From the UHGV virus genome UHGV-0208142: a DNA stretch of 42,627 nt; one strand, 5' to 3'. The position numbers were made by a program, and so were the translations under genes. Source of the DNA: a virus. Under the pieces are notes generated by a model. That model searched no databases. It saw only the letters and a list, made by a program, of their open reading frames with translations, and was not told where the DNA came from. Of this stretch, positions 1 to 42,627 are shown piece by piece (position 1 is the first letter of the stretch; each line of letters starts with the position of its first letter).

Positions 1-3
1 CTG

Positions 4-2895
4 ATGGCTTCGTGCGCCTTTTATAGGGCGACATGCACAATGGCAGAAGTACCGTTACCAACTCCAACTCAAAACCCAGTGCCAAGTACTGATATCAGAG
101 ATGTTGTATTTGCAGGGGCGAAGCTTGATGAAGAAATAACAAGCTTAGAAGCATATTATGTCGATCGCCTCGGCGGGAGGCATTTAACCAGCGTCGGAAG
201 AGATGGGCTTTTCAGCGATCAGCTTGGAAAGCAAAGGTCTGACTTTATTTATCAGTACAATCAGCAGGCTCAAGAATTTGACTCACAACTGGCCAGTCAG
301 GAATCGCGTTACGAATCTGTTCTTCAGCAGGCCGGGAAAACCGTGCTTGGCCGCTACGAGGATGGCCCCTGGACGCTGACCAGTTATAACCAGCTTGTTT
401 CGTATGGCGGTACGTTCTGGAAGCTCGCAGCCTCAGTTGTTATTGGTGCCGGCTATACAACAGCTGGCACGACTGGCGCAACCTGGGATGCTACTGACAG
501 GGCTAATTTTGTCGATGTTGGTCAGGATCAGTTGCGCACGGAACTGGGCACTATTTTTATGCCAGCCGCATCTGGGGACTCAGCAACTGACACGCAGTTG
601 CTACAGGCTGCGTTAAGTGTGGGCGGTCAGATTAACTACAATAACCCTGGTACGTATTATTACAGTTCTACAAGCACAATTCGCAGCAATACCCGGCTAG
701 TCATTGGCCATGGAGTGACCTGGGAAAAAGATATTAATTCTGTGTGGGGGCCATTCCTCAGGAACGCGGCATACAGTAATTCCAGATATGCAGTAACCAG
801 TATGACGGTTTCAACCAGCTACAGCGACCCGTGGAAAGACAACGTCAGTTCAAGCGGCCTGAAGGCATACCTCAATATTGCCTGCCCAGGGCATAATTTC
901 ATTGCTGGCGATTATGTTGCGTTTTACGGCGCGGTTGAGTTCGGATTCGATGGCATCATGAAAGTTGTCAGTGTAACTGATGACGATAATTTTGTGGTAG
1001 AGGCACACAACCTGCCGAAAGGAACATCCGCCACTTATGACACCTGGGCTAATGGCTTATTTTGCTTTAAAGCTGACGAAAATATCAGCGTAGAAATCTA
1101 TGGCCGTCTCGACGGGAAGTGCACGCAACTGAAAGCCAGTGGCGAGCCGTCTGACACCATGAAACTTTATCTCATGGGGATGATTTTTCATGGCATCATG
1201 AATGGCAGTCTGTACATAAACTCAATTCGGCGCATGAGAAAATATTCAGCGCTGATTGCTAATGTGCGTAATTTCGTCGTGCCGTTTGCGAACATCGATA
1301 ACTATTCAGATGGTCTGCACTTCATGCCCCCGTATGTTGATGTACATATCAAAACGATCGCCGGCGCAGGGGGAGACGACATTTTCGCGCTAACCGGCGG
1401 AGATTTTGCGCATTATGAAATCAGTCGCGGACACGGGTACGACATTACGTGTGACAAACTGAATCCGCAGAACGCATTATGTGCGGTTAAAATCACAGGA
1501 AATGCGCCGTACAGATTCTGGAATATCAATATTGGTGAGATTACCGGACTGACGCAGACTGATGCGATAAAAGCAATCTGGGATACGAACCTGACATACA
1601 CAGCAATCGGGACGCTGAAAATAGGCCTGTTTGATTGTGCTGTTCAGATTGGTTCCGGGCTGAAGCTGACAGCAGATGAAATAGATTCCGTGGTCATTGA
1701 TGAGTATGTCATTTCTCAGAAGTCGACTAATGGGTGGGACATTGCTGTTGGTGATTCATCAAGAAATAAGGTTGCAATAAAATCTCTCATCGTACGCAAC
1801 GTCAGATTAAAAACACCGGATGTTGCTGTTACCCGGTTTCTGCAACTTGGTCGCGCGGCTGAGGTTGGTGATGTCGATATCCATGCCGGCAATCTTGCTA
1901 TTTCCGCGCTCGGCTCTGGATTTATTTACAGTAACGGTTCGACAGAGACCCTCGCGGCAAACAAAACCAGCCGCATCAGGCTCAGCGGTAAAATCTCCGC
2001 GCCGTCCGCAAACTATGTGGTGATGTTCCTCAATGGTCTGAATGATGCGATCGATGTGTCGGGGCTGGATTTTGAGGGTTTCGCAAACCTTATCCGGACC
2101 TCTAAAACCGTCGCCCCCTGGAAAAAGGACCATATTGATATTAATGCGCGCGGTTTGCGCGCATACGATATCAACCGTCTCTTCACGCTATATGCCGGGC
2201 AATGGAAAATTGGTTTCAGCGGCGAAGTGCTTACGCCGGGGGCGTTGAAATTGACACCCATTTTCATGGGTTATAACACCACGTTACATATAGACGGCTA
2301 TGCCCGTGTTGAAGGATCGTCAGAGTTAATGGTAACGCCCGGCGGTAGTTTCACTCTGGTTAACTCACTGGTCATTCCTACTGCAGAATCTATGGTTGCC
2401 GGGGATGTTGCCCCGGTTATTCATTCATACGATAAGAGGAACCTGCTGCCTCTGGCCTTTGCCACAGCTCCGCAAGCAGGTGAGGAACTGACAAATGCAG
2501 TGAGCGGTCAGAAAGAGAACAGGCTGAAATACGGTCATTTTGGCTGGGTTCCTGAATCCGACTGGAGGAACTATCAGGTGGCGGATGATGCAACGGCAGC
2601 AGTCTACCGCCCACTTTTTGACCGTGGCAACGTCTGGCACGTGAACGGGATTACACAGAACATCACTATTGCGCAGTCGTCATCGAACTGGAGTGTACTG
2701 AAACCAGGTGCGCGAGTGGCTGTGATGGTGACTCAGGATTCCGCAGGAGGGCATACAGTAACCTTTGATCCGGCAAACTTCACCTTTGGTTACACTCCCG
2801 CAACGGAAGCCCCTGCAGGCACTACCTCAGTGTACGAATTTGTGTATCAGGGGGGAGGGAAGTTTTACGGCATGATACCGAACATCTGGTATTGA
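4..2895 (+). CDS. Tail fiber/tailspike protein with a conserved N-terminal anchor region and a long beta-helix-like body; a capsule depolymerase is possible. The true start may be the ATG at 40 or upstream of the window.
   Basis: 963-aa ORF whose N-terminus resembles phage tail fiber anchor domains. The body is rich in S/T/G/N/Y repeats typical of tailspikes. It sits where stf lies on the lambda map, just before the b-region and att. Confidence 0.6.
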   Translation: MASCAFYRATCTMAEVPLPTPTQNPVPSTDIRDVVFAGAKLDEEITSLEAYYVDRLGGRHLTSVGRDGLFSDQLGKQRSDFIYQYNQQAQEFDSQLASQESRYESVLQQAGKTVLGRYEDGPWTLTSYNQLVSYGGTFWKLAASVVIGAGYTTAGTTGATWDATDRANFVDVGQDQLRTELGTIFMPAASGDSATDTQLLQAALSVGGQINYNNPGTYYYSSTSTIRSNTRLVIGHGVTWEKDINSVWGPFLRNAAYSNSRYAVTSMTVSTSYSDPWKDNVSSSGLKAYLNIACPGHNFIAGDYVAFYGAVEFGFDGIMKVVSVTDDDNFVVEAHNLPKGTSATYDTWANGLFCFKADENISVEIYGRLDGKCTQLKASGEPSDTMKLYLMGMIFHGIMNGSLYINSIRRMRKYSALIANVRNFVVPFANIDNYSDGLHFMPPYVDVHIKTIAGAGGDDIFALTGGDFAHYEISRGHGYDITCDKLNPQNALCAVKITGNAPYRFWNINIGEITGLTQTDAIKAIWDTNLTYTAIGTLKIGLFDCAVQIGSGLKLTADEIDSVVIDEYVISQKSTNGWDIAVGDSSRNKVAIKSLIVRNVRLKTPDVAVTRFLQLGRAAEVGDVDIHAGNLAISALGSGFIYSNGSTETLAANKTSRIRLSGKISAPSANYVVMFLNGLNDAIDVSGLDFEGFANLIRTSKTVAPWKKDHIDINARGLRAYDINRLFTLYAGQWKIGFSGEVLTPGALKLTPIFMGYNTTLHIDGYARVEGSSELMVTPGGSFTLVNSLVIPTAESMVAGDVAPVIHSYDKRNLLPLAFATAPQAGEELTNAVSGQKENRLKYGHFGWVPESDWRNYQVADDATAAVYRPLFDRGNVWHVNGITQNITIAQSSSNWSVLKPGARVAVMVTQDSAGGHTVTFDPANFTFGYTPATEAPAGTTSVYEFVYQGGGKFYGMIPNIWY

Positions 2896-3007
2896 TGGTG
2901 AGGCGGGGTGGACATCACCACCTCCTGTATGCTGATGAACGGCTCAAAATCAAGCGGGAAGCATAAATCTCGCCTGATTTTGAATTGTATTTAATATGAC
3001 CGCAGAT

Positions 3008-3760
3008 TTATGGACGGACAGAGCAATGAGCAACAAAAGTACTGATAATGCCATTAGTCAAATCAATGAGCTCTTCCAGCGCTTTGAGAACGGGCTCTCC
3101 GCTAAGCGGTTGCCCATCAGCGAACGTTATATCAACGATCGCATTGAGTTGCTGGCCGAGCTTAAAATTTTCTGCGGCGGGAGCACTTATAATGCACTGG
3201 CCGTCATGAACAGGGCTGATGCGCATTTTCCCAATAGAAAGAGAACCGATTACCTGACTTCCCGTCATTTTGAAGTTGTTCAAACCGACATACGTTGCCA
3301 CAGGAATAAGCGCGAGGTGCTTATCAGCTATATCAAGGTCATGGATGGCTCGGAGATATTTATTCCCTCCAGTGTAAGGTTTCATTGTCCGTATAATGGA
3401 AACGATATCCTGCCCAGCCCTTCCTATCTTTCTCTTAACAATAGCTGCCTCAAGTTCATCGGGCCCGGAAGCGAACGGGAAATAGACGCCATTGGTACTA
3501 CCTCCCACTCGCCTGACAAGGTCGCACGCCAGCAAATCAAGGGCGGCCCGCAGGTTATGAATGACGTCTCCGATGTAGCAGGATATGTCTTCGGGGATTT
3601 CTTCTTTGACCCGGATAACGTAGTTGTACTGAAACGCATTCCCCTCAACGACTACTTTGAATGGATTTTTCCGTGTAAAAGAGACGATCTCATTATTGAG
3701 GTCACGGATGTGGCGTTTCGCTCTCTCGATTTTTAATTTTGGTGCGGCAAAAATCTCCAT
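3008..3760 (-). CDS. Hypothetical 250-aa moron protein. The coding strand is ambiguous: a fully overlapping antisense ORF exists at 2996..3736 (+).
   Basis: RBS GGGTGAT lies 3-9 nt upstream of the ATG at 3760. In a 60-codon sample the codon position-1 profile (G35/A27/C25/T13) and position-2 profile (C>G) fit sense better on the minus strand. The peptide looks globular and cytoplasmic. Confidence 0.45.
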   Translation of the reverse strand: MEIFAAPKLKIERAKRHIRDLNNEIVSFTRKNPFKVVVEGNAFQYNYVIRVKEEIPEDISCYIGDVIHNLRAALDLLACDLVRRVGGSTNGVYFPFASGPDELEAAIVKRKIGRAGQDIVSIIRTMKPYTGGNKYLRAIHDLDIADKHLALIPVATYVGLNNFKMTGSQVIGSLSIGKMRISPVHDGQCIISAPAAENFKLGQQLNAIVDITFADGQPLSGEPVLKALEELIDLTNGIISTFVAHCSVRP

Positions 3761-3988
3761 ATATCACCCACTAGAATTGCCCCATTGGCTGGATCAGCCT
3801 GGAACAGTCGTAGCTTCCCGTCAATCCCCCAAGAACTGAGATGATGGATTGTGATAAATATACTGATACGCAATGATGAAGCTATCAGAGTCTTGCGCCT
3901 GTTCTGAAAATTGATAGCCGCAGCCACTTTGATCTGCCTCCTGAATAAAATTACTGTATGCATGACCAGTATTTCAGGAGGGCAGATC

Positions 3989-4228
3989 ATGCTTCGACAG
4001 TCGGATATCGCCGCGGCTTTCCGCGAGTCCATTTTGCGCAGTTCCAAGGGGTTCCAGTACCTTCACACCCGCGACTTCGTTACTGCGCTGCGCCGGCGCG
4101 GCATCCACTTATCCGAGGTGGAGGCGAACTCCTGGATCGCACGCGAGCAGACGTATTTCGTCGATAAGACGCCGGACCATAGCGAAAACAGGCTGTGGAT
4201 GATGGCCAACATGGGGAGGGTTCTGTAA
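3989..4228 (+). CDS. Small 79-aa hypothetical protein, translationally coupled to the downstream UmuD'-like gene.
   Basis: ATG at 3989 follows a near-perfect RBS CAGGAGGG. Its stop overlaps the next start as TAATG. The six-frame ORF 3911..4228 is trimmed to this RBS-supported start. Confidence 0.5.
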   Translation: MLRQSDIAAAFRESILRSSKGFQYLHTRDFVTALRRRGIHLSEVEANSWIAREQTYFVDKTPDHSENRLWMMANMGRVL

Positions 4229-4545
4229 TGGGCTTTCCTTCACCCGCGACGGATTACGTCGAGCAGCGACTGTCCGTTAACTCGATCTGCAATGTCGGGC
4301 CTAACACTCGTGTTTTCGAAAGGGATGGCGGTTATGTTGTGCTGGATATCTCCCTGAAGCCAAAGCAAGGTAGTCAGGTTCTGATCCAGCACGGCGGTGG
4401 GACGGAACTTGCCACGCTGAGAGGAAAGTCGCTGATAACCGAAGATGGCGAAGCAATTGAAGGTGAGGCCTTGGATGATGTCACTGTCGCCGGCGTCGTG
4501 ACGTTTACTATCTGCGATGTGCGCCAGGACAATGCGGTTGTTTAG
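4228..4545 (+). CDS. UmuD'-like (peptidase S24 fold) protein. It begins at the position equivalent to the UmuD cleavage site and appears to lack the Ser nucleophile segment.
   Basis: After Met the N-terminus GFPSPATDYVEQR matches UmuD'/MucA' GFPSPAADYVEQR. The C-terminal DDVTVAGVV resembles UmuD LDVFGVV. By manual alignment the ASGDSMI block is deleted. RBS GGGGAGGG precedes the ATG at 4228. Confidence 0.55.
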   Translation: MGFPSPATDYVEQRLSVNSICNVGPNTRVFERDGGYVVLDISLKPKQGSQVLIQHGGGTELATLRGKSLITEDGEAIEGEALDDVTVAGVVTFTICDVRQDNAVV

Positions 4546-4574
4546 TTTCAGTAATTTGGTGGAAGATTTCGCGT

Positions 4575-4593
4575 GGCAGGCGTCTTGGGGCAT
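4575..4593. repeat. Copy 1 of the 19-bp direct repeat TTGGGGCATGGGTGGGGCA; candidate att core.
   Basis: Exact 19-bp match to 4792-4810 with no flanking similarity. It lies 30 bp downstream of the UmuD'-like gene. Confidence 0.5.
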
Positions 4594-4776
4594 GGGTGGG
4601 GCATGAGAAATCAGTGAATTTCGCCAAACATTGCAAACAACTTATGTTGGATGCTATCTCCAGCCATTAAAAATGGCGCTCCTGGACGATATTTGTCGAT
4701 TTTTAAATTTCCAGCGTCACCGTGGTGATATGACGAGAGTGATTAATTACCTTGTTGATATATAAGCTTATTGTTC

Positions 4777-6039
4777 TCAAATAACTATGCATTGGGGCAT
4801 GGGTGGGGCAAAGTCCGATAATTTCTGGTTCAACAAAGCAATCTGATCGCTGTTACTGTCGGCCATCCAGGCGCCGTAGACATTGAAAACCATTTGGGCG
4901 CTTGTGTGCCCCATCTGGCTCGCAATGAAGCTGGGGTTGGCCCCGGCTGACAGTGACCAGCAGGCATAAGTGTGTCTGGACTGATATGCTTTGCGATGCC
5001 TTAAACCAGCTCGTTTCAGCGCCGCCTCCCATGAGTCACCAATTGAATCAACCTTGTAATGATAACCAACGTTACTGCTTTTTCTGACCAGCTGAGGATT
5101 GAACACAAATGTACAGTCATGAATAGCCGTTCGGCCATACTCCCGTAGTTGTACCTCAATCTGATACTGCTTTCCCAGTCTGGTCATTTCCGCCTGGTTC
5201 CTCAAAGCGTCAATGGCTGGTTTGATCAGATGCACGACCCTGTCGGTGCCGGCTTCGGTTTTTGGTGGAGTGAAATCACCGAGTTTCGTATAATTTCGGC
5301 GTATGGTCATCGTTCCAGCTTTCAGATCTATGTCTTCCCATGCAAGGGAGACCAACTCACCGTGGCGTAATCCTGTGTAAACCGCAACGGACCACAGGTT
5401 TTTCGTTTGCTGATGCGGGCAGGCATCTATGAAACGAATAAATTCGTCACGAGTGAGTGGATCAGGTTCTATCCTGGCCCTTTTAAGCGGCCTGATTCCG
5501 TTAAATGGGTTTTCCCGGATATAACCATTATCAGCGGCAAACTGAAACATGCCCGCCATGGTGGTCATGTAATAGTTTGCTGTCGCCACACTCAAACCGT
5601 TCTTCACCGATCCCGCCGACAACATATCTTTCCTGACATACAACAGATCTTCCCTGTTCACGGATGAAGCAAGCTTGTTTCCACCAATCCTCAGCAGCAT
5701 ATTCCTTACAACCGATTCATATCGGTCCAGAGCATTAGCGCAGATCTCCAGCCGTTTCAGCTCCAGCCATTTTTCAGACAGAAATTTCACGGTGATATCT
5801 TTCTTGCAGATGCCGAAAGTTTTCAGGTTTGGCGAATTGGGGAATTGCGCCGCATAGTCAAAGGTCCCCATGCGGATAGCGAAACAAACTGACGTTCGCA
5901 GTTCCCCGGCCACCTTCCTGTTTTTAGCGGTGTCAGGGACACCGAGATTTTCCCTGACACGCTTACCTTTAAAAATGAACCATATGCGGAGTGATTTTCC
6001 GTGGTTCTCAACGCCCGTTGGGTATGATTCTTTACTCAT
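4777..6039 (-). CDS. int: Tyrosine integrase, phage integrase family with an N-terminal arm-binding domain.
   Basis: 420 aa. The C-terminal catalytic region carries R..HxxR..Y, seen as RHTYACWSL...GHTSAQMVFNVYGAW. The N-terminal IWFIFKGKRVRENLGV resembles an arm-type DNA-binding domain. An excisionase gene lies adjacent. Confidence 0.9.
   Translation of the reverse strand: MSKESYPTGVENHGKSLRIWFIFKGKRVRENLGVPDTAKNRKVAGELRTSVCFAIRMGTFDYAAQFPNSPNLKTFGICKKDITVKFLSEKWLELKRLEICANALDRYESVVRNMLLRIGGNKLASSVNREDLLYVRKDMLSAGSVKNGLSVATANYYMTTMAGMFQFAADNGYIRENPFNGIRPLKRARIEPDPLTRDEFIRFIDACPHQQTKNLWSVAVYTGLRHGELVSLAWEDIDLKAGTMTIRRNYTKLGDFTPPKTEAGTDRVVHLIKPAIDALRNQAEMTRLGKQYQIEVQLREYGRTAIHDCTFVFNPQLVRKSSNVGYHYKVDSIGDSWEAALKRAGLRHRKAYQSRHTYACWSLSAGANPSFIASQMGHTSAQMVFNVYGAWMADSNSDQIALLNQKLSDFAPPMPQCIVI
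4792..4810. repeat. Copy 2 of the 19-bp direct repeat, inside the 3' end of int, where it encodes ...FAPPMPQCIVI; candidate att core.
   Basis: Exact repeat. Phage att cores commonly overlap the int 3' end. Confidence 0.5.
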
Positions 6040-6081
6040 TTATCCCTCCCGACGTCCAGGAGCGTTGCAAGTTTACCTGTT

Positions 6082-6327
6082 TCATACCGCCCGATCACCC
6101 AATGGTTGCTTTTGCGCCTGAATCCATGCGTCCACCGCTTTGCGGTTGTACATGCATTCACTGGTTGGCTTTGGCTCTCCTTCAGGGGAAACGTGCTTAT
6201 ACTCCCGGCCAAGCAGCCAGGATGATTTACGGGCCCGTGTAATAGTGCCGCGCTTCATCCCGGTGACCGCCATCAGCAAGTCCTCTGAAACCCATTCGTT
6301 TGGCTCGATCTGGATAATTGTCTGCAT
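6082..6327 (-). CDS. xis: Excisionase / AlpA-like DNA-binding protein.
   Basis: 81 aa with a winged-helix-like PNEWVSEDLLMAVTGMKRGTITRARK. RBS GGAGGTGA. It lies immediately upstream of int. Confidence 0.75.
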   Translation of the reverse strand: MQTIIQIEPNEWVSEDLLMAVTGMKRGTITRARKSSWLLGREYKHVSPEGEPKPTSECMYNRKAVDAWIQAQKQPLGDRAV

Positions 6328-6432
6328 TTATCACCTCCGATGCTTACCGCGCAATTCCTCTTCTTCTTGGCAATCAGCGCAGCGCTGACAACCCGCCACC
6401 AGTTCCCGGCGCCGCTCGGGTATCTCTTCCCC

Positions 6433-6546
6433 TCAGTCGCGGCAGTGAGTAGCCGAGACTGCCGCATGGTTGATGCGCATGTTCTGGATGGTCATTTCAA
6501 GCCGGCGCTCTGCCAGCTCGTTGGCCTGATCGATGATTTCTGGCAT
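6433..6546 (-). CDS. Small 37-aa ORF (MPEIIDQANELAERRLEMTIQNMRINHAAVSATHCRD).
   Basis: Strong RBS AAAGGAG 8 nt upstream. It starts 1 nt after the stop of the 72-aa ORF. It is too short for the six-frame track. Confidence 0.35.
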   Translation of the reverse strand: MPEIIDQANELAERRLEMTIQNMRINHAAVSATHCRD

Positions 6547-6547
6547 G

Positions 6548-6766
6548 TCAGCGCTCCTTTATCTTTCCGTTCAAAATGCCGATCTCCACATAGAGATGGC
6601 TTGGCGTTAACCCAAGCTGCTTTATCAGCGGCATGCATCCGTTGAGGATTGGTCGTGATATCTCGTCGCAACTTAAAGCGGGAGATGACCGCCGTTGTGC
6701 CTTAACCTCATCGTTGGCCCTGCGTGCGATGCTTCTGAGCGCATTTTTCTTTTCTTCTGGCGTCAT
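6548..6766 (-). CDS. Hypothetical 72-aa early protein.
   Basis: Its ATG overlaps the Dam stop (ATGA coupling) inside the early-left operon. Confidence 0.5.
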   Translation of the reverse strand: MTPEEKKNALRSIARRANDEVKAQRRSSPALSCDEISRPILNGCMPLIKQLGLTPSHLYVEIGILNGKIKER

Positions 6767-7290
6767 GCTGCCTCCAGATTCCCGATCCGCTTTAACTCAG
6801 CCAGCGATACGGTCGTGATGATGTGTCGCGGGGTGATGTACGGACGCCAGATAAACAGAAGCGAGCCTTTGGGGTTGCTCTGGCGCTTTCCTGTAACGGA
6901 TGCAGGAACAAACTGAACACGGCCACCCGTTATCAGCCTGAGTTCATCAGCTGATTGCATGGCTGAAATAAACCAGCCGGTAGAAATGTCAGCCGGTAGC
7001 AACATCACTACGGCCTGAGACTGCGCCCGGGATTGCTCGGCTGCCTTTTCCACCCACGGCCCAATATCGGAATAGGGTGGGTTGCACCAGATCGAGCCGC
7101 ATGACGTCCATTCGCTGTTCAGCGAGTCATCCAGCTCAGTGAGATAGTTAGCGCATAGCGCATTACTCTCAGAGGCTGCAGCATCCAGCCAGAAGCCAAA
7201 CTCGCGGTCGAGCGCGTTGAAAATTTCAATCGGTGTTTGCCAGTAGTCACGTTCATTTTTTGGAGTTTTCGATCCGCCGAAATCAGTCAT
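6763..7290 (-). CDS. Phage DNA N6-adenine methyltransferase (Dam-like, phage N6A MTase family).
   Basis: DYWQTPIEIFNALDREFGFWLDAAAS is followed by the CNPPYSD catalytic motif. The protein is 175 aa. Confidence 0.85.
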   Translation of the reverse strand: MTDFGGSKTPKNERDYWQTPIEIFNALDREFGFWLDAAASESNALCANYLTELDDSLNSEWTSCGSIWCNPPYSDIGPWVEKAAEQSRAQSQAVVMLLPADISTGWFISAMQSADELRLITGGRVQFVPASVTGKRQSNPKGSLLFIWRPYITPRHIITTVSLAELKRIGNLEAA

Positions 7291-7445
7291 TGCGCACCTC
7301 TTTTCGTGTCCAGCTCTTCAGCCATCCTCTGAGCCTTTAAAGGGTTTCTTACCACTTCACCAGATGGCATTAGCCAGCCACGATGAAGGACGGAGTACAT
7401 GCACTTCACTTTCCCTACGGTTATGGCGTCGCGGTAATGTTTCAT
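7287..7445 (-). CDS. Small 52-aa ORF coupled between exo and Dam.
   Basis: ATGA overlap with the exo stop at 7442-7446 and with the Dam start at 7287-7290. Reconstructed by hand from the reverse complement. Confidence 0.35.
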
Positions 7446-8122
7446 TTCCACTGCTCCCCGAAGGTGAAACCGATCTCCGACAGCGATTCGTCCATCTTGC
7501 TGATGAACTCGGGCACCATTTCGTTGAAGTCGGACATGTATTTGTCGTCTCGCTCAACGACCACGTGGTGAATGCCTTCCCGCTTCATGCGAGGGTCATA
7601 ATTCGCGAAATACCAGGCATCCTTCCCGGTTACCCACATGCTGAATTGCACCTGGGCCATATAGGCGGATTTGATAGCCTCGAAGCCGCCAAGCCGGAAC
7701 TTCATGAAGTCCCGAGAGGTAAAAGGGCACTTAAGCTCAAGGCCGCGGCCATCACTACACAGGCCATCAGGAGAGCAGGCAGTGCGCATACCTTTGTCAC
7801 GGAAAAGGATCGGCGACTCGGTTACCTTCACGTCGGTGGTGAACTCAAACAGGGTGCGAGCGTCGGCCTCATACTGTTTCCCCCAGGCCAGCGCCTTGGC
7901 GTTAACTTCCGGCGCCACGCCGGTGCACACTTCGGCAAGGAGCGTAAGGAAGTAGGACATCTTCATATCAGTCCATTTCTTACCTGACTTGGGCTTAGAA
8001 ATGACGTTGTGAACTTCCGAGGCAGTGATCACTCCGAGGCGTAAGCGGTGCCAGGATTCATCTCCCTGTTCAACGCGGGTAACGTCAATGCCAGTGCGTG
8101 AAAGGATAATTTCTGGTGTCAT
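7442..8122 (-). CDS. exo: YqaJ/lambda-Exo-type PD-(D/E)XK alkaline exonuclease.
   Basis: 226 aa. Carries [13 protein letters not shown] and ELKCP motifs. It is paired with the RecT gene upstream (ATGA overlap). Confidence 0.8.
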
Positions 8123-8964
8123 GCTGCCACCTGCGCTTTTTTCTGGAGGAAGCTAAAGCCTTTCTGCGCTTCTTCTTCGGTGAGCTGTGATGCCTGGAAA
8201 ATGTCACGCTTGAAGATGTTGCTGCACAGAGGCAGGAAGTCCTTCTCCCAGTCCTTATTCAGGGACGTCAGGAGGTCGGTAATTGCCTGCAGCGTTTCCT
8301 CACTGGCCACCAGGGGGAGCGCCTCTGTCGTGCTGCGCGGCGTCACGTCACGCGCATCCACTTCCAGCGTTTTACCTTCCATCTCTTCTGCAGTGGGCTG
8401 CTGGCCAATTTCAGGCCACGCCTTACGCAGAGCCTGAGCCTCTGCACACTTCGCCAGCTGGCCATAAGGGCGCTTTTTCCACATAGCATTTGGCGCGGTA
8501 GTGTCGCGGCCGGCGGTGGCGTAGTTTTCAACCCAGTATTCTTTCGCACTGAATTCGACGATCTCCCCGCTCGGCATGCGCTTGCTGACCGTGTACTTGC
8601 ACCATTGAGGGACTGTCACCTCAACACCGGTAAGCGTCAGAGTGACGTCCGGGCCGAACTCTGGTTCTTTAGCGCCAGCGTAATCACCGGAGCGATCGGC
8701 CTGAATCCGATAAAGCCCGATGCCAGGCATAACTACATCGCGCCACTCGCTTTTCCCCGACTTCGAGTCCTTAACGCTCATTGGCACCAGATGAACGGGC
8801 TTCAGAAGCGGATCGAGATTTCTGGCCCGGCAGTAGTCCAGCGCCATCATCACCGACTCATCCTTGGCACCAGGGTAAATACTGTTTTTGAGGGCGCTCC
8901 AGGTAGCGCCGTCAATGCCTCGCTCAGCAAGAGAGCTGGCTGTAATCACAAGTTCGTTAGCCAT
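8119..8964 (-). CDS. recT: RecT/Bet-family single-strand annealing protein.
   Basis: 281 aa. The exo-recT pairing is a typical lambdoid recombination module. Confidence 0.8.
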
Positions 8965-8979
8965 TGCTATTCCCCAAAG

Positions 8980-9264
8980 TTAAAACGGGCAGCCGGTGCG
9001 GTGATCCCAGTCGTATTCCGCCTGGGCGTAAGCTACTGCCGAAATAAGATCGTTATATGCCTCGCCAGCTGCATCGCTGCGGAGGCCTTCGTATGGGCTT
9101 TTGTCCATCGGCACAGAGAAGCGGAACAGGCCTGACGGCTCTTTTGGCAGGGTGTCGATAATTTCCTGCGCCCGATCGTCAATCCACTTTTGCTTCTCTT
9201 CGGTGAGCGTTTGCTCGGCCCACTTACGCTCTTCGATCACGTCGTATGCGCGGTATGCGTTCAT
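8980..9264 (-). CDS. Hypothetical 94-aa early protein.
   Basis: AGGAG RBS upstream of the ATG at 9264. Lies in the early-left operon. Confidence 0.5.
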   Translation of the reverse strand: MNAYRAYDVIEERKWAEQTLTEEKQKWIDDRAQEIIDTLPKEPSGLFRFSVPMDKSPYEGLRSDAAGEAYNDLISAVAYAQAEYDWDHRTGCPF

Positions 9265-9344
9265 AGCTCGCTCCTGAAATTTGGTTGTGAAACGCCCGGC
9301 ACCGTAATGGCTGCCTGATAGCTCAGTTAAATTCTTCGTTTCGA

Positions 9345-9551
9345 TTACCGGCTGAGACCTTGTCCCAACCCGTTCAGATAAACTTCAACCAGCAAGTCGG
9401 TTGTGTAAGTCCGCTCAATCCCGCGATGCAGGTACAGGCGGCCGCGTTTATTTGCTGATGCTGTCCAGGTGCTTTCCCGATGCTTAACGAGCATCCCTGG
9501 CAGAACGGCGCCGCGGTTAACGGTCTGTGTCCCGTAATGATGACTAACCAT
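9345..9551 (-). CDS. Hypothetical 68-aa protein.
   Basis: ORF in the early-left operon. Its start overlaps the end of the upstream 36-aa peptide gene. Confidence 0.35.
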   Translation of the reverse strand: MVSHHYGTQTVNRGAVLPGMLVKHRESTWTASANKRGRLYLHRGIERTYTTDLLVEVYLNGLGQGLSR

Positions 9552-9654
9552 TGAACACCCCCGTAACGTGCAGAATTTTGATAATCAACGCTGCCCAGAT
9601 GACGCCGCAGATCAGCAAGCAGTAAATCAGTGAACGAATGCCTTGTTTGCTCAT
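9544..9654 (-). CDS. 36-aa hydrophobic peptide (MSKQGIRSLIYCLLICGVIWAALIIKILHVTGVFNG).
   Basis: Single predicted TM helix. ATGA-coupled to the upstream 35-aa peptide. Confidence 0.4.
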   Translation of the reverse strand: MSKQGIRSLIYCLLICGVIWAALIIKILHVTGVFNG

Positions 9655-9758
9655 TTGCCACCCCAGCACGGATAGCTAACTGCGATAACAGCAACCAAAA
9701 ACGGAACGACCTTTAACCAAAAATTACGCCATGCAGGCTTGTCTTCTTCGCGGATCAT
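9651..9758 (-). CDS. 35-aa hydrophobic peptide (MIREEDKPAWRNFWLKVVPFLVAVIAVSYPCWGGK). It is the first gene of the leftward early transcript.
   Basis: RBS AAAGGTGAAGAG. Single TM helix. Lies directly downstream of the OL-like operator block. Confidence 0.4.
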   Translation of the reverse strand: MIREEDKPAWRNFWLKVVPFLVAVIAVSYPCWGGK

Positions 9759-9839
9759 CTCTTCACCTTTGCCTTATCGCGGCTAACGGGACGTTTTGAC
9801 TTCACCCCGGCGTTGCCGGTGTTGTTTGGATGAGATGAT

Positions 9840-9960
9840 AATGTACTAATGGTTCATCAATGTAAAGTACCAAAAGTACATTTTTGATTTGGTAATAGTT
9901 CATTTCAATGTAAGTCAATGAACTTAAAGTATAATTATTTTATGTTTTGTTTTTGGTAGG
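9840..9960. promoter_or_regulatory. AT-rich leftward promoter/operator block (pL/OL-like) with repeated ATGAACT / AGTTCAT and GTAC-N5-GTAC half-sites.
   Basis: Inverted repeats include AGTTCATTTCAATGTAAGTCAATGAACT and GTACCAAAAGTAC. The same half-site occurs in the cI-cro intergenic region. Confidence 0.5.
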
Positions 9961-10020
9961 GGTTGTTTGGCAGTGGAGCTGGCACTGGACGTGCTGATGC
10001 TGAGGGAAGAGTAGGGCAGT

Positions 10021-10044
10021 AAAAATCCGGCGCGGTGGCCGGAT
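10021..10044 (-). terminator. Rho-independent terminator for the leftward cI transcript.
   Basis: Perfect 7-bp stem ATCCGGC/GCCGGAT with a 6-nt loop. On the minus strand it is followed by a T-run (A5 on plus). Confidence 0.55.
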
Positions 10045-10081
10045 CAAAAGTTATGCTGCAGTTTGCAATTACCGGTCTGGC

Positions 10082-10201
10082 TTATTCAAAGTCATCCCGC
10101 TCATCCCTTCGCTTGAAGAAAATCTTATCTAGCCTGAGCACGATCCCAACCAGTCCGATAATCAGCAAAGTAATGAGTATTGGGATAATCAGATCAGACA
10201 T
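10082..10201 (-). CDS. 39-aa membrane peptide downstream of cI (MSDLIIPILITLLIIGLVGIVLRLDKIFFKRRDERDDFE).
   Basis: RBS AGAGGAAG precedes the ATG. Hydrophobic TM segment with a charged tail. It lies at the lysogenic-conversion position after cI. Confidence 0.45.
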   Translation of the reverse strand: MSDLIIPILITLLIIGLVGIVLRLDKIFFKRRDERDDFE

Positions 10202-10223
10202 GCTTCCTCTGCGTGCTAAGGCT

Positions 10224-10946
10224 TTACCCGTGCTTCCTGTACGTCTGCGGCATGCTGCCGATCACCTTGCCGAACACGAACACCCGATTCATCTCATCTT
10301 TCTCGATCGGTTCCCAAGGGGCATAGCTCTTGTTGTCAGATATAACCAGCAGCTTGTCCTTCATCTTTTGCAGGCGCTTAACATGTGCAGTGTCGTCGTA
10401 CAGGAAGGCGTAAATTCCATCACCGTCAAACTTCCTTACGCTGACGTCGACGAACAACAGATCTCCCGGCTCAATCGTACCTGACATACTGTCGCCGCGG
10501 ACGTTGATAATCCTGATGTTCTCAGCTTTGCGCCCATCAAACATATGGTTAGCCTCAGCTGGCGCATACTCAACTGAACGGAGTATCTCAACGAACTCTT
10601 GGTTTATCACCCCTGGACCAGCGCTGACGGCGATATCCAAGAGGTCAATCCTAAAGATGTCTTTTCGATTGGTTGCCGATCCTGGTTCAATACCATCATC
10701 GTCAGCATCGCCAAGTAGGTAGGATGCAGACGTGCCTATATGGGACGCTAAAGCCTGTAGCGTCCCCCTCCTTGGTATTGACTCCCCATTAAACCATTTG
10801 CTCACGGCCTTCGGTGTCAACTTCATTCTCTTGGCGATCTCAGCCTGGCGACCGTGTGGCATCAATCCAGCTTTATCGCAGGCCAGCGCTAGCCTCAGAG
10901 AAAATTCTTTTCGCGCTCTTTCTTCGTGAACCATATGTTCAATCAT
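10224..10946 (-). CDS. cI: CI-like repressor: N-terminal HTH plus C-terminal S24 LexA-like autopeptidase.
   Basis: 240 aa. HTH segment QAEIAKRMKLTPKAVSKWFNG. The C-terminus carries GDSM (Ser nucleophile) and VKRL (Lys). It is divergent from the cro-like gene. Confidence 0.9.
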   Translation of the reverse strand: MIEHMVHEERARKEFSLRLALACDKAGLMPHGRQAEIAKRMKLTPKAVSKWFNGESIPRRGTLQALASHIGTSASYLLGDADDDGIEPGSATNRKDIFRIDLLDIAVSAGPGVINQEFVEILRSVEYAPAEANHMFDGRKAENIRIINVRGDSMSGTIEPGDLLFVDVSVRKFDGDGIYAFLYDDTAHVKRLQKMKDKLLVISDNKSYAPWEPIEKDEMNRVFVFGKVIGSMPQTYRKHG

Positions 10947-11014
10947 AATATCACTTGCGTGAACTATCAGTTCCGACTTAATATGTACTTACAGTTCATT
11001 ATTGAGGGTTAAAC
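10947..11014. promoter_or_regulatory. OR-like operator/promoter region between cI and cro.
   Basis: The palindrome GAACTatcAGTTC and TGTACTTACAGTTCAT repeat the half-sites seen at 9840-9960. Confidence 0.5.
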
Positions 11015-11242
11015 ATGGCACCGAATAGTCTTGGCGAAATCATCAAAAAGATTCGGGTTCCTGTCGTAGCTGAAGCCTGTGGTTGCTCGCCGCGCGCAAT
11101 TTACAAATGGATTGCTAACGGAAGCCTGCCGAGGACGGATTACACCGACGAAACCAACTACGCAGAAAAAATCGCTCTCGCTTCTGGCGGCCAGTTTACC
11201 GCTGCTCAGATCCGGGAAGTCAGCAAGCCTAAAGCCGCCTAA
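11015..11242 (+). CDS. cro: Cro-like HTH regulator.
   Basis: 75 aa. HTH segment VAEACGCSPRAIYKWIANGSLP. First rightward gene. Confidence 0.7.
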   Translation: MAPNSLGEIIKKIRVPVVAEACGCSPRAIYKWIANGSLPRTDYTDETNYAEKIALASGGQFTAAQIREVSKPKAA

Positions 11243-11260
11243 CCGGCGGTATTTCAATCA
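11235..11260 (+). terminator. Weak tR1-like hairpin overlapping the cro stop.
   Basis: Stem CCGCC/GGCGG with loop taacc, followed by TATTTCAAT. The same hairpin sequence recurs at 16131-16148. Confidence 0.3.
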
Positions 11261-11281
11261 ACACCAGAGGAAGTATCACAA

Positions 11282-11503
11282 ATGGAGAGTTCAACGACAC
11301 GCAACAAAGTGGAGGCTCGCAGGATAGAAAGCTGGTTACACAGCCAGATAGCTGAACTGGGAACCACGAATATCGCCAAAGTGGCCGGAGTGAATAAGTC
11401 GACGGTGAGTCGCTGGCGGGAAAGCCTGCTGCCGAACATGTCGCTGCTGCTGGCCATCCTGATTTCTAACAGGCCGGGAGATAAAGGTGATTTTGAAGCA
11501 TGA
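11282..11503 (+). CDS. cII: CII-like transcriptional activator.
   Basis: 73 aa. EARRIESWLHSQIAELGTTNIAKVAGVNKSTVSRW...SLLLAIL parallels lambda CII ALRIESALLNKIAMLGTEKTAEAVGVDKSQISRW...SMLLAVL. RBS AGAGGAAG. Confidence 0.8.
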   Translation: MESSTTRNKVEARRIESWLHSQIAELGTTNIAKVAGVNKSTVSRWRESLLPNMSLLLAILISNRPGDKGDFEA

Positions 11504-11630
11504 GTGGAAACAGAAAGGCGAAAGCCGCAGTGCGCGAACACTAACGGCTTTCAGGTGCAAAAACGAAGAGGTAATTGCGAGGTAATTATGCCTGGTAAAT
11601 CTGTAAGAGTAAACAACCCGGAGGTAGCAC

Positions 11631-12365
11631 GTGAGCATGTCACTTATGGCGAAAGCAATGGGGGTCAAAGTGGGAAACTCACTGCGTAAGCTCGTTCTTA
11701 TCAAGCTGGCCGACAACGCCAACGACAAGGGCGAATGCTGGCCTTCGTATCAACACATTGCCGATCAGTGCGAATGCAGCAAGTCTGCTGTTCGCAACCA
11801 TATTGATGCGCTTGAGGATATGGGGCTAATCAAGCGTGAAAATCGCGTTGGGGTCAACAACGGGAAGGGTAATACATCCAACGTGTATTATCTGAACCTT
11901 GATGTCACCCCTATGCCACCAAAAAGCACAGGGGTATGCCATGAAATAGCACCCCCTATGCCATCTGATGGCACACCCCCTATGCCACCAGATGGCACCA
12001 GAACCAGTCACTCTTTTGAACCAGTCACTGAACCAGACTCTCTCTCTGCGCGAGGGCAGTTTATCAGCGAGGCTGCAAAGCGACGGATCGGGATTTCACC
12101 CAACGGGGAAATACCTTTCCCTCCTGCCTTCAAGCCACTGGCAGATCACATTGCGATTGCCTCGGAGAAAGGGATCAACATTGAAACCGAGTTGCTGAAC
12201 TTTCGTGATTATCACCAGGCCCGCGGCACAAAGCTGATCGACTGGAACTCGGCATTCCGGGTATGGCTCAGGAACGCGAGAGTTAATCCGCTTTCCGGGC
12301 GCCAGAGAAGCGAATCTGATTCCCCACACTGGAACAGCCCTGAAGGCTGGAAGGACTTCATATGA
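11631..12365 (+). CDS. Replication initiator (lambda O-like; N-terminal winged-helix HTH domain) with the origin iterons inside the gene.
   Basis: 244 aa. N-terminal LVLIKLADNANDKGECWPSYQHIADQCECSKSAVRNHIDALEDMGLIKRE. The iterons encode PPMPSDGTPPMPPDGT. GTG at 11631 and ATG at 11637 both sit after RBS GGAGGT. Confidence 0.75.
   Translation: MSMSLMAKAMGVKVGNSLRKLVLIKLADNANDKGECWPSYQHIADQCECSKSAVRNHIDALEDMGLIKRENRVGVNNGKGNTSNVYYLNLDVTPMPPKSTGVCHEIAPPMPSDGTPPMPPDGTRTSHSFEPVTEPDSLSARGQFISEAAKRRIGISPNGEIPFPPAFKPLADHIAIASEKGINIETELLNFRDYHQARGTKLIDWNSAFRVWLRNARVNPLSGRQRSESDSPHWNSPEGWKDFI
11905..12035. repeat. Origin iterons: four copies of CCCCTATGCCA / GGGGTATGCCA at about 23-bp phasing, plus two copies of GAACCAGTCACT.
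   Basis: Iterons seen at 11908, 11931, 11953 and 11977. GAACCAGTCACT at 12001 and 12019. This parallels the lambda ori inside O. Confidence 0.6.
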
Positions 12366-13138
12366 CCGCACAGCTTATGACCGCGATCAGCAATCGCGAT
12401 GGTGATGCGCTGGCCAGAATGGCCGCAGGTAGCACGGAGCCGCAGAGGCTTCTCGATTTCGAAGCTGAAAGGCTGGTTGACTCCCTGTTCCGTCAGCTGA
12501 AGCAGATCTTCCCGGCGTCAACGCAAACCAATCTGCGCACCGACGCTGAAGAGAAGACAGCAAAGCGCCAGTGGATTGCGGCTTTTGCCGAAAACGGCAT
12601 CCGCACCCGCGAGCAGTTATCCGCCGGCGTGCGCCATGCGAGAGCCAGTGAATCGCCGTTCTGGCCATCGCCGGGCCAGTTCATCAAGTGGTGCAAGGAC
12701 AGTGGCACCGTGCTGGGAGTGACTCTTGTCGACGTGATGAACGAGTTCCACCGCTACAGCCGTGAAAAAGGGCTGCATACCGGCGGTGCTGAGCGCTTCC
12801 CATGGTCTCACCCTGTCATGTACTGGGTTGTTACCGATACCCGGCGAGCAATGTACCAGCGCCAGCTCAGCGAGGCAGAAACCGAGAAATATGCCGCTAA
12901 AAAGCTGGAAGACTGGGCGCTGAAAGTCGCCGCCGGAGAACAAATACCGTCGCCGGTACTGGCTCTGGAGAACAACCAGGAAGCCATTCCGACAAACCAT
13001 GTCAGCCGTCAGCAGGGTTTTCACCCTGAAGGCAAAAGCTTCGGATGTATGCCAAATGCGGCATCGCTCGGTGCGTTAACTCCGGCTCAGTGGCTGCGGG
13101 ATGAATACCTGCGCGGGAAAGAGAGAGGGCTTATCTGA
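12362..13138 (+). CDS. Lambda P-family replication protein (DnaB helicase loader).
   Basis: IFPASTQTNLR...RQWIAAFAENGIRTREQLSAGVRHARASESPFWPSPGQFIKWCKD aligns with lambda P TFPASLANRD...RRQWVLAFRENGITTMEQVNAGMRVARRQNRPFLPSPGQFVAWCRE. Its ATG overlaps the stop of the O-like gene. Confidence 0.85.
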   Translation: MTAQLMTAISNRDGDALARMAAGSTEPQRLLDFEAERLVDSLFRQLKQIFPASTQTNLRTDAEEKTAKRQWIAAFAENGIRTREQLSAGVRHARASESPFWPSPGQFIKWCKDSGTVLGVTLVDVMNEFHRYSREKGLHTGGAERFPWSHPVMYWVVTDTRRAMYQRQLSEAETEKYAAKKLEDWALKVAAGEQIPSPVLALENNQEAIPTNHVSRQQGFHPEGKSFGCMPNAASLGALTPAQWLRDEYLRGKERGLI

Positions 13139-13440
13139 TGAAAAAGAACTCTGGCAAACAAGCCGTTATTAACTTCATCGGCCAGCATCCTGGCTGCAGC
13201 TTTCAGGATATCCGCCGCGGTACCGGCCTTGACTCTTCAGTGGTCAATTCCTCCCTGTGGCAGATGCACCGTGACGGCCAGGTTAAGCGTGCGGGTGAGT
13301 GCAGGAGCTACCGCTACACCCTGATTGACACAACAGCCGTAACCGAAAGCGATCCCTCTGTTCAGTATCGCCAGCGTCCTGGCGGCGTAAACCCAATGAC
13401 CAACCTGTTTAACCAGTGCCTGGCGGGAGTAAGAAAATGA
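13138..13440 (+). CDS. Small winged-helix-like protein (100 aa).
   Basis: ATGA-coupled to the P-like gene. Confidence 0.45.
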   Translation: MKKNSGKQAVINFIGQHPGCSFQDIRRGTGLDSSVVNSSLWQMHRDGQVKRAGECRSYRYTLIDTTAVTESDPSVQYRQRPGGVNPMTNLFNQCLAGVRK

Positions 13441-13871
13441 AAAACGAAGTCGAACAGATTGCACTGCAAAACGATATGAGCATTGAATTCGTAACCTGGT
13501 TCTTTAACGAGAAGAAAGCGGGTTGCGGAAATGTCTGGTTCATGATGATGGCTGCAATGTGGGAGGGCTGGAAAGGTCGTAGCATCGAAATGGATAAGCT
13601 GGCTGCGGAGAATGTGGCGCTGAAGGAAAGCCGCAATAATTTGGCTGAATTCATCCATGAAGAACTTGATGCTGATTACCCGCTGAATATGAATCTGGAA
13701 ACCCATGCAACCGATCGTATCGTAGCCGGGATTAAGGCTGATGGGGTGGAGGAGTTCGCGGCAAAACTTCGAATTCCTGGTGATGACCAGTTTTTTGACG
13801 CTTTAGCAAAAGGGGTTGCACTTGCTGCTGACGACTTCGCCAAGCAGCTGCGCGAGGGGGCAGACAAATGA
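13437..13871 (+). CDS. Hypothetical nin-region protein (144 aa from the coupled start).
   Basis: Its ATG overlaps the upstream stop (ATGA). The six-frame ORF 13416..13871 is trimmed to this start. Confidence 0.45.
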   Translation: MKNEVEQIALQNDMSIEFVTWFFNEKKAGCGNVWFMMMAAMWEGWKGRSIEMDKLAAENVALKESRNNLAEFIHEELDADYPLNMNLETHATDRIVAGIKADGVEEFAAKLRIPGDDQFFDALAKGVALAADDFAKQLREGADK

Positions 13872-14131
13872 GCCTCGCTACTTATCTCAATACCGGTTTA
13901 GCCATTCTTGGATGGGCATACATCATGGTTAAAACAGGCCAGTGGATTATCAAAAACATCTTCAGTCAGTGGGAAAAGCGCCGTAGGGAATCTCGCCGCC
14001 AGAAAGCCGTGAATGAATTTTATGATGCCTTTGAGCTTAATAGCCTTGAACCTGGCTCTACCGTTCGCCTGGCTACTAAAGGCGATCTGACAATCATGAT
14101 GTTCCGCAGCGAGGGAAAGTCCAATGACTGA
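13868..14131 (+). CDS. Small membrane protein (87 aa) with an N-terminal TM helix.
   Basis: ATGA coupling. Hydrophobic segment LAILGWAYIMV. Confidence 0.45.
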   Translation: MSLATYLNTGLAILGWAYIMVKTGQWIIKNIFSQWEKRRRESRRQKAVNEFYDAFELNSLEPGSTVRLATKGDLTIMMFRSEGKSND

Positions 14132-14636
14132 TATCACCGAACTGGCGCAGAGAGCCAGAATCAATGCTGAATGCGGTGAGCATCTTTCCCCGGCGGAGAC
14201 CATGGAGCTGGTAGAAGCGCTGGCATCAGAGAAAAGGATTTGCGCAACGTGGAGAAAAACAGCTGAGGCTAACAGCGAAAAGCTGGAGAAGGCGCAGCAG
14301 CGGATTGGTAAGCTTGAGAAAAAATTAACTGACCACAAGAGAATGAATCAAGAGATGGCAAAAGCAATGCTTACGCCTAATGATTCCGATGCGGCAGGGA
14401 TGGAGATTGCAGCACTGCGCCAGCGCATCGCCGGGCTGGATCGCGAACAAGAGCAACTTCGCCCGGTAGGTGTAATGAGCGAGAAAGCATTTCATCGTCT
14501 TGAAAACAGCGAATGCCGCTTTATTGCTCTGTGGCCGCGCCCTGGTATCTTTTTGCAGCGCAAGCGCCCCGAGGACGGAGTGCTCGTTTATGCACGTACA
14601 GCTGCCGCCGCCGGCATCAAGGTGGAGGCTGAGTGA
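14124..14636 (+). CDS. Ea22/ead-like coiled-coil hypothetical protein.
   Basis: 170 aa with an MTDITELAQ N-terminus and a coiled-coil-like middle. Confidence 0.45.
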   Translation: MTDITELAQRARINAECGEHLSPAETMELVEALASEKRICATWRKTAEANSEKLEKAQQRIGKLEKKLTDHKRMNQEMAKAMLTPNDSDAAGMEIAALRQRIAGLDREQEQLRPVGVMSEKAFHRLENSECRFIALWPRPGIFLQRKRPEDGVLVYARTAAAAGIKVEAE

Positions 14637-15151
14637 TGGCACTGACACACGATGAGCTTTGCCAGATAGCCTGCCGCTTTCTGCAAAACAACGGTTTCAA
14701 GGTGGCCTTTCATGACCGGTTCCGAGCATGGACGCCATACGGTGAGCAGGCTGATGCAATCGGCTTTCGCAATGGGGCCAGTTGTCTGATTGAGGCTAAA
14801 TGCTCTCGTTCTGACTTGTTGGCCGACCGCAAGAAGCCTTTCCGTGTTGAACCCGAGAAGGGCATGGGAGACTGGCGTTTCATGATTAGTGAGCCGGGTA
14901 TCGTAAATATTGAGGATTTGCAGCCTGGCTGGGGATTGCTTCATGTGGTCAAAGGTCGGGTTAAGAAGGTTCACGGCTGGCCTGGCAACTGGGAGTGGGT
15001 TAACCGGAACAGCAAGCCATTTCAGGCTAACAAACAGGCGGAATGCGATTACATGTTTAGCGCGCTCCGTCGCATGGACTTACGCGGCCACCTCAAAGAA
15101 GTATACGACGGCGTGATAGTTAACCGGGCAGCAGAAGGAGCCAACCAATGA
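14633..15151 (+). CDS. PD-(D/E)XK nuclease-like protein (MmcB-like).
   Basis: 172 aa. Carries D...EAKCSRSD, an E-x-K motif, in a nin-region context. Confidence 0.45.
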   Translation: MMALTHDELCQIACRFLQNNGFKVAFHDRFRAWTPYGEQADAIGFRNGASCLIEAKCSRSDLLADRKKPFRVEPEKGMGDWRFMISEPGIVNIEDLQPGWGLLHVVKGRVKKVHGWPGNWEWVNRNSKPFQANKQAECDYMFSALRRMDLRGHLKEVYDGVIVNRAAEGANQ

Positions 15152-15720
15152 CCAGCAAATTAGCCAGAGAACGCCTGGAAAAAATTAAATCATGGCGTGA
15201 AACCTACGGCGCCGGAAGCAACGTAATGCTGCCAGCTGAAGAAGCTGAAGAGCTGGCCTGCATCGCGCTGGCCGCAATGGACAGAGAGCCGGTGGCGCTT
15301 CAACCTGAGCTGGCAAAAGTTATCTATCACTTCCGTGACTGGAATGAAGGATTTCCGGTTGAGCGGTTCAAGGCCGACTACGTCATTAGTTGGATGCTGG
15401 CAAATTATCCGCCAGCGCAACCAGCAAAGGACCGAGAGCAGGTTCGCAGCGAGCACGCAGAGTGGTCACAGGCAACATTCGGTAATGTCGGCCCGATTGG
15501 CCCGCTGAAGCACCTCAGCAAAGAAGCACTGGAAGCCGCTGAACAGCCCGGCGACCTGTCAGAATGGGCTGATATGCAGTTCCTGCTGTGGGATGCGCAG
15601 CGTCGTGCAGGCATCACTGATGAGCAGATTACGCAGGCAATGATTGAAAAGCTGGCAGTCAATAAACAGCGTGAGTGGCCGGAGCCGAAAGACGGAGAGC
15701 CAAGACTGCATTTGAAATAA
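15148..15720 (+). CDS. Protein with a C-terminal MazG-like dNTP pyrophosphohydrolase domain (DUF550-type).
   Basis: The C-terminal HAEWSQATFGNVGPIGPLKHLSKEALEAAEQPGDLSEWADMQFLLWDAQRRAGITDEQI is typical of phage MazG/DUF550 domains. Confidence 0.55.
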   Translation: MTSKLARERLEKIKSWRETYGAGSNVMLPAEEAEELACIALAAMDREPVALQPELAKVIYHFRDWNEGFPVERFKADYVISWMLANYPPAQPAKDREQVRSEHAEWSQATFGNVGPIGPLKHLSKEALEAAEQPGDLSEWADMQFLLWDAQRRAGITDEQITQAMIEKLAVNKQREWPEPKDGEPRLHLK

Positions 15721-15776
15721 TAGCTACCTTTAACTTTTAAATTTACACATTTAGTGGTTGTATCTTTTTCCAGCAA

Positions 15777-16130
15777 GTAGTTAAATTAGTTTATCCCCGC
15801 GAGAGATCCGAAAAGGAGGGCCCAATTTTGTCCGAGTTTTTGTATTCCCCCGCATGCCACTGTAGAGCGCAACATCTGAGTGTCTGACCAGGGGATGAAT
15901 CAAGATTGGATAGTGGGAAGAGAGTGGAGACGGCGGCAGGGCCAAAGTCTACCGGTTCACCCAGAGGGTGTTCAGCTCTTGCCTTTGATGTTGCGATTGA
16001 AGGTTAATACACGAAAAACTGAGAGGTCAGACAACCAACTTGCCAGAGGAGCATCTCCTGCGTGATGCTTGAGAGCCAACCGAAAGCAATGCGAAAAAGC
16101 ATAAACTCGGTCTTCCAGTCGACTACAAGA
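15777..16130 (+). ncRNA. Candidate structured non-coding RNA or leader, about 350 nt, between a sigma70-like promoter and an intrinsic terminator. No ORF with an RBS is present.
   Basis: No ORF of 60 codons or more with an RBS in any frame across 400 bp. Possible promoter TTGTAT-17-TTAAAT at 15757-15785. Local hairpins at 16045-16075. GC is higher than in the downstream AT-rich gene. Confidence 0.3.
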
Positions 16131-16155
16131 AACCGCCTACCGGCGGTTTTTTTTC
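16130..16155 (+). terminator. Rho-independent terminator immediately upstream of the AT-rich moron gene.
   Basis: Stem ACCGCC/GGCGGT with loop tacc, followed by T8. Confidence 0.6.
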
Positions 16156-16197
16156 ATCATTTTTATTGTTTCTAATATGTTTTTAATTGGTGAGTTA

Positions 16198-16728
16198 ATG
16201 GATAACAGTTTTATAACGAAAGAATTGGGTGAGCGTAACCCATATCCTAAAGAACTTTATGAAATATCTATGAAGTTTACTATGGCATTTTATTATTGCG
16301 AAGATCATTTCTTTTCTAGGCGTTGCAGTATTCGCGAAAGTGATACATACAGCAATCGCATCCTGAGTATAGTTGAAGACGAATGCAGCCCAGTGATCAC
16401 CGAGACTTTTAAATTTTTCCAAGGAAGATACATGGAAGGGGAAATGGCTCGACATCGATTGTATGCCTTAACCATGCAAGAGGAAGGGGGCGATCTTACT
16501 GGATTAGCTGAAGCTATTTATAGAAATTTGGAAAACTCTAATGGAGATATTCATGCAATGTTGTCAGTGTGTTTAAAGGTTATTATCAGATTGCGACATA
16601 ATCTTTTACACGCTAACAAGTATGAAGCAATGATTGGCGAGCCTGAAGAGCAAAAGATATTGATCAATAGAGGATATATGTTGCTGTCAAGTCTACTATT
16701 CGCAAGAAATACAAAGCTTGCTGTTTGA
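16198..16728 (+). CDS. AT-rich moron protein (about 176 aa) with a C-terminal R-x4-H-x3-Y, HEPN-like motif. Candidate RNase toxin or Abi-like protein.
   Basis: Strongly AT-rich codons. C-terminal helix IIRLRHNLLHANKY. The ATG at 16198 is preferred, with GGTGAG upstream, over the 16177 ATG, which has no RBS. It sits between the terminator and ninB. Confidence 0.5.
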   Translation: MDNSFITKELGERNPYPKELYEISMKFTMAFYYCEDHFFSRRCSIRESDTYSNRILSIVEDECSPVITETFKFFQGRYMEGEMARHRLYALTMQEEGGDLTGLAEAIYRNLENSNGDIHAMLSVCLKVIIRLRHNLLHANKYEAMIGEPEEQKILINRGYMLLSSLLFARNTKLAV

Positions 16729-16902
16729 TTTTCCATAATTAAGCATACATAATAGCAATGTCAGTCTGGACAACTGACAACTTTACCCCGGCGCCAAGTG
16801 GGGACACATGGCGCACAAAACCTTACAGCAATCCCTGTCACCGATGGCGAAAGCCACCGGCGATTTTCTGCATTCAGCGTTTAGCCTCTGCGGAGGTGAA
16901 GC

Positions 16903-17370
16903 GTGAAGCAACAATTCTGCCTTATCAACGACAACGTTAAGCGTAACGTCGTCAACTTCATCCAGTCTCTGCCCGTCGACCACCGATCGCCGCTGATTAT
17001 CGAGGCGCGCGAAGAAAGCCGCACCGACAAACAGAATCGTCTCATGTGGCCACTATTGAAAGACCTGAGCGATCAGGTGATCTGGCACGGTGAAAAGCTG
17101 GAGCCGGCGGAGTGGAAAGACCTCATCACCGTACTGGTCAGCCAGATGCAAAACCCGGAGCGTGAGCAGAAATCCGCCCCGGGCATCAACGGCGGCCGCG
17201 TCTACTTCGGCGTTCGCACCTCTCAATCAAGCAAGCGCTACATGGTCGAGGTGATCGAGGCGATTTACTGGTTCGGCACCGAGCACAATGTGAAGTTCAG
17301 CGAGAAGTCCAGCAGTCGGATTGCATGGGCCCAGGAATGGAGGGCTTCGCATGCACAGTCTGCTCGCTAA
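16903..17370 (+). CDS. ninB: NinB/Orf-family recombination protein.
   Basis: 155 aa. [33 protein letters not shown] and [12 protein letters not shown] parallel lambda NinB LDQNRKLWACLGDVSRQVEWHGRWLDAESWK and AFGTERGVKWSD. Confidence 0.85.
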
Positions 17371-17374
17371 GGTC

Positions 17375-17521
17375 ATGGATCGCGGCATCTTCCGCGTGCC
17401 GGCGCGCCGCAAGCGCAAGGTAGAAGTAAAGCCTTCCGATATCCCCACCTTTCACTATACGGCTCACCTGGCAGATGTCCGCTGGCTGCGCCGCGCTGCC
17501 CGGAGGAAAAACCATGGCTGA
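17375..17521 (+). CDS. Small basic 48-aa ORF (possible NinE-like filler).
   Basis: In-frame ATG just after the ninB stop. Weak RBS. Confidence 0.25.
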
Positions 17522-17804
17522 TTTACGCAAAGCAGCTCGCGGTCGCGAATGTCAGGTTCGCATCCCGGGCGTCTGCAACGGCAACCCTGAAACCACGGTA
17601 TTGGCCCATATCCGCATTGCTGGATTGTGCGGGACCGGAATTAAGCCGCCTGATCTGATCGCCGCTATCGCCTGTTCATCCTGTCACGATGAAATAGACC
17701 GCCGCACGCGCTTGGTAGATGCGGAGTATGCGAAAGAGTGCGCACTGGAGGGAATGGCCAGAACGCAGGTTATCTGGATGAAAGAGGGGTTGATAAAAGC
17801 ATGA
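17514..17804 (+). CDS. Cys-rich zinc-binding nin-region protein (DUF1364-like).
   Basis: GGAGGA RBS before the ATG at 17514. Motifs [22 protein letters not shown]...CSSCHDEID. Confidence 0.55.
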
Positions 17805-18163
17805 ACCAATATCGCATTTCATTACCCTGGCCGCCAAGCAACAACCGCTACTACCGGCACAACCGGTGGCGCACACACATCAGCGCGGAAGGGCAGGCAT
17901 ACCGCGACAGCGTCGCCAGAATCATCAAAGACTCGATGCTTGATATCGGCCTGGCCACGCCATTGAAAATCCGTATTGAGTGTCACATGCCGGATCGCCG
18001 GCGCCGTGACCTGGACAATCTGCAAAAGGCAGCATTCGACGCCCTGACGAAATCGGGTTTCTGGCTCGATGACCAGCAGGTTGACTACTACAGCGTGAAG
18101 AGAATGCCTGTCGTCAAAAGTGGGCGGCTTGAGCTGACCATTACCGAAATGGAGGCCGCATGA
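17801..18163 (+). CDS. rusA: RusA Holliday junction resolvase.
   Basis: 120 aa, near-identical in pattern to E. coli RusA: [31 protein letters not shown]...[26 protein letters not shown]. Confidence 0.9.
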
Positions 18164-18300
18164 GCCGTGACGTTATCGAACGCATCCGCGACCGCTGGCA
18201 AAAGCTCCGCCTCTGCCGGCACCGCGGCACCGTACTGGTTGACTACCGCATACTGAGAAACTTCGTTCGCATCTATCAGACCCTGGGAGAGACAGCATGA
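18160..18300 (+). CDS. Small 46-aa ORF coupled between rusA and Q.
   Basis: ATGA overlaps at both ends. RBS GGAGG. Confidence 0.35.
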
Positions 18301-19106
18301 ACCTCGAATCTATCGCCAAATACTTCGCGCCTAAATCACCAATGCTGAGCGACTCGCCACGGGCTACTGCATCGGATGGCCTAACCGGCACTGACATCAT
18401 GGCCGCTCTTGGGCTGGTAAATGCCAAGTGCGGATTCGGCTTCGACCTCTATCTGGCAAAGATCGGGGTAAGCACACCTGACCGAGCAATGGAGCTACTT
18501 TATGAATCAGCAGAGCGATTATCAATCCGCTTTAACATCGTTTCAGAACTCAGCCAGGACGTTCGCAAAAGAGTTCTCGAAGTTCTGTGCGCTTTTGCAT
18601 ACCAGGATTACACGCGAAGTGCTGCCAGCGTTAGAAAATGCTCTTGCTGCGATGGGACTGGCTTCACAGAGGCTCAAGTGTTCACCAACAAATGCTCATA
18701 TCCGTGGGGTAAACCGCCATATTGGGCAAAGATGTCCCGCGCGGTACGCCCAAGCCACTGGGAGTGTTGGAGCGAAATCCGCGAGGTGGTCAAAGTTAAA
18801 TGCTCCGCCTGTAACGGAAAGGGTGTTATCAGCAATTCGTGTCGCTGCAATGGGAAAGGAAAGGTACTGGATAAAGAGGCCAGCGAGCGCCTTGGGATAC
18901 CGGTAATGAAGGTGTGCGATCGCTGCAGCGGAAAAGGTTATGCTCGCATGAAGTTTTCGACGGTTATGGAAGGGGTAAGGGCCGTTGCTGACATTAAGAA
19001 AACGGTAGCTTATGAGCAGCTGAAGCCGTTCTTCGAGGAGCTGGTATCCGAATGTCACAAACAGGAATCATACGCTGATGTCATTCTCTCCCGGGTGACG
19101 AGATGA
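18297..19106 (+). CDS. Q: Q-like late antiterminator with a zinc-finger.
   Basis: 269 aa with CSCCDGTG...CSACNGKG...CRCNGKG Zn-ribbon motifs. It lies before the pR'/tR' element and the lysis genes. Confidence 0.75.
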   Translation: MNLESIAKYFAPKSPMLSDSPRATASDGLTGTDIMAALGLVNAKCGFGFDLYLAKIGVSTPDRAMELLYESAERLSIRFNIVSELSQDVRKRVLEVLCAFAYQDYTRSAASVRKCSCCDGTGFTEAQVFTNKCSYPWGKPPYWAKMSRAVRPSHWECWSEIREVVKVKCSACNGKGVISNSCRCNGKGKVLDKEASERLGIPVMKVCDRCSGKGYARMKFSTVMEGVRAVADIKKTVAYEQLKPFFEELVSECHKQESYADVILSRVTR

Positions 19107-19148
19107 TGAGTATTTTCTATAAAAATATATTTTTGTGGAAAATGGCTA

Positions 19149-19177
19149 TTGCAATTCCCGGAAAAACTGGTTAGATT
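19149..19177 (+). promoter_or_regulatory. pR'-like late promoter TTGCAA-17-TAGATT.
   Basis: Consensus-like -35 and -10 with 17-bp spacing, about 45 nt downstream of Q and about 70 nt upstream of the tR'-like terminator. Confidence 0.45.
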
Positions 19178-19228
19178 CATCTCTAACGCTGGGAATCCGT
19201 TCAGTCGTTCCGAAGCAAAAAAATTCAA

Positions 19229-19255
19229 GCCCGAGGTTAACGCCTTGGGCTTTTT
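19229..19255 (+). terminator. tR'-like intrinsic terminator ending a 6S-like short late leader.
   Basis: Stem GCCCGAGG/CCTTGGGC with one G-T wobble and loop ttaacg, followed by T5. Confidence 0.55.
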
Positions 19256-19262
19256 CATTCCA

Positions 19263-19337
19263 GGGTCAGAAGCACAGCGGTTGTGCGTTCGGCTGTTAAC
19301 CGAATGGTCGAAGGTTCGAATCCTTCCTGTCCCGCCA
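19263..19337 (+). tRNA. Phage-encoded tRNA-Asn (anticodon GTT), 75 nt ending in CCA.
   Basis: Manual cloverleaf. D-stem GCAC/GTGC with A14, G15, G18G19. Anticodon stem TTCGG/CCGAA with loop CTGTTAA (U33, GTT, A37). Variable loop TGGTC (C48). T-arm GAAGG-TTCGAAT-CCTTC. Discriminator G plus CCA. Caveats: A at position 8 and one T-T mismatch in the acceptor stem. Confidence 0.6.
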
Positions 19338-19845
19338 GATAATGGCCTGACCTGATAACGGGTTCATAGCCCAACTTATCAGGGGCGCTGCTGCAACAGC
19401 GCCGCGGGCCGCCAGATATGGAGCACGGGCATTAACGCCTAAAATAACTCCTCCCCCGGTGCCAGATTGATCGACTGGCCGTTGCTCCACGAAACGGAGC
19501 CCATAACAGGTAAGAGCATTTCGACGCACTGATAGGGCTGGATTGGAAGATTATTCAGAGACCCGGCAGATAGAGGTGCTCTTTCCGTTGTGGTGAATGC
19601 GCAGGCTGATGCGTTAGAGACGGCACCCCTTGATGAGGACAGCGCTATCTCTGGAGAATAGTCTTGGGTACGTGTAATGCCAGAGAAAGCCGGAGATCAG
19701 CACCGGCCACCACTCACGAAACCGAGCTGCAGCCCTAACTGGCTATCCTGCATCACCAGTGATAGTTATGCTGCAGCCTTCTAAATCCCTCTACCTTGGG
19801 ACCCTTACGGCTACCGCGCCGTCATTTTTACCCTTGGTATTCCTT

Positions 19846-19870
19846 CCCGCCTTGAGCGGGTTTTTTATTA
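19846..19870 (+). terminator. Intrinsic terminator inside the Q-to-holin non-coding gap.
   Basis: Stem CCCGC/GCGGG with loop cttga, followed by TTTTTTATT. Confidence 0.4.
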
Positions 19871-19976
19871 TCAGGTCCCGCAGGAATCATCATCGACATG
19901 CTTCGTTGTTAAATCCAGCCTGACGGGCCTGACCCCTTTAAAACACAGCGCCATCCGTAACTAACGGGGGTGGAGT

Positions 19977-20192
19977 ATGTACAGAATGGACAAACTCACA
20001 ACGGGCATTGCCTACGGTTCTTCCGCAGGTAGCGCGGGGTTCTGGATACTGCAGCTACTCGACAAAGTATCCCCATCCCAGTGGGCTGCCATTGGCGTTC
20101 TTGGGAGTCTGGTATTTGGATTCCTTACTTACCTGACAAATTTGTATTTCAAAATTAAAGAAGACCGGCGTAAAGCTGCCAGGGGTGAATAA
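19977..20192 (+). CDS. Phage 21 S21-type pinholin with a dual start (antiholin Met1, holin Met4).
   Basis: [71 protein letters not shown] closely matches S21. Confidence 0.9.
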
Positions 20193-20689
20193 TGTCTCCA
20201 GCACTGCAAAAAACTGTTATTGCAGCGGTCACCGGCGGCGCTATTGCGATCGCTTCCGCTCTCATCACTGGGCCAAACGGCAATGATGGTCTGGAGGGGG
20301 TGAGGTATAAGCCGTATCAGGATGTTGTAGGCGTCTGGACAGTCTGCTATGGCCATACTGGCAAAGACATCATGCTCGGCAAGAAGTACACCGAGACTGA
20401 ATGTCGTGCGCTGCTCAGCAAAGACCTGAACACCGTCGCACGCCAGATTAACCCGTACATCCAGAAGCCGATCCCCGAAACAATGCGTGGGGCTCTGTAC
20501 TCATTCGCGTATAACGTCGGCGCTGGCAACTTCCAGACCTCCACTCTGCTTCGCAAAATCAACCAGGGCGACCAGAAAGGTGCGTGCGACCAGTTGCGCC
20601 GCTGGACCTACGCAAAAGGCAAGCAGTGGAAAGGCCTGGTAACTCGCCGCGAGATTGAGCGCGAAGTTTGTTTGTGGGGGCAGAAATGA
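20192..20689 (+). CDS. SAR endolysin (T4-lysozyme fold with an N-terminal signal-anchor-release domain).
   Basis: Gly/Ala-rich weak TM at the N-terminus ([19 protein letters not shown]). Catalytic E-8-D-5-T in [24 protein letters not shown]. Partnered with the pinholin. Confidence 0.9.
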
Positions 20690-21153
20690 GCCGGTTAACC
20701 GCCATTATCAGCGCTGTTGTGATCTGCCTGATAGTCATCCTCGGCTGGCTGGCCAGCCACTACCACGACAACGCCACCGAGTTCAAAAGGCAGCGCGATA
20801 AAGTGACTGAGCAGCTCAGCCTGGCGAACGACACCATCGCGGACATGCAGACCCGCCAGCGAGACGTCGCAGCGCTCGATGCCAAATACACGAAGGAATT
20901 AGCCGATGCAAAAGCTAAAAATGATGCTCTGCAGCGCAAGCTTGATAATGGTGGTCGGGTGCTCGTCAAAGGCAAGTGTCCAGTGTCAGCCGCAACCCAA
21001 ACCACCGGCGCCTCCAGCATGGGCGATGATGCCACCGTCGAACTCTCTGCAGTTGCTGGACGAAACGTTCTCGGTATCCGGTCCGGAATCGTCAGCGACC
21101 AAACAGCCTTGAAGGCGCTGCAGGAATACATCACCACGCAGTGCCTGAAGTAA
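20686..21153 (+). CDS. Rz-like i-spanin.
   Basis: Start [12 protein letters not shown] is ATGA-coupled to the endolysin. N-terminal TM followed by a coiled coil. The six-frame ORF 20668..21153 is trimmed. Confidence 0.75.
20906..21112 (+). CDS. Rz1-like o-spanin lipoprotein embedded in the +1 frame of Rz.
   Basis: Lipobox LIMVVGC followed by the Pro-rich [17 protein letters not shown]. Confidence 0.65.
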
Positions 21154-21210
21154 GGCATTACAGAGCCACTTCCAGAGGTGGCTAGATAATGTCAAGGCGA
21201 GGACAAAATT

Positions 21211-21726
21211 ATGGCAACACCAGATTGGGAGGCCATTGAATCGGCTTACCGGGCTGGTTCATTGTCAGTAAGGGCCATCGGGGAAAAGCATGGCGTTAAC
21301 CACGCCACCATCCTGAAGAGAGCTAACAAAGAAGGATGGCAGCGCGACCTGACAGAAAAGGTCAGGGCGGCAACGAAAGCCAAGGTAACCAAGTCGGTAA
21401 CCAAAGACGGTAACCAGTCACCAGTGGTTACTGATGAGCAGATTATTGACCGGGCATCCGATGAGGCGGCCGCTGTAGTCATGGCTCATCGGGAAAGTTT
21501 GGCGGCATGGCGCGGCATCACCAATAAGCTCCGCGACTTCCTCGAAGACGCAGAAATTACGGAAGACAATCACGCCTCAATGTCTCGCTCGATCACTGCC
21601 GGTGTCGATGCTCAGATAAAAGTGATAAACGCTGAGCGTAAGGCGTATAACCTCGACACCGAGGAAGGCAATAAGACGGTTGATGACCTGTCTAACCTGA
21701 TGGATTCACTGTCTCAGGGGGTGTAA
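21211..21726 (+). CDS. Terminase small subunit.
   Basis: 171 aa with an N-terminal HTH (SVRAIGEKHGVNHATILKRANKEGW). Lies immediately upstream of the large subunit. Confidence 0.7.
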   Translation: MATPDWEAIESAYRAGSLSVRAIGEKHGVNHATILKRANKEGWQRDLTEKVRAATKAKVTKSVTKDGNQSPVVTDEQIIDRASDEAAAVVMAHRESLAAWRGITNKLRDFLEDAEITEDNHASMSRSITAGVDAQIKVINAERKAYNLDTEEGNKTVDDLSNLMDSLSQGV

Positions 21727-23198
21727 TGAAGCCTGAGCATATCAAGCTGCTAGCTGATAAAGACTGGCGGCTGAACAATCTTTACTGGATCACCGACAAA
21801 GAAGGTAAGCCGACTCGCTTCAGGATGACGCCTGAGCAGCGGGAATACTTCGAGGGGATTCACACCCGCAACATCATCCTGAAAGCTCGCCAGCTCGGAT
21901 TTACCACAGAGGTGTGCATCATCCAGCTCGACGCTGCTCTGTTCGAGTCGGCAAAGTGCGCGCTGATCGCCCACACGCTGAATGACGCAAAGCGCCTATT
22001 CCGCGAAAAGGTGAAATATGCCTACGATAAGCTGCCGGCTGAGATAAAGGCAGCCAATCCAGCGAGCAACGACTCAGCCGGCGAGCTGGTCTTTAAGAAG
22101 GGCGGATCACTCTACGTAAGTACCTCATTTCGTGGCGGCACGCTGCGTTACCTGCACGTCTCCGAGTTCGGAAAGATATGCGCCAAGTATCCGGATAAAG
22201 CCCGTGAAATCGTCACTGGTGCGTTTGAGGCGGTATCGACAGGTTGTTTCGCAACTATCGAGAGCACCGCAGAGGGCCGGGCGGGTTACTTCTTCGATTA
22301 CTGCCAGACGGCAGAGAAAGCGCTGCTGCAGGGTAAGCCGTTATCTGCGCTGGACTGGAAGTTTTTCTTCTTCTCCTGGTGGAAGAATCCACAGTACGCA
22401 ATTGACCAGGTAGAACCGCTCCCTGTACGCCTGCTTGAATACTTCGCTGAGATGGAGGCGAAACACGGTGTAGTCGTTAACGAACGTCAAAAGGCGTGGT
22501 ATTACGCCAAAGAAAAGACGCTCGGCGACGACATGAAGCGCGAATACCCGACCATTCCGGCCGAGGCGTTCCAGCAGTCGGTCGAGGGCGCGTACTACGC
22601 CAAACAATTCCGCTGGCTATACACCAACAAGCGGATCGGCCAAATCCCGGATAACTCCCATCTACCGGTTCACACGTTCTGGGATATTGGTGTGGGGGAC
22701 TCCACGGCGATCTGGTTCGTTCGCGAGGTCGGCGAAGAGTTTCACATCATCGATTACTACGAAAACTCTGGCGAAGGGCTCCGGCACTACATGAAGGTGC
22801 TGAAAGACCGCGGCTATGAGTACGGTGAGCACTGGGGCCCGCACGACATCGAGAACCGCGAGTTTGCAGCTGATGCGAAGTCTCGCAAAGAGCTGGCGCG
22901 CGAGGGATACGAGATTGACGGCCGGATGTATTCGATGAACTTCCGCGTTGTGCCGAAAGCGGGGATCGATACCGGCATCGAGTCGGTGCGTGAAATCCTC
23001 AAATCCTGCGTTTTCGATGAGGAGAAGTGCGCTGTTGGCATCTCCCACCTCGAAGGTTACCGCAAGGAGTGGGACGACAAGCGCGGCTGCTGGAAAGACA
23101 AACCCCTTCACGACTTCACATCGCACGGCGCCGACAGCTTTCGTTACTTTGCCGTGGCGAAGAACAACCGCAAGCAGGTCGGCACTGTATTCTTCTAA
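21726..23198 (+). CDS. Terminase large subunit.
   Basis: 490 aa with ATPase and nuclease regions. Position in the packaging module. Confidence 0.85.
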   Translation: MKPEHIKLLADKDWRLNNLYWITDKEGKPTRFRMTPEQREYFEGIHTRNIILKARQLGFTTEVCIIQLDAALFESAKCALIAHTLNDAKRLFREKVKYAYDKLPAEIKAANPASNDSAGELVFKKGGSLYVSTSFRGGTLRYLHVSEFGKICAKYPDKAREIVTGAFEAVSTGCFATIESTAEGRAGYFFDYCQTAEKALLQGKPLSALDWKFFFFSWWKNPQYAIDQVEPLPVRLLEYFAEMEAKHGVVVNERQKAWYYAKEKTLGDDMKREYPTIPAEAFQQSVEGAYYAKQFRWLYTNKRIGQIPDNSHLPVHTFWDIGVGDSTAIWFVREVGEEFHIIDYYENSGEGLRHYMKVLKDRGYEYGEHWGPHDIENREFAADAKSRKELAREGYEIDGRMYSMNFRVVPKAGIDTGIESVREILKSCVFDEEKCAVGISHLEGYRKEWDDKRGCWKDKPLHDFTSHGADSFRYFAVAKNNRKQVGTVFF

Positions 23199-23210
23199 GG
23201 AGCATCGCCA

Positions 23211-24680
23211 GTGAGCGAACAAGATAACGGCCTTCAACTGGCTGTGAACAATCTCGCCACTGAAATGCGGCGAGCGAATTACCTTAACGCCATCGGTATC
23301 GGTGGCGGGAACACAAAGCGCCCGACGCTCTATCAGGAGTTTGGCTACCCGCGAACCATTACCTTCCATGACTTCTACAACATGTACCGGCGCAACGCCG
23401 CAGGCTTCGCAGTGGTGCATCGTCTTCTGGATGGATGCTGGCAGGATTATCCGGTAATCGTTGACGGTGATGAGTCCCAGGAGGCGAAGAAAACTAACCC
23501 GTGGGAAAAGAAAGTCACCAAGTTTATGAAAAAATGGTGGCCGAAGGTGAAGGATGCCGATCGCCGCAATATGGTCGGGCGTTACTCCGCACTGCTGCTG
23601 CAGGTGAAAGATAACAAGCCATGGAGCGATCCAGTAGATACCAGGCTGGTGAAATCCCTGGGCGAGTCAGCGCTGGTAAAACTTATCCCGGTATGGGAGC
23701 CGCAACTGACAGTTGCCGAATGGGATAACGATCGCCAGTCCGAGACGTTCGGCCAGCCGAAGATGTTCAACTTCAACGAGCAGCCGGTTGGAGGCGAGGC
23801 TTTCGTCGGACCCACGCGCGGTGAGCCAGTGCATCCGAGCAGGGTGATCCTGTTCTGCGAAGGCTCAGAGGATGACAACGTTCTGTCGGGTATCCCCCTG
23901 CTTGAGGCCGGATACAACAAAGGACTCGACCTTGAGAAGATTTCCGGCGGTGGCGCTGAGGGCTTCCTGAAAAATGCCAGCCGGCAGATCGCTGTCGAGT
24001 TCAGCAAAGAAACAGACATGGCTACGCTGTCCGATCTGGCGAAGAAGGCTGGTTATGCCGACCTCGGCGAAGCGATGGGCGACAAGGTCAACAAGCTTAA
24101 CCGCGGCACCGATGCGGCGGCGGTTATGCAGGCCGGGCAGATGCACGTCCTCAGCGTAACTCCAGGCGACCCGGGGCCGACTTGGGAGGTTACCGCGAAC
24201 GAGCTGGCAGCGTCAGTGCAAATCCCTTTCACCATTCTGTTTGGACAGCAGACCGGACGACTGGCGAGCGATGAGGATAAAACCGACTGGGCCATTCGCC
24301 GCAATACCCGCCGTAACGGCTTTCTGACTGACCGAATCACAGCCTTGCTGGAACGCTTCTGGACCCTGGGAATTATCGACCCGCCGACAAATGGAGAGGT
24401 CACCATTTCATGGACCGACCTGCTGGCACCTGGCGAGAAAGAGAAAATCGAGAACGCTTCGAAACTGGCTGATATCGTCCAGAAAACGTCGGGCTTCTAT
24501 GGTGGCGAGCCGCCATTCACAGCCAACGAACTACGCGAGATTGTAGGGCTCGACCCTCTGCCTGAACCAAAGCAACCACCTAACCCGAATGACAAGGTGA
24601 CAACCGATGATCCACTGGCCGATGACACCGGAGCAGACGGCAAAGGTGGGGCTGCCGATAGTTCCGCGCAGCAAGGTTGA
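23211..24680 (+). CDS. Portal protein.
   Basis: 489 aa with an acidic C-terminus. Follows terL. Confidence 0.8.
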   Translation: MSEQDNGLQLAVNNLATEMRRANYLNAIGIGGGNTKRPTLYQEFGYPRTITFHDFYNMYRRNAAGFAVVHRLLDGCWQDYPVIVDGDESQEAKKTNPWEKKVTKFMKKWWPKVKDADRRNMVGRYSALLLQVKDNKPWSDPVDTRLVKSLGESALVKLIPVWEPQLTVAEWDNDRQSETFGQPKMFNFNEQPVGGEAFVGPTRGEPVHPSRVILFCEGSEDDNVLSGIPLLEAGYNKGLDLEKISGGGAEGFLKNASRQIAVEFSKETDMATLSDLAKKAGYADLGEAMGDKVNKLNRGTDAAAVMQAGQMHVLSVTPGDPGPTWEVTANELAASVQIPFTILFGQQTGRLASDEDKTDWAIRRNTRRNGFLTDRITALLERFWTLGIIDPPTNGEVTISWTDLLAPGEKEKIENASKLADIVQKTSGFYGGEPPFTANELREIVGLDPLPEPKQPPNPNDKVTTDDPLADDTGADGKGGAADSSAQQG

Positions 24681-25617
24681 CCCGACTCGATCAGCGAAGC
24701 AGGTCAGCGCGATGTTCCGGGATATCGAGGACCGTTATGTCGGCATCAAGCGTGCTCTGAAAGCACTGTTTGACCAGCGCCTGACCGGGAGAGAGCGAGA
24801 GGTTAACAGCCACAACTGGCATTTCCTGTGTCACGTTAACGGTGCAGAGCCAACGCTCTACCAGGTCAACGCTGGCAAGTTCATCTACGACATGTCAGCG
24901 CAGGAACTGGCCGACCTGCTCGAAGCGGTAGAGGTTATTCTCGACGATTACCTGCTGGAAGGCGGCGAACAAAGCCTGTGGGCGATGGATTACGTCGCCG
25001 CTGAGGCGCAGCGCGGAACGCTGGAGGCCTTCAACAACCTCTCGCAGCAGTCGCAGGTGTACGCCAGCCAGACGACGCTTCAGCAGCTTTTAAGCAGCCC
25101 TGCATACCAGAACCAGATCGCCAGTGCCTACATCAGCACGTATAGCGACTGGAAGCTGGAAGCTGACCGGGCGCGCGGTGACCTGGCGAACATCATCGCG
25201 GATGCCGTTGGGCGCGGTGTGAACCCCCGCGAAACGGCGCAGGTGATAAGCAAGCGCCTTGATGTCTCTATGGGCCGCGCAAAGACTATCGCTCAGACTG
25301 AGCAGGTCGGCGCGCTGCGCCAGGCACAATGGAACGAAACGGACTGGGCTGCGGATCGGCTTGGCCTGAATACCGGCCTGCTGTGGCTGTCGGCGCTCAA
25401 ACCGACGACGCGCAGCTGGCACGCCAGCCGTCACGGCAAGGTCTACACCACCGAGCAGGTGCGAAACTTCTACGCCGAGAACGGCAACCGGTACAACTGC
25501 TATTGCAGCCAGATTCCGGTTCTGCTCAATGACGACGGCAGCATTTTCAATCAGGGGTTAGCTGAGAAGCTGGAGAAAGAGCGCAAACAGTGGTCCCCGG
25601 ATAAAAAGGCAGCATAG
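24607..25617 (+). CDS. Head morphogenesis protein (Mu F / SPP1 gp7-like minor head protein). The start is uncertain: the six-frame ORF overlaps the portal gene, and an in-frame ATG at 24712 is an alternative.
   Basis: 336 aa. Carries the WHASRHGKVYTTEQV motif typical of the gp7/F family. Follows the portal gene. Confidence 0.65.
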   Translation: MIHWPMTPEQTAKVGLPIVPRSKVDPTRSAKQVSAMFRDIEDRYVGIKRALKALFDQRLTGREREVNSHNWHFLCHVNGAEPTLYQVNAGKFIYDMSAQELADLLEAVEVILDDYLLEGGEQSLWAMDYVAAEAQRGTLEAFNNLSQQSQVYASQTTLQQLLSSPAYQNQIASAYISTYSDWKLEADRARGDLANIIADAVGRGVNPRETAQVISKRLDVSMGRAKTIAQTEQVGALRQAQWNETDWAADRLGLNTGLLWLSALKPTTRSWHASRHGKVYTTEQVRNFYAENGNRYNCYCSQIPVLLNDDGSIFNQGLAEKLEKERKQWSPDKKAA

Positions 25618-25962
25618 TTATTTTTTGCATGGATATTTAGCATTCAGGTAAATCATGATTATGGAACTAGCCTGTTTATCTCGGATGCCGGGGTTGTTTT
25701 TAAGATATTCACCGACCATGTCGCCGATTTGCCCTCTTGTGATTTTGTCACCAGTGCAAACGGCAAAGCCTTCGAGCGCGTCCCACACGCCTGTTACGTA
25801 GCCCAGATACTCATTTGCATCTATTAAATCTTTTTCGCTTGGCGATGCTTGTTCGGCACGAATTGAGGCTTTGTAGAGATCATAAAGCTCATTTCCAGTT
25901 ATGAAACCAGCCTTGGCTGGGATAGCGACTACAAACACTAAGGCCAAAAACCATTTTTTCAT
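25618..25962 (-). CDS. Reverse-strand moron: secreted 114-aa protein with an N-terminal Sec signal peptide and a C-terminal Cys.
   Basis: MKKWFLALVFVVAIPAKA signal with an AKA-G cleavage site. AT-rich codons. Encoded antisense to the late operon, between the head morphogenesis and scaffold genes. Confidence 0.6.
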   Translation of the reverse strand: MKKWFLALVFVVAIPAKAGFITGNELYDLYKASIRAEQASPSEKDLIDANEYLGYVTGVWDALEGFAVCTGDKITRGQIGDMVGEYLKNNPGIRDKQASSIIMIYLNAKYPCKK

Positions 25963-25985
25963 TTCAATAATCCAAAGGGTTAAAC

Positions 25986-27365
25986 ATGAACCTTACCAGT
26001 ATTCATGTTAAATCCCTCGCCATCAACGCCTCCAACATCTCAACGACAACCATCAACGGCCAGGAGCACTACGTCATTCGTGGTGCGGTTCCGATCGTCG
26101 ATGACATTGTGATGAATGGCGGTCTGTACCCGGCGGAGGAGATTAACAACAGCTACCAGACGATGGAAGGCAAGCTGATGCCTCTCCCGCACCCGATGGT
26201 AGATGGCAAATATGTCAGCGCCAATGACCCGCGGGCCATTAACAGCTATCACGTCGGTGCATGGGCGCAGAACGTCAGTAAGTCAGGCGACCAGGTCGTC
26301 ATGGACGTTTATATCAATAAGGCGGTCGCCGAGACAAAGCCAGACGGTAAGCGCCTGATTAATCGTCTTGATGAGATGATCGCTGGCACCAACACCGACC
26401 CGATCCACCTGTCTACCGGCTTACTCACGAACAAAGAGAGAAAGTCAGGCGAGTCGAAGCAGAAGAAGTACTCATGGATTGCTCGCAATATGCAGTTCGA
26501 CCATATCGCTATCCTGCTCGATGAGCCGGGCGCCGGCACTCCAGAAGAAGGAGTCGGCATGTTCGTGAATGCCGATGGTCAGGAAGGCGAAGTCGAAACT
26601 GCAAGTCTCGTTGATGCGGCAAATAGCCTCAAAGATGGCCTGCTGAACAAAGTTAAGTTCTTCCTCACCCATAACTCAGAAGCCTCCTTCGATGAAATCT
26701 ACCAGATGTTGCGGGAAGCCATTCGCGCGCCGTCAGGCAGCGATGTTTATCGCTATGTCGTGACCGTATGGCCCGACAAATTCATTTTCGAAGAGGGCAA
26801 TAAGCTCTTCCAGCAAAAATACCTCATCGACGACAGCACAGTCACGCTGGTCGGCGATCCAGTAGAGGTCGTGCGCAAACCCACTGAGTACGAAGTCAAA
26901 ACCAACGGAGAAATAAACCCGATGAAAGAGAAGATGATCGCCGCGCTCAATGCCGCAGGCGTTAAAACCGAGGGGCTGACCGACGATCAGGTCTGGGATG
27001 CCTATAACCAGCAGGTTCAGAAGAAAGCAGGTGACCAGCCGGGTACTCATATTAACTCTGACGCGATTACCGCGGCAGTAAATCTGGCGATTAAGCCGCT
27101 GACTGACGAGATCGGTACGCTGAAAACTCAGCTGCAGGCCAACGCTGAAAAAGACCTCAAGACCAAGCGTGAAGCGGTCAAAGCGAAATTCCCGTTCATG
27201 ACCGAAGCGGCGATCAACTCGCTGGCCGGCGAAGCGCTGAACGACATGTATGCACAGTGCCAAACCAGTACCGGTTTGAACCCATCTTTCCAGCAGGTCA
27301 ATGCTGAAAATGACCAGTGGAAAGACTATGACCTCAACGCTGGCATCGATCAGGAGAAAAAATAA
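25986..27365 (+). CDS. Scaffold / prohead protease-like protein (DUF2213-like N-domain plus C-terminal coiled coil).
   Basis: 459 aa. Position between portal/morphogenesis and decoration/capsid genes. Helical C-terminal half. Confidence 0.55.
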
Positions 27366-27799
27366 TGGCTAACGTCATCTATCGCGGCCCGGTCGAGCGC
27401 GAGCCGGAGACCATCAACCTTCCTGTCGCATCTGCTCTCAATCCGGGGGTTGCCGTAAAAATCGCTTCCGGCAAGTTGGCGGCATCTGCAGACACTACCG
27501 GCCGCTGGTTCATCCTCGGAAATCGGCGCTTCATCGGTCAGGCGATTACTACCGCCTACGCAGCTAACGAGACTGGTGTGGCATATCGCGTGGAAGGGGA
27601 GCAGGAATACAACGTTCGCCTGGCAGCGGCAGCCTATACGGTAGGCCAAGAGCTGACCATCGGTACCGGCGGCGTATTCAAAGCGGCCGCAACCGGCAAC
27701 CAGGTCGTCGCAACGTTCGACGAAAAAGCAGGGCGCACTCTGGCGGCGGAAGGTTTCGCCGACGTGGTGATCCTCTCCACTCCGTACGCCAAGGCATAA
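27365..27799 (+). CDS. Head decoration / structural protein (DUF2190-like).
   Basis: 144 aa, Ala/Gly-rich. Lies immediately upstream of the major capsid gene. ATGA coupling. Confidence 0.5.
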
Positions 27800-27810
27800 G
27801 GAAAACAAGA

Positions 27811-28842
27811 ATGTTAAAGTTTACTCCACAGCAGCAAAAGCTGATTCTCAATGCCCGCCGGCGCTGGGACATGATGCAGCGCAATATGGCTGCACAGCAT
27901 GGCTTTGCAGTCAACGATGCGAACGGTCAGTTCATTGCGTTTGATGAGCTTGTCGGTAACGCCTCCGTTCTGCCGAAAGATGTCTGGGGCGAATGGGACC
28001 GCTCTGCGATTACCGTTCAGCGTGACGTGCTGTCAGTGTTTAACGACCTGGCTGCCAGCGTTTCCCGCCCTATGGCTCTCGGTAAGATCGTCCATTACTT
28101 CATGACCCTGTCCGATTCCGGCGATGTAAACATCAGCCTGGATGGCCGCGGCAAGGCGAAGGGCGATCAGCCTGTCATGGATTACGAGGGCACGCCGCTG
28201 CCTATCATCGACAGTGAGCTGACATTCGGCTGGCGCCAGATGCTGGCTGCTCAGACTGAAGGTTATTCGCTGGACAGTGACGCTATTTCCAACCATCAGC
28301 GCAAAGTCGCTGAGAAGCTGGAAGACATGGTGCTGAACGGCGATCCAAACATCAACGTCGGAGGCGCGACCATTTATGGACTGCGTACTGCCCCTAACCG
28401 CGGAACCGGGACTCACGGCCTGACCCTGAACGGCGCCAGCGGCGCGCAGTGGGTTGCGGCAATCTCCGACCTGATTAACCTGCTGCATAACGAAAACTTC
28501 TATGCACCGGTGACGATCTACCTGAACTACAAAGACTGGTTCTACGCATCGGTTAACGACTATGCCGCGAACTATCCGAAGACCATCCTGTCCCGCATCA
28601 TGGAAATTCCAGGCGTGGCCGCGCTGGTTCCGGCCTCCAGAGTTCCGACCGATGAACTGCTTGGCGTTGTTAAACGCCCTGACGTCGTTCAGATCCTGAA
28701 TGGCATGCCGATGACCATGCGTCCGAAAGCACGCCTTAACCCGGAAGATGATTATGTCTTCTCGGTTCTGGCCGCCGCGGCTCCGCAGTTCAAACACGAT
28801 GCAAATGGCCAGGCTGGTTACGTTCAGCTGACCAAAGCATAA
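27811..28842 (+). CDS. Major capsid protein.
   Basis: 343 aa. Position and size. RBS AGGAAAACAAGA precedes the ATG. Confidence 0.8.
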
Positions 28843-28881
28843 CCTGTGGGGCTTCGGCCCCATCTTTTTTACGGAGGCCGC

Positions 28882-29169
28882 ATGGCTGGTAAAGAACAAC
28901 AATGGCTGCTCACCCATGACAGCCACGAACTTAAAAAGGGCGAAGTTTACAAAGGTGAAACTCTCCCGCTTTGGCTGGTTGGTAAGGCAACCCCCGTGGG
29001 AGATCAGGTGCTGGAGGTAGCGACCCCGGCCGATCTGCAAAAGCTGCAGGCTGACCTCGACGAGGCTAACGGCAAAGTAGAATCGCTGACCGCTGGTAAT
29101 GCCAAGCTGCAGGCTGACCTCGACGAGGCTCAGAAACAAATCGACGAGCTGAAGAAAAAGGCGAAATAA
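28882..29169 (+). CDS. Small structural-module protein with the internal repeat LQADLDEA.
   Basis: RBS GGAGG before the ATG at 28882. The six-frame ORF 28846..29169 is trimmed. The coiled-coil repeat K(L)QADLDEA occurs twice. Confidence 0.45.
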   Translation: MAGKEQQWLLTHDSHELKKGEVYKGETLPLWLVGKATPVGDQVLEVATPADLQKLQADLDEANGKVESLTAGNAKLQADLDEAQKQIDELKKKAK

Positions 29170-29171
29170 CC

Positions 29172-29552
29172 ATGGCTGACCCAATCACAGCGGCAGACGT
29201 GCAGGCGTTCCTCGGTGAATTGGGTTACTCCATCCCGGCCGCTCTGCTCGATCCGATTCTCTGCGTGGTGAACAAGATTATCCCGTGCCTTGATGGTGCG
29301 GGGTATGACGACTGCACGGCAAAGCTCATCCTGATGTATGCCGCTGCGCTCATGGCGACGTCTTCCGGTGCCCGGCGAATAAAATCGCAGGGGGCGCCAT
29401 CAGGAGCGTCCCGCTCGTTCGATTACGGTGACGATGGCATCACCTGGCTGCGTGACTCGCTGGCGAAACTGGATACCAGTGGCTGCACCAGTGAACTACC
29501 GATCAGCGCCGGGAACAGTGTGGGCCTGTTTCTGGTGGTCGGGGGCTGCTAA
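29172..29552 (+). CDS. Head-tail connector / head completion protein.
   Basis: 126 aa, in the canonical position after the capsid gene. Confidence 0.5.
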   Translation: MADPITAADVQAFLGELGYSIPAALLDPILCVVNKIIPCLDGAGYDDCTAKLILMYAAALMATSSGARRIKSQGAPSGASRSFDYGDDGITWLRDSLAKLDTSGCTSELPISAGNSVGLFLVVGGC

Positions 29553-29725
29553 TGGCGTGGGTTTCAGTTCAGCAAAGGCTGCCGCGGACGTTTACCCGGG
29601 TGTGGGTGATCACCGATACCGGCGAGCAAACGACGGCGTACGTGAAAAGCGACGGCGAGTGGTTCATTAACTGCGACCGCATACGCGCCACAGGCGCCGT
29701 TGTGTTGCGATGGAGGGATGACTGA
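29552..29725 (+). CDS. Small 57-aa protein.
   Basis: Coupled starts (TAATG at 29552; TGATG at 29725). Too short for the ORF track. Confidence 0.35.
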   Translation: MAWVSVQQRLPRTFTRVWVITDTGEQTTAYVKSDGEWFINCDRIRATGAVVLRWRDD

Positions 29726-30087
29726 TGTCTTCGGTAGCTAATTGGTCATTCACCGCGACGGCGACAGTCTGGCGGCGCATACGCGATGCTGACGGTAGCG
29801 ATACCGACGGCGGAGGTCAGCCTTACGGGTGGGAAGCGCCGATCGCTATCCTCTGCGACTACCAGGGCGGACTCTCTGCAAAAATCGGTGACCTTGGCCG
29901 GGAGATCGTGGTTAAAAACACGATATGGACCGAGTACGCAACGGCGCGGGAAGGGGATTACATCCTGATTGGCGCGTCGACAGATGCGGCTCCGCCGGAC
30001 GAGGCCGACGAGATACGGCAGATCGTCCAATTCGCAGATACGTTCGAGCGACTGGCAGATGACTATGCGATTTTGACAGGAGTCTGA
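29725..30087 (+). CDS. Head-tail joining protein.
   Basis: 120 aa in a coupled operon. Confidence 0.45.
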   Translation: MSSVANWSFTATATVWRRIRDADGSDTDGGGQPYGWEAPIAILCDYQGGLSAKIGDLGREIVVKNTIWTEYATAREGDYILIGASTDAAPPDEADEIRQIVQFADTFERLADDYAILTGV

Positions 30088-30089
30088 TT

Positions 30090-30458
30090 ATGGGCGCTAA
30101 AGTTCGCGGCATCCGCCAGGCGAAGGCCAACCTCGATCGCATCATCAAAGACGTCCAGGGGCGTAAAGTCGTGCGAGCAATCCAGTCTGCGATGCTTATT
30201 GGCAGTGCGCAGGCTGCGCTTTACACCCCGATCGATACGTCGACGCTTATCAACAGCCAGTTCCGCGAAATCATGGCTAACGGCACCAGGGTAACCGGGC
30301 GCGTTGGTTATTCGGCCAACTACGCGGTTTATGTTCACGACCCGGCAGTGAAACAGAACTTCACGCGAGCAACGGCCCGTAAGGAGTTCTTAACGAAGGG
30401 CTTCGAAGATACCCGCAGCCAGATTGACGCGGTGGTGAAGAAGGAGCTTTCGCTATGA
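30090..30458 (+). CDS. HK97 gp10-like tail-component protein.
   Basis: 122 aa. Resembles the gp10 family by motif and position. Confidence 0.55.
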   Translation: MGAKVRGIRQAKANLDRIIKDVQGRKVVRAIQSAMLIGSAQAALYTPIDTSTLINSQFREIMANGTRVTGRVGYSANYAVYVHDPAVKQNFTRATARKEFLTKGFEDTRSQIDAVVKKELSL

Positions 30459-30838
30459 CCCCTCCGATGTATATGCGCCTCAAAGACCTGTTTGTGGCTG
30501 AGGGGCTTACCGCGGGGTTTAAGGTCCAGTGGCGGCAATGGCGCGATACCGGGAAAGACACGGACCAGTTCATTGTGTTCAGGCCTTCCGGCGGCACCGA
30601 TATCACCTTCGACCTTGGCGGCGACTGGTATGTGATGGTTGATGTGATCTCCTCGAAGGCGAATCCCGATGCTGCTGACGCCGCGGTAAACGCCATTGTC
30701 GAGTACATCAGCGCTCAATCTGGCGCCGATGATTGCGTTGGCGCGCTGCGGCTTGTCGGCAATGTGCCGGCGCCGATCCCCACCGAAGAGGGCCGGTTAG
30801 TAACCCGGCTGCTCGTCTCCTGCACATACGGCGAATAA
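30455..30838 (+). CDS. Tail terminator / tail completion protein (DUF3168-like).
   Basis: 127 aa. ATGA coupling. Lies just before the major tail protein gene. Confidence 0.5.
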   Translation: MTPPMYMRLKDLFVAEGLTAGFKVQWRQWRDTGKDTDQFIVFRPSGGTDITFDLGGDWYVMVDVISSKANPDAADAAVNAIVEYISAQSGADDCVGALRLVGNVPAPIPTEEGRLVTRLLVSCTYGE

Positions 30839-30896
30839 TCGTCAGAATCACCCATCAGGCTGCCATATGGCGGCCTTTTTTAATTGAGAGGCATAC

Positions 30897-31661
30897 ATGC
30901 AAGGCTGCGCTAATGACACCGGCAAGCTGATTGGTAAGGTGGCCGTGCTCCGCATGGCTTTTGGCTGTGCTGATACGGTTCCTGCGCTTTCCGAATGGAA
31001 GCGACTCGGCGCCATGACCACCAAGGGCTTCGACTACTCCATGAATACCGTCACCTCTGAGGCTGACGATACGAAGGGGCTGGTTGAGAACCTGGTCAAC
31101 AATATGGACTTCACCATCTCAGGAGAAGGTGAGTTCCGCAAAAAAGACAAGACGACTGAAGTCGGCGCTATTGCCATCTCGAAATATATTTTCGATGAAG
31201 TGCAGGCCGGCCGTCAGCCGACAGTCTGGGTCCGCTTCGACTTCACTGGTGAAGACGCTGGCACTTATATCATGGGCTACTTCAACACCACATCCTGGTC
31301 TGGTGATTTCGGCACCTCGGATATTTCGACCTTCTCTGGTGAGTGGAAAGTTGCTGATGCAGACTCCGTGGTATTTGAGGTCGCTCCGCCGGCGCTGGCG
31401 TTCACCACCAACCTGCCGACGACCAAGAGCGTGACGGCCGGATCGGCGCTGAATATGTCGGTCGTGGTTGAGGGTGGCACTTCTCCTTACACCTATGTCT
31501 GGAAGAAAGACGGCACGGTTGCCAGCGGGCAAACAACGGCGACCTTCAACAAGGCCAGCGCTGCTTCCGGTGATGCCGGGGTTTATACCTGTGAAGTCAC
31601 CGACTCTTCCGCGACACCAGTCAAGATCACGTCTGCATCCTGCACGGTCACTATCAGTTAA
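30897..31661 (+). CDS. Major tail protein with a C-terminal Ig-like domain.
   Basis: 254 aa. The C-terminal 90 aa have a Big_2-like T/S-rich beta pattern (GVYTCEVTD). Confidence 0.7.
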   Translation: MQGCANDTGKLIGKVAVLRMAFGCADTVPALSEWKRLGAMTTKGFDYSMNTVTSEADDTKGLVENLVNNMDFTISGEGEFRKKDKTTEVGAIAISKYIFDEVQAGRQPTVWVRFDFTGEDAGTYIMGYFNTTSWSGDFGTSDISTFSGEWKVADADSVVFEVAPPALAFTTNLPTTKSVTAGSALNMSVVVEGGTSPYTYVWKKDGTVASGQTTATFNKASAASGDAGVYTCEVTDSSATPVKITSASCTVTIS

Positions 31662-31729
31662 CCGCCAGGCCATTTCGTGAATAGTACAAAGGGCGTTTAC
31701 GCGCCCTTGATACTGTTTATGGAGCGACT

Positions 31730-32434
31730 ATGATCCCGATTAAAGAATTAGGCGAATGCGTTATCGGTACCGGTGACCGGGAATTCTTTTTCCGGCCGTC
31801 GTTTCGCAACATGGCGCGAATCGGTGAGCCCGAGGAGATTGTTCAGGCGTTCTATGACCTGTGCAATGACGAGGCGACGCCATTCGCGCAGCGCGCAGCT
31901 GAGGCCTATATCCGCGATGAGTACAGCCGCCTTCCTGATTGCGTCCTGCGGTTTATGCAAAGCGGGCTCCTGTCACGCAAAGCGATCATGGCCGCGCATA
32001 CGGTACTGACAGCATGTTGTGACGATGATATCGGCGATCTGGTTGGATGGATGAAGCCGGGGAAATCACGCAAGCGTGGCTTTGTCTGGCGGCCCGGCAG
32101 CATGACGCCGGAAATTATGGTCATCGTCGCGCAAAACCTGATGATGCACGGCATCATCGGCAAAGCGAAGGTGCGCAAGCTGCAGCGTTACGAAACGAAC
32201 GAGACAACCGCAGAATTCCGCGCCGCCGACTACATCATGGCGGCCCGCAACCATTTCGGCATAAGCCGGGAAGAGGCCGAGAACCTCACGATGACAGAGT
32301 TCGCCATGATGATTAACGCCAAATACCCCAATCAGAACGGCTTCACGCGCGAAGAGTACGACACGGTCATGGACGAAGACGATCGCCGCTGGCAGGCGAT
32401 GATGCAACAAGAGCAAGCCAGTAAAACCAAATAA
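31730..32434 (+). CDS. Tail assembly chaperone (G/GT position). No frameshift site was identified.
   Basis: 234 aa, acidic. Lies between the major tail and tape measure genes. Followed by a terminator. Confidence 0.45.
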   Translation: MIPIKELGECVIGTGDREFFFRPSFRNMARIGEPEEIVQAFYDLCNDEATPFAQRAAEAYIRDEYSRLPDCVLRFMQSGLLSRKAIMAAHTVLTACCDDDIGDLVGWMKPGKSRKRGFVWRPGSMTPEIMVIVAQNLMMHGIIGKAKVRKLQRYETNETTAEFRAADYIMAARNHFGISREEAENLTMTEFAMMINAKYPNQNGFTREEYDTVMDEDDRRWQAMMQQEQASKTK

Positions 32435-32437
32435 ACC

Positions 32438-32467
32438 AGCCTCGGCATAGGCCGGGGCTTTTTTATA
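32438..32467 (+). terminator. Intrinsic terminator after the chaperone gene.
   Basis: 9-bp stem AGCCTCGGC/GCCGGGGCT with one T-G wobble and loop atag, followed by T6AT. Confidence 0.5.
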
Positions 32468-32610
32468 CCCGCAACAAATCGCGCACTCCCCGCGCATATC
32501 AAACCAAGAGCCCTTTTCGGGATATGAGACAGAGATAGGACGGTGGCTTTCATCGTGCCGCTCTTGGGCTGTCCATATCTGGGGAACTGGCTCATATCAC
32601 CAAAAAGGAA

Positions 32611-33114
32611 ATGACGATGACAGAACTTTCTCTGTTCAATAAACCTGTGCGCGTTGACCGTGACGGCATGATCTGCCTGACCGATATGTGGAAGGCAAGC
32701 GGGAAAAGCGACGCTGAATCCCCTTATCACTACCTTCGTAACAAGCAGACAAAGGAATTTTTAGCGGAGCTGGAGAAAAACCACGAATCTGTGGTTTTTA
32801 CTGTTCGCGGTGTTCATGGGGGAACCTATGGCGGAAAGTTTGTAGCTTATGATTACGCAGCATGGCTAAATCCGGGATTTAAGTATGCGGCGTACAAGGT
32901 TCTGGATGATTATTTCACTGGGCAGTTACAGCGTAAAAGCGATCTGGTTGCTGACCTGAATTTGACACTGCTTGAGTTTGACAACAAAAAGGATTTCGCC
33001 AGCCACTGCGGCAGTGGGCTGAATGGATGGAAGCATGAAAAGCCATTGCTCATTGCTCGGATTAAATCATTAACCGATCAACTTCAAATCAGCATCCCTG
33101 GCTTGCAGCCATGA
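32611..33114 (+). CDS. KilA-N domain protein (moron).
   Basis: 167 aa. N-terminal KPVRVDRDGMICLTDMWKASGK is typical of the KilA-N DNA-binding fold. Confidence 0.7.
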   Translation: MTMTELSLFNKPVRVDRDGMICLTDMWKASGKSDAESPYHYLRNKQTKEFLAELEKNHESVVFTVRGVHGGTYGGKFVAYDYAAWLNPGFKYAAYKVLDDYFTGQLQRKSDLVADLNLTLLEFDNKKDFASHCGSGLNGWKHEKPLLIARIKSLTDQLQISIPGLQP

Positions 33115-33365
33115 ATAACCGAATCGTTGAGTGCGCCTCCAGAGCGGGGCGCGACTTCTCGGAGTTCATGAAAGGCGAGAAGAACATGATGGAGGCGTTG
33201 CGATCTTCTGAGGAGTTCACCGAGCAGTTACGCATTCACGGCTGCGTTAATCACCACTTCGTCAATTTCATGATGATGAAAGCGATCGTAAAGGTGTTTG
33301 ATGATTTACGCCGAGAGGAGTTGCGGGAAGAGCGACGACGCAAACGTGAAGAGAAGAAGAAATGA
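33111..33365 (+). CDS. Small 84-aa protein with a K/R/E-rich tail.
   Basis: ATGA-coupled to the KilA-N gene. Confidence 0.4.
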   Translation: MNNRIVECASRAGRDFSEFMKGEKNMMEALRSSEEFTEQLRIHGCVNHHFVNFMMMKAIVKVFDDLRREELREERRRKREEKKK

Positions 33366-33778
33366 GCCAACCACGGTGGGCTTTTTACTCCCTCATATCC
33401 CTGCTAATCTGTCCAAAACTAACCAGTGGGGATAGGGATATGAGGAAGATTGTATTGTTGTTTCTATTAAGCGGATTCTTTAGCTACGCATATGCAGATG
33501 AGTGCGTTGGATCAGATGGTTACAGTGTTTGCACGAGTACTAGCGAGGCGGCTAACGGGGACACAACCATCTCATCTTACGATACTGAAGGTAATAATTA
33601 CTCTGTAACATCTGGAACAAGGAATCATTCTGATGGTTCGACGGAGGTGTTTTCTAGTGACTCTGATGGGAATCAGTATTCAGTGAAAAGTTGGTGTGAT
33701 TCCTCAGGCTGCCATAGTTCCGACAGTGATGGAAATACGTGCACAATAACAAATTCAGGCGAAACTATTGGTTGCTGA
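33362..33778 (+). CDS. Secreted or membrane-anchored low-complexity protein with D-G-x-YSV repeats. An alternative start at 33440 gives a classic signal peptide (MRKIVLLFLLSGFFSYAYA).
   Basis: AT-rich. Repeats of SDGxxxYSVxS. Cys-rich. 18-bp block TGGGGATAGGGATATGAG at 33427-33444. Confidence 0.5.
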   Translation: MSQPRWAFYSLISLLICPKLTSGDRDMRKIVLLFLLSGFFSYAYADECVGSDGYSVCTSTSEAANGDTTISSYDTEGNNYSVTSGTRNHSDGSTEVFSSDSDGNQYSVKSWCDSSGCHSSDSDGNTCTITNSGETIGC

Positions 33779-33785
33779 GGTTGCT

Positions 33786-34106
33786 ATGTGGAAAAAAACA
33801 ATATCTGTGATCGTTGTTATCCTTATCGCTTTTTCAATTTTTGTATACACAAGCATTTCGTTTTTTGCTGTGCAGCCAATTGGCGCGATCCCTGAAGGTG
33901 CAACGTTTATAATGTGGAAGAAGGGGAAAATGAGTACATTCGAAAGCCCTGATGGATTATGCATCAAAGTAACCGGCGGGGTAAGCCTTATGTGTCGTAG
34001 TATGATGCTTAGAACAGCTATGGATGATAGGGCTGTGCTCTTTAAAATGCCATACATTAAGTCTATATACTTAAAGTCGACTGGTGGTAAAGAGTTTGAC
34101 AGATAG
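33786..34106 (+). CDS. Small membrane protein (106 aa) with an N-terminal TM.
   Basis: MWKKTISVIVVILIAFSIFVYTSISFFAV. AT-rich. RBS GAGGTTG. The six-frame ORF 33768..34106 is trimmed to this start. Confidence 0.45.
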   Translation: MWKKTISVIVVILIAFSIFVYTSISFFAVQPIGAIPEGATFIMWKKGKMSTFESPDGLCIKVTGGVSLMCRSMMLRTAMDDRAVLFKMPYIKSIYLKSTGGKEFDR

Positions 34107-34136
34107 TCAGATACACCCCAAACGACAGAGAAGAAG

Positions 34137-34162
34137 CCCACCGAACGGTGGGTTTTCTATTT
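34137..34162. terminator. Bidirectional intrinsic terminator between convergent moron genes.
   Basis: Stem CCCACCG/CGGTGGG with loop aa, flanked by T-rich tracts on both strands. The minus-strand gene's stop lies in the T-run. Confidence 0.55.
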
Positions 34163-34474
34163 CAAGTTGATGAACAAAACAAACAAGACCAAAACGACGA
34201 CTATGGCACCTATGACAGAGCCAATATTTGCAAGGTCCATTTCTTTTTGAGCGACAGTAGCATTCAACCTTTCAGTTTCAGCATTAATCTTTGCGATTTC
34301 TTCGTTTTTGGCGCTCGTAATTGCTTCAAGTTCTTGCGAAAGCACGTTGTAAATGGCGATTTTCGCTTCTTCGGGTATCGCATGAAGGCTTTCTATCGCT
34401 GCGCGTGTGCCTCTTGAGGGTGAATTCCTTGGCAAGCAGGAAACGCTACCAGCACCTAAGTTTGATGTAAACAT
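34157..34474 (-). CDS. Convergent minus-strand moron: C-terminally anchored coiled-coil membrane protein. The N-terminus is uncertain; the real product may be much shorter, as little as a 27-aa hydrophobic peptide.
   Basis: AT-rich. C-terminal SVIGAIVVVLVLFVLFINLK. The first 30 codons overlap a + ORF and look low-complexity. Confidence 0.35.
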   Translation of the reverse strand: MFTSNLGAGSVSCLPRNSPSRGTRAAIESLHAIPEEAKIAIYNVLSQELEAITSAKNEEIAKINAETERLNATVAQKEMDLANIGSVIGAIVVVLVLFVLFINLK

Positions 34475-34796
34475 TCCGCTTCAATGGTGGATCGATAACA
34501 ACCCGTTGGTTCGCAGTGGCAACCTGTCATTTGGGAAGTCTCTAACCGCCCCGTCTTTTGACGTGACGATGGAGATGCTTTGTGGTGACAACTCGACATC
34601 TGCGGCCATTCGCCTGATTAACGTTCTGGAAGAGGCAGGCTTTGATGTATCAGCGCCGAAGGCTGAAATTGTGGCGATGCGCAAACATCTGGGTAATGTC
34701 GAGTACGGCATGAAGGCTATAGCTGACGCTTGCCGTCGGGCGGGGAACAAAACAATCTCGTTTCGAGGCGCAAAGGCTGAGTTTGTGATCGGCTAA
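34407..34796 (+). CDS. Hypothetical protein with the internal repeat (L/T)APxFDV. Start is ambiguous: GTG at 34407, or ATG at 34570.
   Basis: Repeats TLPAPKFDVNIP and LTAPSFDVTME suggest coding upstream of the first ATG. Followed by a terminator. Confidence 0.4.
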   Translation: MPLEGEFLGKQETLPAPKFDVNIPLQWWIDNNPLVRSGNLSFGKSLTAPSFDVTMEMLCGDNSTSAAIRLINVLEEAGFDVSAPKAEIVAMRKHLGNVEYGMKAIADACRRAGNKTISFRGAKAEFVIG

Positions 34797-34818
34797 GAGA
34801 TCCGCCTTGATAACCAAA

Positions 34819-34840
34819 CCCGCTTAACTGCGGGTTTTGT
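34819..34840 (+). terminator. Intrinsic terminator.
   Basis: Stem CCCGC/GCGGG with loop ttaact, followed by TTTTGT. Shares the AACCAAACCCGCT prefix with the terminator at 38741. Confidence 0.5.
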
Positions 34841-35310
34841 CGTATCGCTCTCCCTCTGCTACGATTGCCGCATCATTTACTGATGGGGATAGGGATATGA
34901 GCTTTGCCAGTCAATCTACGCAGCAAATTTTTCCATTTCCGGCTGACGTTGCCTTTGAAAAACTTTTAGAGGCTATTCCAGAAGTCGGGATGACGATTAA
35001 ACAGAAGGATGACACACTTCGCCGAGTTTCCGTAAGTGCTGGAATTTCACTTTTCTCATGGGGTGAAAATGTGTCTATTGTGGTGAATTCCGTCGGCGAA
35101 AACTCATGCGTCGTCGGTATAGACTCCGCCCTGAAGTTAGGCGTTAACGTGACAGGTGCACACAGGCATCAGAAAAACTTCGACAAAATCATTTATGCAC
35201 TTAGCGGCAAATTAAAAGAGTGGCAAAGGCAGCAGCCTTTAGATCTCGGTCCCGAAAAAACAGATGATGAGTATCTCGAAGAGGCCCGAAGAAAAGCTGG
35301 GCTAATATAA
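34837..35310 (+). CDS. Hypothetical moron protein (157 aa, or 137 aa from the ATG at 34897).
   Basis: Second copy of the 18-bp block TGGGGATAGGGATATGAG at 34884-34901, covering the internal Met. Confidence 0.5.
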   Translation: MSYRSPSATIAASFTDGDRDMSFASQSTQQIFPFPADVAFEKLLEAIPEVGMTIKQKDDTLRRVSVSAGISLFSWGENVSIVVNSVGENSCVVGIDSALKLGVNVTGAHRHQKNFDKIIYALSGKLKEWQRQQPLDLGPEKTDDEYLEEARRKAGLI

Positions 35311-35324
35311 CAAAACTCAACCCC

Positions 35325-35351
35325 AAAACCTCGCTTCGGCGGGGTTTTTTA
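35325..35351 (+). terminator. Intrinsic terminator with a UUCG tetraloop, immediately before the tape measure gene.
   Basis: Stem CCTCGC/GCGGGG with loop TTCG, followed by T6AT. Confidence 0.55.
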
Positions 35352-35369
35352 TTGCCCGGAGAAAAGGAA

Positions 35370-38300
35370 ATGGCTGAGAACGCTGGCGGTATTTATTACG
35401 ACATTGAAATGGATGTGCGCGGGCTACTTACCGCTCAGCAGCGCGTAAACCAGCGCCTTGATCTGATGGAACGGGGATTTGATAAAACATCACGCTCCAT
35501 TGATACCACAGAGCGTTCGATGTCGAGCTTGTCACGTGTTGCGATTGCACTTACCGCAGCTCTTTCTGTCCAGCAGGTGGCTGAATATGCTGACGCATGG
35601 GCAACTGTAAATAACAAGCTGGCTAACTCACTGCGGCCTAATGAGCAACTGGCTGATGTGACGGAGCGCGTATTCAACATTACACAGCAAACGAGAGGAA
35701 GTTTAGATGCCACAGCGTCGCTGTATGCGAGACTGGAAAGAGCGACAAGGCAGTACGGCACAAGTGCGGACGACCTTTCCAAGCTAACCACAATTATCAA
35801 CCAGGGATTTGTCGTCTCAGGTGCAACAGCGCAAGAAGCTGAAAATGCCATTATCCAGCTCTCGCAGGGACTGGCTTCAGGCGCGTTACGTGGCGAAGAA
35901 TTCAACTCTGTTAACGAGCAGGGTAATCGCCTTATCGTAGCCCTTGCTGACTCTATGGGGGTCAGCATCGGCCAGATGCGCAACATGGCGGCACAGGGCA
36001 AGCTAACGACAGATGTTGTGGTTAACGGTCTGCTTTCCCAGGGTAGTGTAATCGGTGCTGAATTTGCCAACACCACTACGACTATCAGCCAGGCTCTTCA
36101 GGTTGCGGGCAATAACATCACTAAGTTTTTCGGCGAAAACTCTACCGTAAAAACCGGTGCGGCAATTTTCAGTGATGCGGTCGTTACTATCAGTGAAAAT
36201 ATCGGCGGCCTGAGCGCTTTGCTGACAGGCGTCGCGGCTATTCTTGGGAGTCGCTATGTCGGCGCCTTAACTATGGCTACTGCGGCTAAAATCAAAGCAG
36301 CTGCCGCATCACGCACGCTTTCAGCAGAAGAATCATTAGCAGCTCAGGCTTCCGCGAATAAAGCAGCGGCAGACCTCAGGGCTGCAGCGGTCGCAAAACA
36401 ACGGGCCTTAGATGAGATAAGGCTCGCAGAAATGATGCGCCTTACTGCTATCAGCGAAACCAACGCTGCGGCAGCTGAACAGCGCTTGTCCGTTGCCAGG
36501 GTTGCGGCTGCCGGTGCGGTTGATAATTATAATCGAGCACTGGCGGCAAACAGGGCTGCTCAAATGGCTCTCTCATCTGGCGCAAGCCTGGCTACCAGAG
36601 CACTTGGGTTAATTGGTGGTCCTGCAGGTGCGGCGATGCTTGCTGCAAGTGCAATTCTCTACTTCTCTCAGCGTGCAAAAGAAGCTCGCAACGATGCGAA
36701 TAATCTGGCGGACGGAGTTAATGAACTAAGTTCAAAATTCCAGACCATGTCCAACACACAGCTTGCGGCAACAATAGGCAAATTAAGCCAAAGCCTGCCA
36801 GAGCTTAGCGACGCTGTTGCTGATGCTCAGAAGGAATTTAATGCGGCCAGTGCTGCTGTTGAGCGTCAACAGAGAGAGATATCAAACTGGGGAACCAATA
36901 CAACCAGAGGGCGGCAAGCTGCTGAGGCACTTGGCGGAGCGCAGGATGAGCTTGCTATAGCTACCCTTGAGCTGGAGAAGGCCCAGAACAGACTGAGTCA
37001 GACCCAAAACGCCATTAACATTGGCCGCGCTACGCTAAACGGAACGATGAAGCAAGGTATCGATTTGCTGCGCAGGGATGGGCAGGAAGCGGGAATTGCT
37101 GCCGGCATGATGAGCAAGTTGGGAGATATGATTAATTTTGCGGCCAAGGCAAAAGACAAATTCAACTCCAGCAGCCTCATGGTTGAACGCCCGAAAGATG
37201 TTCAGGAGTATCTGGATAAGCTACAGGATCAGGTAACACTTCAGAGCGAGCTTAATGACAGGAAGCGAGCGCAATTAAGGGCTGAGCAGGACATTAGGAA
37301 ACTCGGTGGATCAGAGGCGGATGTTAACCTTGCTCGTGACAGAGCAGCAGCTGAATTCGATGCTCAACAAGCGCAGCAAAATAACAAAAAGGCCACCAAG
37401 GAAGCGGAATCTGAGGCTAAGAAACTTGCTAACCAGCAGGAATCGGTAAACCAAAAACTTGAAAATCTGCGCCAGCAATCAGAGCTCGCTGCTGGCTCAA
37501 CGCAGGAGTTAAGCCGGGAGCAGGCAGTATTACAGGCTCAGCAATCACTAGGTAAGGGAGCCACCCAAGAGCAAATTGCTCTTGCCGGTAAATACCGTGG
37601 AGAAATATGGGATACGGCTAATGCCCTCAAAGCCCAGGCTGCGGCAGAAAAACTGCTCCCTGAAGCCAGAGAGAATGCGTCTTACCAGCAGGATGTTAAA
37701 GATCTGCAAACTGCACTGGCCGCCAAAAAAATCACTCAGCAGCAGTACAATCAGACCAGTGAGCAACTGGAGGCTCAGCACCAGGTTAATCTGGCTAAGA
37801 TACGCGCTCAGCAAACTGTAAGCCCCATGCAGGAAGCTCGGGGGCAGATTGACCCTGTCCAACAGCTGGCTAATCAGCATGCTCAGGAGTTGGCTCTCAT
37901 CCAGCAGTTCGAAACGCAGAAGGGGCAGATAACCCAGCGCGGTCTTGAACTGATGAATGCCGCTAACACTCAGTACGAGCAACAGCGCATAGCGGCGCAG
38001 TGGGAGATATGGAGGCAACAAAACGCAGGATATGAAGTAGCTGCCGCGGCGTTTGATTCATTTGCTGGAAACGCCTCCAACGCCCTCACTGGCATAATCA
38101 CTGGCAGCATGTCTGTCAGCGAAGCTATGCGGTCGCTAGGCTCGACGGTACTTAACAGCGTCATCAACTCCTTTGTTCAGATGGGGGTTGAGTGGTTGAA
38201 GTCTGTAATTATGGGTCAGGCTGGCATGACCGCCGCTTCTGGAATGGCTATTGCGCAAGGGCAGCTAATCGCCGCTTCCATGGCCCCTGCAGCCGCAATG

Positions 38301-38738
38301 ACATCTCTTGCAACTGCTGGCGCGAATGCAGTGCCGGCACAGGCGGGAATAGCTTCAACAGTTGGCATGGCGCAGGCCCTTTCAATAGCGGGAGCGCGGT
38401 ACAATGGCGGACCGGTATCAGCCGGTGGCCTGTATCAGGTCGGCGAGAAAGGTAAGCCAGAGATTTACCAGGCCAGCACCGGCAAGCAGTACATGATCCC
38501 CGGCGATAACGGGAAGGTCATCAGCAATAAGGATATGCAGTCAGGAGGAGGGATCAGCGTGCAGGTGAACGTCATAAACCAGTCTACCGGTGCCACTGTA
38601 CAGAGTGCCGATGGCTACATGCAGGACGGTAGCGCAGTTGTGGACTTGCTGATCACCGACATAGAAAGAGGCGGCCCGGTATCCTCTCAGATGCAGCAGA
38701 CATTTGGATTAAGTCGTAAAGCGCAAGGCGCTTACTAA
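35370..38738 (+). CDS. Tail tape measure protein.
   Basis: About 1120 aa, alpha-helical and Ala/Gln-rich. Conserved TMP core SQGLASGALRGEEFNSVNEQGNRLIVALADSMGVSIGQMRNMAAQGKLT. Start placed at the ATG at 35370 after GGAGAAAAGGAA; the ORF track used TTG at 35352. Confidence 0.9.
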   Translation: MAENAGGIYYDIEMDVRGLLTAQQRVNQRLDLMERGFDKTSRSIDTTERSMSSLSRVAIALTAALSVQQVAEYADAWATVNNKLANSLRPNEQLADVTERVFNITQQTRGSLDATASLYARLERATRQYGTSADDLSKLTTIINQGFVVSGATAQEAENAIIQLSQGLASGALRGEEFNSVNEQGNRLIVALADSMGVSIGQMRNMAAQGKLTTDVVVNGLLSQGSVIGAEFANTTTTISQALQVAGNNITKFFGENSTVKTGAAIFSDAVVTISENIGGLSALLTGVAAILGSRYVGALTMATAAKIKAAAASRTLSAEESLAAQASANKAAADLRAAAVAKQRALDEIRLAEMMRLTAISETNAAAAEQRLSVARVAAAGAVDNYNRALAANRAAQMALSSGASLATRALGLIGGPAGAAMLAASAILYFSQRAKEARNDANNLADGVNELSSKFQTMSNTQLAATIGKLSQSLPELSDAVADAQKEFNAASAAVERQQREISNWGTNTTRGRQAAEALGGAQDELAIATLELEKAQNRLSQTQNAINIGRATLNGTMKQGIDLLRRDGQEAGIAAGMMSKLGDMINFAAKAKDKFNSSSLMVERPKDVQEYLDKLQDQVTLQSELNDRKRAQLRAEQDIRKLGGSEADVNLARDRAAAEFDAQQAQQNNKKATKEAESEAKKLANQQESVNQKLENLRQQSELAAGSTQELSREQAVLQAQQSLGKGATQEQIALAGKYRGEIWDTANALKAQAAAEKLLPEARENASYQQDVKDLQTALAAKKITQQQYNQTSEQLEAQHQVNLAKIRAQQTVSPMQEARGQIDPVQQLANQHAQELALIQQFETQKGQITQRGLELMNAANTQYEQQRIAAQWEIWRQQNAGYEVAAAAFDSFAGNASNALTGIITGSMSVSEAMRSLGSTVLNSVINSFVQMGVEWLKSVIMGQAGMTAASGMAIAQGQLIAASMAPAAAMTSLATAGANAVPAQAGIASTVGMAQALSIAGARYNGGPVSAGGLYQVGEKGKPEIYQASTGKQYMIPGDNGKVISNKDMQSGGGISVQVNVINQSTGATVQSADGYMQDGSAVVDLLITDIERGGPVSSQMQQTFGLSRKAQGAY

Positions 38739-38740
38739 AC

Positions 38741-38766
38741 CAAACCCGCTCCGGCGGGTTTTTTTA
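38741..38766 (+). terminator. Intrinsic terminator immediately after the tape measure gene.
   Basis: Stem CCCGC/GCGGG with loop tccg, followed by T7. Confidence 0.55.
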
Positions 38767-38780
38767 TGCCCGGAGGAAAC

Positions 38781-39257
38781 GTGGCAACAGTTCAATACCC
38801 TCCGTTCCTGCCGCTTCCCCAGCGTGCCGATCAGAGCATGACGCAGGATACAGCCTGGCAGACGACGCAGACGGCAGTCGGCCCCCTGATAATCACGCCG
38901 ATCACCACGGACCTGAAAGCAACCTGGACGCTGCAGTGGATATTCACGCTTGCCCAGGCTGAGCGCTTTAAGTCGTGGCTTCGATCGCCGACATACTGCG
39001 ACCGCGGGCGCGCCTGGTTCCAGATGCCGATCGACCTGGGTGATACGCAGGGCGTGCAGCAGCAGACGCTGCATTTCGTCGATATGCCGGTGCAGACCAG
39101 CAAAAACGGCAACATTGTCACCTGGACAGCAACGGTTATCAGCAACGGCATCGAGGACATTACCGAGGACTATGACGACTGGATTGTTGAGGCCCAGCCT
39201 GGCTATGGATACTGGCTGGATTACCTGATAACCGAAGTGATGCCGAGGGCTGACTAA
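38781..39257 (+). CDS. Minor tail protein (distal tail / M-like position).
   Basis: GTG at 38781 after RBS GGAGG. The alternative ATG at 38766 sits in the terminator T-run. 158 aa. Confidence 0.5.
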   Translation: MATVQYPPFLPLPQRADQSMTQDTAWQTTQTAVGPLIITPITTDLKATWTLQWIFTLAQAERFKSWLRSPTYCDRGRAWFQMPIDLGDTQGVQQQTLHFVDMPVQTSKNGNIVTWTATVISNGIEDITEDYDDWIVEAQPGYGYWLDYLITEVMPRAD

Positions 39258-39727
39258 TGCCAACATTACGAGAATGGAAAGAGAGGCGTCCGGCGAGCGA
39301 CATCAAACAGACGGTGGAGTTTTATCATCCTGCGTTTGGTTATTACCGGGTGGTCAATAACCTGTTTCGCCCGGCGACGTTTGGCGGCAACTCATTCGAG
39401 CCTGCGCGGTTCAGCGTAACAGAACCGGCGCAGGACGGAACGGCAGTGATATCCATGACGATTACCTTTGTCGCTGCGACGGAGCATGTCCGGCAGACAC
39501 TGAAAAGCTGGCGCGGGGCGGCGCGTATGACGCCGATTAAGTGCCTGTATCAGCAGTGGAACGCGATCGGTGATGCATCATCCCTGAAAGACTGGACGCT
39601 GTATGTGAGTGACATCTCTGCTGACGCAAACAATGTGACGGTTGACGCCGGGTTCACCAACCCTTTGACGCTAGCCAACCCGATTATTTACACAACAGAA
39701 CTTTATCCAGGACTGAAAACTTCATGA
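39257..39727 (+). CDS. Minor tail protein (L-like position).
   Basis: 156 aa. TAATG coupling. Confidence 0.5.
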   Translation: MPTLREWKERRPASDIKQTVEFYHPAFGYYRVVNNLFRPATFGGNSFEPARFSVTEPAQDGTAVISMTITFVAATEHVRQTLKSWRGAARMTPIKCLYQQWNAIGDASSLKDWTLYVSDISADANNVTVDAGFTNPLTLANPIIYTTELYPGLKTS

Positions 39728-40119
39728 CGCAAGACGAATTTATCCGGCTTGTTACCGGCAAGCCGTGGGCTAACCGCTCCTGCAGTTTTGGCTCGATGGA
39801 TTGTTGGGCGCTGGTTGTTCTGTATTACCGGCATGTGCTGGGAATTGAGTTGCACCATATTCCAGCGTATGAAGCCGGGGCTGACTTCATTACTTGCCAT
39901 GAGCAGGAGGTGGAGCATTGGAGAACGATACCAGCAGCGGTGTCGGGTTGCATTGCGGTTTTCTATCGTGGTGAAGTCCCGGCGCATATTGGCGTAATGA
40001 CAAGCCCCGTTAAGTGCCTGCATTCCCGTGGGGAGTTTGGTTTCGTGCGCAGCGACAACCCGCTGGCGCTTCTTAAAGTATACAGCCGCGTGGAGTATAT
40101 GGTGCATGGTTCGATATGA
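39724..40119 (+). CDS. NlpC/P60-family tail peptidase (gpK-like).
   Basis: 131 aa. Cys (SMDCWALV) and His (HIGVM...H) spacing resembles C40 peptidases. Position matches lambda K. Confidence 0.65.
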   Translation: MTQDEFIRLVTGKPWANRSCSFGSMDCWALVVLYYRHVLGIELHHIPAYEAGADFITCHEQEVEHWRTIPAAVSGCIAVFYRGEVPAHIGVMTSPVKCLHSRGEFGFVRSDNPLALLKVYSRVEYMVHGSI

Positions 40120-42580
40120 ATTACAACGCCTTCCTGGCGCGCCAAAGCATCGTGGAGTTGCGGAGGAAGGAACGCCGCTAGCTGAGTTACTTGATTCTCT
40201 GAATTTGCACAATGATGTGGTAGTTAAGCTTAACGGCAGAGAAATTGATGACAACTTCGAGATAACTTATCCGCTGTGCAGAAATGATGTGGTCCTTATA
40301 TTCGACCAGCCGGAGGGTGGGGTAGGGAAACTGATCAACACCATATTACGACCGGTCACAAAAATTCTCTCTGGCGCAATGAAATTGCTCGGTCTTGCAC
40401 CAAAATCCGGAGGCGTTTCTGTTGCAACTGGTGAGTCGCCAAACAATGATGTCACCCAGCAGACCAACCGGGCCCGTCTATATAAAGGGAGGCCGAATAT
40501 TTATGGTCAAGTACGAGCCTATCCAGACCTAATACAGGAATCGATGTTTGAATACATCAGTAATAATAAAATGGTTACAGAGTGGATGGAGATAGGCTAT
40601 GGACACTACAATATTTCATCAGTACGTTATTCCGAATCTTCTTTGGTAGCTATGGCCGGCGCCAGCTATGAAGTTTATCATCCAGGCACGGTAATCCCAG
40701 AGATTATTCAGGGATATGCCTTTGACGATGTTGATGGGCAGGAGCTTCCTGGCACCAATGAGCAGACGACGGATATTACTAATCAGGCAACAACCAATTC
40801 ACTATTAACTGGTACATTTGCTGGTGGTCAGTTCTACGCGAAAATAGCCAAAGCCAACGATTTTGATGTTTTCTACGACACCCCCAAGCCATTTGCCGTA
40901 ACCGTTACTGTTAACGTTACATATAACACCGCGAGCGGTTCTGTCACAAAAGACATTAATGTTACCGCCAATCTGTTTCAGTCTGAAATTTCAGACGATG
41001 GGGCTCTAATTGATCCACTGGAATACTACGAATTCTGGTTTAGCGGTCTGGGTGGGGCTGATTTTGCAGCTCTGCCCGCAGATGCTGTAGTGAACGACTC
41101 GCTTTTCACCATAACGCAGTACGGCACGATTGCTGTAGGTCCTTTCTTTGCCGCGCTGGAAGGAGACCAGTTGTGGATTCACTTGTACGCAAACGAAAAC
41201 GGTGGGTATGACGGTCCGGCAAGATTAACTTGGTGGCAAGTTGATGAGGACAACAACCAGATCCCGGGTACAGAAGAGAGTATGGATGTGAACGTCCATA
41301 ACGATGGACGCAACCAGGATTACATCTATCGGACCTATAAAATCACTCCAGCAGCCGGGTTCGGGCGTTACGCCTTTAAAGGGGAGAGAACGAATAACAG
41401 CGCCAGCGATTCAGTGCTGTACCTGTCTGGTGCTCACTCTGTTACTGTGCGGCAGAACGTTGTTTATCCTGATGATACAATTGTTCGCGTGACTGTCCGT
41501 CAGACAGAAACACAGACTGTTGCATCAGAACGCAAATACAACTGCCTGGCACAGCGGAAAGTCATTTCTTGGTCGGCGTCCGGCGGCATTGACTACACAT
41601 TGCGGGCCAGTCGGTCATTTGCTGATGCCGTTCTGCATGAGTGGGTAATGACTGGAAAGCAGGACCCTGCGCGGCTGGATTTGCCGTCGCTCTACGCCAT
41701 TAAAGACTCCCTGCCTAATGTGGATCTGGGTTATTTTGACTGGACATTCTCCGACGCAACCCAGCCCCTAGGTGAGCGTATACAGATTATCTGTAACGTA
41801 GCCCGCGTTAGTTTTAACTGGGTCGGTGATGTTCTTACGTTCTGGCGTGATGAAAGGGTTTCTAACCCAGATGCGGTTTTCGCCCGTTCGAATATGTTCT
41901 GGGAAGAATACAAGCTGTCATGGAAAATGTCTTTACCTGGTGGTTACGACGGCGTGGCGCTGGATTACGTCGACCCGCTGACGAACAAGAAGGCTTACAT
42001 CTACCTGCAGATCGACAGCAGCGGCATCACCGAGGTTGAGGACGCCACTGTTAACGCGATGCAGATCAGCCTGGACGGCTGCCGAAACGCCACCCAGGCA
42101 ACCGATCGAGCCTGGCTTGAGGCGAGGAAAATCCTCTACTCACGCCTGACTATGACAGTGAAAGTGCTGGAGTCGACTCAGGTGGTGCGCGGAACGGTGA
42201 TTCAGTGTCCTGACATGTACGACAACGCGCAGCAGACCGGATACATCACCGGGCGCTCCGGTGACGTGTTTTCGACCTCGGAGCGTCTCGACTTCTCACT
42301 CGGTGATATGTGGGTGGTGATGACCGACAGCCTCGGCAATTACCGCGGGCGCTGGCGAGCTTATCCGGTAAGTGGCAAGCCCAAAGCATTTCAGGCTGCA
42401 GCCGATACCTTCGATCTGAACATTTATGACCGCGAAAATGTGCAAAACCCCAGCCGGTATTTCATCGCTACCGACTCGGAACTCAACTCCACAATCTGGC
42501 GCGTCGATAGCGCAAAACCAAACGGTGACGATACTCAAACCCTCTCACTCACTGAGTATTCAGACTCGATTTATCCGTAA
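40106..42580 (+). CDS. Tail tip / host-specificity protein (gpI-like N-terminal region fused to a J-like body).
   Basis: 824 aa from the ATG at 40106. The six-frame ORF 40028..42580 overlaps the peptidase gene. N-terminal ubiquitin-like region ...VVVKLNGREIDDNFEITYPL followed by a large beta-rich body. Confidence 0.65.
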   Translation: MVRYELQRLPGAPKHRGVAEEGTPLAELLDSLNLHNDVVVKLNGREIDDNFEITYPLCRNDVVLIFDQPEGGVGKLINTILRPVTKILSGAMKLLGLAPKSGGVSVATGESPNNDVTQQTNRARLYKGRPNIYGQVRAYPDLIQESMFEYISNNKMVTEWMEIGYGHYNISSVRYSESSLVAMAGASYEVYHPGTVIPEIIQGYAFDDVDGQELPGTNEQTTDITNQATTNSLLTGTFAGGQFYAKIAKANDFDVFYDTPKPFAVTVTVNVTYNTASGSVTKDINVTANLFQSEISDDGALIDPLEYYEFWFSGLGGADFAALPADAVVNDSLFTITQYGTIAVGPFFAALEGDQLWIHLYANENGGYDGPARLTWWQVDEDNNQIPGTEESMDVNVHNDGRNQDYIYRTYKITPAAGFGRYAFKGERTNNSASDSVLYLSGAHSVTVRQNVVYPDDTIVRVTVRQTETQTVASERKYNCLAQRKVISWSASGGIDYTLRASRSFADAVLHEWVMTGKQDPARLDLPSLYAIKDSLPNVDLGYFDWTFSDATQPLGERIQIICNVARVSFNWVGDVLTFWRDERVSNPDAVFARSNMFWEEYKLSWKMSLPGGYDGVALDYVDPLTNKKAYIYLQIDSSGITEVEDATVNAMQISLDGCRNATQATDRAWLEARKILYSRLTMTVKVLESTQVVRGTVIQCPDMYDNAQQTGYITGRSGDVFSTSERLDFSLGDMWVVMTDSLGNYRGRWRAYPVSGKPKAFQAAADTFDLNIYDRENVQNPSRYFIATDSELNSTIWRVDSAKPNGDDTQTLSLTEYSDSIYP

Positions 42581-42627
42581 CACACGGCAGTAATTACCAA
42601 CCTTCGCGCACGCCATCAGATTCATGT

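What the first reader, a model, noticed from the sequence alone, without database searches (positions are those of the whole stretch)
15757..16728. Nin-region moron: about 350 nt of ORF-free, promoter-to-terminator sequence feeding an AT-rich 176-aa protein with a C-terminal HEPN-like R-x4-H motif
The architecture of promoter, non-coding RNA, intrinsic terminator (16130-16155) and a toxin-sized AT-rich gene with no promoter of its own mirrors type III toxin-antitoxin/Abi loci such as ToxIN and AbiQ. However, I could find no tandem repeat array in the RNA region, so it would be a non-canonical RNA partner or merely a structured leader. The protein ends in ...IIRLRHNLLHANKY, which fits the R-x4-6-H HEPN RNase signature in a terminal helix. 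Composition differs sharply from the flanking phage genes, so this is horizontally acquired cargo. The identical CCGCC-loop-GGCGG hairpin also terminates cro at 11235.
Basis: partly seen in the sequence, partly recalled or inferred. Interest (0 to 1): 0.7.

Follow-up and report, generated by a model that had tools for sequence, protein, structure and literature searches.

The report
Uncatalogued structured RNA gene in prophages
The "empty" 350 bases are a gene for a conserved, intricately folded RNA of about 335 nt, absent from the RNA family catalogue and carried by lambda-like prophages of E. coli, Klebsiella and Citrobacter; the small protein gene after it is a separate passenger, not its toxin partner.

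Summary
The interpretation as a toxin-antitoxin pair fails.

**The RNA.** Window 15793-16123 is a structured non-coding RNA. It is found in 159 of 5,426 complete E. coli genomes, 4 of 50,697 phage records, about 69 IMG/VR loci and 25 metagenome loci. It is always in the nin region of a lambdoid prophage.
- A 95-pair, 18-helix fold is 97% paired across 30 variants.
- 21 pairs show compensatory changes, against 2-7 in slid-register controls.
- Frequent G-U pairs identify the + strand as the RNA strand.
- It has no conserved ORF, no Rfam 15 match and no RefSeq annotation.
- A promoter-like element sits at a fixed distance upstream. An intrinsic terminator usually follows.

**Independence from the protein.** At least 10 unrelated gene families lie upstream of the RNA and at least 6 lie downstream. 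Some copies have no passenger ORF at all. Relatives of the 176-aa protein at about 50% identity or less have no RNA and no room for one.

**The protein.** It is a confidently modelled all-alpha orphan. The motif RxRNNLFHGxK (R133-x4-H138) is conserved across about 150 distant relatives. No structure or profile search confirms a HEPN fold.

**Verdict.** The RNA is a probable new class whose function is unknown. The toxin-antitoxin reading is not supported.

The parts
15758..15786 (+). Promoter-like element of the RNA gene: -35 TTGTAT (15758-15763), 17-nt spacer, -10 TTAAAT (15781-15786). The inferred start is about 15793.
   Evidence: Read directly. Hexamers lie at the same distance from the RNA 5' end in all subtypes although the sequence differs, for example TTGAAA-17-TTTAAT. 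The match is weak in this window (7/12) and the consensus scan did not list it. The start site is inferred, not measured.
15793..15896 (+). RNA 5' domain. It is closed by AUCCCC/GGGGAU and holds two hairpin arms. It is nearly invariant in sequence and includes an AAGGAGG box.
   Evidence: Alignments A2 and A5. Helices 1-5 are 98-100% paired but have few compensatory changes, and 33% of columns vary.
15902..16123 (+). RNA 3' domain. It is a multi-branched fold closed by GAUUGG/CCAGUC and carries most of the covariation. It includes the invariant blocks GAGAGGUCAGACAACC and GCAUAAACUCGG.
   Evidence: Helices 6-18, with compensatory changes in helices 8, 9, 11, 12, 13, 15 and 17. Covariance model R1 scores 244.5 bits, E 9e-72, at exactly these coordinates.
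16130..16154 (+). Intrinsic terminator: stem AAACCGCC, loop UACC, stem GGCGGUUU, then a U-run.
   Evidence: Sequence. Weak Rfam matches only to the terminator hairpins of unrelated sRNAs. Equivalent hairpins with covarying stems occur in other cassettes, and the hairpin is absent in the DLP12-like subtype.
16198..16728 (+). Separate accessory gene encoding a 176-aa all-alpha orphan protein (phrog_27260). Its conserved motifs are YFxxRY (R77, Y78) and RxRNNLFHGxK (R131, R133, N135, H138, K141). The ribosome-binding box GGTGAG is at 16189-16194.
   Evidence: GC is 0.33-0.44.
16594..16611 (+). Codons for R133-H-N-L-L-H138, the R-x4-H motif.
   Evidence: Translation. R133 and H138 are invariant or nearly invariant in 61 + 83 distant relatives.

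Best explanation
The locus holds two adjacent but separable accessory modules in the nin region of a lambdoid Klebsiella prophage.

**Module 1 (about 15758-16154)** is a self-contained gene for a structured RNA with a core of about 335 nt, or about 360 nt with its terminator.
- Shown: conservation, a two-domain 18-helix fold supported by covariation, and + strand polarity.
- Shown: no coding signal, and independence from both neighbouring genes.
- Inferred: it is transcribed from its own sigma-70-type promoter, including in the lysogen, and ends at the intrinsic terminator.
- Inferred, and speculative: it acts in trans as a folded RNA that binds or sequesters a protein, rather than as a short antisense regulator or a leader for the next gene.

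**Module 2 (16198-16728)** is an AT-rich moron gene for an orphan all-alpha protein with a conserved R-x4-H motif. It may be a HEPN-like RNase.
- Shown: relatives sit alone in the early regions of other prophages.
- Inferred: it has no convincing promoter of its own. It is probably expressed by antiterminated pR transcription, or by leakage through the RNA's terminator.
For: **Conservation and spread**
- 159 of 5,426 E. coli genomes, one copy each and unannotated.
- 4 phage records.
- 65-69 IMG/VR loci and 25 metagenome loci.

**Structure**
- 95 pairs are 97.1% paired across 30 variants.
- 21 pairs carry compensatory changes, against 2-7 when partners are slid by 1-3 columns.
- Covariation score is 0.224, against about 0.05 for the slid controls. 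None of 500 shuffles reaches it. RNAalifold agrees.
- Abundant G-U pairs fix the strand.

**Not coding**
- No ORF is shared by all variants and there is no 3-base periodicity.

**Not catalogued**
- No Rfam 15 hit at gathering scores, and only terminator-level noise at E up to 10.
- Nothing is annotated under the E. coli matches.
- Characteristic sequence strings match no relevant paper in the literature library.

**Autonomy**
- At least 10 upstream and at least 6 downstream neighbour families.
- L115 has the RNA plus terminator followed directly by ninB. L009 has it followed by DUF1367.
- The promoter-like hexamers keep their position.
- The 118-aa downstream ORF is truncated in about 45% of DLP12-type loci while the RNA stays intact.

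**Protein independent of the RNA**
-.
- The same holds for the two-transmembrane (2TM) cargo family.

**Protein model and motif**
- pLDDT 87, pTM 0.87, eight helices.
- The motif is conserved superfamily-wide.
Against: - No expression data were available, so the promoter, 5' end and 3' end are inferred. The window's own promoter match is weak.
- The covariation rests on about 6 lineages with at least 71% pairwise identity. Unrelated column pairs also show apparent compensation because of shared ancestry. The support is therefore at helix level, not pair by pair.
- The 5' domain is too invariant to test its fold.
- The RNA is always 16-122 nt upstream of a same-strand gene. In the DLP12-like subtype no terminator intervenes, so a cis role is not excluded.
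- Every protein homologue at 64% identity or more that was examined does have the RNA upstream. This may simply be linkage by descent.
- Trans action and protein binding are guesses. No partner or target was found.
Confidence: 0.6

Rival explanations
1. The RNA is a cis-acting leader. It would be a long structured 5' UTR whose fold controls read-through of the terminator, or translation, of whatever cargo ORF lies downstream. On this reading it is a sensor that releases potentially toxic cargo under some signal.
For: - The RNA is always upstream of, and co-oriented with, a small ORF 16-122 nt away.
- The cargo has no good promoter of its own.
- The DLP12-like and L022/L036 subtypes have no terminator, so the 118-aa ORF must be co-transcribed.
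- The cargo includes a protein with a HEPN-like motif and a 2TM protein. One relative of the latter is named a SLATT effector by UniRef.
Against: - The downstream genes are unrelated to each other. In L115 and L009 they are ordinary nin genes.
- The terminator lies outside the conserved core and changes with the cassette. No conserved anti-terminator complement was seen.
- Both cargo families occur widely in nin regions without the RNA.
- The RNA stays intact where the 118-aa ORF is truncated.
Confidence: 0.2
2. The RNA and the 176-aa protein would form a non-canonical type III-like toxin-antitoxin or abortive-infection pair, with the RNA neutralising a HEPN RNase.
For: - The layout of promoter, RNA, terminator and small gene resembles ToxIN.
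- The R-x4-H motif is conserved.
- Homologues at 64% identity or more keep the RNA upstream.
Against: - There are no repeats.
- The protein is all-alpha with no ToxN, AbiQ or PADLOC match.
- The RNA pairs with at least 6 other genes or with none.
- Protein relatives in five other contexts lack the RNA and have no consistent neighbour that could serve as an antitoxin.
- The HEPN fold is unconfirmed.
Confidence: 0.07
3. The conserved stretch is not a functional RNA. It would be a DNA-level element such as a recombination anchor or protein-binding site, or the remnant of a coding gene. A variant of this view is that its real product is the 19-codon ORF that follows the AAGGAGG box.
For: - Homology breakpoints fall exactly at its 3' edge and also inside it, so it does act as a recombination anchor.
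- AAGGAGG, an 8-nt spacer and UUG open a 19-codon frame. The box and start are kept even in the divergent L006 clade, and some changes are synonymous.
- The minus strand is stop-free in some variants.
Against: - G-U pairs and compensatory changes in nested helices are RNA-level, strand-specific signals.
- There is no codon periodicity.
- The 19-codon frame has a premature stop in the L005 clade.
- The minus-strand frame is broken in most clades, including this window.
Confidence: 0.05

Closest known systems
Type III toxin-antitoxin / Abi loci (ToxIN, AbiQ, CptIN, TenpIN)
   Same: The order is promoter, non-coding RNA, intrinsic terminator, then a small gene without its own promoter. The setting is a mobile element.
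   Different: - The RNA is not a tandem repeat array.
- The protein is all-alpha, not a ToxN/AbiQ fold.
- The RNA and protein are inherited independently of each other.
HEPN-domain RNases (for example HEPN-MNT toxins, AbiD/F-type Abi proteins, the RiboL-PSP HEPN family)
   Same: It is a small all-alpha protein with a strictly conserved R-N-x-x-x-H type motif (RxRNNLFHGxK). Two of 61 distant relatives weakly hit Pfam HEPN_RiboL-PSP (E 1e-4).
   Different: - The protein itself has no profile hit.
- None of the 83 further relatives scanned has a HEPN hit.
- It has no significant structural neighbour among solved HEPN structures.
- No partner gene such as a nucleotidyltransferase antitoxin is present.
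- The motif lies at the C-terminal end of helix 7 in the model.
Large orphan structured RNAs linked to phages and mobile elements (ROOL, GOLLD, HEARO, raiA and similar Rfam classes)
   Same: It is a multi-helix RNA of several hundred nucleotides carried on prophages. Its junctions and loops are conserved, its stems covary, and no function is known.
   Different: - It has no sequence or structure match to any of them.
- Its range is narrow, limited to Enterobacteriaceae lambdoid prophages.
- It has its own promoter and terminator in a fixed genomic niche, the nin region.
Lambdoid morons, and lambda's constitutive pR'-tR' 6S transcript
   Same: It is a compact promoter-to-terminator unit inserted between conserved phage genes. 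It is shuffled among mosaics and probably expressed from the prophage.
   Different: - Classical morons encode proteins. Here the product of the unit is a highly structured RNA.
- It lies upstream of ninB and Q, not at the late promoter.
- No Q-utilisation logic is evident.
Phage regulatory RNAs (HK022 put antiterminator RNA, P1/P4 c4/CI RNA, P22 sar, prophage sRNAs such as the Pas sRNAs, DicF and IpeX)
   Same: It is a phage-encoded, non-coding RNA in the early region.
   Different: - Those RNAs are 50-100 nt and act by short base-pairing or on the transcribing polymerase.
- This one is about 335 nt with 18 helices.
- It has no complementarity longer than 13 nt to the rest of the phage.
- A promoter free of cI operators makes a put-like read-through role unlikely.

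Membership tests
Type III toxin-antitoxin (ToxIN/AbiQ type) | The antitoxin is a tandem array of direct repeats of about 34-45 nt, processed by the toxin. | tested here: not met
   Tandem Repeats Finder found nothing in 15757-16130 at minimum score 30. The only array is 1.9 copies of an 11-mer at 16167-16187.
Type III toxin-antitoxin (ToxIN/AbiQ type) | An intrinsic terminator lies between the RNA and the toxin gene. | tested here: met
   The hairpin and U-run are at 16130-16154. It is absent in the DLP12-like subtype.
Type III toxin-antitoxin (ToxIN/AbiQ type) | The toxin is a ToxN/AbiQ-family endoribonuclease. | tested here: not met
   The AF2 model is all-alpha with pLDDT 87. There is no Pfam, PADLOC or NCBIfam hit and no relative in PDB sequences.
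Type III toxin-antitoxin (ToxIN/AbiQ type) | The RNA and toxin are co-inherited as one unit. | tested here: not met
   The RNA occurs with at least 6 other downstream genes or none. Protein relatives occur without the RNA.
HEPN superfamily | A conserved R-x4-6-H motif. | tested here: met
   R133-x4-H138 lies within RxRNNLFHGxK and is invariant or nearly invariant in alignments A6 (61 sequences) and A7 (83 sequences).
HEPN superfamily | A four-helix up-down HEPN core detectable by structure comparison. | tested here: inconclusive
HEPN superfamily | A sequence-profile match to a HEPN family. | tested here: not met
   The protein hits no family. Two of 61 relatives weakly hit HEPN_RiboL-PSP (E 1e-4), and none of 83 further relatives has a HEPN hit.
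HEPN superfamily | Metal-independent RNase activity that depends on the R and H residues. | not testable with these tools
   This needs biochemistry and R133A / H138A mutants.
Any Rfam 15 RNA family | A covariance-model score at or above the family's gathering threshold. | tested here: not met
   The only gathering-level hit in the window is tRNA at 19263-19334. In E-value mode over 15650-16250 there are only sub-threshold matches, most at the terminator hairpin, with a best score of 26 bits against a gathering score of 55.
Structured non-coding RNA (general criteria) | Conserved nested helices with compensatory changes beyond register-shifted controls, strand-specific G-U pairs, and no coding signal. 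| tested here: met
   The caveat is that only about 6 lineages contribute.
Riboswitch / cis-regulatory leader | The element sits upstream of functionally related genes, and its expression platform overlaps the conserved core. | tested here: not met
   The downstream genes are unrelated or are ordinary nin genes. The terminators lie outside the core and vary with the cassette.
Moron (phage accessory transcription unit) | It is flanked by its own promoter and terminator, and is present or absent between genes that are adjacent in related phages. | tested here: met
   RNA unit: promoter-like hexamers and a terminator, with variable neighbours on both sides. ORF unit: it is absent in L115, where the RNA's terminator is followed by the pre-ninB sequence, and its composition is deviant. 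Promoter activity was not measured.

The most novel reading that the evidence does not exclude
The RNA is the constant module of a modular, RNA-first prophage exclusion or defence cassette. A large folded RNA would act as sensor, gate or antidote for interchangeable toxic effector ORFs placed just downstream: the protein with the HEPN-like motif, a 2TM protein with a weak SLATT link, and the 118-aa, 95-aa and 177-aa orphans. This would parallel the way retrons or CBASS keep one core and swap effectors. Alternatively the RNA alone may be a new ribozyme or ribonucleoprotein RNA class that works on the host.
Probability: 0.12. Interest if true: 0.85.

Novelty: new variant of a known kind. Interest (0 to 1): 0.6.

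Why it matters
Structured RNA classes longer than 300 nt are rare, and those characterised so far have often turned out to have complex functions such as catalysis, ribonucleoprotein scaffolding or higher-order assembly. An uncatalogued one in E. coli and Klebsiella prophages can be tested at once in tractable lysogens. About 3% of complete E. coli genomes carry it, in the much-studied nin region, and RefSeq does not annotate it.

It also marks a hotspot where small orphan genes are swapped, some with toxin-like features. That spot is a promising place to look for prophage-encoded exclusion functions.

On the negative side, the result corrects a tempting misreading. A ToxIN-like layout alone does not make a type III toxin-antitoxin system.

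Tried and rejected
**Searches that found nothing**
- Rfam at gathering and E-value thresholds gave no family.
- Two pattern scans of the GTDB species-representative genomes returned nothing, so the host range beyond E. coli, Klebsiella and Citrobacter could not be mapped.
- The plasmid collection had no match.
- Literature searches by topic and by exact sequence strings found no relevant paper. The Pas sRNA preprint describes small Hfq-type sRNAs, not this RNA.
- Two extra hits of a loose two-block pattern (L070, L071) were chance matches in GC-rich DNA.

**RNA analyses that led nowhere**
- The single-sequence fold has a z-score of only -1.4, so thermodynamics alone says little.
- An all-against-all covariation scan for pseudoknots was swamped by phylogenetic correlation: 373 'compensating' column pairs, only 17 of them in the fold. 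I abandoned it.
- An antisense-target search within the phage found matches of at most 13 nt, which is chance level.
- The cI/cro operators are not present at the RNA promoter.
I built a model of the 3' domain instead.

**Protein analyses**
- AFDB was unavailable.
- The SLATT identity of the 2TM cargo rests on one UniRef name and one E 0.015 hit. It is not established.
- My impression that the 177-aa cargo looks PIN-like has no database support.

**One apparent exception explained**
- The 460-nt 'gap' upstream of the Superficieibacter homologue (L102) holds an uncalled 90-aa ORF and no copy of this RNA.
Full report
**What is at the coordinates**

The window is a lambdoid prophage, 99.5% identical over this stretch to Klebsiella phages Kp4856-1 and Kp4862-1. 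The layout around the finding is as follows.
- A gene with a dATP/dGTP pyrophosphohydrolase domain ends at 15720.
- An ORF-poor stretch runs from there to 16197.
- An AT-rich ORF occupies 16198-16728. It matches phrog_27260, a family of unknown function.
- ninB starts at 16903.

GC falls to 0.33-0.44 over the ORF, against 0.53-0.62 in the flanking genes. The ORF-free stretch itself is about 0.50-0.53.

The hairpin and U-run at 16130-16154 are real, although the simple consensus scan did not flag them. No tandem repeat lies in the non-coding part.

Two details of the finding are wrong.
- The hairpin near 11235 has a different loop and no U-run.
- The R-x4-H motif is at residues 133-138 of 176 and is followed by another long helix.

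**The ORF-free stretch is a conserved element on its own**

Megablast of 15700-16760 against 5,426 complete E. coli genomes matched 159 of them, one place each.
- In 158 genomes only query bases 94-428 match, at 79.6% identity, with nothing annotated underneath. That corresponds to window positions about 15793-16127.
- One genome matches at 86.8%, extending into the upstream gene remnant.
- The 176-aa gene is absent in all of these.

In the DLP12-like prophage of FDAARGOS_497 the element lies between a gene for a P22AR C-terminal domain protein and a different 118-aa hypothetical gene. In strain 3426 it precedes yet another small gene. Phages IdasGreatGrand and Turner share the first arrangement.

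Only 4 of 50,697 phage records carry the element, whichever subtype is used as query. No plasmid does.

Exact-pattern scans gave these results.
- 65-69 IMG/VR loci.
- 25 metagenome loci.
- None in the GTDB species-representative genomes. The pattern itself works on the window.

**It is a structured RNA encoded on the + strand**

Thirty distinct variants fall into six clusters at 93% identity, with a minimum pairwise identity of 71%. They align with almost no gaps, and invariant blocks alternate with variable ones.

RNAalifold predicts a two-domain fold. Counting a 95-pair, 18-helix structure on that alignment gives these results.
- 97.1% of cells are standard pairs.
- 21 pairs have changes on both sides (160 cells), against 2-7 pairs (11-23 cells) when every 3' partner is slid by 1-3 columns.
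- The covariation score is 0.224, against about 0.05 for the slid controls.
- None of 500 shuffles reaches the observed values.
- The best-supported helices are in the 3' domain: helices 8, 9, 11, 12, 13, 15 and 17.

The 5' domain is too invariant to test, so it is constrained at the sequence level.

Many positions are G-U in some or all variants. These would be A-C mismatches on the other strand, so the + strand is the RNA.

No ORF is shared by all variants, and variable columns show no codon periodicity.

One caution applies. With about six lineages, unrelated column pairs also appear to compensate. The weight therefore rests on nested helices and the register control, not on single pairs.

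A covariance model of the 3' domain finds the window copy at 15902-16123 with 244.5 bits.

**It looks like a self-contained gene**

Hexamers resembling -35 and -10 boxes, with a 17-nt spacer, end 6-7 nt before the first base of the first helix (AUCCCC...) in every subtype. The surrounding sequence differs between subtypes.
- In the window they are TTGTAT-17-TTAAAT, which is a weak match.
- In others they are TTGAAA-17-TTTAAT, which is a good match.

The last helix (GAUUGG/CCAGUC) ends at 16120. In most subtypes a terminator follows within about 10 nt, and its stem covaries between cassettes.

The window's cI/cro operator half-sites are not present at this promoter. Expression in the lysogen is therefore plausible but unmeasured.

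**It is not catalogued**

Rfam 15 gives no hit at gathering scores. In E-value mode it gives only sub-threshold matches, most of them at the terminator hairpin. RefSeq annotates nothing there. Topic searches of the literature library and searches with characteristic sequence strings found no relevant paper.

**The RNA and the 176-aa gene are independent**

Downstream of the RNA I found at least six unrelated ORFs.
- A 118-aa ORF, truncated to 59-66 aa in about 45% of its loci while the RNA stays intact.
- The 176/183-aa ORF of this window.
- A 178/191-aa protein with N- and C-terminal membrane segments.
- A 95-aa ORF.
- A 177-aa ORF.
- DUF1367, an ordinary nin-region gene.

In L115 the RNA and a terminator are followed directly by the pre-ninB sequence, with no passenger gene. 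Upstream neighbours fall into at least 10 families. Homology breakpoints lie at the RNA's 3' edge and also inside it, so it serves as a recombination anchor.

The protein family also stands without the RNA. It has only 15 clusters in the 5.8-billion-protein search.
- Members at 64% identity or more keep the RNA upstream: Citrobacter braakii L098, L109 and L111.
- P0010 (52% identity) has an upstream gap of 74 nt, and P0014 (49%) has 56 nt.
- More distant members P0016 and P0018 have gaps of about 50-100 nt.
- The 460-nt gap before P0011 holds an uncalled 90-aa ORF.
- nhmmer and the covariance model with filters off find no RNA in any of these loci.

The 2TM cargo family behaves the same way. 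Three homologues sit in nin regions with upstream gaps of 0-162 nt and no RNA.

**The protein**

AlphaFold2 with the 14-sequence alignment gives an eight-helix all-alpha model with pLDDT 87.3 and pTM 0.87.

A profile search of 1.84 billion representative proteins finds 149 relatives of about 160-185 aa. Across them F27, E35, F74, R77, Y78, L91, R131, R133, N135, H138, K141 and Q152 are invariant or nearly so. The consensus motifs are YFxxRY and RxRNNLFHGxK. The R-x4-H motif is therefore a defining feature of the family, and it has the R-N...H flavour typical of HEPN domains.

Nothing else confirms HEPN.
- The protein has no Pfam, PADLOC or NCBIfam hit.
- Only 2 of 144 relatives weakly hit HEPN_RiboL-PSP.
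- It has no relative among PDB sequences.
- Foldseek against the PDB and BFVD gives nothing significant.

No consistent neighbour suggests an antitoxin.

**Most likely mechanism**

The following is shown.
- The locus holds two separable modules.
- The RNA is a conserved, folded, non-coding product of the + strand.

The following is inferred.
- The RNA is made from its own promoter, ends at its terminator, and acts as a folded RNA in trans. Binding a protein seems the most likely mode, for four reasons.
  - Its loops and junctions are invariant.
  - Its neighbours are irrelevant to it.
  - It has no complement elsewhere in the phage.
  - It is far larger than base-pairing sRNAs.
- The 176-aa gene is a moron expressed by pR read-through under antitermination, or by terminator leakage. 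It may be a HEPN-like nuclease with a role in exclusion.

A cis-leader role for the RNA is the main rival. It is favoured by the constant position of the RNA just upstream of a small ORF and by the subtypes that lack a terminator. It is disfavoured by the unrelated or absent cargo and by terminators that lie outside the conserved core.

**Comparison and novelty**

The locus looks like ToxIN in layout only, and fails three of four defining features. The protein meets one HEPN criterion, the motif. It fails one (no profile match), a second is inconclusive (the fold), and RNase activity could not be tested here.

The RNA matches no catalogued family. It is best described as a new class within the known kind 'orphan structured RNAs of mobile elements', packaged like a moron.

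I score interest at 0.6. It is a real, testable, previously unlisted large RNA in model enterobacteria. Against that, its phylogenetic range is narrow, the covariation comes from few lineages, and nothing yet indicates its function.

Noticed in passing
window 15822-15890 (alignment A5 columns 26-100): Inside the RNA's 5' domain an invariant AAGGAGG box is followed 8 nt later by UUG and a 19-codon frame (MSEFLYSPACHCRAQHLSV*). The box and start are kept even in the divergent L006 clade, and several changes are synonymous. The L005 clade has a premature stop at codon 13. It could be a leader peptide, a dual-function RNA, or coincidence.
   Followed up: partly
L028, L034, L036, L009, L109 and others, about 25-45 nt upstream of the RNA start: An inverted repeat (ACCATATGTTGTATGGT or ACCATATGTTGTATAGT) overlaps the -35 box in several subtypes. 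It could be an operator for an unknown regulator. The window subtype does not have it.
   Followed up: no
L116:4024-4351 (- strand): This RNA copy has mutations in otherwise invariant blocks: AUCCCC to AUCUCU, AAGGAGG to AAGTTGG, and GGUCAGACAACC to GGUCAGUCAGGC. It lies next to the 177-aa MKNIIIDSNAW... gene. It may be decaying or may be a divergent subtype. It still scores 198 bits with model R1.
   Followed up: partly
L061:3063-3433: Here the RNA is cut off by recombination after about model position 310 (...GCGAAAATGT|CACGAACGG...). This is a natural 3' truncation.
   Followed up: no
DLP12-like prophage loci, e.g. L001:5363-5719 versus L005, L011, L013, L019: The 118-aa ORF that follows the RNA without a terminator is truncated to 59-66 aa in about 45% of loci. 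The RNA upstream is unchanged apart from substitutions that keep the pairs.
   Followed up: partly
Downstream of the RNA in L028, L038, L049, L056, L080, L097 and others: The cargo is a 178/191-aa protein with one N-terminal and two C-terminal membrane segments. It has 148 homologues, mostly in nin regions. UniRef names one of them a SMODS/SLOG-associating 2TM (SLATT) effector, and another hits NCBIfam SLATT_4 at E 0.015. It may be a pore-forming exclusion protein.
   Followed up: partly
window 19263-19337: A tRNA-Asn (GTT) gene lies in the region downstream of the nin genes (63.9 bits in Rfam; also called by ARAGORN).
   Followed up: no
window 16167-16187: An AT-rich near-duplication, TGTTTCTAATA / TGTTTTTAAT, lies between the terminator and the ribosome-binding site of the 176-aa gene. 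Part of this spacer (TGTTTCTAATA) recurs in the L098 cassette, so the spacer may travel with the cargo gene. It has no convincing promoter hexamers.
   Followed up: no
L102:3654-3926: A 90-aa ORF was not called in the source annotation. It fills the 460-nt gap upstream of the Superficieibacter homologue of the 176-aa protein.
   Followed up: partly

Follow-up and report, generated by a model that had tools for sequence, protein, structure and literature searches.

An orphan Rap1a/Tai4a-family gene in an exchangeable slot of the head module of a lambdoid temperate phage: putative immunity cargo

Introduction

What does a temperate phage, or the bacterium that harbours it, gain from a small gene wedged between two head genes and read against the late operon? 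The question is raised by a 114-codon open reading frame in a viral genome of 42,627 nt (the window, i.e. the whole stretch of DNA that was analysed). An earlier note, made from the sequence alone, had described it as a moron for a secreted protein, driven in the lysogen by a promoter of its own, and had listed periplasmic immunity, lysozyme inhibition and exclusion among its possible roles. The window is the genome of a lambdoid phage whose nearest isolated relatives are Klebsiella phages, and the phage can be called temperate because an integrase, a CI-like S24 repressor, lambda P and a Q antiterminator are all present. Dam, RecT, lysozyme, Rz, terminase, portal and tape-measure proteins are also encoded, and an Rfam search of the whole window returned one tRNA only. 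The analysis presented here deals with the reality of the gene, the family and fold of its product, the slot it occupies, its expression signals and the functions that may be ascribed to it.

The gene and its setting

The features discussed below are collected in Table 1. The gene starts with an ATG at 25962-25960 and ends with a TAA at 25620-25618 on the minus strand, and its 114-residue product begins with MKKWFLALVFVVAIPAKA, followed after the predicted cleavage site by GF, and finishes in YPCKK. The AT-rich character noted earlier is borne out, with a GC content of 0.432 against 0.524 for the window, and is also seen at third codon positions (GC3 of 0.435, against 0.75 and 0.65 for the two flanking genes). 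The TAA directly abuts the TAG (25615-25617) of the plus-strand Mu-F-like gene, with 0 nt in between, as had been described. On the other side, 23 nt separate the ATG from that of the next plus-strand gene (25986); the divergent start region therefore stands, but the neighbour, taken earlier for a scaffold gene, belongs to the DUF2213 family (Pfam, 23 bits for a cut-off of 22) and to PHROG 760, a family of unknown function. A head-decoration gene and then the major-capsid gene follow it downstream, and Phage_Mu_F is found in related loci.

Table 1. Positions of the gene, of its elements and of the surrounding features in the window
Feature	Position	Strand	Remarks
Integrase	4777-6039	-	
CI-like HTH + S24 repressor	10224-10946	-	
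Q antiterminator	18297-19106		
Mu-F-like head-morphogenesis (minor head) gene	24607-25617	+	PHROG 758, 3.5e-149; convergent with the Rap1a-family gene
Exchangeable cassette	25608-26009		ORF, 23-nt spacer and first 8 DUF2213 codons; from identity profile against L054
Rap1a/Tai4a-family gene	25618-25962	-	114 codons + TAA; ORF, Pfam PF18602, dN/dS, AlphaFold, Foldseek
Mature domain (residues 19-114), predicted periplasmic	25621-25908	-	Cys69, Cys112, GYVTGVWDA, ITRGQIGDMVGE
Predicted Sec signal peptide MKKWFLALVFVVAIPAKA	25909-25962	-	Codons 1-18, cut after Ala18; by inspection
Weak Shine-Dalgarno-like GGA	25971-25973	-	8-10 nt before the ATG; putative, read from the sequence
DUF2213-family head-module gene	25986-27365	+	PHROG 760, 6.7e-183; divergent from the Rap1a-family gene
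Candidate sigma-70-like promoter TTGATG-17-AATACT	25998-26026	-	8.82 bits, approximate matrix

The minus-strand frame is confirmed as a real gene and not a chance open reading frame, because its product matches a Pfam family with E = 1.2e-15, its dN/dS is about 0.09 and the plus strand of the interval offers only 48 codons. The dN/dS value is the median for nine distinct close alleles (Nei-Gojobori), and the same method gives 0.08-0.09 against alleles that are 68-70% identical. Coding by the plus strand, which would have overturned the earlier description, is rejected, the largest plus-strand frame between 25618 and 25962 encoding 48 amino acids while the minus frame is under purifying selection.

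Family and fold of the protein

The 114-residue protein is a member of the Rap1a/Tai4a family, in line with the Rap1a/Tai4-like kinship guessed at earlier. With matches considered up to E = 1, its sole Pfam match is Rap1a (PF18602), at 58.2 bits for a cut-off of 27.7 bits and over model positions 1-90 of 90. Neither NCBIfam nor PADLOC gave a match, and PHROGs assigns the protein to family 3870, annotated as of unknown function. Among PDB sequences, Agrobacterium Tai4 was retrieved with E = 6.7e-5 and Serratia Rap1a marginally, with E = 0.1. The AlphaFold model (35 homologs) has a pLDDT of 88.4 overall and above 92 in the mature part, and contains four long helices. Compared with the PDB by Foldseek, it matched only Tai4 (6ije/6ijf) and Rap1a (3zfi/4bi8), with a probability of 1.00 and target-normalised TM scores of 0.76-0.81; the E-value was 3e-5 for Tai4 and 0.58 for the next match.

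Close relatives already bear the names ‘Rap1a/Tai family immunity protein’ or ‘Rap1a immunity protein domain-containing protein’ in RefSeq and UniProt, and those so named include proteins of E. coli prophages with an identical gene order. The PF18602 superfamily is very large, with 19,525 clusters at 50% identity for E <= 1e-3 and 7,212 for E <= 1e-10, and is mostly uncharacterised, two members having been studied.

Two other assignments were considered. The lysozyme inhibitors evoked earlier are rejected, since for such a protein (Ivy, MliC/PliC or PliG) a hit by sequence or by fold would be expected, and neither a Pfam family nor a Foldseek structure of this kind was returned; the other families listed at the time are not supported either. 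A conventional Tai4 (Rap2a, or the Tai4 fold of Enterobacter and Salmonella) is likewise rejected, as Pfam returned PF18602 only; the PDB sequence and fold matches were without any Salmonella, Enterobacter or Rap2a chain.

Predicted export, cysteine pair, dimer motif and blocking helix

The N-terminus has the textbook layout of a Sec signal peptide that had been claimed for it, with MKK as n-region, a 13-residue hydrophobic core and an A-K-A/G cut, all recognised by eye. This n/h/c layout, with a small residue at position -3 and Ala at -1, is common to every allele and homolog, distant ones included. In the AlphaFold model, residues 1-20 are disordered (pLDDT about 53) and the prediction becomes confident from residue 21.

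The reference for the mature part is Rap1a, the signal peptide of which (26 residues) is cleaved and the folding of which requires a Cys78-Cys122 disulfide (PMC3852654). Cys69 and Cys112 of the phage protein are invariant in all alignments, are aligned with Cys residues of both Rap1a and Tai4, and would by this alignment correspond to the Rap1a disulfide pair. The description of the protein as ending in a Cys was nearly right, Cys112 being the third residue from the C-terminus. Rap1a dimerises through its helix alpha-2 and forms a 2:2 complex with Ssp1 in which a helix and the next loop cover the catalytic Cys-His site of the amidase (PMC3852654). The phage motif GYVTGVWDA aligns with the dimer residues I63-A71 of Rap1a, and its Y55, G58, V59 and D61 are conserved family-wide. 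The positions by which Rap1a touches and blocks Ssp1 have residues 72-85 of the phage protein as their counterpart in the alignment. This segment, ITRGQIGDMVGE, is better conserved than any other part of the phage alleles, but its rim (residues 72, 73, 85 and 109) varies from allele to allele. Most of the Ssp1-contacting residues of Rap1a are changed in the phage protein, for example Gln84, which is replaced by Thr75. Serratia Ssp1 is itself the prototype of the Ssp1-like Tae4 toxins.

An exchangeable slot with at least seven alleles

The boundaries of the cassette were delineated by comparison with L054, a phage carrying another allele (D). Nucleotide identity is 90-96% up to 25607, falls to 50-59% over 25608-26007, and rises to 81-100% beyond. 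At least seven Rap1a alleles, with 33-77% identity between them and a common antisense orientation, occupy the slot between the Mu-F-like and DUF2213 genes in Klebsiella, Enterobacter, Cronobacter and E. coli phages. Their identities below are given to allele A or to the nearest allele. Allele A, that of the window, occurs in Klebsiella and Raoultella, allele B (68-70%) in Enterobacter and Lelliottia, allele C (45%) in Cronobacter and allele G (36%, and 47% to E) in E. coli; allele F (56-59%) was found in viral contig L169 and allele E (about 35%) in viral contigs L123 and L153. Allele D (43%) is carried by phages whose DUF2213 and Mu-F proteins are 96% and 87-90% identical, respectively, to those of the window. 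All seven lie above the Pfam PF18602 threshold (52-66 bits), and alleles A, B, D and G meet the Mu-F gene at the same junction of stop codons.

Occupation of the slot by this family is frequent but not constant. Among the 80 viral contigs closest by their DUF2213 protein, 24 carry a Rap1a-family gene, which is antisense in every case. In phages KO-TP1, Kp4856-1, ST11-VIM1phi8.1, ST101-KPC2phi6.1 and phage 2 LV-2017 the slot contains unrelated cargo, namely small genes that are mostly co-directional and have no Pfam match, apart from one HNH-AP2 endonuclease. In the assembly collection, 553 blocks contain a protein identical to that of the window. Six of these contexts were read, and each is a Klebsiella-type prophage in which the gene stands between Mu-F and DUF2213; the genomes are mosaic, with variable terminase, lysis and tail modules. 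Intact copies are found in hundreds of assemblies of six genera. The copy in the record of Cronobacter phage ENT47670 is frameshifted, and other Cronobacter prophages hold an intact version of the same allele. A tblastn search of the plasmid collection yielded no relative.

The moron character proposed for the gene is supported, because the cargo of the slot is swapped in close relatives, its boundaries are sharp and its GC and GC3 contents deviate from those of the flanks, all in a temperate phage. Strong purifying selection within alleles, deep divergence between them and near-identical flanks form the pattern that would be expected of a specificity or immunity locus.

Expression signals

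A strict sigma-70 scan of 25300-26500 gave no promoter. Around the interval 25963-26010, where a promoter had been anticipated, a looser matrix gave one weak site only, read from 26026 to 25998. This candidate sits within the first 14 DUF2213 codons, and its -10 element ends 35 nt before the Rap1a-family ATG. With the same approximate matrix, 25 sites scoring at least 8.82 bits occur in 85 kb of window strand, about 0.3 per kb. The score is equal in alleles A, C and D and drops to 6.65 in non-carriers, which have GATGCT in place of AATACT. The start of the DUF2213 gene also differs, reading ATGAACCTTACCAGTATTCAT (or ending in ATCCAT; protein MNLTSIH) in phages with allele A, B, D or F and GTGAAGCTATCCAGCATCCAC (protein VKLSSIH) in most non-carriers. 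Possibly the cassette brings its own control region, overlapping the head gene, or the recombination joint lies there. A GGA, GGGA or AGGA occupies the same place upstream of the gene in alleles A-D. As for termination, the strict scan of 25300-26500 found two terminator-like sites, no more than expected by chance and not placed to end the Rap1a-family gene, and no terminator follows its stop codon.

Morons of the lambda bor type, reportedly treated by Barondess and Beckwith and by Juhala et al. 2000, offer an analogy. Lambda Bor is a lipoprotein linked to serum resistance; it is expressed from the prophage by its own defined promoter and alters the envelope phenotype of the host. Like bor, the gene studied here is small, lies against late transcription, deviates in base composition and encodes a protein with predicted export; unlike bor, it is packed between its neighbours with spacers of 0 nt and 23 nt, so that the sequences controlling it have to extend into the adjacent head gene. 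From its orientation and from this analogy we infer that the gene is expressed in the lysogen.

Orphan status and relatives elsewhere

The phage gene is an orphan member of the Rap1a family, with no adjacent effector. A Tae4 effector was found neither among the sampled open reading frames of the window nor beside the phage Rap1a copies, the neighbours of which are head genes in every slot locus. The closest chromosomal relatives inspected (Serratia, two metagenome contigs, Pseudomonas and Rhizobacter) are all orphans too, no Tae4 being present beside P0028, P0035, P0040 and P0043 or in the Pseudomonas and Rhizobacter loci; those of Pseudomonas adjoin regulators of hrp/hrc type III secretion and not T6SS genes. 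The order hcp-Rap1a-Tae4-vgrG was reproduced in the Agrobacterium locus L184 only, and in the genomes and proteins searched no enterobacterial Ssp1-like Tae4 was found in partnership with a protein closely related to the phage alleles.

More distant relatives, 28-40% identical, occur in 36 further viral contigs and in phage DSL-LC04, where they are co-directional with early genes (exonuclease, AAA_24/annealing protein, primase, methylase); no Tae4 was seen among 128 neighbours of these environmental phage copies. BFVD holds one more relative, in Escherichia phage Bp4. The early-region relatives and the Bp4 copy do not fit simple lysogenic conversion and leave a phage-centred role open.

Tae4 genes themselves are rare in phages. 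By methods that are insensitive to distant NlpC/P60 enzymes, a tblastn search with the Agrobacterium Tae4 matched one phage among 50,697 records, Burkholderia phage ST79, and a Tae4 pattern scan of 2.9 million viral contigs matched none. The ST79 gene belongs to a PAAR-Tae4 T6SS cargo module and does not encode a virion enzyme.

Putative immunity to Tae4 amidases and alternative functions

The Tae4 amidases, which are papain-like, cleave peptidoglycan at the gamma-D-Glu-mDAP bond. The function that we consider probable for the phage gene, by homology at about 21% identity, is that of an orphan immunity protein of the Tai4a type, by which a lysogen would be protected from Ssp1-like Tae4 amidases delivered by T6SSs. 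Transcribed against the late operon, the gene would be expressed mainly from the repressed prophage. Its pre-protein would be exported by the Sec system and lose its 18-residue signal peptide, and a Cys69-Cys112 disulfide would form in the periplasm. By analogy with the Rap1a structure and its conserved residues, the domain of four to five helices would then dimerise via helix alpha-2. When the T6SS of a neighbour injects an Ssp1-like Tae4 amidase, each dimer may bind two toxin molecules, with the helix around ITRGQIGD plugging the active site as that of Rap1a does on Ssp1. The lysogen would survive attacks that are lethal to non-lysogens, to the advantage of host and prophage, and the seven divergent alleles of the slot would match different toxin variants.

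Several facts favour this proposal. Both characterised members of the family neutralise Tae4 toxins, and ‘Tai4a’-type immunity is the kind directed at the Ssp1-like subgroup of these toxins (PMC3852654). Effectors with Tae4 domains have been reported in T6SS loci of Klebsiella and Enterobacter (PMC12469244; PMC12999792). Other facts count against it: the link to Tae4 is drawn from two relatives that are about 21-22% identical, and targets may differ between branches of the superfamily; a cognate effector is lacking beside any phage allele and beside the nearest chromosomal relatives inspected; the relatives described above in early regions and in phage Bp4 are not accounted for by lysogenic conversion alone; and the promoter is not convincing, with no terminator for the gene.

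Alternatively, the protein might inhibit, in the periplasm, a papain-like peptidoglycan endopeptidase (NlpC/P60, CHAP or Tae4-like) that is foreign to T6SSs. Incoming phages with a virion protein that cuts the wall, tailocins or bacteriocins could be the source of the enzyme, and the gene would serve for superinfection exclusion or against bacteriocins, at the step where the cell wall is crossed. The family scaffold, a steric plug for the active site of a papain-like amidase, would suit such a role, and all close relatives are orphans; moreover, relatives sit in the early regions of many environmental phage contigs, with one in Bp4, and for these copies an advantage for the phage is the more natural reading. 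The window also encodes a tail protein (39724-40119) with a near-threshold NlpC/P60 match (22.4 bits for a cut-off of 23). However, no phage enzyme is known to be the target of a family member, the phage records and viral contigs searched are almost devoid of Tae4-like genes and PADLOC returned no match, and we regard this inhibitor as unlikely. Its extension to phage-borne Rap1a proteins, which would then inhibit papain-like endopeptidases of other phages or tailocins and represent a new type of superinfection exclusion instead of a T6SS shield, would explain both the relatives in early regions of probably lytic phages and the many alleles per slot in a lineage with an NlpC/P60-like tail protein; it is a bold conjecture with little chance of being right.

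A role unrelated to toxins is also conceivable, the Rap1a fold serving as a periplasmic chaperone or as an envelope factor that alters a phage receptor or the virulence of the host. Such versatility would not be surprising in a huge and largely uncharacterised superfamily, in which the Pseudomonas relatives are fixed beside hrp/hrc type III regulators and not T6SS genes and in which, for the phage protein, the residues contacting Ssp1 mostly differ. Small disulfide-bonded dimeric helical bundles of this type have, however, no known role beyond effector binding, and extreme allelic divergence between near-identical flanks, combined with strong purifying selection within alleles, is the pattern to be expected of immunity or specificity genes and not of a housekeeping envelope factor, which makes this role rather doubtful. 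Finally, a silent passenger, i.e. a relic unexpressed from the prophage, without benefit and kept by its position between essential head genes, would account for the lack of a strong promoter or terminator and for the frameshift in ENT47670, but is very improbable given the dN/dS of about 0.09 within and between alleles, the intact copies in hundreds of assemblies of six genera, the intact ENT47670 allele of other Cronobacter prophages and the fact that a useless gene would be lost because related phages readily replace the cargo of the slot.

Relation to known systems and implications

The proposed immunity function can be set against four kinds of known systems, the fourth being the bor-type morons discussed above. 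The first comprises the two characterised relatives. With Serratia marcescens Rap1a (3ZFI, 4BI8; PMC3852654), the phage protein shares the Pfam family, the fold (TM about 0.8), an N-terminal signal peptide (predicted here, cleaved in Rap1a), the positions of the Cys pair, the alpha-2 dimer motif and the size of the mature domain (about 95 residues). With Agrobacterium tumefaciens Tai (Atu4346; 6IJE, 6IJF), which is a periplasmic immunity protein against a Tae amidase and the best PDB match, it shares the same two Cys (PMC6277958). It differs from Rap1a by an identity of about 21%, by the replacement of most residues contacting Ssp1 and by being a phage orphan, whereas Rap1a is encoded next to ssp1 in a T6SS cluster. 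Identity to Tai is about 22%, and the tai gene also belongs to a T6SS locus, with the order hcp-tai-tae-vgrG.

The second kind consists of orphan or acquired immunity genes. Bacteroidales are said (Ross et al. 2019) to have acquired interbacterial defence clusters. Salmonella Typhi has an immunity islet with the Tai4-like gene t0730 (PMC7400221), and Enterobacter strains retain Tai4 without Tae4 (PMC12999792). The phage gene resembles these in the absence of a toxin, a presumed defensive role and horizontal acquisition. They reside in chromosomal islets or in conjugative or transposon-like elements, often as arrays; the phage gene, in contrast, stands alone among the structural genes of a temperate phage that looks functional, with many alleles competing for one slot.

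In the third kind, a phage or prophage-like element carries T6SS-related cargo, as ST79 does. The aux clusters of phiRSY1-like prophages in Ralstonia are phage-borne effector-immunity modules (PMC11481896), and Aux3 of Vibrio cholerae is a prophage-like vehicle of T6SS cargo (PMC7721734). In these systems an effector with VgrG or PAAR travels with its immunity gene, whereas the phage of the window carries the shield only.

The naming of the family (RefSeq/UniProt), orphan immunity genes and prophage effector-immunity modules are thus already known. Subscription journals aside, no paper was found on phage-borne Rap1a/Tai4a proteins, on immunity-only genes in head modules or on such an allelic series. 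If the proposed immunity function is correct, resistance to contact-dependent wall toxins would be spread by the temperate phages that infect Klebsiella, Enterobacter, Cronobacter and E. coli, lysogeny would alter the winners of bacterial fights in the gut or in the hospital environment, and the prophages of a Klebsiella strain could serve to predict its T6SS susceptibility. The seven alleles of a single slot would offer a natural specificity panel for the recognition of Tae4 variants by Tai4a proteins, in a family of about 19,500 clusters, with its two studied members, that is common in phages.

A cargo site within the head module

The interval between the Mu-F-like head gene and the DUF2213 gene, which in the window holds the Rap1a open reading frame (ORF), is a cargo hotspot within the head module. 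In relatives (loci L099-L178; window 25608-26009), this slot carries more than 15 distinct cargoes of 66-263 aa, almost all of them without a Pfam match. Inside the Rap1a ORF, a hairpin and the T run after it resemble a terminator that, if real, would face late transcription; the chance expectation for terminator-like sites in the scanned region is about one.

Rap1a homologs and related modules elsewhere

Cronobacter phage ENT47670 (NC_019927) carries, in the same slot, a Rap1a homolog devoid of annotation, whose reading frame is disrupted in the record by a single additional T within an eight-T run. The 113-aa homolog is present in intact form in other Cronobacter-type prophage contigs (L045-L053), and the disruption in the record either stems from a sequencing error or marks a pseudogene. 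In Phage DSL-LC04 (OR003939), the Rap1a homolog is labelled ‘type VI amidase’ in the record, but its product is a member of the immunity family, not of the amidase family.

Clustered at 50% identity, the Rap1a superfamily at large falls into about 19,500 groups. Some proteins of the representative library (P0063-P0065, P0080 and P0083; about 230-265 aa) contain a tandem pair of Rap1a domains. In Pseudomonas (loci L179, L180, L017, L018, L020, L022 and L023), chromosomal Rap1a-family genes stand immediately upstream of type III secretion (hrp/hrc) genes for a sigma-54 activator, a harpin and a needle protein; neither a T6SS nor a Tae4 gene was found near these loci.

Burkholderia phage ST79 (NC_021343) encodes, beside tail genes, a PAAR protein, a Tae4 amidase (PF14113 match, 103 bits) and a 112-aa protein for which no match was found in Pfam. 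This set has the appearance of a phage-borne T6SS effector module, and its presumed immunity gene appears to belong to neither known type.

Other features of the window

The 131-aa tail-module product may be a gpK-type wall-cutting tail protein. Judged by their position, the two long ORFs probably encode tail-tip or host-recognition proteins, and the window seems to be a complete phage genome opened inside the tail region.

Table. Location of the features discussed
Feature	Location	Strand	Remark
Terminator-like hairpin	window 25678-25694	+	
HNH_3 + AP2 endonuclease	L111:1852-2427		slot cargo in a relative
ENT47670 Rap1a homolog	L004:3997-4339		
DSL-LC04 Rap1a homolog	L003:4001-4327		
ST79 module	L185:1603-3119		
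Tail-module protein, 131 aa	window 39724-40119	+	NlpC/P60 match near threshold (22.4 bits vs cut-off 23)
tRNA-Asn (GTT), phage-borne	window 19263-19337	+	shortly downstream of Q antiterminator gene
Long ORF, 963 aa	window 4-2895	+	no Pfam match
Long ORF, 850 aa	window 40028-42580	+	no Pfam match
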